Source: the human T2T-CHM13v2.0 reference genome, Homo sapiens. Taken from it: a DNA stretch of 64,000 bases. Within the stretch, counting starts at the first letter, position 1. Each line of letters opens with the position of its first letter. The stretch lies in the NCBI RefSeq assembly GCF_009914755.1, contig NC_060926.1; one strand, 5' to 3'. Below are positions 1 to 64,000 of this stretch, in pieces. Below the pieces are notes generated by a model. The model was not told the origin of the DNA, ran no database searches, and saw only the letters and a list, made by a program, of their open reading frames with translations. A program made the position numbers and the translations under genes.

Positions 1-420
1 GATTGTTTTTTTCAACAAATGGTGCTAGACAAATGGGATATTCATAGGCAAAACATGGCCTTTTATATATATCTTGTACCACATACAAAATTTAAATTAA
101 AATGAATCATATACTTGAACATAAAGCATGAAATTAGACTTCTCATAGCCATATAATGGAATTATACTCAACTGTAAAATTAATGCACTATTATTACATG
201 CAACAACACAGGTGTTGCTTAAAAAGTAACCTGAGTTAAAAATTCAGATGAAAAATAAATACATACTGTATGATTTTATTTATGTAAAATTTTAGAAAAT
301 GCAAACTAATCTACAGAGATGAAAAGCAGATTAGCTATTTCTTGAGTCAGGGTTGATAAGGTGGAAGGAAGATATTACAAAGGGTCCCAAGTAACCTTTT
401 GGGGATGATATGTTGATATC
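1..420 (+). mobile_element. Old L1M (L1MC/L1ME-like) ORF2-end/3'UTR fragments
   Basis: L1-typical strings 'ttcaacaaatggtgctagacaaatgggatattcata' and 'tactgtatgattttatttatgtaaaattttagaaaatgcaaactaatctacag'; highly diverged. Confidence 0.6.
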
Positions 421-599
421 ATATGTTCTTCATCCTGATTTTAGAATTTAAATCCTCTTCTTTCATTAGAAGTCATGAGAGAAAAAAAAGACTTTATTAT
501 TAAATATAGCTAACAAAAGAAACTATCTTTCTATAAAGGAAAAATAACTTCATAAGCTCTAAAAATTTTTTAACACTTTCAAAAACTCTCTTCAATATC

Positions 600-2160
600 A
601 GGCAAGAATATATAAACTCCACTAAATAAGAAAGTGTTATATTGAGAGAAAAAAATGAAAATAACATCTTATGTAAAAACATGAATAGAATAAAAACAAT
701 TTTGAAAAGTAAAAGAAAATAACAGCAAAATCAAAATACGTATTAGAGAAAATGAATTACACATAAGACTTCACTCTATAATCTCTATAGACATAAGTAA
801 TTAATGTTCAGGGCAAACATGAAAACAAAGGGAAGATTAATAATCATAGATATCTGAGAGAAAAAAGATAGTAATTCAGTGTAGAAATCATTTAGTTATT
901 GAAAAAACGTACAACATATTCTAAATTGAAGCAGTCATAGAAGAAGCAACAGAGGTATATTTCCCTGACTGGAAGAAAGGTTTGTGTATGTATGTTGAGT
1001 GAGCTCATAGATGTCTGGACAAATTTAAAATAAGGGAGAGGAGACTTGAATCTAGCCTTAGTAATATAAACTCTTGAAATGTAATTAAAAAATAAATCAG
1101 AAAAATGTCAAAGAAATAAAGAGGGAACATTCTATCTAAATAACATAGCTATCTTTCCTTTTAACTTCTCTGGTACAGTGAATAACAAAGCAGAATCATC
1201 TTGTTTTTGACAACTAAAGAAAACTGAGCAATATCCTAAGATACTTAAGATTCAAAATGATGTTCTCTATTGAAGTGTTCCTAAAAAGTACCCCTTGCAA
1301 TACTACATGAACAAATCTACAGGTAAAATAAATTATTAATGTTAGCTAAAAATCAGGGATTTTGTGTTATAGAAAATAAGCAATGAACATTTATATTTAT
1401 TTTTCGAATCCTGGCTGTTTCTTAAACCAAAAACAGGAAAGTAAGGTTTGTAAAAGTATTCATATGATTAAATAGAAATTGATTTATTTAACACATATAC
1501 TTTGGAGGAAACATTTCTGTCACAAAAGAGATAAAAAATAACACATACAAAAAAGTAACTGCACTTTATTTTCACAATTGGATATAGATGAAGAAAATAG
1601 AAAGGGAAATGTATCATAAATTTATAATCTGTAGTAAGTCATTATAAAACACTTTGCTATACCCTGGACTTTAAGAAATATATGTCCATTAGGCCTTTAA
1701 AATCAAAATAAAATGTTATATATGCATGCATTTACATAGAGATATAGGTACACTCTATATTCATATGTAATATATCCACATATATAAAAAAGAAGGTAAC
1801 AGTAAGAAACATAGCTCACATATAAAGTAAAAGGAATAAAATAAAGACATAATAGGCTGACATTATAACAGTAAAGAAAACTTAATAGAGACAACTGGAA
1901 AATTATGGGTACCACAATTAATATAAATGGCTTAAACCCTTTTGTTATGACACAAAAAATCTCAAAATGGATTAAAAAAAATCCAATTACGTATTTTTCT
2001 TTTTGCACGGAATACATACTGAATATCAGGTATAGAGTGTAGCAAAAGAAATTAAGGACATGAAGTTGATACTAGAAAAGGTTGAATTCATAATTTAAAA
2101 GTAAATAAGAGGAAAATTCTATCTGGATAAATATTGCTTTCTTTTGTTAAATATGGTAGT
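600..2160 (+). mobile_element. Highly decayed L1M ORF1 / ORF2-endonuclease-start fragment
   Basis: A-rich strand; 'acaattaatataaatggcttaaac...aaaatggattaaaaaaaatccaattac' resembles the start of L1 ORF2; no intact frame; boundaries approximate. Confidence 0.45.
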
Positions 2161-2759
2161 TGGGCTACAACTATGTGCCCCGTTCAATCTTGCTACGGCA
2201 ATAATATGAAAATTAAAAAATTTAATAGGTGAGCACCTACAAAAACAAAAAAAAGTTGACAAAACATGATACGTATTTTAAAATTGGAAAGCGGAAAGGA
2301 TATGAAATATTATATTTCAGAAATCCAGAGAAATTGGAGCAAACAGTCTGTATGCTAAAGCAAGAGTAAGGAACTGAGAGCTCAAGAATTGAGAGGACCA
2401 GACATCTAAAGTTGTTTTCAAAGTAAGGCTGGAAAAAAAAGGATTAGACTGGTGCCCCGTATGTCTTTCCACCACAGTGTCAAGCACCTGCTACTTTTCC
2501 AACCTGACTAAAGAACTCCACATTCTGGCATTTGAAGGCTTTCCCAGTAAAATAGTCAAGTCTACTTTATTTCACGGAATTTCCTTACTGAACAAACCCA
2601 TCAATACCCTCAGAGAGTCTAACCAAAAAGTACTTCACTCTCAAACAAACAAACGAACAAACAAACCAGGACACTTAAAAGTCTACACTCCTGTTGGAAA
2701 ATTTAGGGATGGAGAAGTGATAGATGCATATAAAAGTAATTAATAAAAAAAAATGAGGC

Positions 2760-3070
2760 AGCCGGGTGCTATGGCTCATGCCTGTAATCTCAGCACTTTG
2801 GGAGGCCGAGGAGGGTGGATCACCTGAGGTCAGGAGTTCAGGACCAGCCTTGCCAACATGGTGAATTTCCAGCTCTACTAAAAAACACAAAAATTAGCTG
2901 GGCATGGTCGCAGACACCTGTAATCTCAGCTACTAGGGAGGCTGAGACAGGAGAATTGCTTGAACCCGGCAGGAGGTACAGTGAGCCGAGATCGTGCCAT
3001 TGCACTCCAGCCTGGGTGAGAAGAGCGAAACTTCGTCTTGGGGAGAAAAAAAAAAAAAAGCAACAAAAAC
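2760..3070 (+). mobile_element. AluS (Sq/Sp-like), full length
   Basis: Dimeric Alu with central A-rich linker and A tail; flanking direct repeat 'aaaaaatgaggca' (TSD). Confidence 0.95.
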
Positions 3071-4199
3071 AAAAAATGAGGCAACTATTCAATCCCACAA
3101 TGATATATACAAAAACCCACTAAAAATGTAAACAGATTATTCATCTCTGAATAACATTTATATTTTAATGATTTTATAAACACTAAAAATGTAGTAAACA
3201 AACATAAGCTAAAAATAAGTTTTGGAAAGGTAATTGCATGTATGGCTGGGAGGGATAGTATCAGAAAGTTGAATATCGATCTGCCATAGTAAAATTCAAT
3301 GGACAATGTCTAAGACTGAAAAAGAAGTCAGGAACCAGTGGTATAAACAAGTGGTTTTGCAGTATGTGGTAATTACCAAGAAAACAAAATAGCTTAAATA
3401 TTTGAAAATTGTTTGATATAAAATTATGTAACAATGACATACATTTTTAAGATTGATGCACATTTTCTACTTAATAGATGTAAAAAATTGGAAATAGTCA
3501 TAAAATTAACACCAAAGAATGAATGTGAGTATATATATCTGGCAACATTGATTCCCATATGCAGAATATTAACACACAAAAAAGATGTATTTATACAGCT
3601 CATCCACTTCTCTTAGATTTTCATGGATAAAACAGACCAAAGAAAATAAGAATATAATTAATCTGAATAATATGTTCTGTTGCTTTGATATCATAGATGT
3701 GTGTATGCATATGAGTTTGTGTATGTGTATAAATAAATTCAATCTACCATGTTTGTTTTTGGTACTTCACTAAAAATTAAATTTTCTTATAAACAATGAT
3801 GACACTAATATTGATAACATTATGCAGTAGAATGTGTAGTGCTTATAGTTCCTAATCACAATGAAATGAAAATTTCAACATATTATGTAACTAGATAAGA
3901 AAAAATCTCCTTGCTAACTTTTAAATTAAAAAATATAATATTACAGCTTTAAGTTATATGCAATAATGAATTCATTTTGCTCTTAACTTCTAATAGAGAA
4001 CTTGTATTAATAATTCTAGGGTTTACAAATATTTTATCCCAGCAATTTGACAATATTATTGCTTCATTTTGCTTATAGGTGCTGATGAAGAATTTGCCAT
4101 CAGTATGGTGCTTTGGTTGTGCCTCACTCAATTAACTTAGGTCATTTTTTTTCTGCTTGGTTTTGTGATTTTCTTTCCCTATACTCCTATACTTTCACT

Positions 4200-4800
4200 T
4201 TTCTTCTACAGTTTCAGTGTGATGTATAGCTATGAATGTATCTTTGTTATTTATGCTCAAACTTGAGCGTACTATTTTTAACCTGGTGCATCACACCTTT
4301 TGTGAATTCTGGAAATTTCTCAGCCTTCGTTATGTTTTACTATTATCTCTCCAGTGATTTTCTCTTCAGGATTTTTCAGTTATTTCAATATCATATGGAA
4401 TTTGAGTATTCTCATTCTGCCTTCTATATTTCTTAAACTTTTTTCTTCTTAAACTTTAATTTCTTTTATATTCCTTTATCCATATGTGCAGAAGTTTTCT
4501 GATATATTTCCTAAGATCTTCCAGTTCACTCTTTCCGCTCCAAGAGTTTCAATTTCAAAGATACTTTCCTTCTCTTTTAAATTCGATTTAATTATTTTCA
4601 TCACTGATTACTGATTTTTAAGAATTTCTTATACATTTTTAAATTTATTTAATTCAATTTTTGTTTCTCACATTATTTAAAGTATACTTTCTGTTTTTAT
4701 ATTCAGAAATGCAATATTTAGCTATTTTTTTTCTGAAGGTTTTAGTGATCTTCATCGTATTGTGTTTCTCCTGCCCATTCCTCATGTGAATGTCTTTTTT
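4200..4800 (-). mobile_element. Decayed L1M ORF1-region fragment
   Basis: T-rich; 'aattctggaaatttctcagcc' type antisense ORF1 motifs; boundaries approximate. Confidence 0.4.
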
Positions 4801-5916
4801 GTATTGTTTGAATGTTTGTAAGTTTTCACTATGACTTCATCCTCAGGGAGTGTTGTGCTACTGCCTCAACACCCTGGCTACCCAACTTCCACCCAATCCT
4901 GTGGTTGGATTGCATGTAACACATTCTACAAACACTGTGCAGAGAGTGTCTGCTGAGCTTCTGCAGGTTCTCCTGGGATTTCACTAGTCCCGACCATTAT
5001 TTACATTTATTTCTGGGCAAGTAGAACCCCATATCCCAGTTGTAGCATAATTTTAGATTCATTACAAATATGTAACCAGCTTTGAATCTTGCTTACTGAA
5101 AGAAAACAAGAACAAAGGTCAACCTTTGCTTGTTTGGGTTTGTGGGCACATTTTTTCTGTTTTTCTATTCCTCTTTCACTGAGGAGAGCAAACCCAACAT
5201 TTGTCATGCTCTCAGTTGTAGCTCTCTGCCTGTGCAGCCCAAGGCAATGTCGGCTTTCCTCTGAGGCATTAAAAGCACAGACACTACTCAGTAAGGGCTC
5301 TATATAATTGTCCTATAACCTTCATCCCCTGAAGCATTAGCTTATGAGCATGCTGCTCAGGATTTCAGCTCCCTCTTTGATTTCCGTAGTTAAAAATAGC
5401 TCTCCCTTCCTTTTTAGCTCAGCAATTAGGTTTTTTTAAAACTGTTTTTTATCTGTTTTGTATACAATTATTTATAATAGTCATAAATTGAAATAACCTA
5501 AATTTTCATTGATAGGTGAGTGAACAATAAACTCTGTTTTGTTCATATAGCAAAATATTTTACATAGGTTAAATGTATTTACATAAGTCTGTATGTATCA
5601 ATAAAGAAAAAATAATATTTCAAAGATACACAACGTAGCTGCAAAAGAATAGGTACAGTATGGCATTAAATATGAAAGATACATACAACAATGTGATATT
5701 TTATAGGTACATGAATATCAAATCAATTGTGAAATCTATTTTCAGTAAGTGTCGACATTCCTCTCAGAAATTAGATAAGCTTGGAAAGATGAGGAAATGG
5801 CCATGCTGTGGTCGTTATGGTGGCCTTTACCTCATTTTATAACATATTCATAAAATAAAATGATACAAGCTAATACAAACAAATAGGACTTATCAAATCT
5901 ATCACTCAATATTCAA

Positions 5917-6095
5917 TATTAGCCAGATGTGGTGACTCACACCTGTGGTCTCAGATACTCAGGAGGCTGAGGTGAGAGGATCACTTGAGCCCAGGAAGTC
6001 TAGGCTGCAGGGAGCGATGCTCAAACCACTGCACTCTAGTCCAGGCAACAAAACAAGAGGCTGTTTTTAACAACAGCAACAACAACGAAACAACA
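5917..6095 (+). mobile_element. Alu monomer (FRAM / AluJ right arm)
   Basis: 'ttagccagatgtggtgactcacacctgtggtctcagatactcaggaggctgaggtgagaggatcacttgagcccagg' followed by a (caa)n-like tail. Confidence 0.85.
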
Positions 6096-8333
6096 ACAAT
6101 ACCGTCAGTACTCCAGAGCACATTATGCTATTTTAATTTTATTTATTTTTAAAATATTACATAGATTTTTCAATTTTTCTTTACATTTTAAATATTTTAG
6201 AACGCCATCATTAAAATTATCTTTAAATAACATTTGAAATTCCCTTTCCATATGACAATTAAAGATAGGAAAATTTATCATATTTACACTATCCTTCATA
6301 TTTTTACTTCCTCCTATTCCCAAATTTATTATCTACATTATTTTTAAAGTATTATTTCATTGTTTTCTCAAGTTTTGATGATTCTAATTCTCTTATATGT
6401 GCCTCCTATAACACCAAATGCTTCTATAACCATATAAATGAATGATTTTAACTTGTAATTATTTATTTAAATAATTCAGTACTTTCTGCAAACACTCATG
6501 TTTTAGGTTTTTTACTGATCACTTGGTTGACTAAAATGGATTCTCTAATGGTTTTCTTAGAACAATTTCATGGGAATTGTATTCCCTGAGTTATTACATG
6601 TTCAGAAATAATCAATTTGTCTTTCAAATTCAGTGGTAGCATCCATACAAATTTTATGAGGCCGTTTTTATTTCATTAGAGACCCAGTGGATATTGATCC
6701 CTGTTTTATAGGCTGCCTTCCTGCCTGTCTGCTTTCCTTCTTTCCTTCTCTCATTGAACAAATATTTGTGGCATTTCTAATATGCAACTGGCCCTATTCT
6801 TGGGACTACAGTCATAGCAAAACACAATAATGCTATAAAAATTATGCCGTCAGCATTAGTTTTATCTACTTTATAGGTTAAAAAAGTATTAGTAGGATGT
6901 CTATAATTGTTGAAGTTATTATTATATGCATTAACTTGGCAATGCCATGCTTCAAGGTTGGTCGTGCTATATCAACTTTCCATTAATACTATGAGTACTT
7001 TCTATTGTAGTATCCAAGCTTCCATTTTCATTGTCTCTTTAAAATTGTATTTTTTTAGTCTTCAATTTATTTTCTTTTTTTCTTCATGGCTGCACTTTCG
7101 ACCTCCTTTTGTTCTGATTCCAATATCTAAAATATACGAAGGCAGGAAATAAGAGTGAGATAGGTAGGGAAAGTGGAGCTTAGTAATTGTTTTTATTGCA
7201 TATAGTTAAAAGTTTAAAGAAACTGGGATTAAATATTTATAACTGTACATCATATAAATAGCCTTATAAGTGTAGCAAAGAATTAAATTTTTCTGAAATA
7301 CCAGTGTGATTGGGAAGCTGATTTCTGCCCACTAATAATTTAGTGCTGAGAAACTTCTGACTCATATAACACCTGAATGCTTTTCCTTTCAAAATAATTA
7401 AATAAACAGCATAAAAATAATAACATGGGCTATATATACTTTGGATGAATAGGTTGATTACAAGACTGATCCCAGAAGATTTTGTAAGTTTAAGTGGATA
7501 CATTACCATTATGGCAGTATAGAAGGACATCATAGAGCTAATATTGTCTCCAATCATTTTTAAATATGTGTTAATTTTCCTCTATTGCAAATATGCCATA
7601 CTAGTATGTTGGCAAATCTCATTCAGTATACTAGAGTGGTACATGTTCTTCCTTTTGCTGCTTCCAACATTATTATTAATTTCTTAATTGCCTATGACTT
7701 TTTCCTTCTTTATTGATTGTATGTTTCCTCTCATCTCTTTTGTTGTCTCTGAGATCTTCTATTTGAGCTTAGAATTTCTTACTTGAGTTTATGACGACAT
7801 ATGTAGATATAGTTTGCAACAATATTACTTTTTCTTCATGTTGTGAGGGGATGATTTTCATAAAAAAGAGGGGGCAAGTGTGTAATTTATCTGCTTTGTA
7901 ATACCAAAAGACAACTCAGCTGTTTATATTTTCCCAAAGGTTTAAGTATGGTGAAAAAATTGTAAGTTCATATTATGGTTTACTATAATTCCTATATATT
8001 TATCTGAAGAAAACAGAATGAATAGATAAATCCAGAGAGAATAACAAAGAATATTTTCAAAGGTTATCTTTAGGTACTTGAAAGTTGTTCTTTATAATTG
8101 TATTTATCATTCTTAGGTAATAAAATAAGGGAAAGTTGAGGAAAAGGAAAATAACCCATAATTGCTTCAGAATAATTAATCATAAATTTCAGAAGAAAAA
8201 AGTGAAAGATAAAATTAGAATATATTTACCCCATAAGTTATAATAAATCCAAGATGGTTCAAGAAAAGTATAAAAATAATCAGAGAATAACTTTAAAAGT
8301 GCAAAATTAATACTAGGTCTCCTGAAGCAAATA

Positions 8334-8668
8334 TAGTAAGCTCTCTGTATCCCTAGGTTCCACATACGTGATTTTAAACAACTGCAGATTGAAAATATTT
8401 GGGGGGAAAGAATTAGATTGCTTCATCTGTACTGAACATGTGTAGCAAATTTTTTCTTGTTATTCTTCAAACAATACAGCGTAACAACTATTTACATGAC
8501 ATTTACATTGTATTAAGTATTATAGGTAATCTAAGTATATGGGAGGTTGTACATAGGTTATATGCAATTTCTATGCCATTTTATATTGAGGACTTGAGTA
8601 TCCATGGATTTGGGTATCCACAGGGTATTCTGGAACCAATCCCCCACAGTTACCAAGGTAGAGTTATA
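8334..8668. mobile_element. MER2 (TcMar-Tigger non-autonomous DNA transposon)
   Basis: 'ctctctgtatccctaggttccacat...gattgaaaatatttggg' through 'gacttgagtatccatggatttgggtatccacagggtattctggaaccaatccccc'; TA flanks. Confidence 0.85.
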
Positions 8669-8959
8669 GCTCTAAATCTGAAAGCAATAAAATAAAACTA
8701 AAAAGCAGAAAGTTTAAATATTTGTTAATAATAACAACAGAAATTTAAAATATTGATCATAGAAGGAATTTTTGCAAATTAATAAAACACCGGTCATTTA
8801 AAATATATAAAAGACTGTTAAAAGGTAGTTGACAAAAGACTTTCTTGCATGTAATAAATCAATCTAATACATACTCAAACCATAATTTTAGGTGATAACA
8901 AATAAGCACGTTGTTATTCAGGGAATCGTGAATGCAAATTACATGAGTTACATCCTTTA

Positions 8960-9120
8960 TAGAGTCACTCTGTGGCATGGATATTATTAACCCCCATTTT
9001 ACAAATAAGGTGAGATTCCAGCAGCTAGCTATTTAGCTTAAGACAACAGAATTCATATGTAATGAGGTCAGGATGGCAAAAAAATCTGTCTGACTCTAAT
9101 GGCTATGGAGCACCACCAGG
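8960..9120 (-). mobile_element. MIR fragment
   Basis: 'atattattaacccccattttacaaataagg' MIR core in reverse orientation. Confidence 0.6.
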
Positions 9121-10219
9121 CGTCACCATTTTCTACCCTACGTAAGTAACATTTACTTAATGTGTGCTGCTGGTACTATAAAATTGTGTAATAATGTAGA
9201 AAATAAATTGATAATATTTGATGAGTTATTTAAAAAATACTCATGCCATTGGAAGATGTATCTTTGGTCCTGAAAACATTTTAGGGATTTGTTCATAAAT
9301 ATAAGAAATGGTTGGGAAAATATGCTTGTTAATCAATCAATAGAGGAATTGTTAATTAATTCTCTTAATATCATAGTACTAGTTATTTCAACATTATGAT
9401 TTTAAAAAAGAGAGTTGAGAAAATGTCCCTTAAGTTAAAAAACTAGGTATAATATTTAGATGATAATTTCTAGTATGTTTCTAATGTATTATTTAATTAA
9501 ATTTAGATATTTTAATTACTCATGTATGAATATCTTTATGAATTTACTGTGCTATTTAATTGCAATAATTTTCTTGGGTCATTTCATCATTCACCTCCAA
9601 ATTATGATGGTATGGCCCTATACTGAAAAGTTTAGAAGTCATTTTTTTCTTTATATTTCAAGAATAAATATAATTTAGAGATAAATAAACCAGAGGTACT
9701 TTATCACTTAGTTTTTGTAGAGTGATTTTGACATTTTGCCAAAATTTTCTTCTTATTTTTAATGAAAGAAAATACTACTGTGATCTAACTTTGGAAATAC
9801 TTCTCTTCACCTGTACATATTTGTTAGTGTGTAATCGGAAAATCCTTGATTTGTAGTCTGTACTTTCAGATAAGAATACAGGGATTTTAGATTTCTCTTT
9901 TCTCTTTAAGTTATTTGGCAACACTGGGTAAAATCATTTTATGTCATAGTTCTTAGACCTTCTCTTTTGCTATTTATCCTGTTCTATGTAAATGACTACA
10001 TTAATGTCTCATTTCTTGTGGCCAGAAATATTGCATCCCACAACCTCTAGAGTCTCATCCCTATATAAGATAAATTCACTGGACAAAAAGAACAGATAAC
10101 AATTCCAGTATTTTCCAAATTGTTTTGAATATCTGCAAAATGTCCTGCTACCAGTTTCTGAATTTCTTAAAAATTTAATGAATAAAAATAAACATGTTTG
10201 TCAGCTATGCTAAAAATCG

Positions 10220-10410
10220 TGAAGAAAATGAGATGTTACCCTACTTGGAAACTAATGCATTAGCCAGCTACAGATTCATGGATGCTGGCAGAAGACATGA
10301 AACTCCTAGGTCAGAGAAAAAGGGACTGTAATATGCATGGTATGAAAAGAAACATACACATCAGCATATTTACTTCAATTTCCCTTGCTTTCAAGTCCCA
10401 TGAGAGTAAG
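10220..10410 (-). mobile_element. ERVL-class LTR fragment (MER74/MER54-like)
   Basis: 'ttagccagctacagattcatggatgctggcagaagacatgaaactcctaggtcagaga' recalled as an old LTR terminus; family uncertain. Confidence 0.4.
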
Positions 10411-12785
10411 TTAATTTTTCTGTTATTCTAACTTTTGCCTTGAAATTATATACATTCCTATCCCTAGCTCACTACACTTAAGGCATTAACTCATGGGATA
10501 CTCAAAGTGTACAATATGGATATTGGTGCCTTTAGAATTATCTTAACTTCTCTTTCAACTTCCACCTCCAACATTATAAAGCCTTACATTTTTTTTTCCT
10601 TTTACATGGTAGAGGTTAAAATACCGCCATTTTGTATGTACCTATAATAAATTCTTCTGCATTTTTCCGTAAGTTGAATCTAAATAATGGAGTTAAAATC
10701 TGTATTCAGTATATAAATACAATATCATGTATACACATATAATAAAGCATTATTTGTCAAGTAACTTATATGCAAAGAAGCCGCAAAGTGTGGAAATTCT
10801 CTATTCTTACACCACATTACAAGGCGGTGTTCTTGGATAAGTGAGTACTGCAATAAACATACCATGGGAAGAACTCCAGGAGAGGGACTTACTACTGTAT
10901 AGCAGTGTATATAAAAATATTTCTAGCTGAGGATATACCTTCAGCATAACCTAAAGTTAAAAGCAAATAAACAAACAAACAAAAAAACAAACCAAGGGCC
11001 TTGTGGAGCTCAACCAGTAGAATCAGATGGTGGCATGGCATTGATCCAATTTTATTATATCTTTCAATGACACAAAGCAGATATTATCTACTTTGTTAAA
11101 TTACATATTGTTAAATGGATGTTCTTTTCATGTGTTTCATAAATGGATCCAATTTCTACCACAGTAGTTATCTTCAAATTTGAAGTAAGAATTTCTCATG
11201 CACATGTGTTGTTCGTAGTGTAGCTATAATTTCTTTTTGCTTATCTTAGGTAAGAGAAGAAAAAGAAGGCTTCATTGCTATATATCTTCTGGATTAGTTC
11301 CTATTTGATTATTACCAATATTATTGCTGATGACATTGCTGGAAGCCTGCTGACTTTCCATTCTAAATTTTGTGCAAGGCTGTCATGGTGGGATATGTTA
11401 CTGTAAATCTCATGAGTTAATTCTACAATTTCTCTGTGCCTTCTTTCGTATTTTTTTTTTGCTTTGCGCATATTTCTAAGTTATATTCTTAAAATCAACT
11501 GTTTTTAAAATGTAAATAAAATGCATTTTGAGTGTCTCATATCTAAGAATATATTTGCCTTGTATAGATTTGGTATAAATTTTGTATATAAAAATCTCTA
11601 AACTGATAGATTTATTATTATCTTTCTGTACTTCCTGCTAGCATCCAATCTTGGATTTTTAAGGCTTGTTTTATTTTGTTTCCCTTCTTGGTTATGAATA
11701 ATCACTCAGCCTAATAATTATCATCTTCTCTTTAATTTTGTATTACGATATTTCAATAGAAAGTGGTTTCATGTAAATTTTCCTTCTTTCTTCTTGATAT
11801 TTGGCAACTCCACTAAATGAAGAATTCAGGGTCAAAGGTTCTTTTTTTTTTTTCTTGCATATACTCAACTTTTGTCTTTCTGTGGTTCTAATTAGTTGAC
11901 TGTTGTGTGCCCTAGCAGAAGCTCTTTGTTTTTTAGGTATGTCAGTTTGACTCAATGTTATTTAAGTTTTCTAAAAGTCTATTTTTAAGTCCTTTTTTTT
12001 ATTTCAGCAATATTTTTAATTTCCAAGAGGAATTCATTTTTCCTGGGTTATTCTTTTCCCCATTCATCTACTAATTCATTTTATTGCATACTTTGCGAAT
12101 TATCCTGTTGTACTTTTACTTTATAGATGGAGATCCCTGATTGTCTCTTCATATGTATCTAACAAAGCTCTGAGATGATCTCTTTCAGTAGCTACTCTGT
12201 AAATAACTTGCTGCTATGTGCAAACAACTGCATTTCCAATATTTCTGCTTCTAAAAGCTAAGGAAATTGGGAGCCAACTTACACGGTAGTGAACAGGCTT
12301 TGCTTTAGGGTGGAGACTAAGTTCTGGCAGTTAGAATCCTCTGTCAATACAGCGAGGTGCAAAATACCTAGTCATTATGCATTCAATGTTTATCTCAAGC
12401 AATTTAATAAACATTTACTTAGACAATATGGATATATGTTATTGAAACTATCTTATTTTCAAGACTATAGATTCTTTTTGGAAATGCATCCTATACCGAA
12501 CATTTAGCTATTTTTTTATGAGCAATAAGAAAAAAATGAATCAATTTAAATATCCTTGTGTTAAGTATGAACCACACACAATTTTTGTATTTCTAATAGT
12601 CTAGAGATTCAAAATACTCAACAGAATGCATGCAGACTAAATATCAAATAAAAGCCTCAATCTATCTGAATATTTAGAAAGAGATTTGTTAGATGTATGA
12701 CTTCTTAGATTAAATAGGGAATTTATGAGAACCAATTAATATTTTCTGTAATGTAACTTTAATTTACTTTTCATATTTTCTTTAT

Positions 12786-13122
<337 letters not shown>

Positions 13123-13774
13123 TCACATTGCATCACATTTCATATGTAAAGGGTAAATAAATTTTAAAATAATACAATTAATAGTGAGATATAATAAGAA
13201 TTAATTACTACCTTGAGCTGTGTTTTACTGATGACTATATATAGATATATAGTCATGGTTCAATCCATTATTTAAATTTTCCTGAAGTCTTTCAAATGCT
13301 TAGTTTAAAACATATTTATTATTTAACAATAGAATGTTATAGTTATTTTCTACCACTTACATATGTAAATACCGTTTCATAAGTATTGGAGGTTAACTGG
13401 AATATAATGGCATCATAATTTCCTTTCAGAGAGTTCCAAATCTCAGTATTACTGCTTTCAACCATGGAATAGTTTAGAGATAGCTGACAAAAATAATTAT
13501 CTGTAAGTACATGTTAACAATATCATATGTATTACAGAAATGACAACATTTCCAAATTTTGATGTTTTTTCAATTTTTATTACATCTGAAAGAAATTCTT
13601 ACATGTGCACTATTATATATTTATACATGATGATATTCTTTTAAACAACAACCAAAAGTGGCACATGCACAGACAAGAAGAGCACTCATTTCCTAACATT
13701 CCTTTGGTTGATGAATTAATAAAAATATGAATAACTTAACAATTAATAGTCTTTTTTTCAGGGGTTCATGATAT

Positions 13775-14215
<441 letters not shown>

Positions 14216-14218
14216 AAC

Positions 14219-14626
14219 ACCCAATAAAACCCCCCATTCACCACCCCTCAAGTCCACGTGTGACCTGATTCTTCCAGGATGCTGGACAAGAGCTTGGGAT
14301 ACAGAAAGCTGTCACATTCGCCCTCTGTCCTTTTGAAAAGAAAGAGGGTCCACTGAGCTGGTTAACACTTAAGCTGTCTACAGACAACAAAGCTAAAAGA
14401 GCACATTGTAACACACGCCATGCCCACTTCGGCTTTGGGAGTCGCAGGCACCCATCCCTAGACGCTACTGTGGGGCTGGAGCCCCAAGGCACTCTTCCTG
14501 GCTCCTGCACCTGCCTGTCTGCATGCTCCCCCTCCTGTAAGGGGTTTGAGCACATGGTGGCTGAACACACGAGCCACACCCCTTTTGCACATTTTGCCAG
14601 GGTCTCAGGCAACTCTCCCATTTCAG
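14219..14626 (+). mobile_element. ERV1 LTR 3' part (MER52/LTR1/LTR27 group)
   Basis: 'caataaaacccc...ctggacaagagcttgggatacagaaagctgtcaca...ctgagctggttaacacttaagc...actctcccatttca' with a terminal CA. Confidence 0.75.
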
Positions 14627-14699
14627 TAAATAATATCTGTTTTTTGCTGATAAATAGAAATATAATTAAGTCTTCCACTTTATGAATTGGATAAAAATG

Positions 14700-15500
14700 A
14701 AGATTAGCAAGCACTTATTTAGAATGTTGGATATATTTCTCAGATAACGCTATCTATTCCTAAACTTTTTTTGTGGGATGGTTTTATAGGGATAGCAATA
14801 TTTATATTTTCTATTATATTATCTGTCCATTTTTGCAAGTTCAATTTTCTTATGAATGTGTCCATTTAACCTAACTTTTCAAATTTATTGACATAAAATT
14901 CTTAACAATACTGTCTTTGCATTTTCATATTACATTAGAGCTTCAGGGTTTGCAAGGATGGCACCTTTTCCTTTATGTTATCAATCATTTGTATTTTCTC
15001 TCCTTTATCTTTATTAGTTTATCCCACAGGCCAATTGGGTTAGTAAAATAATAAACATGTGCTTTTGTTGATCCTCTACATCACACATTGTCTATTTCAC
15101 TAATTCCCACACTTACATTTATTATTTTTCTTCTCATGTGTTCATTTGAGTTTTGAACTTATCACACTTTATACAACTTCTTGAGCTAGATTCTTCTATC
15201 ATGAATTTTCTATCTTGCCCCTTAGTTACTAATATATTCATGTCAGGCTATGTTGTGTCATCATTGTTTTATATGTGTCCAAGTATTATAACATTTTTAA
15301 TCTCTTAGTGCAAAATATTTACTTAATTCCATTTTGATTTCCTCCTTCAATGAGTTATTTAGGCCCTAATCTGATAGTTTTTCATTATTGTATGTGCCTC
15401 CAACGCCGTCAAACAGATATTTTATCCAGTTTTATGTTATGTTTGGTAATATACTTGCTCCAAATTATACAGTTTACCAGTATTCACATTTATTTTGAAA
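14700..15500 (-). mobile_element. Decayed L1M ORF2 fragment
   Basis: T-rich; 'gaatgtgtccatttaacctaacttttcaaatttattgacataaa' typical of antisense L1. Confidence 0.5.
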
Positions 15501-17029
15501 CACCTAAAATATTATAAATTTATATAATTAAGAAAAAATTAAAAACAGTAAATATATATTACATCGAAAACTTCCTTTGCTTAATGTTGAGAATGATGCC
15601 TTTGGCCATGGTAAATGTATGTCAAAAAGGAAATTGTTCATGAAATAAGAAAAATGATTTTATATATAAATAACAGCAATGAAGAAGGTGTGTAGGGAGA
15701 TAGTTGCAGTTGTAGAAGCATAGAATTTCATAGTAAAAATACTGAAGTCATCATATTTCAATGCAGAATTAAAAGTATATTATAAGACAAACCTAAGTCA
15801 CTGTAATTTAATTATTCATCTTTCAGTACTTTGGATTTAGCTTTATGTTTACATTAGCTTCTGCTTAGCCTTTGTAAATGCAGATTGCCTAGAGCAAATA
15901 CGGTAAATTCTAGGCTATTTCAATTAATTTTGTGTCAACATGCTTAATTAGTTAATATACTATTTAAACAGTAAAATTACTTCATATTTATGATAACTTT
16001 AATATTCTATCTCACCCTTGTATCCTCTGATTTACAGGTATGTGTTATGACATTCCATTATGTTCATGCAAGAGAAAGAAATTATTACAAAGTTTATTTG
16101 TTAGCAATGAAAGGATTACTTTTACTTTTACAATGAAAACCTAATAGTCAAGTAAGAAAATGTATGAAATTTACATCTTGATTTAGTATGAATGAAAATT
16201 ATTATTCTACTAAGTTCAAGACTTAGAGGAAGGAGTTGCAGAATTTTCTCCTGAAGAGTTTCTAAACCAATGTCTATACTGCATGTGTTGTAGAATCAAT
16301 GCATTAAAACAGGACTTTCACTATGAAAAATATGGTCCCATCAGAGCTTTATTTGGACTTCTCACAGTACTTTGGGTTATGATGTGAAATCATCAGAAAT
16401 ATTTGACATTTGGAGACCAGCTGACAGTAAAGACTATTACTGAAGGATGGAGGACAGAGGGGAAAAAAAAAAAAGCAAAAGCACAGTAAGCCCTTCAGTC
16501 CGGAAATGTCAGAATAACTTAATCACAGTCTTTAAGTATCTAGAAATTTCTTCACACAGAAAAGAACAAAATATATTAATTACATATACATATAAGACTG
16601 GAAAAACAGAGGTTATCTGAATATGAAGGTAGATAGCAGTAGGAAAGCAAAATATTGGAAAAATTGAACACATTTCCATTAGAGAGCTGTGATGTGAGAG
16701 TCAATGAAGTATAAAATGTACATGCCATGTTTTGATGTATACTTTGTTTATACTTCCCTATTTAATTAATTCACTCATGGACTTTTATTTTGTACTTTGA
16801 GTTTAAAAAATAAAAACTCTACTCCGTTATTTTTTTTGCTCATTTTTTTCAGCTCGGGCAATTGTTAGTTTTTAAAATTGTCTCCAGTTCTTTTTTGACG
16901 TGCATAGAAGTATATACCAAAGTGTGTATATATATATATATAAAATATATATATATCATTTTGTTTCCCAGTAGTTTTAAAATTACTAGACTTTATTTTT
17001 TAGAATAGTTTTACTATTTTTCAGACCTA

Positions 17030-17402
17030 AGAATCAAAACAATTGAACTCATGGACATAGAGAGTTGAAAGATGGTTAAGAGAGGCTGAGAAGTGTAGTA
17101 GGAGGGTTGGGGAGTAGTGGGGATGGTTAATGGGTACAAAAAAAGTTAGAAAGAATGAATAAAGCCTATGATTTGATAGCACAATGGGGTGACTATAGTC
17201 AATAATAATTATATATTTTAAAATAAAGAGTTTAACTGGATTGTTTGTAACTCAAAAATAAATGCTTGAGGGGATGGATACCCCATTCTCCAGGATGTGC
17301 TTATTTCATATTGCATGTCTGTATCAAAACATCTCAGGTACCCCATAAATATATACACCATGTTACAAAAATTAAAAAGAAAAAAGAATAAAAACAACAC
17401 AA
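17030..17402 (+). mobile_element. L1MA (MA1-3-like) 3' end
   Basis: 'aatcaaaacaattgaactcatggacatagagag...aaatgcttgaggggatggataccccatt...accccataaatatatacacc' and A tail. Confidence 0.85.
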
Positions 17403-18112
17403 AAGAATAATTTCACATTTTCAGAAAAATTGAGAAGACATTACAAAGAGTTGGCATACATCTCTCCCACCACAGTTTTGCCTATTATTAACATCATGTA
17501 TTAGCAATATATTATGGTACATTTATTTCTATTAATGATTCAGTTCTTTTTAACTAATATCTATAATTTATTCAGATTTTCTTAGTTAAACCTAAAGTCT
17601 AGGATTCCAACCATGATATCACATTGCATTTATTGTCATGTCTCCTTAAAGCCCTCTTCACTGTGAATTTGGCAGACTTTCCTTGTTTCTAATGACCATG
17701 AGAGCAGTGAAGATTAATAATGAGAAATATTGTAGGATATTCCTCTATTAAAATTTGCTTGATTTTTTTTCTCATGATTAAATTGAGGTTATGCAATTTT
17801 GGAAGAAAGATCAAAGGGGAAACTTTCATTTTCATTACATCGTATCAAGGGTCCATACTATCAAAAATAATATGAGTTATGACTACTGATTTTGACCTCA
17901 AGCATCAGACTGCAGTTGTATTGTTGGGTGTCTCCATCTAAAGTTATTCTTTTCCACCCCCTTCCATACTGTAGTTTTGGGAAGTAAGTCATTATGTATG
18001 CCCACACTTCAGGAATGGAGAGTTATGTTCTCCTTTCTTTAGAGTGGAGTATCCACCTAATTTATTTGAAATTCTTCTGTTCAGTGGGAGATTTGTCTAT
18101 ACTCCCCTACTT

Positions 18113-19776
<1,664 letters not shown>

Positions 19777-21858
19777 TATACTCCCCTACTTATTTATTAA
19801 TTCAACCTTTTATTTATATTAGTATAGTCTCGTGGATATTTACTTTGCACTTTGAGTTAAAAAGAAAACTACTGCTTATTTATTTTGTTACTGACATTTT
19901 TTCAGCTTTGATCAGTGTAATTGTAAATTGTCTCCAGTCTCCTTCTGATATGTACAGAAAATCAGAATAGTTAACCCATGTCCCTGTGGAAACAGCACAC
20001 TGACTAGAGTACAGAGAGTTCTTTATTCCTCCTTTTGGCTCCCTGTATTTCCAAAGTTGCTTAGGTCAGCACCTTTTTCTCCACCCCTTCAGTGAGTTTG
20101 CTTCATATATTTGTGATACAAGTTAGATTCTCTTGTCATGGTTTGCATATTTCCTGGATCCTTTGTCCATTTAAATGATTTTTTTAAAAAAAATTTACAA
20201 GCAGTAGGTTTAGACTTTGTGTTATAAAGTTCTATAAGTTTTGAAAAATTTATGATGCCATGTATCCACTATTACAGTATCATACAGAATAGTTTCACTG
20301 GCCTAAAAACGCCCTGTGCTTCATCTATTCATCCTCTTCCTTCTCCTCACCAATACCTGGACAATACTAAATTTTTTACATCTTTGTAGACTTTCCTTTT
20401 CCAGAATATCATATAATTGGAATCATTCAATATCTAACCTCTTTGGATTGGAATCTTTATGAATATACATTTGTGGTTTCTCCATCTCTTACAGCTTGGT
20501 AAATACTTTCTTTTTATCACTTATTAACATTTCATTTTATGAACTGAGCAGTTTTATTTTGGTTTTTGTGTTTATTCATTGATCTATTGGCAGATATCTT
20601 GATTGGTTCCATTTTGGAGGGATTCTGAGTAAAGCTGATACATTAACCCAAATGCAGGTTTTGTGTGGACATAATTTTTCAATGCAATTGGATGAATACT
20701 TAGAAGCATGATTGTTGAATCACATGGAAAGAATGTACTGAGCTTTACAAGAGGCTGCCAAAGTATTTTCCAAAGTTTCTACACCATTTTGCATTCTCAC
20801 TAAATGAAAGTTCCTATTGCTCTGCATCCTTGCCAGCATTTCATACTATTAATTTTCTGTATTTTAGACATTCTAATGAGTGTATAGTGGTCTATTATTG
20901 TTGTTTTAAATTTGTGATCCCTTAATGATGATGATGCTGAGCAGATTTTTATATGTATATTTTTTATCTGTATGTCTTCTTTGGCAAAGTGTGCATTCAC
21001 ATCTTTTGGCCTCTTTTATTTGGTGTTTTTAGTTGTTACATTTTAAGAGCTATTTCCATATTTAAATATAAATATTTCAATATGTCTGTATTGTAAACAT
21101 TTCTCCAATTTGTAGCTATCCTCTTCATTCTCTTAACCCATTGTTTTGTAAGTACATTTTTCATTTTAATAAAATCCAACTTATATTCTATTTCTTTCAT
21201 GGATTATGCTTTTGATGATGTATATACAAACTCATAGCCAAACCCAATATCACTGTTATTTTTCTAGGAGTTTTATAGTTTTGAATTTCACATTTAGGTC
21301 TATGATTCCTTTTGAGTTCATTCTTGTGAAAGGTGTAAGGCCAGTGTCTAGATTTTTTTTTTTTTTTTTTTTTGGTATGTGGATATCTAGGTTTCTAGAA
21401 CAACGTGCTAGAAAAAAAGAACTATTCTTTCTTTATTTGAATTATCTTTGCTCCTGTGTCAAAGATGAGTTGACTATATTCGTGATGTTCTAACTCTGAG
21501 AAATCTATCCTGGCTTACTGATCTCTATGGTTATTTTTCACTAACACAATGCTGTTTTTATCACTCTAGCTTTATAGTAATCTTGAAGCCTTGTAATATT
21601 AGTACTCCAAATTTATCTCCCTTTGTCTGTGTTGACTATTTTGCATCTTTGCATTTTTGTATAAATTTTAAAAACCATTTTTTAAATATCTATAAAACAT
21701 ATTTGTGGGATTGATAGGGATTTTGTTTACTCAAGAGATCAAGTTGGAAAGAATTGATACCTTAATAATGACTCATCTGACAGATGAGCTAGGACTATCT
21801 CTGTATTTATTTAGTATTTTTAATTTTTTAATTAGAGTTTTGAAGTGTTCCACATGTA

Positions 21859-21943
21859 TTAAATTGGTGCAAAAAAAGGTAATTGCAGTTTTTGCCATTA
21901 AAAAGTAATGGGCAAAACCTCAATTACATTTGCACCAACCTGA
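21859..21943. mobile_element. MADE1 (Hsmar1 mariner MITE)
   Basis: About 85-bp palindrome 'ttaaattggtgcaaaa...gtaattgcagtttttgccatt aaaaag taatgggcaaaacctcaattacatttgcaccaacctga' with TA on both sides. Confidence 0.92.
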
Positions 21944-23512
21944 TAAATTTTCTACATGTTTTGTGGCTCTATACCTAAATGTTTTATTATTGTTGCTAAT
22001 TGAATGATACTGTGTTATTAATATTAAATTTCAATTGTTTTTTGCTAGTATAATAAAAAGCAGTTGCCTTTTGCTTTCGTACATTAACCTTTTATCCTGA
22101 AATTTTGCCTTAAGGGCATATTAGTGTCAGAATTCTTTTTGGTCAATTCTGTGGAATTTTCTACATAGACAATCGTGGTCTGTGAGCAAAGACAGTTTCA
22201 TTTCTTCTTTACACATTGTATTTATTTTATCGCCTTTTCTTCTCTTATTGCACTAGCGAGATTTTCTAATACAATACTAAATAGAAGTGCTCTGAGGTAA
22301 CATCGATGCCTTCTTCACTGTAGAGGGCACAATCATTTCTCACTATCAAGTATGATTTTAACTGTGGGTTTCTTTGCAGAAGTTATTTTTTAAGTTGTGA
22401 AAATGGCCTTCTAATCCCAATTTGCTGAGAGTTATTAAAGTATGTTGGATTTTATAGAATGCTTTTTCTGCATAAATTGATGGGATCATATTATTTTTCT
22501 CCTTCAACTAGTTTATGTTGTGGATGTCTTCATTGGTTTTTGAATGTTGAACCAGTCTTGTATAACTCAGTTTAATCTGATTTGTACAGGGCATACAGCT
22601 ATTTTTATACTTTGTTGGATTTAATTAGTAATAGTTTGTTGATGATTTTGCACCTATATTTGTAAGAGATAGTGCTCTCAATTTTTCTTTAATGTTACGC
22701 CTTTACATGGTTTTGGCATTAGTGTAATACTACCCTCATAGAATGAGTTAGGGGGTATTACCTCTGCTTATATTGGAAGGTGTTCTAGAGAAACAGCATT
22801 ATTCTCATTTAAGTGTTTGATAGAATACAACAGTGAAACCGTCTGAGCCTGGTGCTTTTTTGGCTTAGATAGTATTATTAATTATTGATTCAATATATTT
22901 AATTGCATAAGCCTTTTCAGATTATTACTTCCACTTGTGTGAGTTTTGGTAGCTTGTATCTTTTAAGAAATTTGTTGATCTAAGATATCAAATGTATAGG
23001 CACACATTTGCCAATATTCCTCTTTAACTTCTAGCAGTAAAAATTTTCATCTTTCCACATTTTTTCTGGTATTTGGCTAGAGGTTTATCATGTTTAACAA
23101 TCTTTGTAAGGCATTAGCTCTTGTTTTTGTTTTGATTTTTGCAATTAATTTCCTGTTTTCACTTTTGTTAATTTCTGCTTCAATTTTTATATTTTTATTT
23201 GGATTGCTATAGGCTTAATTTCCTCATCTTTTCCTAGTCCCCTAAAGTAAAAGATTAGATTATTGATTTTTTATCTTTCTTCAAAATATTTTTAATTTCT
23301 ATTGAGAGGTTTTTTTCAGCTTTACTGAGGTACAACTGATAAACAAAAATTATATATGTTTAAGATATATATGATTTTTCATATACATATGTATTGTGGA
23401 GTGATTACCACAAAAAAATCTAATTAATATATCCACCTGCTCACATAGGTACCATTTTTGTTTGTGTATGGTGAGAACAATTAAGATCTACTCCTTTAGC
23501 GAATTTCAAATA

Positions 23513-23945
23513 CAGTAATTCCCCTTCTGCAGTTTTTCTTGCCACAGTTTGTTATTCATGGTCAACTACAGTCCTAAAATATAAAATAAAAAATTCTAGA
23601 CATAAATAATTTATAAACTTTCAATTGCATGGTACTCTAAGTAGTGTGATGAAATCTTGAAACATCCTACATCATTCCTTCATCACAAAGAGAAAGGTAA
23701 GTACAGTATAGTAAGATATTTTGAGAGAGAGATTACAATCACATAACTTGTATTAGAGTATATTGTTATAATTGTTTTATTTTATTTTTAGCTATTGTGT
23801 TAATGTCTTACTTTGCCTGTTTTATAAATTAAACTTTATCATAAGTATGTAAGTATTGGGAAAATAACATAGTATATATAGGGTTTGGTACTGTTCGTGT
23901 TTTCAGAAATCCACTTGCAGTCTTGCAATGTATCCCTTGCAATGC
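23513..23945. mobile_element. MER44 (Tigger7-derived) DNA transposon
   Basis: 'cagtaattccccttctgcagtttt...tcatggtcaactacagtcctaaaat...gagagattacaatcacataac...tatagggtttggtactgtt'. Confidence 0.75.
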
Positions 23946-25231
23946 AGTATTAACTATAGCGACCAAACTGTACATCAGATATCCAGAAATTGTATTTATC
24001 TCACATAACTAAACTTTGTATTTTTTGACCAATATATCCCCATTTCTCCCAAACCACAATCTCTGGAAACCATCATTCTACTATTATTTTGAACATTTTT
24101 AGATTCCACATATAAGTGAGATCCTGCAGTATTTGTCTTTCTGTGTCTAGTTTATTTCACATAGCATAATGTCCTCAAGGTTCCTCTATGTTGTTGAAAA
24201 TAGAAAGACTTCCATCTTTATTAAGGGTGAATAATATTCTATTGCATGTATATGCCATATTTTTATCATCCATTCAGATTGTGATGGTCACTTAGGTTGT
24301 TTCCATATCTTCACTATTGTAAAAAATGCTGCAGTGAATATGGGATATAGATAACTTTTTGAAATGCTGATCTCATTTCTCTTGGATATGAATCCAGAAA
24401 TTGAATTGCTGGATTACAGGTTTTTCTATTTTCAATTATTTGAAAAACCTCCATGCTATTTTCATAATGGCTGTACCACTTTACATTCTCATCAGCAGTG
24501 TACCAGGGTTTCCTTTTCTCCACATCATTACTATGATAACACTTGTTATCTTTTTTTTTTTTGATGAAAGTCTTTCTGATAGATGTGAGGTGATATCTCA
24601 ATGTGGTTTTAATTTGTATTTCCCTGATGATTAGTGACAGTGACCATGTTTTCATTTACCCATTGGCCATTTGTATGTCATCTTTTAAAACATGTCTTTT
24701 TATGTCTTAGTCCATATTTTAGTTGTTATTTATTTGTCATTTAATTGTTTTAGCTCTTTAATGTATTTTGAATATGAACCCCTTATGAGATGTGTGGTTT
24801 TCAAATATTTTCTCCCATTCCATAGATTGCCTTTTCACTCAGTTGTTTCCTTTGTTGTGCAGAAGCTTTTTAGTTTGATGCAATCCCACTTGTCTATTTT
24901 CTCTTTTATTGCTATACTTTTTGGGGTCATATCCAAAATAATTTTTGCCATCATCGATGTCAAGAGGCCCTTTTTCTATATTCTCTTCTATTGCTTTTAC
25001 GTTTAATGTCTTATGTTTAAGTCTTCAATTCATTGTTACTTGATTTTTGCATATAATGCGATATATAGGTATAATTTCATTCTTCTGCATGTGGATATCC
25101 AGTTTTTTCACCATTTATTGAAGAAACTATATTTTCTCCATTGTGTGTGCTTGGCTTCCTTGGCAAAGATCAATTGACTGTATATGCATGAATTTATGTC
25201 TAGATCACTTTTCTGTTTCATTGATCTATAT

Positions 25232-25459
25232 CAAGCTTGTTTAACCTGTGTGTGGCCTGTGGGCCACATGTGGCTCAGGATGGCTTTGAATGTGGCCCAA
25301 CACAAATTTGTAAACTTTTTAAAAACATTATACATTTTCTTTGCATTTAAAAAAAAATTTCATCAGCTATCACTTGTATTAGTGCATTTCATGTGTCGCC
25401 CAAGATAGTTCTTTTTTTTTTGATGTGGCCCAATGAAGCCAAAAGATCAGACACCCTGA
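25232..25459. mobile_element. MER30 (hAT-Charlie) DNA transposon
   Basis: 'caagcttgtttaacc...ggatggctttgaatgtggcccaacacaaatttgtaaac...gaagccaaaagatcagacaccctg'. Confidence 0.88.
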
Positions 25460-25845
25460 TTCTATATGCTTGTTTTAGTGACTGCAATTTATAAAATATT
25501 TTGAAATCAGGAAGATTGATGCCTCCCTCCAGCTTTGTTCTCATTGCTCAAGATTGCTTTGGCTATTACGGATCTTTTGGTGTTCCATGTGAATTTTAGG
25601 ATTTTTTTTAAATTTCTGTAGGTAATGCTATTTGGATTTTCATAAGGATTGCATTGATTCTGTAGATCACTTTGGATAGTATGGACAGTTTAACAATATT
25701 AATTGTTTCAAATAATGAACACATGCTTTCCTTCTACATATCTATCTCTTCTTTAATTTCATCATCAATGTTTTACAATTCTCGGTGTACAGGCTTTCAC
25801 CTCTTTGGATAAGTATATTCCTAAGTATTTCGTTATTTTCATTGC

Positions 25846-27545
25846 TTTTTTTTCAAGAATTTCTCTTCATCTTTGGTTTTCCACAGTTTTAAAATAATAT
25901 GAATAGGTGTGGATTTTTGAAGCATTTATCCTGCTTGGTGTTCTGAGAGCTTCCTAAATCAGTAGTTTGGTGTCTGTCCATTATAATGGTGTCTTCCATT
26001 ATAATTGGAAATGTGTAATATTATATATTTACTATTATATTAATGCATTTAATATTATGCAATATATAAAATATTAGATATATAATATATTAACACATAT
26101 GATATATAACATAATATATCATATCTATTATTTATACTAATTTGTTCAAATAATAAACATGATATTATCCATGTATAATATATAATACATGTAATATTTT
26201 ATATATAATATACATAATGACACCTTACCATTGTAAAGGGAATTCTTATCCATTATAACTCACAGTTCTTTGATGTTCTGTTTATTTTCATTTTGTTTAT
26301 TTTGATTTTGATGTTCATTCCTTTTTCTCTTTGTATTCATTTGGGGAAGTTTCAATTGACATTATCTTCAAACTGTTTTTCTATAGATATATGCAGTCAA
26401 CTGATGTGCCTAACAAAGGCAATCTTCATTACTGTACAATATTTTTTATTTCTAGCATTTTCTATTGATTTTTTCTTAACATTTTCATCTCTCTGCTTAC
26501 ATTATCCAACTGGTCACTCGTGCATCAACTTTTTTTCCATTAGAGGCCTTTACATGTCAATCATAGTTATTTTAAACTTCTCTGATAATGTCCTAATATA
26601 TAACATATCTTAGTGTGGTTCTGATTCTTGCTTTGTCTTTCTAAAATGAGTTTGTTTTCTTGCCTTTTAACATGCATTGTAATTTTTTTATTCAAATCTA
26701 GACCTCATGTGTAAACTTCAGTTGCTTTTAGTTTTTTTTTTATTTTTCAAACTCTCCCTAGTTGTCTTTGTTTTTTCCCTGAGAACTTTTTCTAAAATAC
26801 AGCCTGTGTCTTGTAGCTCTTTCAGCTGTAATCCACATTTATTTTACTGGAACCCTGCTGATGTGGTATAAAGTATGGAGGAGGAGAGTGTTCTCTATTG
26901 TTACTAAATCTCAGTCTTTTAGTAGGCCTGAATTATTGGAATTTGCCCTTCAAAAGTATTTCTTAGTAACCTTTTTTCACTCTAATGATGATACAGTGAA
27001 GCTCAAAGGGGTTTGAGGTGGCTAATTGCCTTTCTCAGTATTTATAAGACTTTGATAAAGTTATTTTCCTTCAGAAAAAGGTGTTTGTTACAGCTAACTC
27101 TCTGTGCATATTTCAAAATGGTTGTTTTCCCCTCTGGCTGCCTGAAACAATAGTGAATTTTTCTTGGCTCTTTATTGTAGGGATCTGGTCGGGTTTCTAA
27201 AGATAAAACTCACAAACATATGGGGTCCCGCAAAATTGTGGCCCCCAAAAGTTTCTCAGTCTCAAGCTGATCTACACTTAGCCTCTAGCAAGTCAATAAA
27301 AATTTCATAAGTTTCTCTACCATTGAATGCCTTCAGCAGCTTCAGCTTCCAATAAGCTAACTCAGTGGATATTTTCACTATTTTTTCTGTCTCTTTAGAT
27401 TCCAGGATAGGGGCTTACACTGTGAACTCTGTATTTTACTGGTTGTTAGAAAAGTCATTGACTTTCAATTTGTTACAATTTTATTTCTTCTTGTAAGAGT
27501 AAGAGTGACATTTTTTTCAGTGTTTAAATGTCATAGCCAAAACCA
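25846..27545 (-). mobile_element. L1M (L1MD-like) ORF1 / 5' region
   Basis: 'ttctcttcatctttggttttccacagttt...atttatcctgcttggtgttctgagagcttc'; 5'-end-like 'aagagtgacattttttcagtgtttaaatgtcatagccaaaaccaag'. Confidence 0.65.
25969..26240. repeat. AT-rich low-complexity insert with quasi-palindromic structure
   Basis: (TA)-rich tract; perfect palindrome ccattataatgg at 25978-25989; central 11-bp stem at 26097-26107 / 26114-26124. Confidence 0.7.
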
Positions 27546-28179
27546 AGAGTCTATCTGTTTTACAATATTTTTGTTTAAAAATGCTTGAATTTTGATTCTT
27601 CATCTTCTGGACAGCATTAATCTATAAAGTGTATTGCTTTGTGTAAAATCAACCAACACAATGATTTTCTCAAAATTTATAAAATATAGAACCATGTTGT
27701 CCCACTTTCAGCCTTGCAGAATATGATAAAAAGCCAGTGGCCATCATAGTCAATACCTATTTTTATCTATTTTAGTCAAGTCTATTTTGTATCTATTTCA
27801 GCCAGTTCATCCTTTAAAATAATGTTATCTGTCCTTTTCTCTCTATTCTTTTGTCATCATTCAAAATAAATCCACATTTCTGCAGTTCTTACCATCATAA
27901 CATATACTTTCTTGCTTTTTCCAAGAAAGTATGTTTTCCTTTCTTCTTTTCTTCATTCAAAATAAAAATTAAAATAAATAAAGTTAAATACAAGCCAAGA
28001 TCTATTATTGTATGGCTTACCTCACAGTTAAAACTTTTATCTATTTGTCCTCAACATGTGCCCTCAATTTTCCTGTTCTCACCGTTTTTCAAATATACTC
28101 TCCTCTTCTCTGCATCAAGGAAAGCATTATTCCTATATTTATCCCAAACTACTGTAAAGACCATAAGAACTGTATACAC

Positions 28180-28850
28180 TGTTGCTTCTTGACTTATTTG
28201 TACTATGATGTCAGTGGTGATCATCCTAAGCTGATTTAGAAGTAAATACAATCAAGTTATTTTCATGCTCAACACTTTCCAGTAACTTCTCATCACACCT
28301 AAAATACAAGTCTAAACTCCTTTCCTGGGCCTAGGTGGTCTTCCTTAGAGAAGTTTCTTATTTTCTCCTTGCTGTGTCTCCTATTCTGTCTTAAAGTAAT
28401 TTTACAGCAGCTTCACTGGTCTTTTGTGGTTCTTAGAATAAACTAAGATCATGTTCATCTCAGAGATCCTGAAGTTGCTTTTTCATGTGTTTGAAACACT
28501 GTTCTCCTCGAACATGCATTTCCTGAGTTGTCTCCTCATATTTTCAAAGTAGGTCCTCAGAAATCAACTCCTTAAAGTATCTTGCCCTTACAAACCTTTC
28601 CATAGTAGGTTCTACTATTTTGTATCTTTTTTTCCAAAGAAGAAGCCCAGTCATTTTTTTCTGTCTCCTCACCTGGCATATTTTTTGTGGTGGCCTTTTC
28701 ACCATATTAACTAATATTGTATTTTTTTTGGTTTAATTTGTATATCCTGTTCCCATACTACCTTGACGCTCTATGAGCACAGAATTTTGCCTGTCTTATT
28801 TCTTCTTCTATACAAAATAAATCAATAGATATATTTTGATGAAAAAAATA
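28180..28850 (+). mobile_element. L2 fragment
   Basis: 'ttccagtaacttctcatcacacctaaaatacaagtctaaactcct' and 'ctctatgagcacagaattttgcctgtcttatt' resemble the L2 3' region. Confidence 0.55.
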
Positions 28851-29014
28851 GACCCTGTACATATCTAAATTCCTGTCATGTATCATGATCCAGTCAATCT
28901 TAGCCTGATTCATGAAGCCTCCTCAACCTAATTCACATATATTAATCTTACTCCTCTTATTTCTTATAAGAACAAGAATTACAATTTATTGAAGATTAAT
29001 ATCAATGTCATTTT

Positions 29015-29545
29015 TGGTGCAGGATTTTTTGCTCCTTAGCTCAGCTAGGACTGTGTTCTTACCTCACAACCAGGAAGAAGTAAACACATGAACACTCAAA
29101 GAGTGAGCAAGATGGGAAGATGTATTCAGTGATGAAACAACTTTAAGCAGGGAGGGGATGTGGGAGTGATCCCCCTACCCAAAGTCAGGAGAGTTCCCAA
29201 TATGGCTGAGCCTGGGGCTTTTTATAAGCTCAGAATAGGGAGTGTGCCAATCAGAATAGGGAGTGTGCCAATTGGTTTGTGAGTATGCAAAAATGGTTAA
29301 AATGAAGACACCACACAAAGGTAGGCAAAATAGTGTTGAAAACCAATTAAGAAAGGGTAGGTATATGTAAAATAGTTGAAGCAAGTGGATCAGTCAGAGG
29401 AAAGCAAGCCACACGGGAATGTGGATTCTCAATCAGGGACCGAGGATTGAGGATTTACCCAGGACTATTTCCAGGTTGAAGGTTGGAATCCATTGGGGTG
29501 CCACCCCTATCTGCCTAGGCATTTGTCTGCCTCCTGCCTCTATCA
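29015..29545 (-). mobile_element. ERV1 solo LTR (MER50-like)
   Basis: Minus strand runs 'tgatagaggcaggaggcagacaaatgcctaggcagatagggg' to '...gctgagctaaggagcaaaaaatcctgcacca'; tttt on both flanks. Confidence 0.75.
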
Positions 29546-29814
29546 TTTTTTTTGTTTTTGTCAGTTTCCTTTCAATGTCCTACGTTGCCAGATCACACCT
29601 TATTACCCATTCCCTAATTACCATATAGTTCTGTGCATCCTCCCTTCTGTCCCCATCTCTCACTCCACCACAACTCCTGTGATCCTTTCTTTCTCTGTGC
29701 CCTTTGTGGTTTATATTCCCTTCTGGCCAAATGCCCTGGATCCTCAATCTTTTGTCTAATATTACACTCTCATTCTTTTTATTTTGTTTCTAAATTGCGA
29801 TTTTTATGTCCCTT

Positions 29815-30160
29815 GATTAGCACATCCCCATTTCCACCTCTCCACCACAATTCTACTCTATAATTCTATGAGTTTGACTATTTTAGATATATCATATATA
29901 TGGAATCATGCAATATTTGTTGTTCTGTGACTGGCTTATTTTTCTCAAAATAGTGTCCTTAAGTTTCATTCATGTTATTGCACAATTGTGGTATTTTCTC
30001 TCATTTTAAGGATGAATATTATTGTGTTTTATGTATACATCATATTTTCCTTATTCATTCATCAGTCTGTAGACAAGTTTCCATATCTTTACTACTGTGA
30101 ATAGTGCTGTGATAAACATTGCAGTACTAGCATCTCCTTGAGATTCTGATTTCCTGACAT
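29815..30160 (-). mobile_element. L1MA/MB 3' fragment
   Basis: 'tatgagtttgactattttagatatatcatatatatggaatcatgca...ttctgtgactggcttatt'; GDASTAMFITALFTVVKIW in the track. Confidence 0.75.
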
Positions 30161-31434
30161 AATTGATATCCATATCTTTCCTGGGACCCAACTTACTCTG
30201 TGACTTTTTCAAGTGGTGTCTTTTTTGATGCCAAAACCTTTGTGCCACTTGTTCTTCATTGCTCCTTCCAATGTAAGTTTGATTCCTTAAAGGAAAGCAC
30301 ACCATTCCAGTCAAAGCCTTGATAAAATAACCAGTGTCTCCAATTATGTCCTACTGCAAAATAAAATAGATTATTTGTCACTTATGCAAATAACTCTATT
30401 ACCATAAATTAAGAACACTCACAAATAATAGAATACTCACAAATAATTATATTGCCATAAATTAAGAATACTCACACATTATGGAGAAATCAGGTAGACA
30501 GAAACAAATATGCTCCAAATTTTGTTCGCAGGAATATATTTACTCAGTTATTAAAAGTTGTAAATAGCTTAAAAGTTTGCTTAACTCTGAAAAACAAAAC
30601 AAAGGATCAGCAATGTTTTAAGCAAAAAAAAAATCAAAAGGATTACTTCAGTTTTCTATTGGTTAAGTTAATTCAGTTAACTCCGGTTCTGTTTGATACT
30701 CGTGAACATTTTGGCTCTACATGAGAGTTCTGAAAGTTTTTTCCTTTATTCTAATTTTACAATTTCCAAAGTTATGAGAAAACCTGCATTTAAGTGCACC
30801 TGTTAGAGTCCTATAGCTGATTATAAACCCACCTTTTAAAGAGAGTTTAAAACAAGACAAAACAAGACAATTTTCAGTGGATGAAAAAAAGCTTTAAAGC
30901 AGCCATAGTTAAAAGACACAACTGACAAAGAAATTTGTTACCTCTGTCCAACACAATAATTTTACCATAACAATTATGATTATTATTGATAGTGTACACT
31001 AAGTTATTTAAGAATGCAGGAGTTTCCTATAGTTTTGGAACACATACTGATAATATATTTATACAGATACAACCCAAAGAAAACCAAACACCATTTCATA
31101 TTTGACAATGCTTCCTGTGTAATTTTCATACCAAATAAGCCATATCATGCCATTTTTACACTTTAGGGAAACTAATGTCTTAAAGGATTAATTAGGTTCG
31201 AAAAAGACATAATTTACAATTTGATTTTGGAAATCTTGTCAAATATAAAAGATTTAAAACACTTGATATTACAAAACAGGATTACAGGTCATTGTAAAGT
31301 CACTTATTTAACCAAAGTGATAATTCAAGCATTTCAAAAAAAGTGAAAACCTGCATTCTTTGAGAGAGGAGATATAATTTTCTAGACAAGAAGCCCTAAT
31401 GAAAACAGCAGGATGCCAATTACATTTGTTTTTC

Positions 31435-32032
31435 CTTTTTTTGGGGGGGTTTATTATTATTCTTTAAGTTCTAGGGTACATGTGCACAATGTGCAGGTTT
31501 GTTACATATGTATACATGTGCCATGTTGGTGTGCTGCACCCATTAACTTGTCATTGACATTAGGTATATCTCCTAATGCTATCCCTACCCCCTCCTCTCA
31601 CCCTACAACAGGCCCCGGTGTGTGATGTTCCCCTTCCTGTGTCCAAGTGTTCTCCTTGTCCAATTCCCACCTATGAGTGAGAAAATGTGGTGTTTGGTTT
31701 TTTGTCCTTGTGATAGTTTGCTGAGAATGATGGTTTCCAGTTTCATCCATGTCCCCACAAAGGACATGAACTCATCCTTTTTTATGGCTGCATAGTATTC
31801 CATGGTGTCTATGTGCCACATTTTCTTAATCCAGTCTATCGTTGTTGGACATTTGGGTTGGTTCCAAGTCTTTGCTACTGTGAATAGTGCCACAATAAAC
31901 ATACTTGTGCATGTGTCTTTATAGCAGCATGATTTGTAAAAAACCAACAAAGATCAAAAGAGACAAAGAAGGCCATTACATAATGGTAAAGGGATCAATT
32001 CAACAAGAAGAGCTAACTATCCTAAATATATA
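31435..32032 (-). mobile_element. L1PA insertion with 5' inversion (twin priming)
   Basis: Antisense 3' end at 31435-31935, then a sense ORF2 endonuclease piece (KPTKIKRDKEGHYIMVKGSIQQEELTILNIY); 14-bp TSD tacatttgtttttc at 31421 and 32033. Confidence 0.92.
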
Positions 32033-32631
32033 TACATTTGTTTTTCAAAATTTTGTAAACAATCTATAACAGTTAATATTTATTATAGAATATAACTTTA
32101 ATAAGCCTTTTATAATTTTTATAAACTTTATTAAGAAGTTGGTTAATGCTTCAAGAAAATCTTGTTAATCTGACTCAGGGGTCCACATACTGTTTTTGCA
32201 TCAGTGTGCCTTTGACATTAATAATTAATTTATAGAGAAACTGAACTTATTTTACCTTTCAAAATCAGCCCTTACAATCTTATGTGCCCACCTCTTCCGT
32301 GATAGTTCTTGGGCCTTGAGGAACTGAGTAGCTTTAATTTCTTGCCCTGTGTCTCAGGAATGCCATTTGGTTACCTGTCTTTCAATGTCATGGAAGCAGG
32401 AAAACTTGCCTTCCTGTTGGAAACAAAGAAAACTCCAAAAAAAAAAAAAAGAAGTTGTACAGCAAAATAAACTTTAGATCTCAAACAAAGTTTGGGAGAT
32501 CAGGTACTCTCTGGAGGGGGTTGCTCTCAGACCTCAGCAAATTGTCCTATTTATTTGAGCCATAAAGTTAGCTCATGCTGGTACCAAGCACGGATAGGAG
32601 ATTTGTCAAAGGTCAGGGGCATCTCCACTCA

Positions 32632-32656
32632 GAATCCCCCTTCCCCGTGGTTACCA
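32632..32656 (-). other. Retroviral primer-binding site, tRNA-Arg(TCG)-like
   Basis: Plus strand 'gaatcccccttccccgtggttacca' resembles a tRNA 3' end (...gaatccctycgtggttacca); 3 nt from the LTR end. Confidence 0.65.
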
Positions 32657-32659
32657 ATA

Positions 32660-33121
32660 TGTGAACCAAGAAAATCTGAGACAGGCTGCAGTTAATTTAG
32701 GAAGTTTATTTTGCCAAGGCCGAGGACACGCCCATGACACAGCCTCAGGAGGTCCTGACAACATGTGCCAAAGGTGGTCAGGGCACAGTGTGGTTTCATA
32801 CATTTTAGGGAGACATGAGATATCAATCAATGTATGTAAGAAGTACAGTGGTTCAGTCTGGAAAGGTGGGACAACATGAAGCAAAAGCAAGAAGACAGGA
32901 AGTGGGGAGGGAGCTTTCAGGTCACAAATAGGTGAAACACAAAGGGTTACATACTTTTGAGTTTCTGAGTAGCCTTTCCAAAGGAAGCAAATCAGATATG
33001 CATCTATCTTATTGAGCAGAAGAGTGACTTTGAATAGAATGGGAGGCAAGTTTGCCCTAAGCAGTTTCCAGCTTGAGTTTTCCTGAGTGATTTTGGGGGC
33101 CCAAGGTATTTTCCTTTCACA
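32660..33121 (-). mobile_element. MER4A LTR (5' LTR of the MER4 element)
   Basis: Minus strand 'tgtgaaaggaaaataccttgggcccccaaaatcact' to '...cagattttcttggttcaca'; AATAAA present. Confidence 0.88.
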
Positions 33122-34089
33122 GATTTGAAAGTGAATATGACAGACTCCAAAGTTAGTATCTTTCCATGATGTCAATTTGCCTCTCTTTTTATGTCAGTCC
33201 TCTGTAATTTGAGTCTTGTATCTGCAACATACAAAATATATGACCCTAGTAAATATTCTTAACAAAATATTAATAACAACCTACTTCACAGAAGGGCTTC
33301 TTAGAAAAAAAAATTAGCCTCAACACTATAAGTAAAATCAACACATAAAGTTTTATAAAAATGTATTTTAAGTGTATTTTAAATCCCCCCACCCCCACCA
33401 CACACAAAAAATATTATTATCTTGTTATCAGTTACAATGCCCTAGGGCTCACTTTGAGATCTGAGTTTTTCATTAACAAATTTAGGCCCATACTGTTTAT
33501 TTCTTTAGAGGCCAATTTCTTTATAAATTGCACAGGCGTATTTTATCCTATTGTAGATTTCCTTTTAAAATTTTTCTTATTAATATCGGGTGAAGAATAT
33601 ATACAAAAGAATGTTTATTGCAAGGAGAAAATAAATCAGGTTTCTCTGATATTCCATATTTATCTGTGGTGTGGTTTTGCGGGGAGAAGAAAAAATACTG
33701 CTTTCTATAATAACTTGCTTCTCACAGCTTTCATACCATTTATTCCTCATAAGAAGAAACCTTATTGAAAGTTACCATAGGCACAGGAAAATACTCAGAT
33801 CTTATTAAAATTTCCAATATTACATCTCCAGGATTTGTTTTGTAAAAAGTCTCCACTGACAAATCATTTCAAAAATGTAAACACATTTGATGTACTGAAG
33901 CTCTACACTGCAGTCATTTCTGCAGGATTAGCCAAGTACTGCTCGGTATCCTGCTTTATTAAAACTTCATTCCAAACAGATAAAGCAGAGAAAGAAGTAG
34001 AGGTTAGGGGAGAAGCCATTCCAATGAATTTACATAGCAACGATCATCTTAGAAAGGCCTCTGAATTGTATAGCACTTTGAAGTTCAAA

Positions 34090-34270
34090 TAACATTATTT
34101 TTGCATCTCATTTTATTCTCTCAACAAACCCATGAATTGAGAATAAACAATTATTCTATTTATTTAATTGTGTGGTGGAAATTAAAGTCCATTGGGGATA
34201 AGCAACACACCAAGGGTCCTATATCTAGTAAATGGCATAGCCAGAATTAAATTCTGGGTACCCCATCCTC
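34090..34270 (-). mobile_element. MIR fragment
   Basis: 'catctcattttattctctcaacaaacccatga...ctagtaaatggcatagccagaatt'. Confidence 0.6.
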
Positions 34271-35213
34271 ACCCAAACCTTTAGAATATGGGCAGGGGTC
34301 AGGTCAAATTTATCTAAAAAAGCGAGGGCATTTATGAGGTAATGAGGGAAATTGTTCAAGAAAGGAAAGAGAAAATATGGTGCACAGGACCAGAGGGAAA
34401 GAATGTTGTTTGCAGTATTACCAGTATGGGAGCATAGTTAAATTATTTGCATTTTGTTGGTTAAGTGCATGTGAAGAAGGAGATAGCAAGAGATTCTGCT
34501 AAGGAAACTAATGTTGGCAAGTGGCCTATAAACCAGGCTAAGTGCAAGGATTTCTTTTTCTCTTAAAGATAATGGAAAGCTATTGAGAACGCAGTTAAAA
34601 GAAAAGATTACATTTTAATCTTGAGAAGGACATTTTGACCCATGTACAGAATGGCTAGCATAAAGCTAAAACAGACGCAAGCAGAACAATGAGAATGTTA
34701 TAGAAACAATGCAGTTGAAAGATAATGATGAGGATGTTTACAACATGAAAATGAATTGATAGATGAGAAAGCTAGAACAATTTTTGAAATGTGAGAACTT
34801 ACTAATAAACAAGAGGCTAGAGATGAGGGTTCAGATACATACATCAGGGTTTAATTAATGTAAGCCATATAACAGTGCATTGAGAGAAGCTAGAGAGTAT
34901 ACCAAAATAAACAAGAAACCTCCTATTGAGAATGTTTCCAAATTAAAGCCCTGTTTAAAAGTTTTAGCACATCTCTAGACATATTTTCAATAATGTGAAA
35001 GATCTGAAAACCACTTCTGAAGAATGATTAAAATTAAGAGTGCTTTCTTATAATATAGGATCTCATAGACCGTTTAAAAACTATTAGATTGAGGTAAAAT
35101 ATTTTTTCCAGTTGAACAAATGGTCAGACTCTGCAGATAAAAAAAACTTTAAGTCAACATAAGGATTTCAAATTTATTTCACAGATTGGTGAACTTGCTC
35201 ATCTTAGAGGTAT

Positions 35214-35808
35214 TTTTGATGAAAAGAGTCAAAGTCTGTAAAATAAAATATTTGAAGAGACTTATTCTGAGCCAAGTATGAGTGATCCTGGTCTGTGACA
35301 CAGCCCTCAGGAGGTCCTGAAAACATGTGCCAAGGTGGTCGAGGTGCAGCTTCGCTTTATACATTTTAGGGAGACGTAAGACTTGAATCAAATACATTTA
35401 AGAAATACATTGGTTTGGTCCAGAAAGGCAGGACAACTCCTAAGTGGGGGTGGGGGTGGGGATCCAGCTTACAGGTAGATTTAAAAATTGTCTGATTGAC
35501 AATTGGTTAAATTTATCTAAAGACCTGGGATCAGTAGAAATGAATGTCTGGGTTAAGATAAAGGATTGTGGAGACGCAAGTTCTTATTTGCAGAGGAAGC
35601 CTTCAGGTTCTAGGCTTCAGAGAGAATAGATTGTAAAATGTTTCTTATCAGGCTTGAAGTCTGTGTTGATGTTAATACTGGAGAGATGTAATGACGCATG
35701 TCTGGCCCCCACTTTTCATGATGGCCTGAACCAGTCTCTTAGGTTAAATTTTAAAGGAGCCCTGGCTGAGGAGGAAGTTCTTTCAGATGGTTTTGTTTTT
35801 GGTTTACA
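35214..35808 (-). mobile_element. MER4B/MER4D-like solo LTR
   Basis: 'gaaaagagtcaaagtctgtaaaa...gacacagccctcaggaggtcctgaaaacatgtgcc...ttttggtttaca'; 4-bp TSD gtat / gtat. Confidence 0.85.
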
Positions 35809-36215
35809 GTATCCAGAGGTGCAATTCTATGGAACTGATTCCTGCAACGTGTGAGAGTTTGAATTATAAATCTACCTCTTAATTCTGGCATTATTTAATT
35901 TCAGTTATCATGAACATTTTTGGAGAGCCATTGGGCCTAATGAAACATTTAAAAAACTCAAGCTGAGGTAAAGAAATTATGGTCAAATCTTTGTTTCCTC
36001 CAGTAGCAGCCACACAGCGCTACCTTTCTCCATCATGCTTATGAATTGGCAAAAAGAGGTATGGAGCAGTTCCCAGCACAAATTTTGTTTTGTTTTGTTT
36101 TATAGGTTTTGCTTCCCTAGTCCACTAATTATAGACTTGAAATTATACTTTACAGCAATGTTGTAGTGGAAAACTGTAGACCATTCCTTTGTTTTATTTC
36201 TGTGAGCAAACTTGT

Positions 36216-36743
36216 TTTTTAATCTGAATTCCAATAAATAATTATCATCATCTCATGAATCCTGCTGTTGCATTTTGTTAGGGAGTTTCTGGAGGTCTTG
36301 ATTGAAAATTATAATTGGTTAATAGAATTTGACTTACTAGTTCAAGTTTGTTGTGGGTAGGGAAATTTTGGATTATATTGAACCATAATCTTTCTTTCAG
36401 TTCCATTTCAACCAAACTACTCTGGCCCTGATTGTTTTGCTATTTGGATTAGTCTGATTTTCTTTGTTCATCTTGACAGGGTAGACGCTATAAGAAACTC
36501 CTCTAGCCTGATACGTATTGAGAGGTACCATTTGCTTGGTCTTTCCCAGACTGAACAAAATTCAGAAAGATTATGGTTCAATGTAATCCAAAATTTCCCT
36601 ACCCACAACAAACTTGAACTAGTAAGTCAAATTCTGTTAACCAATTATAATTTTCAATCAAGACCTCCAGAAACTCCCTAACAAAATGCAACAGCAGGAT
36701 TCATGAGATGATGATAATTATTTATTGGAATTCAGATTAAAAA
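36216..36743. repeat. Long near-perfect inverted repeat (180-bp arms, 168-bp spacer)
   Basis: 36216-36395 is the reverse complement of 36564-36743 with only two mismatches (36323T:36636G, 36376T:36583G), checked base by base. Confidence 0.98.
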
Positions 36744-38831
36744 GCTTAGCATTTCCAGCTGTACTATGATTACTCTGATTCCAAAGGTTCGTAATCACTA
36801 CCAGTGGACATAGGCAATTCTACTCTTTCAGAAAACTATTTTAAAAAATAAAAAATGTAACTAAAAACAAACAAATACATTAGAAAATAACATTAGGAGA
36901 ATCATTATTCTGGGAATATATTCACAGGGTATTTGGGTGCGTACTCTGGGTATTTGTTTCTCTGCCATATCTGTCTCTAGCAGCACGTCACTGGTTTCAT
37001 TCTGAAGAATATATATTTTTTTCAATATATGTTGATTTTTGAATTTTTTAAATTTAAATTGCCAGTAACTTTTTAAAATATAGAAAAGATGAAAGAGGGT
37101 AAGCAACTTGCTGACATACAGCTCATGAGCTGATTTTCTCCGAAGATTTTTCAGCCAGCTGGAACTCAGGATCATTGTATGCCCCACACCTGATCCTTGT
37201 GCAGTCTTGAGCACAGTGGCTCTTCGCTGGTGTTGTAATGGGGAAAAGATTCACTAAAATAGATCAGAGTGAAAGAGAAGGACTTAAAAATGATACTAAA
37301 CTGTTTTTGTCTTTTAATTTCTTCATTTGACCCTGCTCATTTTAAAACTTTGAACTATAAAGAGTCTTCAATAACGATCACACAGGTGCTTATGTTAGCA
37401 TTTTGAAGCCTAAAACAAGGCAAGAGTCATCATCTCTTTAACTATCTACATGGATAATCAGCACAATTGAAGTGTGTGTCTTTCAAAGGCAAAAATCATT
37501 TCTGGCTTCACCTATAACTCAGTTTTCTCAGGTAGGTGAGTATCAAAGCCCGCTCAACAAATGAATTTGTGATAAAATGTAAGAAGTTGCCACATGGCAA
37601 TACTGAAAAAAGGTGACTCTTCTAGTATGTCTGGTAATCTTTGCTAGACAAAAAAATTCTCTAAACATTGTTTCTATGTGTCTCTCTCACTTATATGTTA
37701 TTATACCTAGTACAACTCTGAAAAATGTGTGAAAACACTAGATCATTAAATTCATGAAGCATGAGACTTCTGATACAGAGAGTTTAAAGGTTCAGCAAAA
37801 TCAGCACTTTCTTGTTAACTAGTTTACCTTGATTTGATTTCTCTGCACCTCACCCAATCAGTACAATGTTAATATCAATACCTACATGATATAGTTGTTA
37901 AATGGTATTAATTACTATGTATATGTCAAATATTTACAAATTATCTGTCAAATATTAATCATTTCATGAATATAATTATAACTACTACTATTACTAGTAG
38001 TATGTGGCATAACATTTTAGATTATAAGCTTCGAAAGCAGAGTACTTGGCTGAATGTTGCCACTTACTAGCTGGTTACATTGACTAGTGATGGCATTATC
38101 TCAATTCTTCTTTTTAAATAATTTGTCTCCAAGACGGTCCCTCAAATTATTTCTTAAGTACATTAAAGGTGTATACTCTTCTTGTAAAGAAAAAAATGTT
38201 TCTCCACTATTTTTTCAAAGACAATACTTCCTAATCTCTTCATCAAAGAAATTTCTTAGAGTTTTTAGAGTTTTATTTACCTGGTTGGACAATGGGTTTA
38301 ACAATAGTACTGGTTTCAAGGTTTTAGATATGAAGATATGCTTAAATACTTAACAGGCTGACAAAAATATAGTGTTAATCAGAGTAGCCCGTAATCTCAT
38401 TGCTACACTGGCCAGAATGTGGTTTCCACTTCAATCTGTTCTGCTTATGAAAAGAAAAAAGAATTAAGTATTTCAAAATAACCTTAAAATACTGTTCTTT
38501 GAATTAGTTTTTAATACTAACCCTTAATCGTATTGCTTTAAAGTAAATTAAGAAAGAATTCTGCATTGGAGGAAATGATTTATTTCCATTGCTATAACTT
38601 CTAGGGATTTGTTTAATAACCAGATCAGCTAAGTTGTGTTTATGTATGCCTACGTTAAATCCTAGAACATTTGTACATTCTCTCTCATGGAATCCTTCAT
38701 AAAGAGTAATTTCCCTCACAGCCTAAATAAGGTGACAGTTGGCAAATTATAAGAATCCATTACTTAAAAATGCATTCTATCAATAGAAAAAATATATGCC
38801 AAGCTAAAATAATAATATTATTAATAGTTCA

Positions 38832-39200
<369 letters not shown>

Positions 39201-39349
39201 CTAAAACCATGTGACTCATATTCATTTATCAAGTCTCAATACTAATTGAATTAAAAAAAAAAGAAAGAAATAAGAATAGTCAACATTCTTTATATTACAT
39301 CGTTTAATTCCCAAAACAAATGTTTGAGGTAGGTACCAGTATTATACAT

Positions 39350-39893
39350 TATATTGGTTATATCTTGCTGCATAACAAACTATGCCAACTAATAGTGTCC
39401 TAACACAACACATAATTATTATAGCTTTCATCAGGATTCTGAGCAAGGCCAAGCTAGGTTCTTTGCTTTGGGGTTTTTCATAGACTGCATTCAAGGTATT
39501 GGCAGGAGCTGTGGTCAACTCAAGTCTCTAATAAAGCAAAAATTGGCTTCCCAAGTTATGTGATTTTGTGCTAGATTCAATTATTCGTGGGCTGTTGGAC
39601 CAACAGCCTCAGTTCCTCACTAGCTGTTGGATGGAGACTGCTCTCCGTTCTTTATCACATAGATATCCTCAATATGATGGTTTGCTTCTTCAAAGCAGGC
39701 AAGCAAAAAGACAGGAGAAAATGTGCTGCCAAGAAAAAAATAAGTCTTTTATGGTCTAAACTCAGAAGTGACATTGCATCATGTTTGTTATAATTTATTT
39801 GTTAGAAGCAAGTGAGAAGGTCAAGTTCCAGAAAAGAGCATGAACAGTGAAGGTGGGTATTATTGAAAACAATTTCAGAAACTGCCTACCATG
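39350..39893 (-). mobile_element. MLT1 (F-like) MaLR solo LTR inserted in a MIR
   Basis: 'tatattggttatatcttgctgcataacaaacta' to 'gaaactgcctaccatg'; MIR-like sequence on both sides. Confidence 0.7.
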
Positions 39894-40764
39894 TACATGT
39901 TTTAAAGATTAGAGACCTGGAACCTCATTTTAATATTACCTTGTCCATATCACCTAAGTAATAACACAGAGTGAGTAACTGATTTCAGTTTGAATCCATA
40001 GGCATAACTGTTAAGCTGTACTTATATACATTAAGCAGCAACTAAGAGTGAAGGCCAAATCAAACATTTATCTCAAAACTGATATAATTTAATTCACAGT
40101 CATCATCTAAATTTGCTAAGGAAAGAGATCAGCAAGGCTTCAGTCCAAAGAGAGGTAAGATTTTGCAGGTACTAACTGTATTCAAGAAATAAGGAATCTT
40201 TGATTTTATCAGCCCTCTTGAGCTGTTCCATGTGGAACTGCACAGCAGGAAACTACAAATGGCAGAGTGTATTCCTTTGACACTGGGTCAGGCAGTACAT
40301 TACACATTCCAAAACTTTAGTGTTAGATGACATTGTAAGAAAGTTTGGCTCTGCAAAGGGCATTTGAGAGCATTTGGATTATATCAAAAAATTGTTCCTT
40401 AAAAACAGAATTGTTTTCTCCAAGAATGAAAGAGCAAATATCATCTCACAGAAGATAAAGATAATGCTTAGGCCTACAAGATTCCCAGGTAACATGCTTA
40501 CTTATCTTAATGCCAATATACAATTAAAACAAGGACTTATTTTAAAATAGTTAATTTAATATCTATCATATTCTGAACTCACCACTACATTTATCCATTT
40601 CACTTTCACCTAGATTCACTCTCCTTGGCATAAAGCCTCTCCACAGGGTGCTTATCTATAAGTTGCAATTGTAGTTATCCCCTTTCCCTAGGAGTTAAAA
40701 TTCAGATACAATAATTTGAGTCTAGAAAATACCACAATTGCCACCATGTACAATTGTTACCAGT

Positions 40765-43197
40765 TGATATGATCTGGCTCTGTGCTCCAAACCCATACCT
40801 CATTTTGAATTGTAATCCAAATTGTAATCCCCACATGTTGGGGGAGGGACATCATGGGAGGTGATTACATCATGCGGATAGTTCCCCCATGCTGTTCCTG
40901 TGATAGTGAATGAGTTTTCACAACTCTAAAGGTTTTATGAGGGGTTCCCCACTTTGCTCCACACTTCTCTTTCTTGCCACCATGTGGAGAAGGACATATT
41001 TGCTTCCTCTTCCACCATGATTGTAAGTTTCCTGAGGCCTCCCCAGCCATGCACAACCATGAGTCAATTAAACCTCTTTTCTTCATAAATTACCCAGTCT
41101 CAGGTATTTCCTCATAGCAGTGTGAGAATGGACTAATACAGTAAATTGGCACTGCAGAGAGTGGGGTGCTGCTATAAAGATACCCAAAAATGCAGACGCA
41201 TCTTTGGAACTGGGTAACAGGCAGAGGTTGGAACAGTTTGGAGGGCTCAGAAGAAGACAGGAAAATATGGGAAAGTTTGGAGCTTCTTAAGGATGTGGAG
41301 GGTTCAGAAGACAGGAAGATGTGGACAAGTTTGGAACTTTCTAGAGACTTGTTGAATGGCTTTGACCAAAATGCTGATAATGATATAGACAATGAAGTCC
41401 AGGTTGAAGTGGTTTCAGATGGAGATGGGGAACTTGTTGGGAACTGGAGTAAAGGTTACTCTTGCTATGCTTTAGCAAAGTGACTCAAATTTTGCCCCTG
41501 CCCTATAGATCTGTGGAACTTTGAACTAGAAAGAGATGATTTAGGGTATCTGGTGGAAGAAATTTCTAAGCAGAAAAGCATCCAAGAGGGAGCAGATCAT
41601 AGAAGTTTGGAAAATTTGCAGCCTGACTATGCAATAGAAAAGAAAAAAACAATTTTCTGGGGGAGAAATTCAAGCCTGCTGCAGAAATTTGCTTAAGTAA
41701 CAAGGAGAAAACTGTTAATCACCAAGACAATGGGTGAAATATCTCCAGGGCATGTCAGAGACCTTCATGGAAGTCCCTTCCGTCACAGGCCTGGAAGTCT
41801 AGGAGGAAATAATGGTTTTCTGGGCCAGGCTTAGGCTCCCCCATGCTCTATGCAGCCTCAGGACGTGTTGCCCCATGTCCCAGCCACTTCAGCTTCTGCA
41901 GTGGCTAAAAGGGGCCAAGATACAGTTAAGGCCATTGCTTCAAGGTGCAAGCCCAGGCCTTGTCAGATTACACATACACATGATGTTGGGCCTGCGGGTA
42001 CACAGAAGTCCAGAATCGAAGTTGGGGAACCTTTACTTAGATTTCAGAGGATGTATGGAAATGCCTGCATGTCCAGGCAGAAGTTTGCTGCAGTGGAAGA
42101 GCTCTCATTGAGAATCTCTCCTAGAGGAGTGCAGAAGGGAAATGTGGTGTTGGAACCCCCAAAGTCCCCACAGAGGCACTGCCTAGTGGAGCTGTGAGAA
42201 GTGGGCCACTGTCCTCCAAAACCCAGAATGGTAGATCCACCGACAGCTTGCACTGTGCATCTGGAAAAGCCACAGACACTCAACGCCAGCCTGTGAAAGC
42301 AGCTGAGAGGGAGGCTGTACCCTGCAAAGCCACAAGAGGATGGAACTGCTCACCTCTTGTATCAGCATGACCTAGATGTAAGACATGGAGTCAAAGGAGA
42401 TCATTTTGGAACTTGAAGGTTTAATGACTGACTTATTGGATTTTAGACCTGCATGGGGCCTGAAGCCCCTTTGTTTTGGCCAATTTCTGCCTGTGGAAAA
42501 GGCGTATTTATCCAATACCTGTACCCCCATTGCATCTAGGAAGTAACTAACTTGCTTTTGATTTTACAGGCTCATAGGCAGAAGGGAGTTGCCTTGTCTC
42601 AGATGAGAATTTGGACTTGAACTTTTGGGTTAATTGTGAAATGAATGAAGACCTTGGGGAACTGTTGGCAAGGCATAATTGTGCTTTAAAATGTGAAAAA
42701 GATGAGATATGGGAGGGGCCAAGGGTGGAATAATATGGTCTGGCTCTGGGTCCCCACTGAAATCTCATCTTAAATTGCAATCCCCATGTGTTGGGGGAGG
42801 GACCTTGTGGGAGGTGATTAAATCATTGGGGAAGTCCTCCAATGCTGTTCTCATGATAGTGAGTGAGTTCTCAGGAGATATGATGGTTTTATGGGGGGAG
42901 GGACCTTGTGGGAGGTGATTAAATCATTGGGGAAGTCCTCCAATGCCGTTCTCATGATAGTGAGTGAGTTCTCAGGAGATATGATGGTTTTATGGGGGGA
43001 TTTTCCCCCTTCACTCTGCACTTCTCTCTCTGGCTGCCATGTGAAGAATGATGTGTTTGCTTCCCCTCCTGCCATGATTGTTAAGTTTCCTGAGGCCTTC
43101 CTAGACATGTGGAACTCTGAGTCAATTAAACCTCTTTTCTTTATAAATTACCCAGTGTCAGTATTTCTCCATAGCACAATGAGAAATGACTAATAAA
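40765..43197 (+). mobile_element. Full THE1 (THE1D-like) MaLR element: LTR-int-LTR
   Basis: 5' LTR 40765-41140 (tgatatg...gactaataca); internal region 41141-42730 starting 'gtaaattggcactgcagagagtgggg' and ending in a purine tract; 3' LTR 42731-43197. Confidence 0.93.
42793..43000 (+). repeat. 101-bp tandem duplication within the THE1 3' LTR
   Basis: 'gaccttgtgg' at 42801 and 42902; one substitution between copies; G-run microhomology at the junctions. Confidence 0.95.
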
Positions 43198-44789
43198 CTA
43201 ATATATAACTGCTTTCAGAGATGTTGTTCTAATTATCCAACAAAACCAGTAGTCAAACAGGGAGAAGTTTGAAAAAACTCTGTCTAACAATATCAAGACA
43301 TCTCAGAACAAGTTTCAAAGAAAAAGGTGTAGAATATCTATGGTCAGCCACAGGGATATCTATTGAAAATAGAGTATGGCACATTTGTCAACTGATGTGA
43401 TGAAACCTCTCCTAATCTGAAAGATTTCCTCAGTGCATGTACTGTTGGATCAGAGTTGAGGTGGGTGGGAGGAAAAAAATCTTGTCTACTTGATTTCTAT
43501 ACAGACTGGTTTCTCCACAAGATTGCATACCCTAGAGCACTTAATTTTATATTCACCCACACTCTCTTTAGTCCCCAAACAGGTTCATGATCAGGACCTT
43601 TGCTATTCTGTTTGGTGCCTGCCTTTGTTGAAATTAGATATAGGCACTCCTATGGAAGATAACTTTGTATCATGGAAATTAAAGTGAGTTGGTTATTAGT
43701 CTCTGTGGACTCCATCCCTAGTTGTGCACCCACATGAAAAGCATTAACTTCATAATTATCTGTAGCTATTCTATTTGAAGTTCTAAGTATGAGATCAGAA
43801 GATTTTTGTCTCCATTGCATGGTAGTCAAAGAACTAAACCTTTCAATATCCAACTAGGTACCGGCTTTTAACATGGTTCCTCACTGCAAACACTCTGATT
43901 ATGAAAAATTGAGTATCAAAAGGTAGAAGGATAAGAATCTCAATCCTTTCTCTTTTAAAAGACTCTTAGATGTCTGTGAAAATTTCACCAAATCTTTTCC
44001 TAAACTTCAAAGTCTCATATTTTAACAAAGTGTTATGTGTTGCAGCAGATATTTTCAAATCCAAAACTAAAAAATATATATATTATAAGCAGTTTGGTCA
44101 TTTTTCACACCTATGAAAGTTACATCATCAAATAGTAGCAATAACCATCTTAGTAATTTCCAGGAGAAGAAAAATTAAGCAAACAATATTGGTGATTCTT
44201 TTTCTATCAGAAAGTCAGCTGTAAAGTAGAGATGAACAATTAAACTGATTTTTACCTGAGGCCATTAAATTTTAATTTCTCTTCTTTTGGTTCCATATCT
44301 GCCTTATATAACATAGTTTACCATGTCTGGTTGCCAATAATGAAAGAGCTAGTCGACTGAACTTTAGTTTCTGAAGACAGATTTTTAAAATTATACCTTT
44401 CAAAATGAATATTTGAGCTTATACACAAATTCATTGAACTTTTAGAAAAGAAAAATTTTCCTTGGTGTTCAGGCAAAATTATGTTTCTGCTTTCCAAGAC
44501 TGAATCTAGCTTCTGGATATAAGTAAAATCACTATAGTAAGAAATAATGGGGTTGCTTTTCCTGCCTTACAACCCATATTACTTATCTTACAGAAATGCG
44601 TAAGGGAAAGGATATTAAATTTCATCTCTCCTTGTACTGAGCACAGTAGTATTGTCTCAGAATAGTTATCTCACCCACAGATCGTTTTCTATTGCCACGC
44701 CAACTATGGCTGTGTCTATTAAAGGTCTCACTCTTATGCACATCAGCAATATCAGCATCGTCTCTAATATTTGGAAAGCATTTCACCAA

Positions 44790-44960
44790 TGACAAAACAA
44801 TGCTCACACATGCCATCTCATTTAATCCTACTGTACAATTAGTATGATAATTAGAATTCTACAGTGGTAGACACTTAAGCTTTTTGGATAAGTGACTTTC
44901 CTGGGTTTGTAAACCTGTAAATGCTAAGTCCAGGATTGAAGCACAAGAGTTTACAATCAT
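44790..44960 (-). mobile_element. MIR fragment
   Basis: 'tgctcacacatgccatctcatttaatcctac...taagtgactttcctggg'. Confidence 0.6.
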
Positions 44961-45058
44961 TCTGAGGTTTGACCTCAGTTCTCCACTATCCAATCTTCCT
45001 TCTCATTAACATGTAGGTAATGTGTACCCCTAGAAACTTTATAAAAATAAAATAATGA

Positions 45059-45375
<317 letters not shown>

Positions 45376-45987
45376 AAATAAAATAATGAACTTAGCATTG
45401 TGATGGGTATAACAATATAATAGGTAGTGCCTACCACAGGAAATATCATCTTTAATCACCACTTTTAATTCATAGCCAGAAAGAAAGGCAGAACATTAGA
45501 ATGGGGTTTCATCTAACTTCCAGATGAAATTAGTGTGCATAAAGCCTCATGAAAAAAGTAAATACATTGAAATTGTGATTTTTGTCTACCTGTAGTAACC
45601 ACATTTACTCATTCTGTAACCCTATTGATTCATCTAAAGAGAGAATGAGCTTTAGACCTATGACTTCTTCAAATGATGACTACTTTTATAGGCTTAGAAG
45701 AAAAATAAAGAATACTAATATCTATTTTCATAACAACTAGACACTTTGAGATACATATAAGGGAATGAATTTGCCATTGTTTCTTATGGTAAACATCTAG
45801 GCACTGTAATTAGTAATTAAGTCACATACTAATTGCTGAAGCTCTTAAATGTCATGTATTTAAGTCCATATGTAGATATAGTCATGGGAATTTATGGAAC
45901 ATCAAACAAATTTGGCTAAAATATATATAATCAAGAATAAAACGTACGTGATAATAGTCACTAGAAATAGAACACAGATTGTCCCTT

Positions 45988-46296
45988 GTCTTTTTTTGTT
46001 TGTTTGGGGTTTTATTATTATTATTATTGAAATGGGATTTTACTCTGTCACCTAGATGGTCTCGGCTCATTGTGATAACCTCCACTTCTTGGGCTCAAGC
46101 GACTTTCCCTACTCAGCCTTACCAGTAGCTGGGGCCACAAGCATGCATCACCAAGACGGGCTAATTTTTGTAGAGACGGGGTTTCTCCATGTTGCCCAGG
46201 ATTGTCTTGAACTCCTGGATTCAAGCGATCCACCTGCTTTGACCTCCCAAATTGCTGAGATTACAGCACTTATCTTACCAGCTACCACGCCTGGCC
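45988..46296 (-). mobile_element. AluJ-like, diverged
   Basis: Reverse-complement Alu with small indels; 12-bp TSD agattgtccctt at 45976 and 46298. Confidence 0.88.
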
Positions 46297-47290
46297 AAGA
46301 TTGTCCCTTTATTATTTATGATTATATCACAAAAGTATTCTTCATTGTCTTGAAATTTAAGGCAATGCTTTTGCTCAGGGGAAGCAATAATAATTACCAA
46401 CAGAGTTTCTACTATCCAGCCAATGCTCACTTTACTTTTCCAAATTGCATTATATTATTAATTTATTATTCATTTATGTGTTTTTTGTTCAATAAATATA
46501 TTTTCTTCTCAGACATTGCTATAAGCTTAGGAAATGTTACCAATAAAGAAGATAAAGAATTTCTGCTCTAGCTGAGATTACATTATATATGTGATTTTGC
46601 AAATCAATAAATATTTTAAAAAATGAAGAGCTCAGATTATGCATAACTGCCTGTATTAACACTTTCTCCATCAAGTTCCCAAAAGCCACCATAGACTATT
46701 AGATTTGGCAAAAAATTAACAAACAGAATTATGTCATTAAGACAGCAATTACTTTTGTAATACCTGTTGTATAATAACTTTTGTTGAATGTTTAAAATGA
46801 TTGGAAACTCTCAGCTGTAGCATAAATTTATATGCATACATATATACACATGTATGTAATGTTTGTTATTCATACCCAATTTAAGGCAGCTCACTTTAGT
46901 GTTATTTTTCAAGGGGTAAATCTGGACTCCAAGCTGCTTCTCTGCTGCCCTGTCAGAATACATTGCTTCCATCTATACAAACTGAGAATAGGATATTACG
47001 GAAAGTGTAAAAGTACTTTCTCAACAGCCTTGTGTAGAAGAAGCATATGATTTTTGCTGTGTCCTACAGGCAGGCTAGATTGATCACTTGATATAACTGG
47101 ATGCATGGGGCTATATAATATAAATCATGTGGATACATGGAAGACACATGTGACCTCTCTCATTGTCCATTCTTTCAGTCACCAAATACATTTTTTCTCC
47201 CTTCATATGTGTGACTCATAATCCAAAAAGACAAGTGGTGTGCCTTCCTCATACTCAATATTTAAAAGTGGAACAGGAAAACTTATAACA

Positions 47291-47836
47291 TCTATTAGGA
47301 TTCTCTAGATGGACAGAACTAATAGTATGATAGGGAGTTTTAAGGAGAATTGACTCATAGGAGCACAAGATAAAGTCCCACGATAGGCTGCCTGAAAGTT
47401 GAGAAACAAGGAAACCAGTGGTGGATCAGTCCGAGTCACAAAACCTCAAACGTAGGGAACCAACAGTGCAGCCTTCAATCAATCTGTGGCCAAAGGCATG
47501 AGAGCCCCTGGCAAACCACTGGTGTAAATCCAAGAGCCCAAAACCTGAAGAACTTGGAGTCTAATGTTCCAGGGCAGGAAGCATCCAGCAAGGGAGAAAG
47601 ATGAAGGAAGGAAGCCTCAGTAAGTCTACTCTTTCCACGTTCTTCTGCCTGGTTTTATTCTAGCTGCACTCTCAGCTGATTAGATGTTGGCTACCCAGAT
47701 TGAGGGTGGGTCTGCCTCTCCCAGTCCACTGACTCAAATGTTAATCTCCTTTGGCAACACCCGCAAAAACACACCCAGAAATAATATGCTGCATCCTTCA
47801 GTTCAATCAAGTTGACACTCAGTATTAACCATCACA
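47291..47836 (-). mobile_element. MLT2A (A2-like) HERV-L solo LTR
   Basis: Minus strand starts 'tgtgatggttaatactgagtgtcaacttgattg'; typical 'cagattgagggtgggtctgcctctcccagtccactgactcaaatgttaatctcc'. Confidence 0.9.
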
Positions 47837-49097
47837 TCTCTCTATATAAATATTTTTATAATTATACATTTATATATATATATATAGATGCTAACATTAG
47901 GAAAGGATAATGATAGGAGACATCCCATAGTCATTAGTCCATAGCAATCTAAATGTCCGTGAGCAGATGGGTGTAAAAGCCCTCTGAATCTACAGTAAAG
48001 GTTGGAAATTTCCTTGGTTAGGCCATAATATTGCTCTCAAGAAGGAACTTCCTTGATTCCTAATATTCTCTGAGATCATTGTCTTTGCCATCTGGGTTCT
48101 TCCTTTTTCATGATCACGTTTGACACCATCTGAAATGACTGTGAGAACTCACGCCCTTTTTGAGACTACACAGCCTTCAAAGCCTGCCTCACATCTGTGA
48201 AAGATTGGTGACACATGGTGCTATTTTAAATCCTAAACAGTCAAATTATTTTTCTAGTTCATCTTTGGCAATATATTTTATTCAGATCTTCATCGATTAC
48301 TGAACAATTAGCTTTTTTGTTTATAATGAACTGAGAACTATTTAAAATACATTTAAATACACATATTTTAAAGTCATAGTTGTCAATCCATTGTACTTCT
48401 TTGATTTTTTTTAGTCCTCATGCCTCCCCCTCTCAAGCCTAACTGCCAGCAATATGGAGGCTATTTGGAAAATAAGTGAAAAGCCCCACCCTAAATATAA
48501 TCTGCTCCCTAAGTTATTTTATTGAGTTGAGGTTTACTGATAGAAACTTTTGATTTTGATTTTTTTTTTCAAATCTACACAATTCTTGCAAGAATAGTCC
48601 TAGGAACTGTTGTACATCCTTACCCAGATTCTCCAATTATTTCAATCCTGTGCCTTTTGCCCTATCATTTTCTCCCTCCCTCACATATGTGTATATATAT
48701 ATTTCTTTCAGTTGAAAGGGATGAAAAGAATTACCATCTGTGACTTTTAAATGTGTCATGGGATATATTTCAGCAGAGAAATTTTATAATATATATTGCA
48801 AATCTTTAAAAGACAGTCATACTTTTAAATATTAAATTCTACCTCTAATAATGTACACTAAGAAAACATTAAGATAAAAACATTTGTGTTAAAAAATGTT
48901 CATTATGGCATATATATTTGAACAATGCTTTACATTGTAATGTTGTCATATTTATGAGTACTTTATTGTATTATTGATGTGTTCATCCATTATAAAAAGT
49001 GCTATTTAACACTAGAAATCTGTTTAATGAATATACTTCTTCCTCTGATATGTAAAGTTGTCTATGTCAACATGCATCTATTTCTGGCCTATCTAAC

Positions 49098-49474
49098 TGA
49101 TATGGTTTGGCTGTGTCCCCACACAAATCTCATCTTGAATTGTGATTGCCATAATCCCCATGTGTCATGCGGGGGACCTGGTGAAAGGTAATTGAATCAT
49201 GGAGGCGGTTATCTCCATGCTGTTCTTGTGATAGTGAGTGAATTCTCATGAGATCTGATGGTTTGTTAAGGGGCTCCTCCACACTCTTTGCTCTATACTT
49301 CTCCTTGCTGCTGCCATGTGGAGAAGGACATGTTTGCTTCCTCCTCTGGCATGATGATAAGTTTCCTGAGGCCTCCCAAGCCCTGTGGAACTGTGAGTAA
49401 ATTAAACCTCTTTTCTTTATGAATTACCTAGTCTCAGGTATTTCTTCAATGCAGCTTGAGAATAAACTAATGCA
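49098..49474 (+). mobile_element. THE1 (C/D-like) solo LTR
   Basis: 'tgatatggtttggctgtgtcccc...aactaatgca'; TSD ctaac / ccaac; ATTAAA poly(A) signal. Confidence 0.92.
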
Positions 49475-51079
49475 CCAACCTTTCCATTACTGATTCAAGT
49501 ATCACATGTTTTTCTAATTACTAGAACTAGTTAGATTGAGCTTCATAATACACTTTGGCAGCTAGTAGGTAATTTCATTACCTTGTTCATTTTGGAAATG
49601 ATCTGGACAGTTTTTGGCCCCTTTTAATCTTCTGTAAAAATGTTAACACATGCTTTAAAATCAATAGAAAAGTGCTCATTTGCATTGAATTTACAGAGAA
49701 ATAGAATTGAGGTCTTCAGTTTTGTTTTTAATTTTCACTTTTTAATCACTGTTTATTTGGTTTTCTTTACATTGTTTTTATGTTACAGTAGTATCTCTCT
49801 AAATAGAATGCTTTCCAAGTTTCAAGTTTTCACATAGAATGTGTAGAATTCTATTAGTATTGTGTATCTGAATAGTCTGTATTATTACTCAGTTACCTCT
49901 TCCTGTGTTTTGAAGAACTTTTATTATTTATAAGCAAGAAAAAAGATTATTGCATAACAGGCCACAACACCCTCCTTTCTCTTTGGTTACCTATCAACAA
50001 GGAAAAGAAAATTCCCCAGTAGGCCACAATATCCCCACTCCTCACTGGACCTTGTAGGTTCCTTTAGTTTAGCCTTTTAATACTTGTCCAAACTTAATTG
50101 CCTTTAAATTCAATAACATCTCTTGTGACTTCTGATCAACACATCTTGTTTTTACTCACATGTCTTTCCAAACAGTCCTATAACACTTGGAAGACCTTTC
50201 TCCATCACAGTTTTCGATTAATAAGATAATTCAGAAACTGCAGTAAGCTGAGGGCAGCACCAAAATCTGGTATCAAAGAGTCTTTTAGTGAAACATCAAC
50301 ACTTCTCAAAGACCACTTTTGAATATCAATGTAATTATTCTAGTGTTTGAAGAGCCATTCTCGGCTAAATAAACCAGAAAAAGATTGTTATCAGGATCTT
50401 TAACAATCCTCTTCCTTGGCAGAAGTAAGGGGAAGAACAAAAATGCAAGGGATATATTTATTCTAGTTTCAGAAAATGTGTATTTCCTCCTTCAAGAAGT
50501 TTTGTGAGTTCTTATAACTTCCTGGTGTTGAAACACAATATTACACATCTCTCATCCTGTGCATTGAATAATTTCCAACCTGATAAACAAACTCACCACA
50601 TATTGCCTGAATCCTCTTCTAAGTCCAAAGTCAAATGACTACAAAGAAGCATTAGTGGACAAAGATGAGTTTAAAGTATTTTAAGTACATGAGACTTTAC
50701 AAGTGAGGGCATTCAGTCCTGTGTCTGGGAACACAATAGTAAAATTATGCCTTATTTCAGAAACTTGACTCTTTAGTGGAAATCCCTTGTTGCTTTTAAT
50801 TGAAACTGATGACCATCTCAAAAATGAAAGCCTATGTTATAACAAAATAGTAATTAAAATAATGCAACTAAATTTTATCAAAACCTACTGAATCTAAATA
50901 TGGTGATAGCACTATATATGTAGTCTTACTTAAACCAATAACAACTGATTCTTTTTTGCTATTTCCCCAAGTTTAAAAAACACACACGTATATACAAACA
51001 AAATAAAGAACTATAGTTATATAATTTTTATAAATAGAAAATGGTAGAATTAGGACTAAAATAGAATTATGACTTAATT

Positions 51080-52757
51080 AAGCATCATCACAAAAACAAA
51101 AAAATCAGGTGAGTGATCATATTACCTGGTTTTAACTTCATATCATTGAAAGAGACATTGAGGAAGGTTGGAGACACAGTCCAGGATCGCCAACACCACC
51201 ACTCCTCCATCTCCCAGCAGCAGCTCTGAGGTGAGGAGAGCCTGTGCACTTAGGGGTGGGAGAGCATAGCAACTGGGAGACATTACATTGAACTCAGTGC
51301 TGCCCTGTTATGGTAGAGAGCAAAGCTATGCTAGGCTCAGCTAGTGCTGGTGCCTGGAGGGAGCGTTTGGACCAGCGCTCGGCAAAGGGGAATCACCCAT
51401 CCCATCTGTTGTAACTCGAGTTTCTCAGCAAGCCTTACCATGGCAGGCTCAAGTGTTCTGGGGGTCCTAGGTAAATTTGAAAGGCAGTATAGGACATGAG
51501 GACTGTAATTCCTGGGCAACTCCTAGTGCTGGGCTGGGCTCAGAGCCAGAGGACTAGGGTGGCATGTTACCTAGGGAGACATCAGCCAAGGTGGCTACAG
51601 GAGTACTTGCCGCCACTCCTTCCCCAACCCCAGGCAGTGCACATCACAACAGTGAAAGTGTCTTCTTCCTTCTGCTTAAGAGGAGGAGAGGGAAGAACAA
51701 AGAAGACTTTGTCTTGCATCTTGGAAACCAGCTCTGTCACAGTAGGATAGGGCACTGAGAAGTGTAGTAATGCCCCCATTCCAGGTTCTAGCTCCTGGAT
51801 GGACGACATTTCCTGACACACCCTGGCACAAAAGGGAATTTGCTGCCTTGAAAAGGATCCGGTCCTCACAAAATTCATCACTTGCTGACTAAATAGCCCT
51901 TGGGCCCTGAATAATCAGCAGTGATACACAGGTACTACATCGAGGAACTTGTGCTCTGAGACACACTGACTATAGGTGTGACCCAGCACATTCCCAGCTG
52001 TGGTGGGAATAAGTTAGTACAACCACTATGGAGAACAGTCTGGAGGTTCCTCAAAATACTAAAAATAGAGTTACCATATGATTCAGCAGTTCTACTGCTA
52101 GGTATATACTCAAAAGAAAGGAAATTAGTATATGGCAGAGAGATCTGCACTACTATGTTTGTTGCGGCACTGTTCATGATAGTCAAGGTTTGAAAACAAC
52201 CTAAGTGTCCATCAACAGATTAATGGATAAAGAAAATGTGGTACATATACACAATAGAGTACTATTCAGCCTTGAAAAAGAATGAGATCCTGTCATTTGC
52301 AACAACATGGATGGAACTGGAGATCATTATGTTCAGTGAAATATATCAGGCACAGAAACACAAAGATCATATGTTCTCAGTTGTGGGATCTAAAAATCAA
52401 AACAATTGAACACATGGAGATTGAGAGCAGAAGCGTGGTTACCAGAGACTGGGAAGGTTAGTGAGGAGTGGGGATGAGGTGGGGATGGGTCAAAAATAAA
52501 TAAGTAGAAAGAATGAATAATTCCTAGTATTTGATAGAATGACAGGGTGACTATAATCAAAATAATTTCATTGTACCTTTAAAAATAGCTAAAAAAGTAT
52601 AATTGGATTTTTTTAACATAAAGGATAAATGCTTCACGGGATGGACATTCTATTTTTCATGATCTGATTATTACACATTGCATGTCTATATCAAAATATC
52701 TCATGTACCCCATAAATATATACAACTACTGTGCACTCACAAAATTAAAATAAAAAG
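51080..52757 (+). mobile_element. L1MA (MA1-3-like): 5'UTR fused directly to the 3' end
   Basis: GC-richer 5'UTR-like sequence to about 52000, then ORF2 C-terminus (LVQPLWRTVWRFLKILKIELPYD), 3'UTR and A tail. Confidence 0.8.
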
Positions 52758-53171
52758 GTTTTTATTATAGATTTTATATTATTAAACTTAAAAAGTAAAA
52801 TATAACTTAGATGAGACTAAACATGCCACAATAACTTACGTATTTACCCTCTATCTTCCTGTCTTAAACTTGAGCTTTACCAGTTGCTACTTGAGAATGA
52901 TTTAATTATTTATTTTGTATTTTGCATAGTATAGCCTATTTTTAAAATTTTGATTTTGTTCAGCTTAGTAGTAAATTTCCTTATTACTGAGCTCTTAACA
53001 TCAAATGTTTTCATTGATGTTTTTTCACTAAAGACTTTAAGTTAATATGTCAATATCTCCTGTATCTCTAAAAGTTTCCAGCTCAAACTTTTATTAGCTT
53101 TTGTTTTTCATAAAGAAATAAGTATTATTATTGTTTCTATCATTTTATTCTGATTAATAATAATAGTATAT

Positions 53172-53303
53172 TGCTAAATGCAGTGGCTCACACCTGTAAT
53201 TCAAGGTACGTGGGAAGCTGAAATGAAAGGAACACTTGATCCTGGGAGTTTAAGACCAGCCTAGGCAACATAATAAGACCCTGTCTCAAAAAATAAAATA
53301 AAA
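53172..53303 (+). mobile_element. FLAM / Alu left monomer
   Basis: 'gcagtggctcacacctgtaat...gagtttaagaccagcctaggcaacataataagaccctgtctc' and A tail. Confidence 0.85.
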
Positions 53304-53689
53304 AGAAATAGTATGATTCAAAGATGCAAGAACAAGTTCAAATGTCCCCTCTCTGTGAAGACTTTGTTAAAGCAGTAGAGAACCAGAACTATCTGCCCTC
53401 ACATAGCTTGCTATGTTAATAAGTCTTTATTATTCCTTGTTTTCTTTAGTATAATTTTACTGCTCCAAGAGACTCTTGAATAAGAAAATAACTTGAAATA
53501 TTTATAGGAATTTTCTGAAAGACTCAGCAACTCTTTAATAGGAAGATTCAGCAGACCTCCCAATGCTATGTACCTCTTGGCCTCAGAAGTTTGCCTTGTT
53601 CTCCCAAATCATAAACTGCTAAATTATGATACTTCCCAAACCTAACCAACTCTCACAATAAAACACTTACCTTAAACTAGACTTCAAAA

Positions 53690-53958
53690 ATGAATAATTT
53701 CTGGAGAGCTAATGTTTCATATGGTGACTATAGTTAAGAATACTCTATTATATATTTGAAATTTGCTAAGAGGTAGATCTTAAGTGGTCATATCGCATGA
53801 AAAAAAGAAATAAAATTCAGAAAATATGTCAGTTGGTGGATATGTTAGTAGATTGTGGTGATCATTTTCTAATGTATATGTATGTTGAAACATGAAGTTA
53901 TATACCTTAAATATATGCAATTTATATATGTTAATTATAAGTCAATAAAGCTGAAAAA
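53690..53958 (+). mobile_element. L1MA/MB 3' end fragment
   Basis: 'atggtgactatagttaagaatac...tgaaatttgctaagaggtagatcttaag...tcaataaagctgaaaa'. Confidence 0.75.
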
Positions 53959-55029
53959 ACTCAATAAATCTCACCTTGTCTTTTCCCTTTGGAAACACTA
54001 TAAAACCTCTGCTGAGGTGCAGAGGCAGTATTCCCCCTCACTAATGTAAGCAATAAATTATGCCGTCTTATTTATATGCAGTACCAGTGATACCTGGAAA
54101 GCAAGCATTCCTAACAGAGTTTGGGTAGTCTTCAATTCTAAAGTTGTAAATTTAGAGAAAATATATATTAGAGATATGAAATAATTAATATGGAAACACG
54201 CTTAAGTAAATGGAGTAGAAATAAAATATAAATAAATATAAGTAGAAATGAAATATTTGTATTAATTCATACCAGGTTACTCATTGATTTTAAAATGCTT
54301 TTCACAGTAACTGACAGATTCTTTGAAATCAGATATTTATTTGTAAGCTTCAAATCATTTTTATATAGACATCCTTTTCTCTGCAATAATCTGCCTCAAA
54401 TATCAATGCAAGCTATGCTTATGGCAAAGATTTTCTACTGCCATTTATTGAAAATGTGAACAAAAGCCAGATGCCAGTTGGTATTTTCACTTCACTAAAG
54501 TTAAAGGCAGAGGGAAGTAGAGAAGGGAATAAGAAAAAGCTGTGAACATTTTGAACAAAATAATATTTAATTCTTATTGTATTCTGCCACAAAGATTTCT
54601 GAAAGAGTGGGAGGGAGTGAGAACAACCAAACACTGCTCATAATCATGTGAATTCAGCATGTCTAGACTTTATGAAATTAGCAGTATTCCCCAATGTTAT
54701 GCAAGATCTAAAGAACTCACACATCATGAAATTAAGCATAAGAAACAATGCAAACACAAAGGGAATTAAAATAAACTGCTAAACAATACAGCAAATGTTA
54801 CAGAAATTCTGCCTAACATAGTCTAGGCTGTGACAGCCTTGAACCAGTATTTTAATGACCTCCCTAAACAGAAGAGTTTGTTATCAAAGCAGCTAATTAT
54901 AATCAGAAGAATAAATTCCATGAAAAGGTATTAGACATGCAGTTCACATTTCTGACAAATTTGAAGTGATTTTTTCAGAAGCAGTTGGAAGAATGTAAAA
55001 GCTAGCTGCTTAGATTTTGTTGTTGTTGT

Positions 55030-55530
55030 TGGTAACAGCTTTACTGAGATATAATTCATATATTTAACATGTACAATTTGATGATTTTTATTATATTCAT
55101 AGAGTTGTGCAACCATCACCACAAACAATTTTAAAATATTTGTATCACACTATAAAGAAACCTTTTATATTTTAGCCATCATCTTGCAACTCCAGTCCTC
55201 AGTCCAAAGCAACCACTCATCTACATTCTGTCATTATAGATTTGTGTATTCTGGATGTTTCATATAAGTGCAAGCATAAAATATATTTGCTCCTGGCTTA
55301 TTTCCTTTAGCAGGTTTTCAGAGTTTCACCATGTTGTTGCATGGTTCAGTACTTCATTCATTTATAGTTGAATAATAATTCATTGTGTGGCTGTAACACA
55401 TTTTGTGTAACAAAAAATGTATCACATCAGTTGGCAGTATTATGGATATTTTCTACCTTTTGGTTTATGAATACTATTTCTGAATACTATTCCTATGAAC
55501 ATTCATATATGATATTTGCATCTGCATACG
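55030..55530 (-). mobile_element. L1MB 3' end
   Basis: 'aacagctttactgagatataattcatata...gagttgtgcaaccatcaccaca'. Confidence 0.8.
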
Positions 55531-55746
55531 TTTTTTAAGTTATATTTTTGTGTTTTACTGTTTATTAAAATATAACATGCACACATAAAAGTTTTATAAG
55601 TGCAGAGCCCTATGCATTTTCACAAACTGAGCACCCAGATTAAGAAATAGCAGTAAGTGCACCCTAAACACTTCCCTTTAGCTCTCTTCCAGTCATACGC
55701 CCCTATTCTCACTTCTGACAGCATGGCTTAGTTTTGTCTGTTCCCG

Positions 55747-56070
55747 TTTTTTTTGGTTTTGTTTTAGTTTGTTTTTGTTTTGTTTTTGGAGTTAGAGTTT
55801 CGCTCCCATTGCCCAGGCTGGAGTGCAATGACGCAATCTCTGCTCGCCGCAACCTCCACCTCCTGAGCTCAAGCAACGCTCCTGCCTCAGCCTCCTAAGC
55901 AGCTGGGATCACAGGCATGCACCACCATGCCTGGCTAATTTTGTATTTTTAGTAGACACAGGGTTTCTCTATGTTGGTCAGGCTGGTCTCAAACTCCCAA
56001 CCTCAGGTGATCCTCCCGCCTCGGCCTCCCAAAGTGCTGGGATTACAGGCTTGAGCCACCTTGCCTGGCC
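55747..56070 (-). mobile_element. AluSp-like
   Basis: Reverse-complement Alu with 'gagtttcgctc' and 'tttctctatgttggtcagg'. Confidence 0.93.
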
Positions 56071-56204
56071 AGTTCCTGAGTTTATTATTTTTTTAATAGA
56101 AATGATATAATATTGTATGTAGTCTTTTTCAGGCTTCTTCATTAAGTTTGGGAAACTAATCCATATTTTTACAAGTTGTAGTTTGTTCAATTTTATTGTA
56201 TAAG

Positions 56205-56531
56205 CATCGCTTCTCTGAGTGTAACACAGAGACTCCTAGGGTTCCTGAAACATTTTCAGGGTGTTCACAAGGTCTAAACCATTTTCATTGTAACACTAAG
56301 ATATTCTTCACCTTTCAGTCTTAATCTGTCATAAGCATACAGACGAGTTTTTCAGAGGTTATGTTAAGCGATGGTGCTCATGTGTTCCTGGTTTTCAAAA
56401 CTTTTCAATTTTAATTTTCTGGGTGATAAATATTAATAGATATAACTCACATAAACAAAAGTTCCTTGGTTTCTGTAATAATTTTTAAGCATACAAAGAG
56501 GTATTGAGACTAAAAACCTTGAGAACCATTA
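56205..56531. mobile_element. hAT-Charlie DNA transposon remnant
   Basis: 'aaggtctaaaccattttcattgtaacactaagat' and end 'gatataactcacataaacaaaag...gagactaaaaaccttgagaacc'. Confidence 0.65.
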
Positions 56532-56704
56532 CTGTAATTGGGTGATTTTACCAACATTTATTTTTCAATTAAGTTGTTGATGGGCATTTGGGATTGTTTC
56601 CAATTTTTGGCTTTTATGAATACTGCTTCTAGGAACAGATCTATTGGAGAACATATGGACTCATTTCTATTGAGTATGTATACACCTACAAATGGGATTG
56701 ATGA

Positions 56705-57034
<330 letters not shown>

Positions 57035-58914
57035 CATATTTAGTTTCTAGTAGATGACATCAAAAAGTTTAGGTTCCCTCTGGAGTATGCAGCATTCAAT
57101 GTGCCCACTTGGAAACAGAGATTGGACCCTCAGCAAACACTGAACATGATAGTGCTTTGATCTTGGACATTCCAGCATCCAGAACTGTGAGTAATACATT
57201 TGCTTATAAATTTTGCTAAAAGGTTTCCAGAATGTGTGAACCAGTTTATCCTCCTGCAAGGAATTTATGGAAGTTTCAGTTGCTTTACATTTTCCCCAAA
57301 TTTAGATATTGGTTACCATTATTTTTTAAGCTATTTTTTGATTGTATAGTGGTATTATATCATGGTTTTCATTTGCATTTCTCTGATGACAAGTGAAGTT
57401 GAGCACCTATGCATATTGATCATTTAAATAATAGTTTGTTAATTATTCAGCTATTCTTTTTTCAGGTTTACTGAGGTATAATTGATTAATACAAATTGCA
57501 TGTACTTAAGATGATCAATGTGATGCTCTGAAATTGTGAAATGATCACCACAATCAAGCCAATTAATATATTAATCACCTCACGTAGTTACCGTGTGAGT
57601 ATGGGGGAGGAAAGACCACTTAAGATCTAAATTCTTAGAAAATTTCAAGTACATGATAAAGTATTGTTAACTGTAGTCATCCTTCTGTACATTAGATTTC
57701 CAGAGTTAATTCATCTGGCAAAACTGAAATTTGTATGCTTTGACCAATATCTCCTCATTTCCACCTCCTCCAAGTCCCTGGCAATCACCATTCTACTCTC
57801 TGCTGTTGTGAGTTCAAATTTTTTTAGATTTCATATATCAGTGAGATTATGTAGTACTTGTCTTTAGCGCCTGATTATTTTACTTAGCCTGATGTCCTCC
57901 CAGTTCATCTATGTTGTTGCATATGGCAAGATTTCCACATTTTATTAATCTATTTACCCATCAATGGACACTTGGGTTGTTTCTAAACCTTGGCTATTTT
58001 GAAAACATACTGCTATGAACATGTGGGTACAGATATCTCTTCAAGATAGTAGTTTCATTTCCTTTGGATATATATTCAGAACCGGGATTCCTGGATCATG
58101 TAGTAGTTCTATTTTTTGAAGAGCCTCTATACCGTTTTCTATAAGGGCTGTACAAATTTACATTCCCATGAACAATATGTAAAGGTTACCTTTTCATCAC
58201 ATCCTCACAAACATTTGTTAACGTTTTGACATTTTGGTAAAAATAATTCTAATGGGTGTGATGTTATGTCTTGTTATGGTTTTGATGTGCATTACAGATG
58301 ATTAGTGATATTGCACACATTTTCATATACCTGTTGGTCATTTGTGTGTCTTTTTTTGAGAAATGTGTATTCAGTTTCTTTGCCCCTATTTGAATTGGGT
58401 TATTTGTTTTCTTGCTGTTGAGTTTCTTATATATTTTGGATATTTAACTTCTTATGAAATGTATAAATTATCAATATTTCTCCCCTCATTTATGAAGTCT
58501 TTTCACTCTGTTGACTGTTTCTCTTGCACAGAAATTTTTTAGTTTACTGTAAAGCCATTTGTCTATTTCTGGTTTTGTTGCCTGTGTTTTGCAGGGTCAT
58601 ATCAGAAAAAGAATTTCACACACCAGTGACCTGGAGCTTGCCCCCTATTGCTTTCTTCCAGAAGTTTTACAGTTTCAGTTCTTACATTTAAGTGTTAAGT
58701 TCATTTTGAGCTGATCGTTTTTGTATATGGTGTGAGATACAGTTTTAATTTCATTCTTCTGAATGTAAATATCCTGGTCTCAACAAAATTTGTTGAAGAG
58801 ACTGTTCTTGCCTCATTGTGTTATTACTACTTTTGTCAAAAATCAACTGACTATAAATGGTTGGTTTTATTTCTGGACTTTGTATTTTGCTCCTTTGGTC
58901 TATGTATCTATGTT

Positions 58915-59158
58915 TATGCCAGTGTAATGCATGAACACAACTGATTTTTGCATGTTGACTTTTGTCTTACAACTTTACTCAAATTGTCTATAAGTCTAAA
59001 AGATTTTTGTTGGAGTCTTCAGGGTTTATACTATCATATGCCAGTGTAACTCATGAACACAACTGATTTTTGCATGTTGACTTTTGTCTTACAACTTTAC
59101 TCAAATTGTCTATAAGTCTAAAAGATTTTTGTTGGAGTCTTTAGAGTTTATAATATCA
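58915..59158. repeat. 122-bp two-copy tandem repeat of displaced L1 sequence
   Basis: 'tatgccagtgtaa' at 58915 and 59037; 5 differences over 122 bp. Confidence 0.95.
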
Positions 59159-59793
59159 TGTTTAGATTAGTATAAGTTTAGTAGGTTTTAAAAATAGGCA
59201 GTGTGATACTTTATGCTTTGCACTTTTTTGCTTAAGTTTGTTTTAACTATTCAGGATCTTCGTGTTTACATTGAATATTAGGATTGTTTTTCTATTTCTG
59301 TGAAAACGTCATTAGAATTTTTATAGTAATTACATTGAATCTGTAGATCACTCTGGGTTGTATGGGTATTTTAACACTATTAACTCTTCTAATTTATGAA
59401 CACAGATATCTTCGTATTTATTACTGTCCTATTTAATTTCTTCAATGTTCTATAGTTTTTTGTCCATATATCTTGCTTTTCCTTGGTTAAATGAAATCTT
59501 AATTATTTTATTATTTTTGTAGCTTATGTAAACTCACTTATATTCTTGATTTTTTTTTGTTAATTTGTTGTTAGTGTATGGAAACACTACTGATTTTTAT
59601 ATGTTGATTTTGTACCTTGCAATTTTACTGAATTTTTTATTACTCAAAGTTTTTGTTGGAGCCTTTAGAGTTTATAAGTTCACATCATCTGCAAAGAAAG
59701 ACAATTTAATTTCTTCCTTTCCAATTTGGATGCTTTCTATTTCTTTCTCTTCTCTAATCGCTCTGCCTAGGTTTTTTCATACCTTAGTGAATG

Positions 59794-60290
59794 GGAAGTG
59801 GCATTGTTGTCTGGGGTAATACCCGAGGCTCGTTTTCCCGGGCCAAGGAAATCAAAGATGCAGACACACAAAGATTAAGGTTAAGAGCGGAAGTTTAATA
59901 GGCGAAAGAAAGAGAAAAGCTCTTTCTTGTAGAGAGAGGGGTCCTGAACAGGTTTTCCGGTCCATGGTTATGCAAATGGACTCTCTACCCGGTCAGCACC
60001 ATGTTGCCTGCTTCTTTACTGTACACGTGGTGACAGAGAAAAGGCAAGATGGACCTTCCTCATTGAACATAACTGGCTTCCAGGGTAGCCGTTTTCTATT
60101 GGCAAAGCTGCCAGCATTCATTCGTGCAAGCTTCCAACTTGCTTATCTATGTCTGCAGCTTCATTTTTCAGGCTGCTCTTTGTTAGAAAAGAAATGATTT
60201 TGGGCTGCTTTTTGTTAAAAGGAAAATTCTCCCAAGAACTCTGTTGCACTTACTATCTGCATAAATAATTTCTTTCTATCTCCTGTATCA
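59794..60290 (-). mobile_element. ERV1 solo LTR (MER61-like)
   Basis: Minus strand 'tgatacaggagatagaaagaaattattta' to 'ggtattaccccagacaac...'; flanks aatg / aata. Confidence 0.78.
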
Positions 60291-60770
60291 AATATAAGTG
60301 GCAAGAGTGGTTATTCTTACATTGTTCCAGATCTCAGAGGAAAAATTTTCAACTTTATACCATTGAGTATTACATTAACTATGGGCTTCTAATATATGGC
60401 CTTTCTTGTATTGAGGAGCATTCCTTCTGTAACTAATTTTTTGAGAGTTTTTAATCATAAAATGATGATATATTTTGTCAAATGACTTTTTTTCTGTTTC
60501 TATTAATATGTTCATATGGTTACGTCCTTCATTATGTCAATGTAGTATATAATCTTTATAGATTTATAGACATTGAAGTATGCACCTCTGGGATAAATTT
60601 CTTCTGATCATGGTGAATTATTATCGTAATGTACAGTTGAATTTAGTTTGCTGGTGTTTTGTTGATAATTTTTACTTCTATGTTTATTAGGGATATTGGT
60701 TCCTCCTTTTTTTTCTCGTAGTGTTTTTATCTGGCTTTGGTAACAGAGTAATGCTGGCAGCAGTATACAG

Positions 60771-60925
60771 TTTGTTTGTTTGTTTGTTTTGAGAAGGAGT
60801 CTCGCGCTCTATCGCCCAGGCTGGAGTGCAGCGGCGCGATCTCAGCTCACTGCTAGCTCTGCCTTCCAGGTTCATGCCATTCTCCTGCCTCAGCCTCCCA
60901 AGTAGCTGGGACTACAGGCGCCCAC
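60771..60925 (-). mobile_element. 5'-truncated AluY-like (right arm only)
   Basis: 'ggttcatgccattctcctgcctcagc' Y-type positions; TSD cagtatac at 60761 and 60929. Confidence 0.88.
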
Positions 60926-62081
60926 TGACAGTATACTCTTTTCTTTAACTTTTTTTTTTAAATAGTTTAAGAATGACTAGTTTTCATTTTTAAAAAATGT
61001 CAGGTAGAATTCTGCAGTGAAGCCTTTAGTTCCTGGGCTTTTCTTTGATGGGAGAATTTTATTGCCAACTCAATCTGTTTACTCATCATTGGTCTCTTTA
61101 AGTTTTCTATTTCTTCATAATTCCGTCTTGGTACATTCCATGAGTCTAGCAATTTATTCATCTGTTCTAAGTTATCCAATTTTTAGCATATAATTGTTTA
61201 TTGTGATCTCTTAGGATTCTTTGTTTCTGTAGTGTGAGTTATTTCTTCTTTTCTATTTTATTCATTTGAATTTTCTTCCTTTTTTCTTAGTCTAGCAAAA
61301 TGTTTCTCAATTTTGTTTATCTTTTTAAAAAACTCAGTTTTGTTCATCTCTAGTATTTTTCCAGGCTCTGTTTCATTTATTCTGTTCTGATGTTTTTTAT
61401 TTCCTTTTCTCTATTAACTTTGGGCTTTGTTTGTTCCGCGTTTTCTATTTCCTTTAGGTGAAATGTTTGGTAGTTTACTTAAGATGTATCTATCTTCCTT
61501 TCTTTTTGAATATAGATGTTCATTGCTATTAAACTCCTTTTTAAAACTGCTTTCCTGCATCCAGTATGTGTTGGCATGCTGTGTGTGTATTTTTAATTGT
61601 TTCAAGATATTTTTAAAATTTTCATTTTTAATTCCTTTTTTGATTTATTGATGGCTAAGGAGCATGTTAATTTCCACATATTTGTGAATTTCTTGGAGCT
61701 CCTCATGTTCCTCATTTCTATATTTATACCATTGCAGTCACACAACATACTTGATATAATTTAAATTTTCTTAAATTTGATAAGACTTTTATTATGGCCT
61801 CACATATTATCTATCCTGGATAATGTTTCATGTGTACTTGAGAACAAGGCATTTTTTGCTACTGTTAGATATTTCTTATATGTCTCCTGATTCCATTTGT
61901 ACTATAGTTCACATCCAGTGTTAAAGTTTTCTACTGAGCTTCAACCCAAAGAAAACTTCACCAGGATGTAACCTAATCACTATCAAAAATTAAAGAGAAA
62001 TAGATAATTTTGAAAACAGCAAGTGAAAAGCGGTTTATATTTGCTTTATTTATTCAGGTGCTGTGATGTAGGTGTATATGT

Positions 62082-62313
62082 AAGGCTGAGTATCACTTCT
62101 CTGAAAAGGTTTGGATTATAGTGTCTTGGATTTAAAATTTTGGTGGGGGGGTGGGGTTTAGAATATTCACTGTATACTTAACCACTGAGCATTCCTAATC
62201 CAAAAATCTGAAATCTAAAATGCTACAGTGAGATGGTCATGGTGGTGGTCATAAAGTTTCGAATTTAGAATCATTCAAAATTTTAGATTTTCAAGTTAGG
62301 ATGTTTATTCTGT
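62082..62313. mobile_element. Tigger4/MER46 (Zombi) DNA transposon
   Basis: 'aggctgagtatcacttctctgaaa...gagcattcctaatccaaaaatctgaaatctaaaatgct...ttaggatgtttattctg ta'. Confidence 0.75.
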
Positions 62314-62516
62314 ATTTCCAGTTGCTATATGTGATTGATGACTTGATAATTTTATCATTGTATAATAACCTGCTTTGTCTTTAATAGTTTTTGACTTAAT
62401 TTCTGTTTTGTTTGGTATAATGTAGTTACTCATATAATTTTTTTGGTTTCCATTTGCATGGAATATACTTTTCTATCCCTTCAATTACTACTTTTCTAAT
62501 TTTTAAAAATGGATAC

Positions 62517-62929
62517 TTTCATGCGCGTCCATGTGAAGAGACCACCAAACAGGCTTTGTGTGAGCAACATGGCTGTTTATTTCACCTGGGTGCAGGCGGG
62601 CTGAGTCCGAAAAGAGAGTCAGCAAAGGGAGACAGGGGTGGGGCCGTTTTATAGGATTTGGGTAGGTAAAGGAGAATTACAGTCAAAGGGGAGTTGTTCT
62701 CTGGTGGGCAGAGTGGGGGTCACAAGGTACTCAGTGGGGGAGCTTTTGAGCCAGGATGAGCCAGGAGAAGGAATGTCACAAGGCAGTGTCATCAGTTAAG
62801 GCAGGAACAGGCCATTTTCACTTCTTTTGTGGTGGAATGTCATCAGTTAAGGCAGGAACCGGCCATCTGGATGTGTACGTGCAGGTCACAGGGGATATGA
62901 TGGCTTAGCTCGGGCTCAGAGACCTGACA
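62517..62929 (-). mobile_element. HERV-H LTR7 solo LTR
   Basis: Minus strand 'tgtcaggtctctgagcccgagctaagccatcatatcccctgtgacctgcac...ggacgcgcatgaaa'; perfect 5-bp TSD gatac; TATA (cctataaaa) and AATAAA intact. Confidence 0.95.
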
Positions 62930-62967
62930 GATACATGATAGATATACATATTTTCATGATTCATGTG

Positions 62968-63256
62968 TTTATTTATTTATTTACATATTTATTTTGGAAT
63001 CTTGCCCTGCTGCCCAGGCTGGAGTGCAGTGGTGCAATCTTGGCCTCCCAGGTTCAAACAATTCTCCTGCCTCAGCCGCCTGAGTAGCTGAGATTACAAG
63101 CAACTGCTACCATGCCTGGCTAATTTTTGTATTTTTAGAAGAGATGGGGTTTCACCATGTTGGCCAGGCCAGTCTCAAACTCCTGACCTCAAGTGATCTG
63201 CCCACCTTGGCCTCCCAAAGTCCTGAGATTATAGGTGTGAGCCATTGTGCCTGGCC
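62968..63256 (-). mobile_element. AluS (Sx-like) with a small internal deletion
   Basis: Reverse-complement Alu lacking 'cactgcaacctctg'; flanking catgtg. Confidence 0.92.
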
Positions 63257-64000
63257 CCATGTGATAATTTAATACATACCTATAATTTGTAAGATCAAAT
63301 AATTGTAATTTCAGCCCTCCATTTTCAATTTCTGTGTGTCCTTGAAGGTAAAGTGAGTCTCTTGTCAGCAGTATATACTTGCATGCTTTTACCTTCATTC
63401 AGCTATTCTATGTCTTTCAATTGGAGAATTTACTCTGCTTACATTAAAAGTAATTATTGATAGGTAGTGATTTACTAGTGAAATGTTAATTGTTTTATGG
63501 TCGTTTTGCATATATTTTGTTTCTTTTTTTCTCTCTTATTGTCTTCCTTTGTGATTAGATGATTTTTCTGTAGTGAAATACTTTGATTTTTTATTTTTAT
63601 ATTTTCTTTATTTACTATAGGATATTGCTTTGTGGTTACCATGGGGCTTACATAAAACATCATGTAATTATAATACACTTCTTCAAGCTGATAAGAACTT
63701 ATATTTGTTTGCCTACAAAAACTCTACACTTTTACTTTCCCCCCACATTTTACATTTTTGATGTCACAAATTACATATTTTTATATGTTCCTTAACAAAT
63801 TATTATGGCTATGATTATTTATAATCATATTTAGTTCTTCCTATTAAAGATATACATTATTTACTCATCACCATTACTGTTGCACTGTATTCTGAATTTT
63901 TCTATATACTGCCTTCCTTCAGTTAGTTTTCTGAATACATATTTTCATGTTATTAATTAGCATCCTTGTTCTTTAAGCTTGAAGAATTTTCTTTAGCATT

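What the first reader, a model, noticed from the sequence alone, without database searches (positions are those of the whole stretch)
36216..36743. Near-perfect 180-bp inverted repeat in apparently non-TE sequence (long hairpin / invertible cassette)
Seen: arms 36216-36395 and 36564-36743 are reverse complements at 178/180 positions around a 168-bp spacer. I recognise no TE family in the arms and see no TSD. Every TE nearby is far more diverged, so the structure is either very young or kept homogeneous by arm-to-arm conversion. Both mismatches are T:G on the + strand, so a + strand RNA would form an unbroken 180-bp duplex with G-U wobbles, while a - strand RNA would carry two A:C mismatches (preferred ADAR sites). 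Established: closely spaced, highly identical inverted repeats drive recurrent spacer inversion and hairpin-related breakage, and long dsRNA is a substrate for ADAR, Dicer and MDA5/PKR. Inference: this is a candidate polymorphic micro-inversion and/or an unannotated hairpin RNA. Two mismatches are too few to claim selection for wobble pairs.
Basis: partly seen in the sequence, partly recalled or inferred. Interest (0 to 1): 0.85.

Follow-up and report, generated by a model that had tools for sequence, protein, structure and literature searches.

The report
Young single-copy inverted duplication, human chr2
A 180-base stretch of unique human DNA was copied backwards 168 bases away, most likely by a one-off replication or repair slip; it is real and locally unusual, but nothing found here shows that it does anything.

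Summary
Arms 36216-36395 and 36564-36743 are reverse complements at 178 of 180 positions, around a 168-nt spacer. The boundaries are sharp. Both mismatches are T opposite G on the + strand.

It is not a recognisable transposon. The arms, the spacer and the left flank match only themselves in the 3.1-Gb assembly. No target-site duplication of 2-10 bp is present. No Rfam family matches.

It is a local outlier. Of 85 inverted pairs in 264 kb, it alone reaches 90% identity; the next best is 86.8%.

The best reading is a single-step local inverted duplication, made by replication template switching or fold-back repair synthesis, and selectively neutral. The 1.1% arm divergence suggests roughly 6-11 My (interval 0.7-40 My). 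It could be younger if error-prone synthesis introduced the mismatches.

The longest uninterrupted identity is 107 bp, and the spacer is long. No gene is annotated in the window, and the stem is shorter than the 300-bp MDA5 class.

Which arm is the copy, and whether other humans or apes carry the structure, need other genomes.

The parts
36216..36395 (+). Left arm of the inverted repeat (180 nt, 29% G+C, no CpG)
   Evidence: matches only itself and the right arm in the whole assembly
36396..36563 (.). Spacer (168 nt, 40% G+C, 2 CpG), single-copy, no internal symmetry beyond chance
   Evidence: only a self match at E<=10; spacer halves score 17 against a shuffle maximum of 25; 14 of 200 shuffles reach it
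36564..36743 (-). Right arm, reverse complement of the left arm at 178/180 positions
36323..36323 (+). Mismatch 1: T here opposite G at 36636 (G.U in a + strand RNA, A:C in a - strand RNA); not at a CpG
36376..36376 (+). Mismatch 2: T here opposite G at 36583; not at a CpG
35800..36215 (.). Left flank, single-copy; ends in a T run that continues into the arm (T6 at 36215-36220); no TSD with the right flank
36744..37400 (.). Right flank: unique apart from three weak matches (72-81%) to 36875-37040

Best explanation
This is a real, single-locus inverted duplication of ordinary unique intergenic DNA. During replication or break repair, a growing 3' end left its template and annealed, probably at a few bases of microhomology, about 170 nt away on the complementary or its own nascent strand. 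It copied 180 nt in reverse-complement orientation and then returned to the original template. This is a long version of the four-point template-switch mutation, or equivalently fold-back or MMBIR-type synthesis.

The result is arm, unique spacer, inverted arm in one step. There are no target-site duplications and no other copies in the genome. Since then, or already during error-prone copying, two transitions have accumulated.

Shown: the structure, its sharp ends, its single-copy status, the lack of a TSD, and its outlier identity. Inferred: the mechanism, the age (about 6-11 My if the mismatches are post-event), and neutrality.
For: - Arms are 178/180 complementary with sharp boundaries and no gapped extension.
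- Arm, spacer and left flank each match only this locus in the 3.1-Gb assembly. The same tool finds 3,053 candidates for the neighbouring interspersed repeat and picks up 72% matches for the right flank, so it does detect repeats.
- No TSD of 2-10 bp.
- It is the only pair of 85 in 264 kb at >=90% identity.
- The four-point model describes a one-step reverse-complement copy of nearby sequence. Type 1-4-3-2/3-2-1-4 creates an inverted repeat and makes up 31% of high-confidence human-chimp events. Events also occur without a pre-existing repeat (PMC5453318 and PMC10710096, passages).
- BIR/MMBIR synthesis is described as error-prone (PMC4352052, passages), so the two mismatches need not be old.
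- No annotated gene (the hub's table), no Rfam match, no ORF of 45 aa or more, and only 2 CpG in the spacer and none in the arms.
Against: - The copied tract (180 nt) is longer than any in the published great-ape gold-standard set, where the median 2->3 length is 12 and the maximum 128 (PMC7954356, passages). That method looks only near small mutation clusters.
- No ancestral or outgroup sequence was available. The derived state, which arm is the copy, whether sequence was replaced, and any microhomology at the switch points are all unobserved.
- Neutrality rests on absence of evidence: no expression, editing, conservation or population data could be consulted.
- Single-copy status depends on a search that skips very common words and scores only the best candidates (tool caveat). 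No Dfam or RepeatMasker run was possible.
Confidence: 0.65

Rival explanations
1. An older inverted repeat whose arms are kept nearly identical by recurrent arm-to-arm gene conversion (concerted evolution), rather than a recent duplication.
For: Arm identity (98.9%) is far above every other inverted pair in 264 kb. Closely spaced repeats can recombine with short matching tracts; NAHR between alpha-globin genes used fragments under 50 bp (PMC2583991, passages). Template switching between imperfect arms is also described as homogenising them (PMC5453318 passages; PMC8604942, abstract in the listing).
Against: The boundaries are razor sharp, with no decayed homology outside the 180 nt. An old repeat with a converted core would be expected to show diverged extensions. 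The longest uninterrupted identity is 107 bp, below the 134-232 bp range where recombination fell 20-fold. There is no within- versus between-species comparison.
Confidence: 0.1
2. The repeat flanks a polymorphic micro-inversion: recombination between the arms flips the 168-bp spacer, and both orientations segregate in humans. This could hold together with the best explanation for the origin.
For: The geometry is right: inverted arms at 99% identity only 168 bp apart. Inter-strand template switching can also invert a spacer (PMC5453318, passages).
Against: The arms offer at most 107 bp of uninterrupted identity, against a MEPS of 300-500 bp in human meiosis and a 20-fold drop from 232 to 134 bp in mouse cells (PMC2583991, passages). 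Only one haplotype could be examined here. A scan of bacterial and archaeal genome contigs for the junction, in case of contaminating human contigs, found 0 matches, which says nothing either way.
Confidence: 0.08
3. An unannotated hairpin RNA: the locus is transcribed, folds into a 180-bp duplex, and is a substrate for ADAR, Dicer or PKR.
For: Either strand would fold into a 180-bp stem (-339.3 and -331.9 kcal/mol, z about -34). On the + strand the two mismatches become G.U wobbles. Template-switch hairpins have become miRNA genes when they landed in transcribed DNA (PMC10710096, passages).
Against: No gene is annotated in the 64-kb window, and the nearest lncRNA starts about 36 kb downstream (the hub's table). 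No Rfam family matches 34000-39000 except Alu-derived sub-threshold hits elsewhere. The stem (180 bp) and loop (168 nt) are far from the miRNA geometry used in PMC10710096 (stem 30-55 bases) and below the 300-bp class tied to MDA5 (PMC11838218, section 10). [quoted passage not shown] Of 197 long near-perfect human inverted duplicates inside RefSeq transcripts, only 20 passed FPKM 0.01 (PMC7006430, passages). The wobble pattern has P about 0.11 by chance.
Confidence: 0.05
4. A non-autonomous DNA transposon (MITE-like) with 180-bp terminal inverted repeats.
For: Terminal inverted repeats around a short unique core are the anatomy of such elements.
Against: No second copy of arm or spacer exists in the assembly at E<=10. 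No TSD of 2-10 bp. From my own recall and not from any call, DNA transposons ceased activity in the human lineage tens of millions of years ago, which does not fit 1.1% arm divergence. No Dfam or Repbase comparison was possible.
Confidence: 0.03
5. An assembly artefact (a fold-back chimera) in the CHM13 assembly.
For: None from any call. It is considered only because palindromic chimeras occur in long-read libraries (recalled).
Against: The structure needs two junctions and returns to unique, collinear flanking sequence on both sides. The arms differ at two positions, whereas a fold-back copy of one molecule would be identical. A 168-nt unique spacer lies between them. No read-level data could be checked.
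Confidence: 0.02

Closest known systems
Template-switch mutations under the four-point model (Loytynoja & Goldman 2017, PMC5453318; Walker et al. 2021, PMC7954356; Monttinen et al. 2023, PMC10710096)
   Same: A reverse-complement copy of nearby sequence appears in one step, giving a near-perfect inverted repeat with a spacer and sharp ends. It needs no TSD, no other genomic copies and no pre-existing repeat.
   Different: The copied tract is 180 nt, and the far end of the donor lies about 530 nt away. The published great-ape gold-standard events have a median 2->3 length of 12 and a maximum of 128. The derived state could not be shown here for lack of an outgroup.
Replicative complex rearrangements (FoSTeS/MMBIR inverted duplications, DUP-TRP/INV-DUP; PMC4352052, PMC2583991)
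   Same: Template switching to an inverted template during repair-type, error-prone synthesis. This can also explain point differences introduced at birth.
   Different: Those events span kilobases to megabases, are usually seeded by pre-existing inverted repeats, and change gene dosage. This one adds 180 nt in a gene desert.
Inverted Alu or LINE pairs that form long dsRNA or hairpins (PMC11838218, PMC7006430, PMC10164571)
   Same: Closely spaced inverted repeats able to form a long duplex in RNA or single-stranded DNA.
   Different: Those arise from two independent insertions of a repeat family and are typically 80-90% identical (locally 73-87%). Here the arms are unique sequence at 98.9%, made by duplication in place.
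MITEs / DNA transposons with long terminal inverted repeats
   Same: Terminal inverted repeats around a short core.
   Different: There is a single copy in the genome and no TSD.

Membership tests
Template-switch mutation (four-point model) | A tract that is the reverse complement of sequence close by on the same chromosome | tested here: met
   178/180, 168 nt apart
Template-switch mutation (four-point model) | Sharp switch points: homology ends abruptly at both ends of the copied tract | tested here: met
   Gapped alignment returns exactly 180 nt; flanks and spacer halves score within shuffles
Template-switch mutation (four-point model) | Derived state: the ancestor or outgroup lacks the copy and explains the change as one event | not testable with these tools
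   No other primate or human assembly is held; the genome 'has no relatives here'
Template-switch mutation (four-point model) | Copied-tract length within the range described for short-range events | tested here: not met
   180 nt against a median of 12 and a maximum of 128 in the great-ape gold-standard set (PMC7954356, passages). The published range is limited by the method, so this makes the locus a long variant rather than excluding the mechanism
DNA transposon / MITE | Multiple related copies in the genome | tested here: not met
   Only self matches for arm, spacer and whole element at E<=10, with the tool's caveat on very common words
DNA transposon / MITE | Target-site duplication directly flanking the terminal inverted repeats | tested here: not met
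   No identical flanks of 2-10 bp
DNA transposon / MITE | Match of the termini to a curated family consensus (Dfam/Repbase) | not testable with these tools
   No TE library is available
miRNA / hairpin-RNA gene | Match to a described RNA family | tested here: not met
   No Rfam hit over the locus at E<=1 in 34000-39000
miRNA / hairpin-RNA gene | miRNA-like geometry (stem about 35 bp; 30-55 in the criteria of PMC10710096) | tested here: not met
   180-bp stem and 168-nt loop (criteria read)
miRNA / hairpin-RNA gene | Transcription and processing | not testable with these tools
   No expression data; no gene is annotated in the window (the hub's table)
NAHR-mediated invertible segment | Inverted repeats flanking the segment | tested here: met
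NAHR-mediated invertible segment | Uninterrupted homology of at least a minimal efficient processing segment | tested here: not met
   Longest identical block is 107 bp, against a 20-fold loss from 232 to 134 bp and 300-500 bp in human meiosis. Exceptions under 50 bp exist for close repeats (PMC2583991, passages)
NAHR-mediated invertible segment | Both orientations observed | not testable with these tools
   Only one haplotype is available
Long, nearly perfect (MDA5-type) endogenous dsRNA | More than 300 bp and more than 96% paired | tested here: not met
   98.9% paired but only 180 bp (class definition in PMC11838218 section 10, and PMC7006430)

The most novel reading that the evidence does not exclude
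A hominid-lineage template switch that copied 180 nt, longer than any event in the published great-ape gold-standard set (maximum 128). It would have created in one step a 180-bp near-perfect hairpin from unique DNA. That hairpin would be transcribed at low level or in a restricted tissue, would act as a de novo long-hairpin RNA (an ADAR, PKR or Dicer substrate), and would have arms that still exchange sequence or flip the spacer in the population.
Probability: 0.06. Interest if true: 0.6.

Novelty: new member of a known kind. Interest (0 to 1): 0.25.

Why it matters
If the origin proposed here is right, the locus is a clean, unusually long natural example of one-step hairpin creation by template switching. 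It would sit between the short events catalogued in apes (maximum 128 nt) and the kilobase-scale inverted duplications of genomic disorders. It would then be a convenient test case for three questions: how far a polymerase can travel on the wrong template, whether such arms undergo conversion, and how quickly new long duplexes are lost or tolerated. It lies in a gene desert, and no sign of transcription was found in the annotation or the Rfam scan. Its practical importance is therefore small unless population or RNA data show otherwise.

Tried and rejected
- **Transposon reading:** rejected on copy number and on absence of a TSD. TTAA tetramers lie just inside both outer ends (sequence). The repeat runs 3 nt beyond them, and the motif is part of the repeat itself, so I gave it no weight.
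- **Known RNA family:** there is no Rfam match at the locus.
- **Extended or decayed homology outside the arms, or symmetry inside the spacer:** none beyond shuffles.
- **Coding potential:** only three ORFs of 42-44 aa overlap 36100-36860.
- **Independent human copy of the junction among contaminating contigs in bacterial and archaeal genomes:** 0 matches. This is uninformative.
- **Wider base-rate sample:** only 200 kb beyond the window could be fetched.
- **Polarity of the duplication:** I found no interspersed repeat that is interrupted by one arm and would show which arm is the copy. The flanks next to both arms are unique.
- **Short direct or displaced matches at the inner junctions:** a 5-6 nt match is visible. 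I treated it as chance after considering the number of offsets looked at.
- **Wobble bias as a sign of selection:** rejected, P about 0.11.

Full report
**Observation**

The repeat finder reports arms 36216-36395 and 36564-36743, 180 nt each, 99% complementary, with 168 nt between them. A base-by-base comparison gives 178/180. The mismatches are 36323 (T) opposite 36636 (G) and 36376 (T) opposite 36583 (G).

A + strand transcript would therefore carry two G.U wobbles and a - strand transcript two A:C mismatches. The folds agree. The + strand gives -339.3 kcal/mol with an unbroken stem. The - strand gives -331.9 kcal/mol with two single-base interruptions. The z-scores are -34.7 and -33.5 against 100 shuffles each.

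The arms are AT-rich (29% G+C, window 34%) and contain no CpG. Neither mismatch is at a CpG.

**Boundaries**

A gapped local alignment of 35700-37260 against its own reverse complement returns exactly the same 180 nt. The best residual match between the outer flanks scores 25 (shuffle mean 21, maximum 28). The best match between the spacer halves scores 17, and 14 of 200 shuffles reach it. There is no decayed homology outside the arms and no symmetry inside the spacer.

**Local background**

In the window, the other inverted pairs found with arms >=40 nt are 70-85% complementary, and several show the familiar Alu sequence.

I then self-compared 264 kb on the minus strand: the window plus 200 kb fetched to its right. 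There were 85 inverted pairs with arms >=50 nt and spacer <=5 kb. Of these, 21 reach >=80%, 3 reach >=85%, and only this one reaches >=90% (98.9%). The runner-up is 86.8%. Pairs that span tile borders are missed.

**Is it a transposon?**

The whole 3.1-Gb assembly in which the window lies could be searched.

- The arm matches only itself and the other arm.
- The spacer matches only itself at E<=10.
- The left flank 35800-36215 matches only itself.
- The whole element with 66-67 nt of flank on each side gives only the self match and the two arm matches.
- The right flank 36744-37400 is unique, apart from three weak matches (72-81%) to 36875-37040.

The same tool produced 3,053 first-look candidates for the interspersed repeat at 35400-35792. 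Of the 40 it scored, 39 are other places at 81-85% identity. It therefore does see repeat families and weak matches. It warns, however, that very common words are skipped and only the best candidates are scored.

No TSD of 2-10 bp flanks the arms. No Dfam or RepeatMasker library was available, so a match to a very old, highly decayed family cannot be excluded formally. Such a family would not explain arms that are 98.9% identical.

**Other readings of the sequence**

- Rfam (E<=1, 34000-39000) finds nothing at the locus. The only hits are sub-threshold, Alu-type matches at 38834-39000.
- Only three ORFs of 42-44 aa overlap the region.
- No gene is annotated in the window, and the nearest lncRNA begins about 36 kb downstream (the hub's table).

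**Age**

Two differences in 180 nt is 1.11% (Poisson 95% interval 0.13-4.0%). At 1e-9 or 0.5e-9 substitutions per site per year (rates recalled, not from a call), that is 5.6 or 11 My. The outer limits are 0.7-40 My.

The repeat is therefore much younger than the surrounding repeats but need not be very recent. Alternatively, the differences may date from the event itself. BIR/MMBIR-type synthesis is described as error-prone (PMC4352052, passages). In that case the structure could even be a recent polymorphism.

**Mechanism**

The anatomy is a reverse-complement copy of nearby unique sequence, with sharp ends, no TSD and no other copies. This is what template switching during replication or repair produces.

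In the four-point model, a nascent strand leaves its template, copies a nearby stretch in reverse complement and returns. Type 1-4-3-2/3-2-1-4 creates an inverted repeat and made up 31% of the high-confidence human-chimp events (PMC5453318, passages). Such events also occur where no repeat pre-existed, and they have given rise to hairpins that became miRNA genes (PMC10710096, passages).

The difference here is scale. The great-ape gold-standard set has a median copied length of 12 and a maximum of 128 (PMC7954356, passages), against 180 here. That method starts from small mutation clusters and a short surrounding region, so long events may simply escape it. At the other end of the scale are the kilobase-to-megabase inverted duplications ascribed to FoSTeS/MMBIR (PMC2583991 and PMC4352052, passages).

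Fold-back priming at a resected break followed by end joining would give the same product. Snap-back synthesis by polymerase theta is described for short tracts; I saw those papers only as a search listing. I cannot tell these variants apart. Any microhomology used is now inside the arms, and no ancestral sequence is available. The outer ends fall in T/A runs (T6 at 36215-36220). That is compatible with microhomology but is weak evidence.

*Inversion of the spacer by recombination between the arms.*

- The longest uninterrupted identity blocks are 107, 52 and 19 bp.
- In mouse cells, two mismatches that cut uninterrupted homology from 232 to 134 bp lowered intrachromosomal recombination 20-fold.
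- Human meiotic MEPS is put at 300-500 bp, although alpha-globin repeats lying close together recombined with fewer than 50 bp (PMC2583991, passages).

*Hairpin or cruciform fragility.*

- In yeast, lengthening an Alu-pair spacer from 12 to 100 bp lowered recombination 300-fold.
- Lengthening it from 12 to 200 bp lowered gross rearrangements about 20-fold, though long single-stranded regions remove this protection (PMC10164571, passages).

*dsRNA.*

- A genome-wide prediction lists 5,134,754 candidate duplexes. Of these, 31,017 are more than 96% paired, and 2,018 are also longer than 300 bp.
- Of 197 human inverted duplicates longer than 300 bp and above 96% identity inside RefSeq transcripts, only 20 were expressed above FPKM 0.01 (PMC7006430, passages).

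An intergenic 180-bp duplex-former is thus one of a known, mostly silent class. It also lies below the length linked to MDA5. These are priors, not tests. No expression, editing or population data could be consulted here. The supplementary tables of these papers, which might list this locus, were not examined.

**Artefact**

A fold-back chimera would give identical arms and would not return to collinear unique sequence. Here there are two junctions, unique flanks on both sides and two arm differences. Read-level confirmation was not possible.

**Verdict**

This is a real, locally exceptional, single-copy inverted duplication. It is most likely the product of one long template switch or fold-back synthesis event in the ape or human lineage, and most likely neutral. 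It is a new instance of a known kind of mutation, unusually long for the short-range class. It merits a quick look in ape and pangenome alignments but little more unless RNA or population data show activity.

Noticed in passing
window 35280-35792 (the left limit was not determined): A high-copy interspersed repeat lies about 420 nt left of the inverted repeat. 35400-35792 matches 39 other places in the assembly at 81-85% identity, among 40 scored of 3,053 first-look candidates. The similarity probably continues left of 35400 (sequence). The family was not named because no TE library is available.
   Followed up: partly
window 36875-37040: Part of the right flank has weak matches (72-81% identity, 64-166 nt) to three other loci, two on contig 12 and one on contig 23. 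This is possibly an old low-copy repeat, and it does not touch the arms.
   Followed up: no
window 38834-39000: Sub-threshold Rfam hits typical of Alu-derived sequence: Metazoa_SRP 32.2 bits against a gathering score of 70, and mir-1285 35.6 bits against 56. They lie inside a stretch that NCBI masks as repeat (38777-39165).
   Followed up: no
window 12786-13043 with 13904-14159; 53180-53311 with 56897-57026; 45118-45186 with 46162-46230: Other inverted pairs in the window, 73-85% complementary with spacers of about 0.9-3.8 kb. The printed arms of three of them show the Alu sequence. They serve as the local background for ordinary inverted repeats.
   Followed up: partly
L025 (G000:C2:82520001-82530000), e.g. 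2935-3229 with 5342-5634: A 10-kb tile 120 kb right of the window holds a cluster of inverted pairs at 81-87% identity, including the runner-up of the whole 264-kb sample (295 nt, 86.8%, spacer 2,112). These are probably inverted interspersed repeats; I did not examine them.
   Followed up: no
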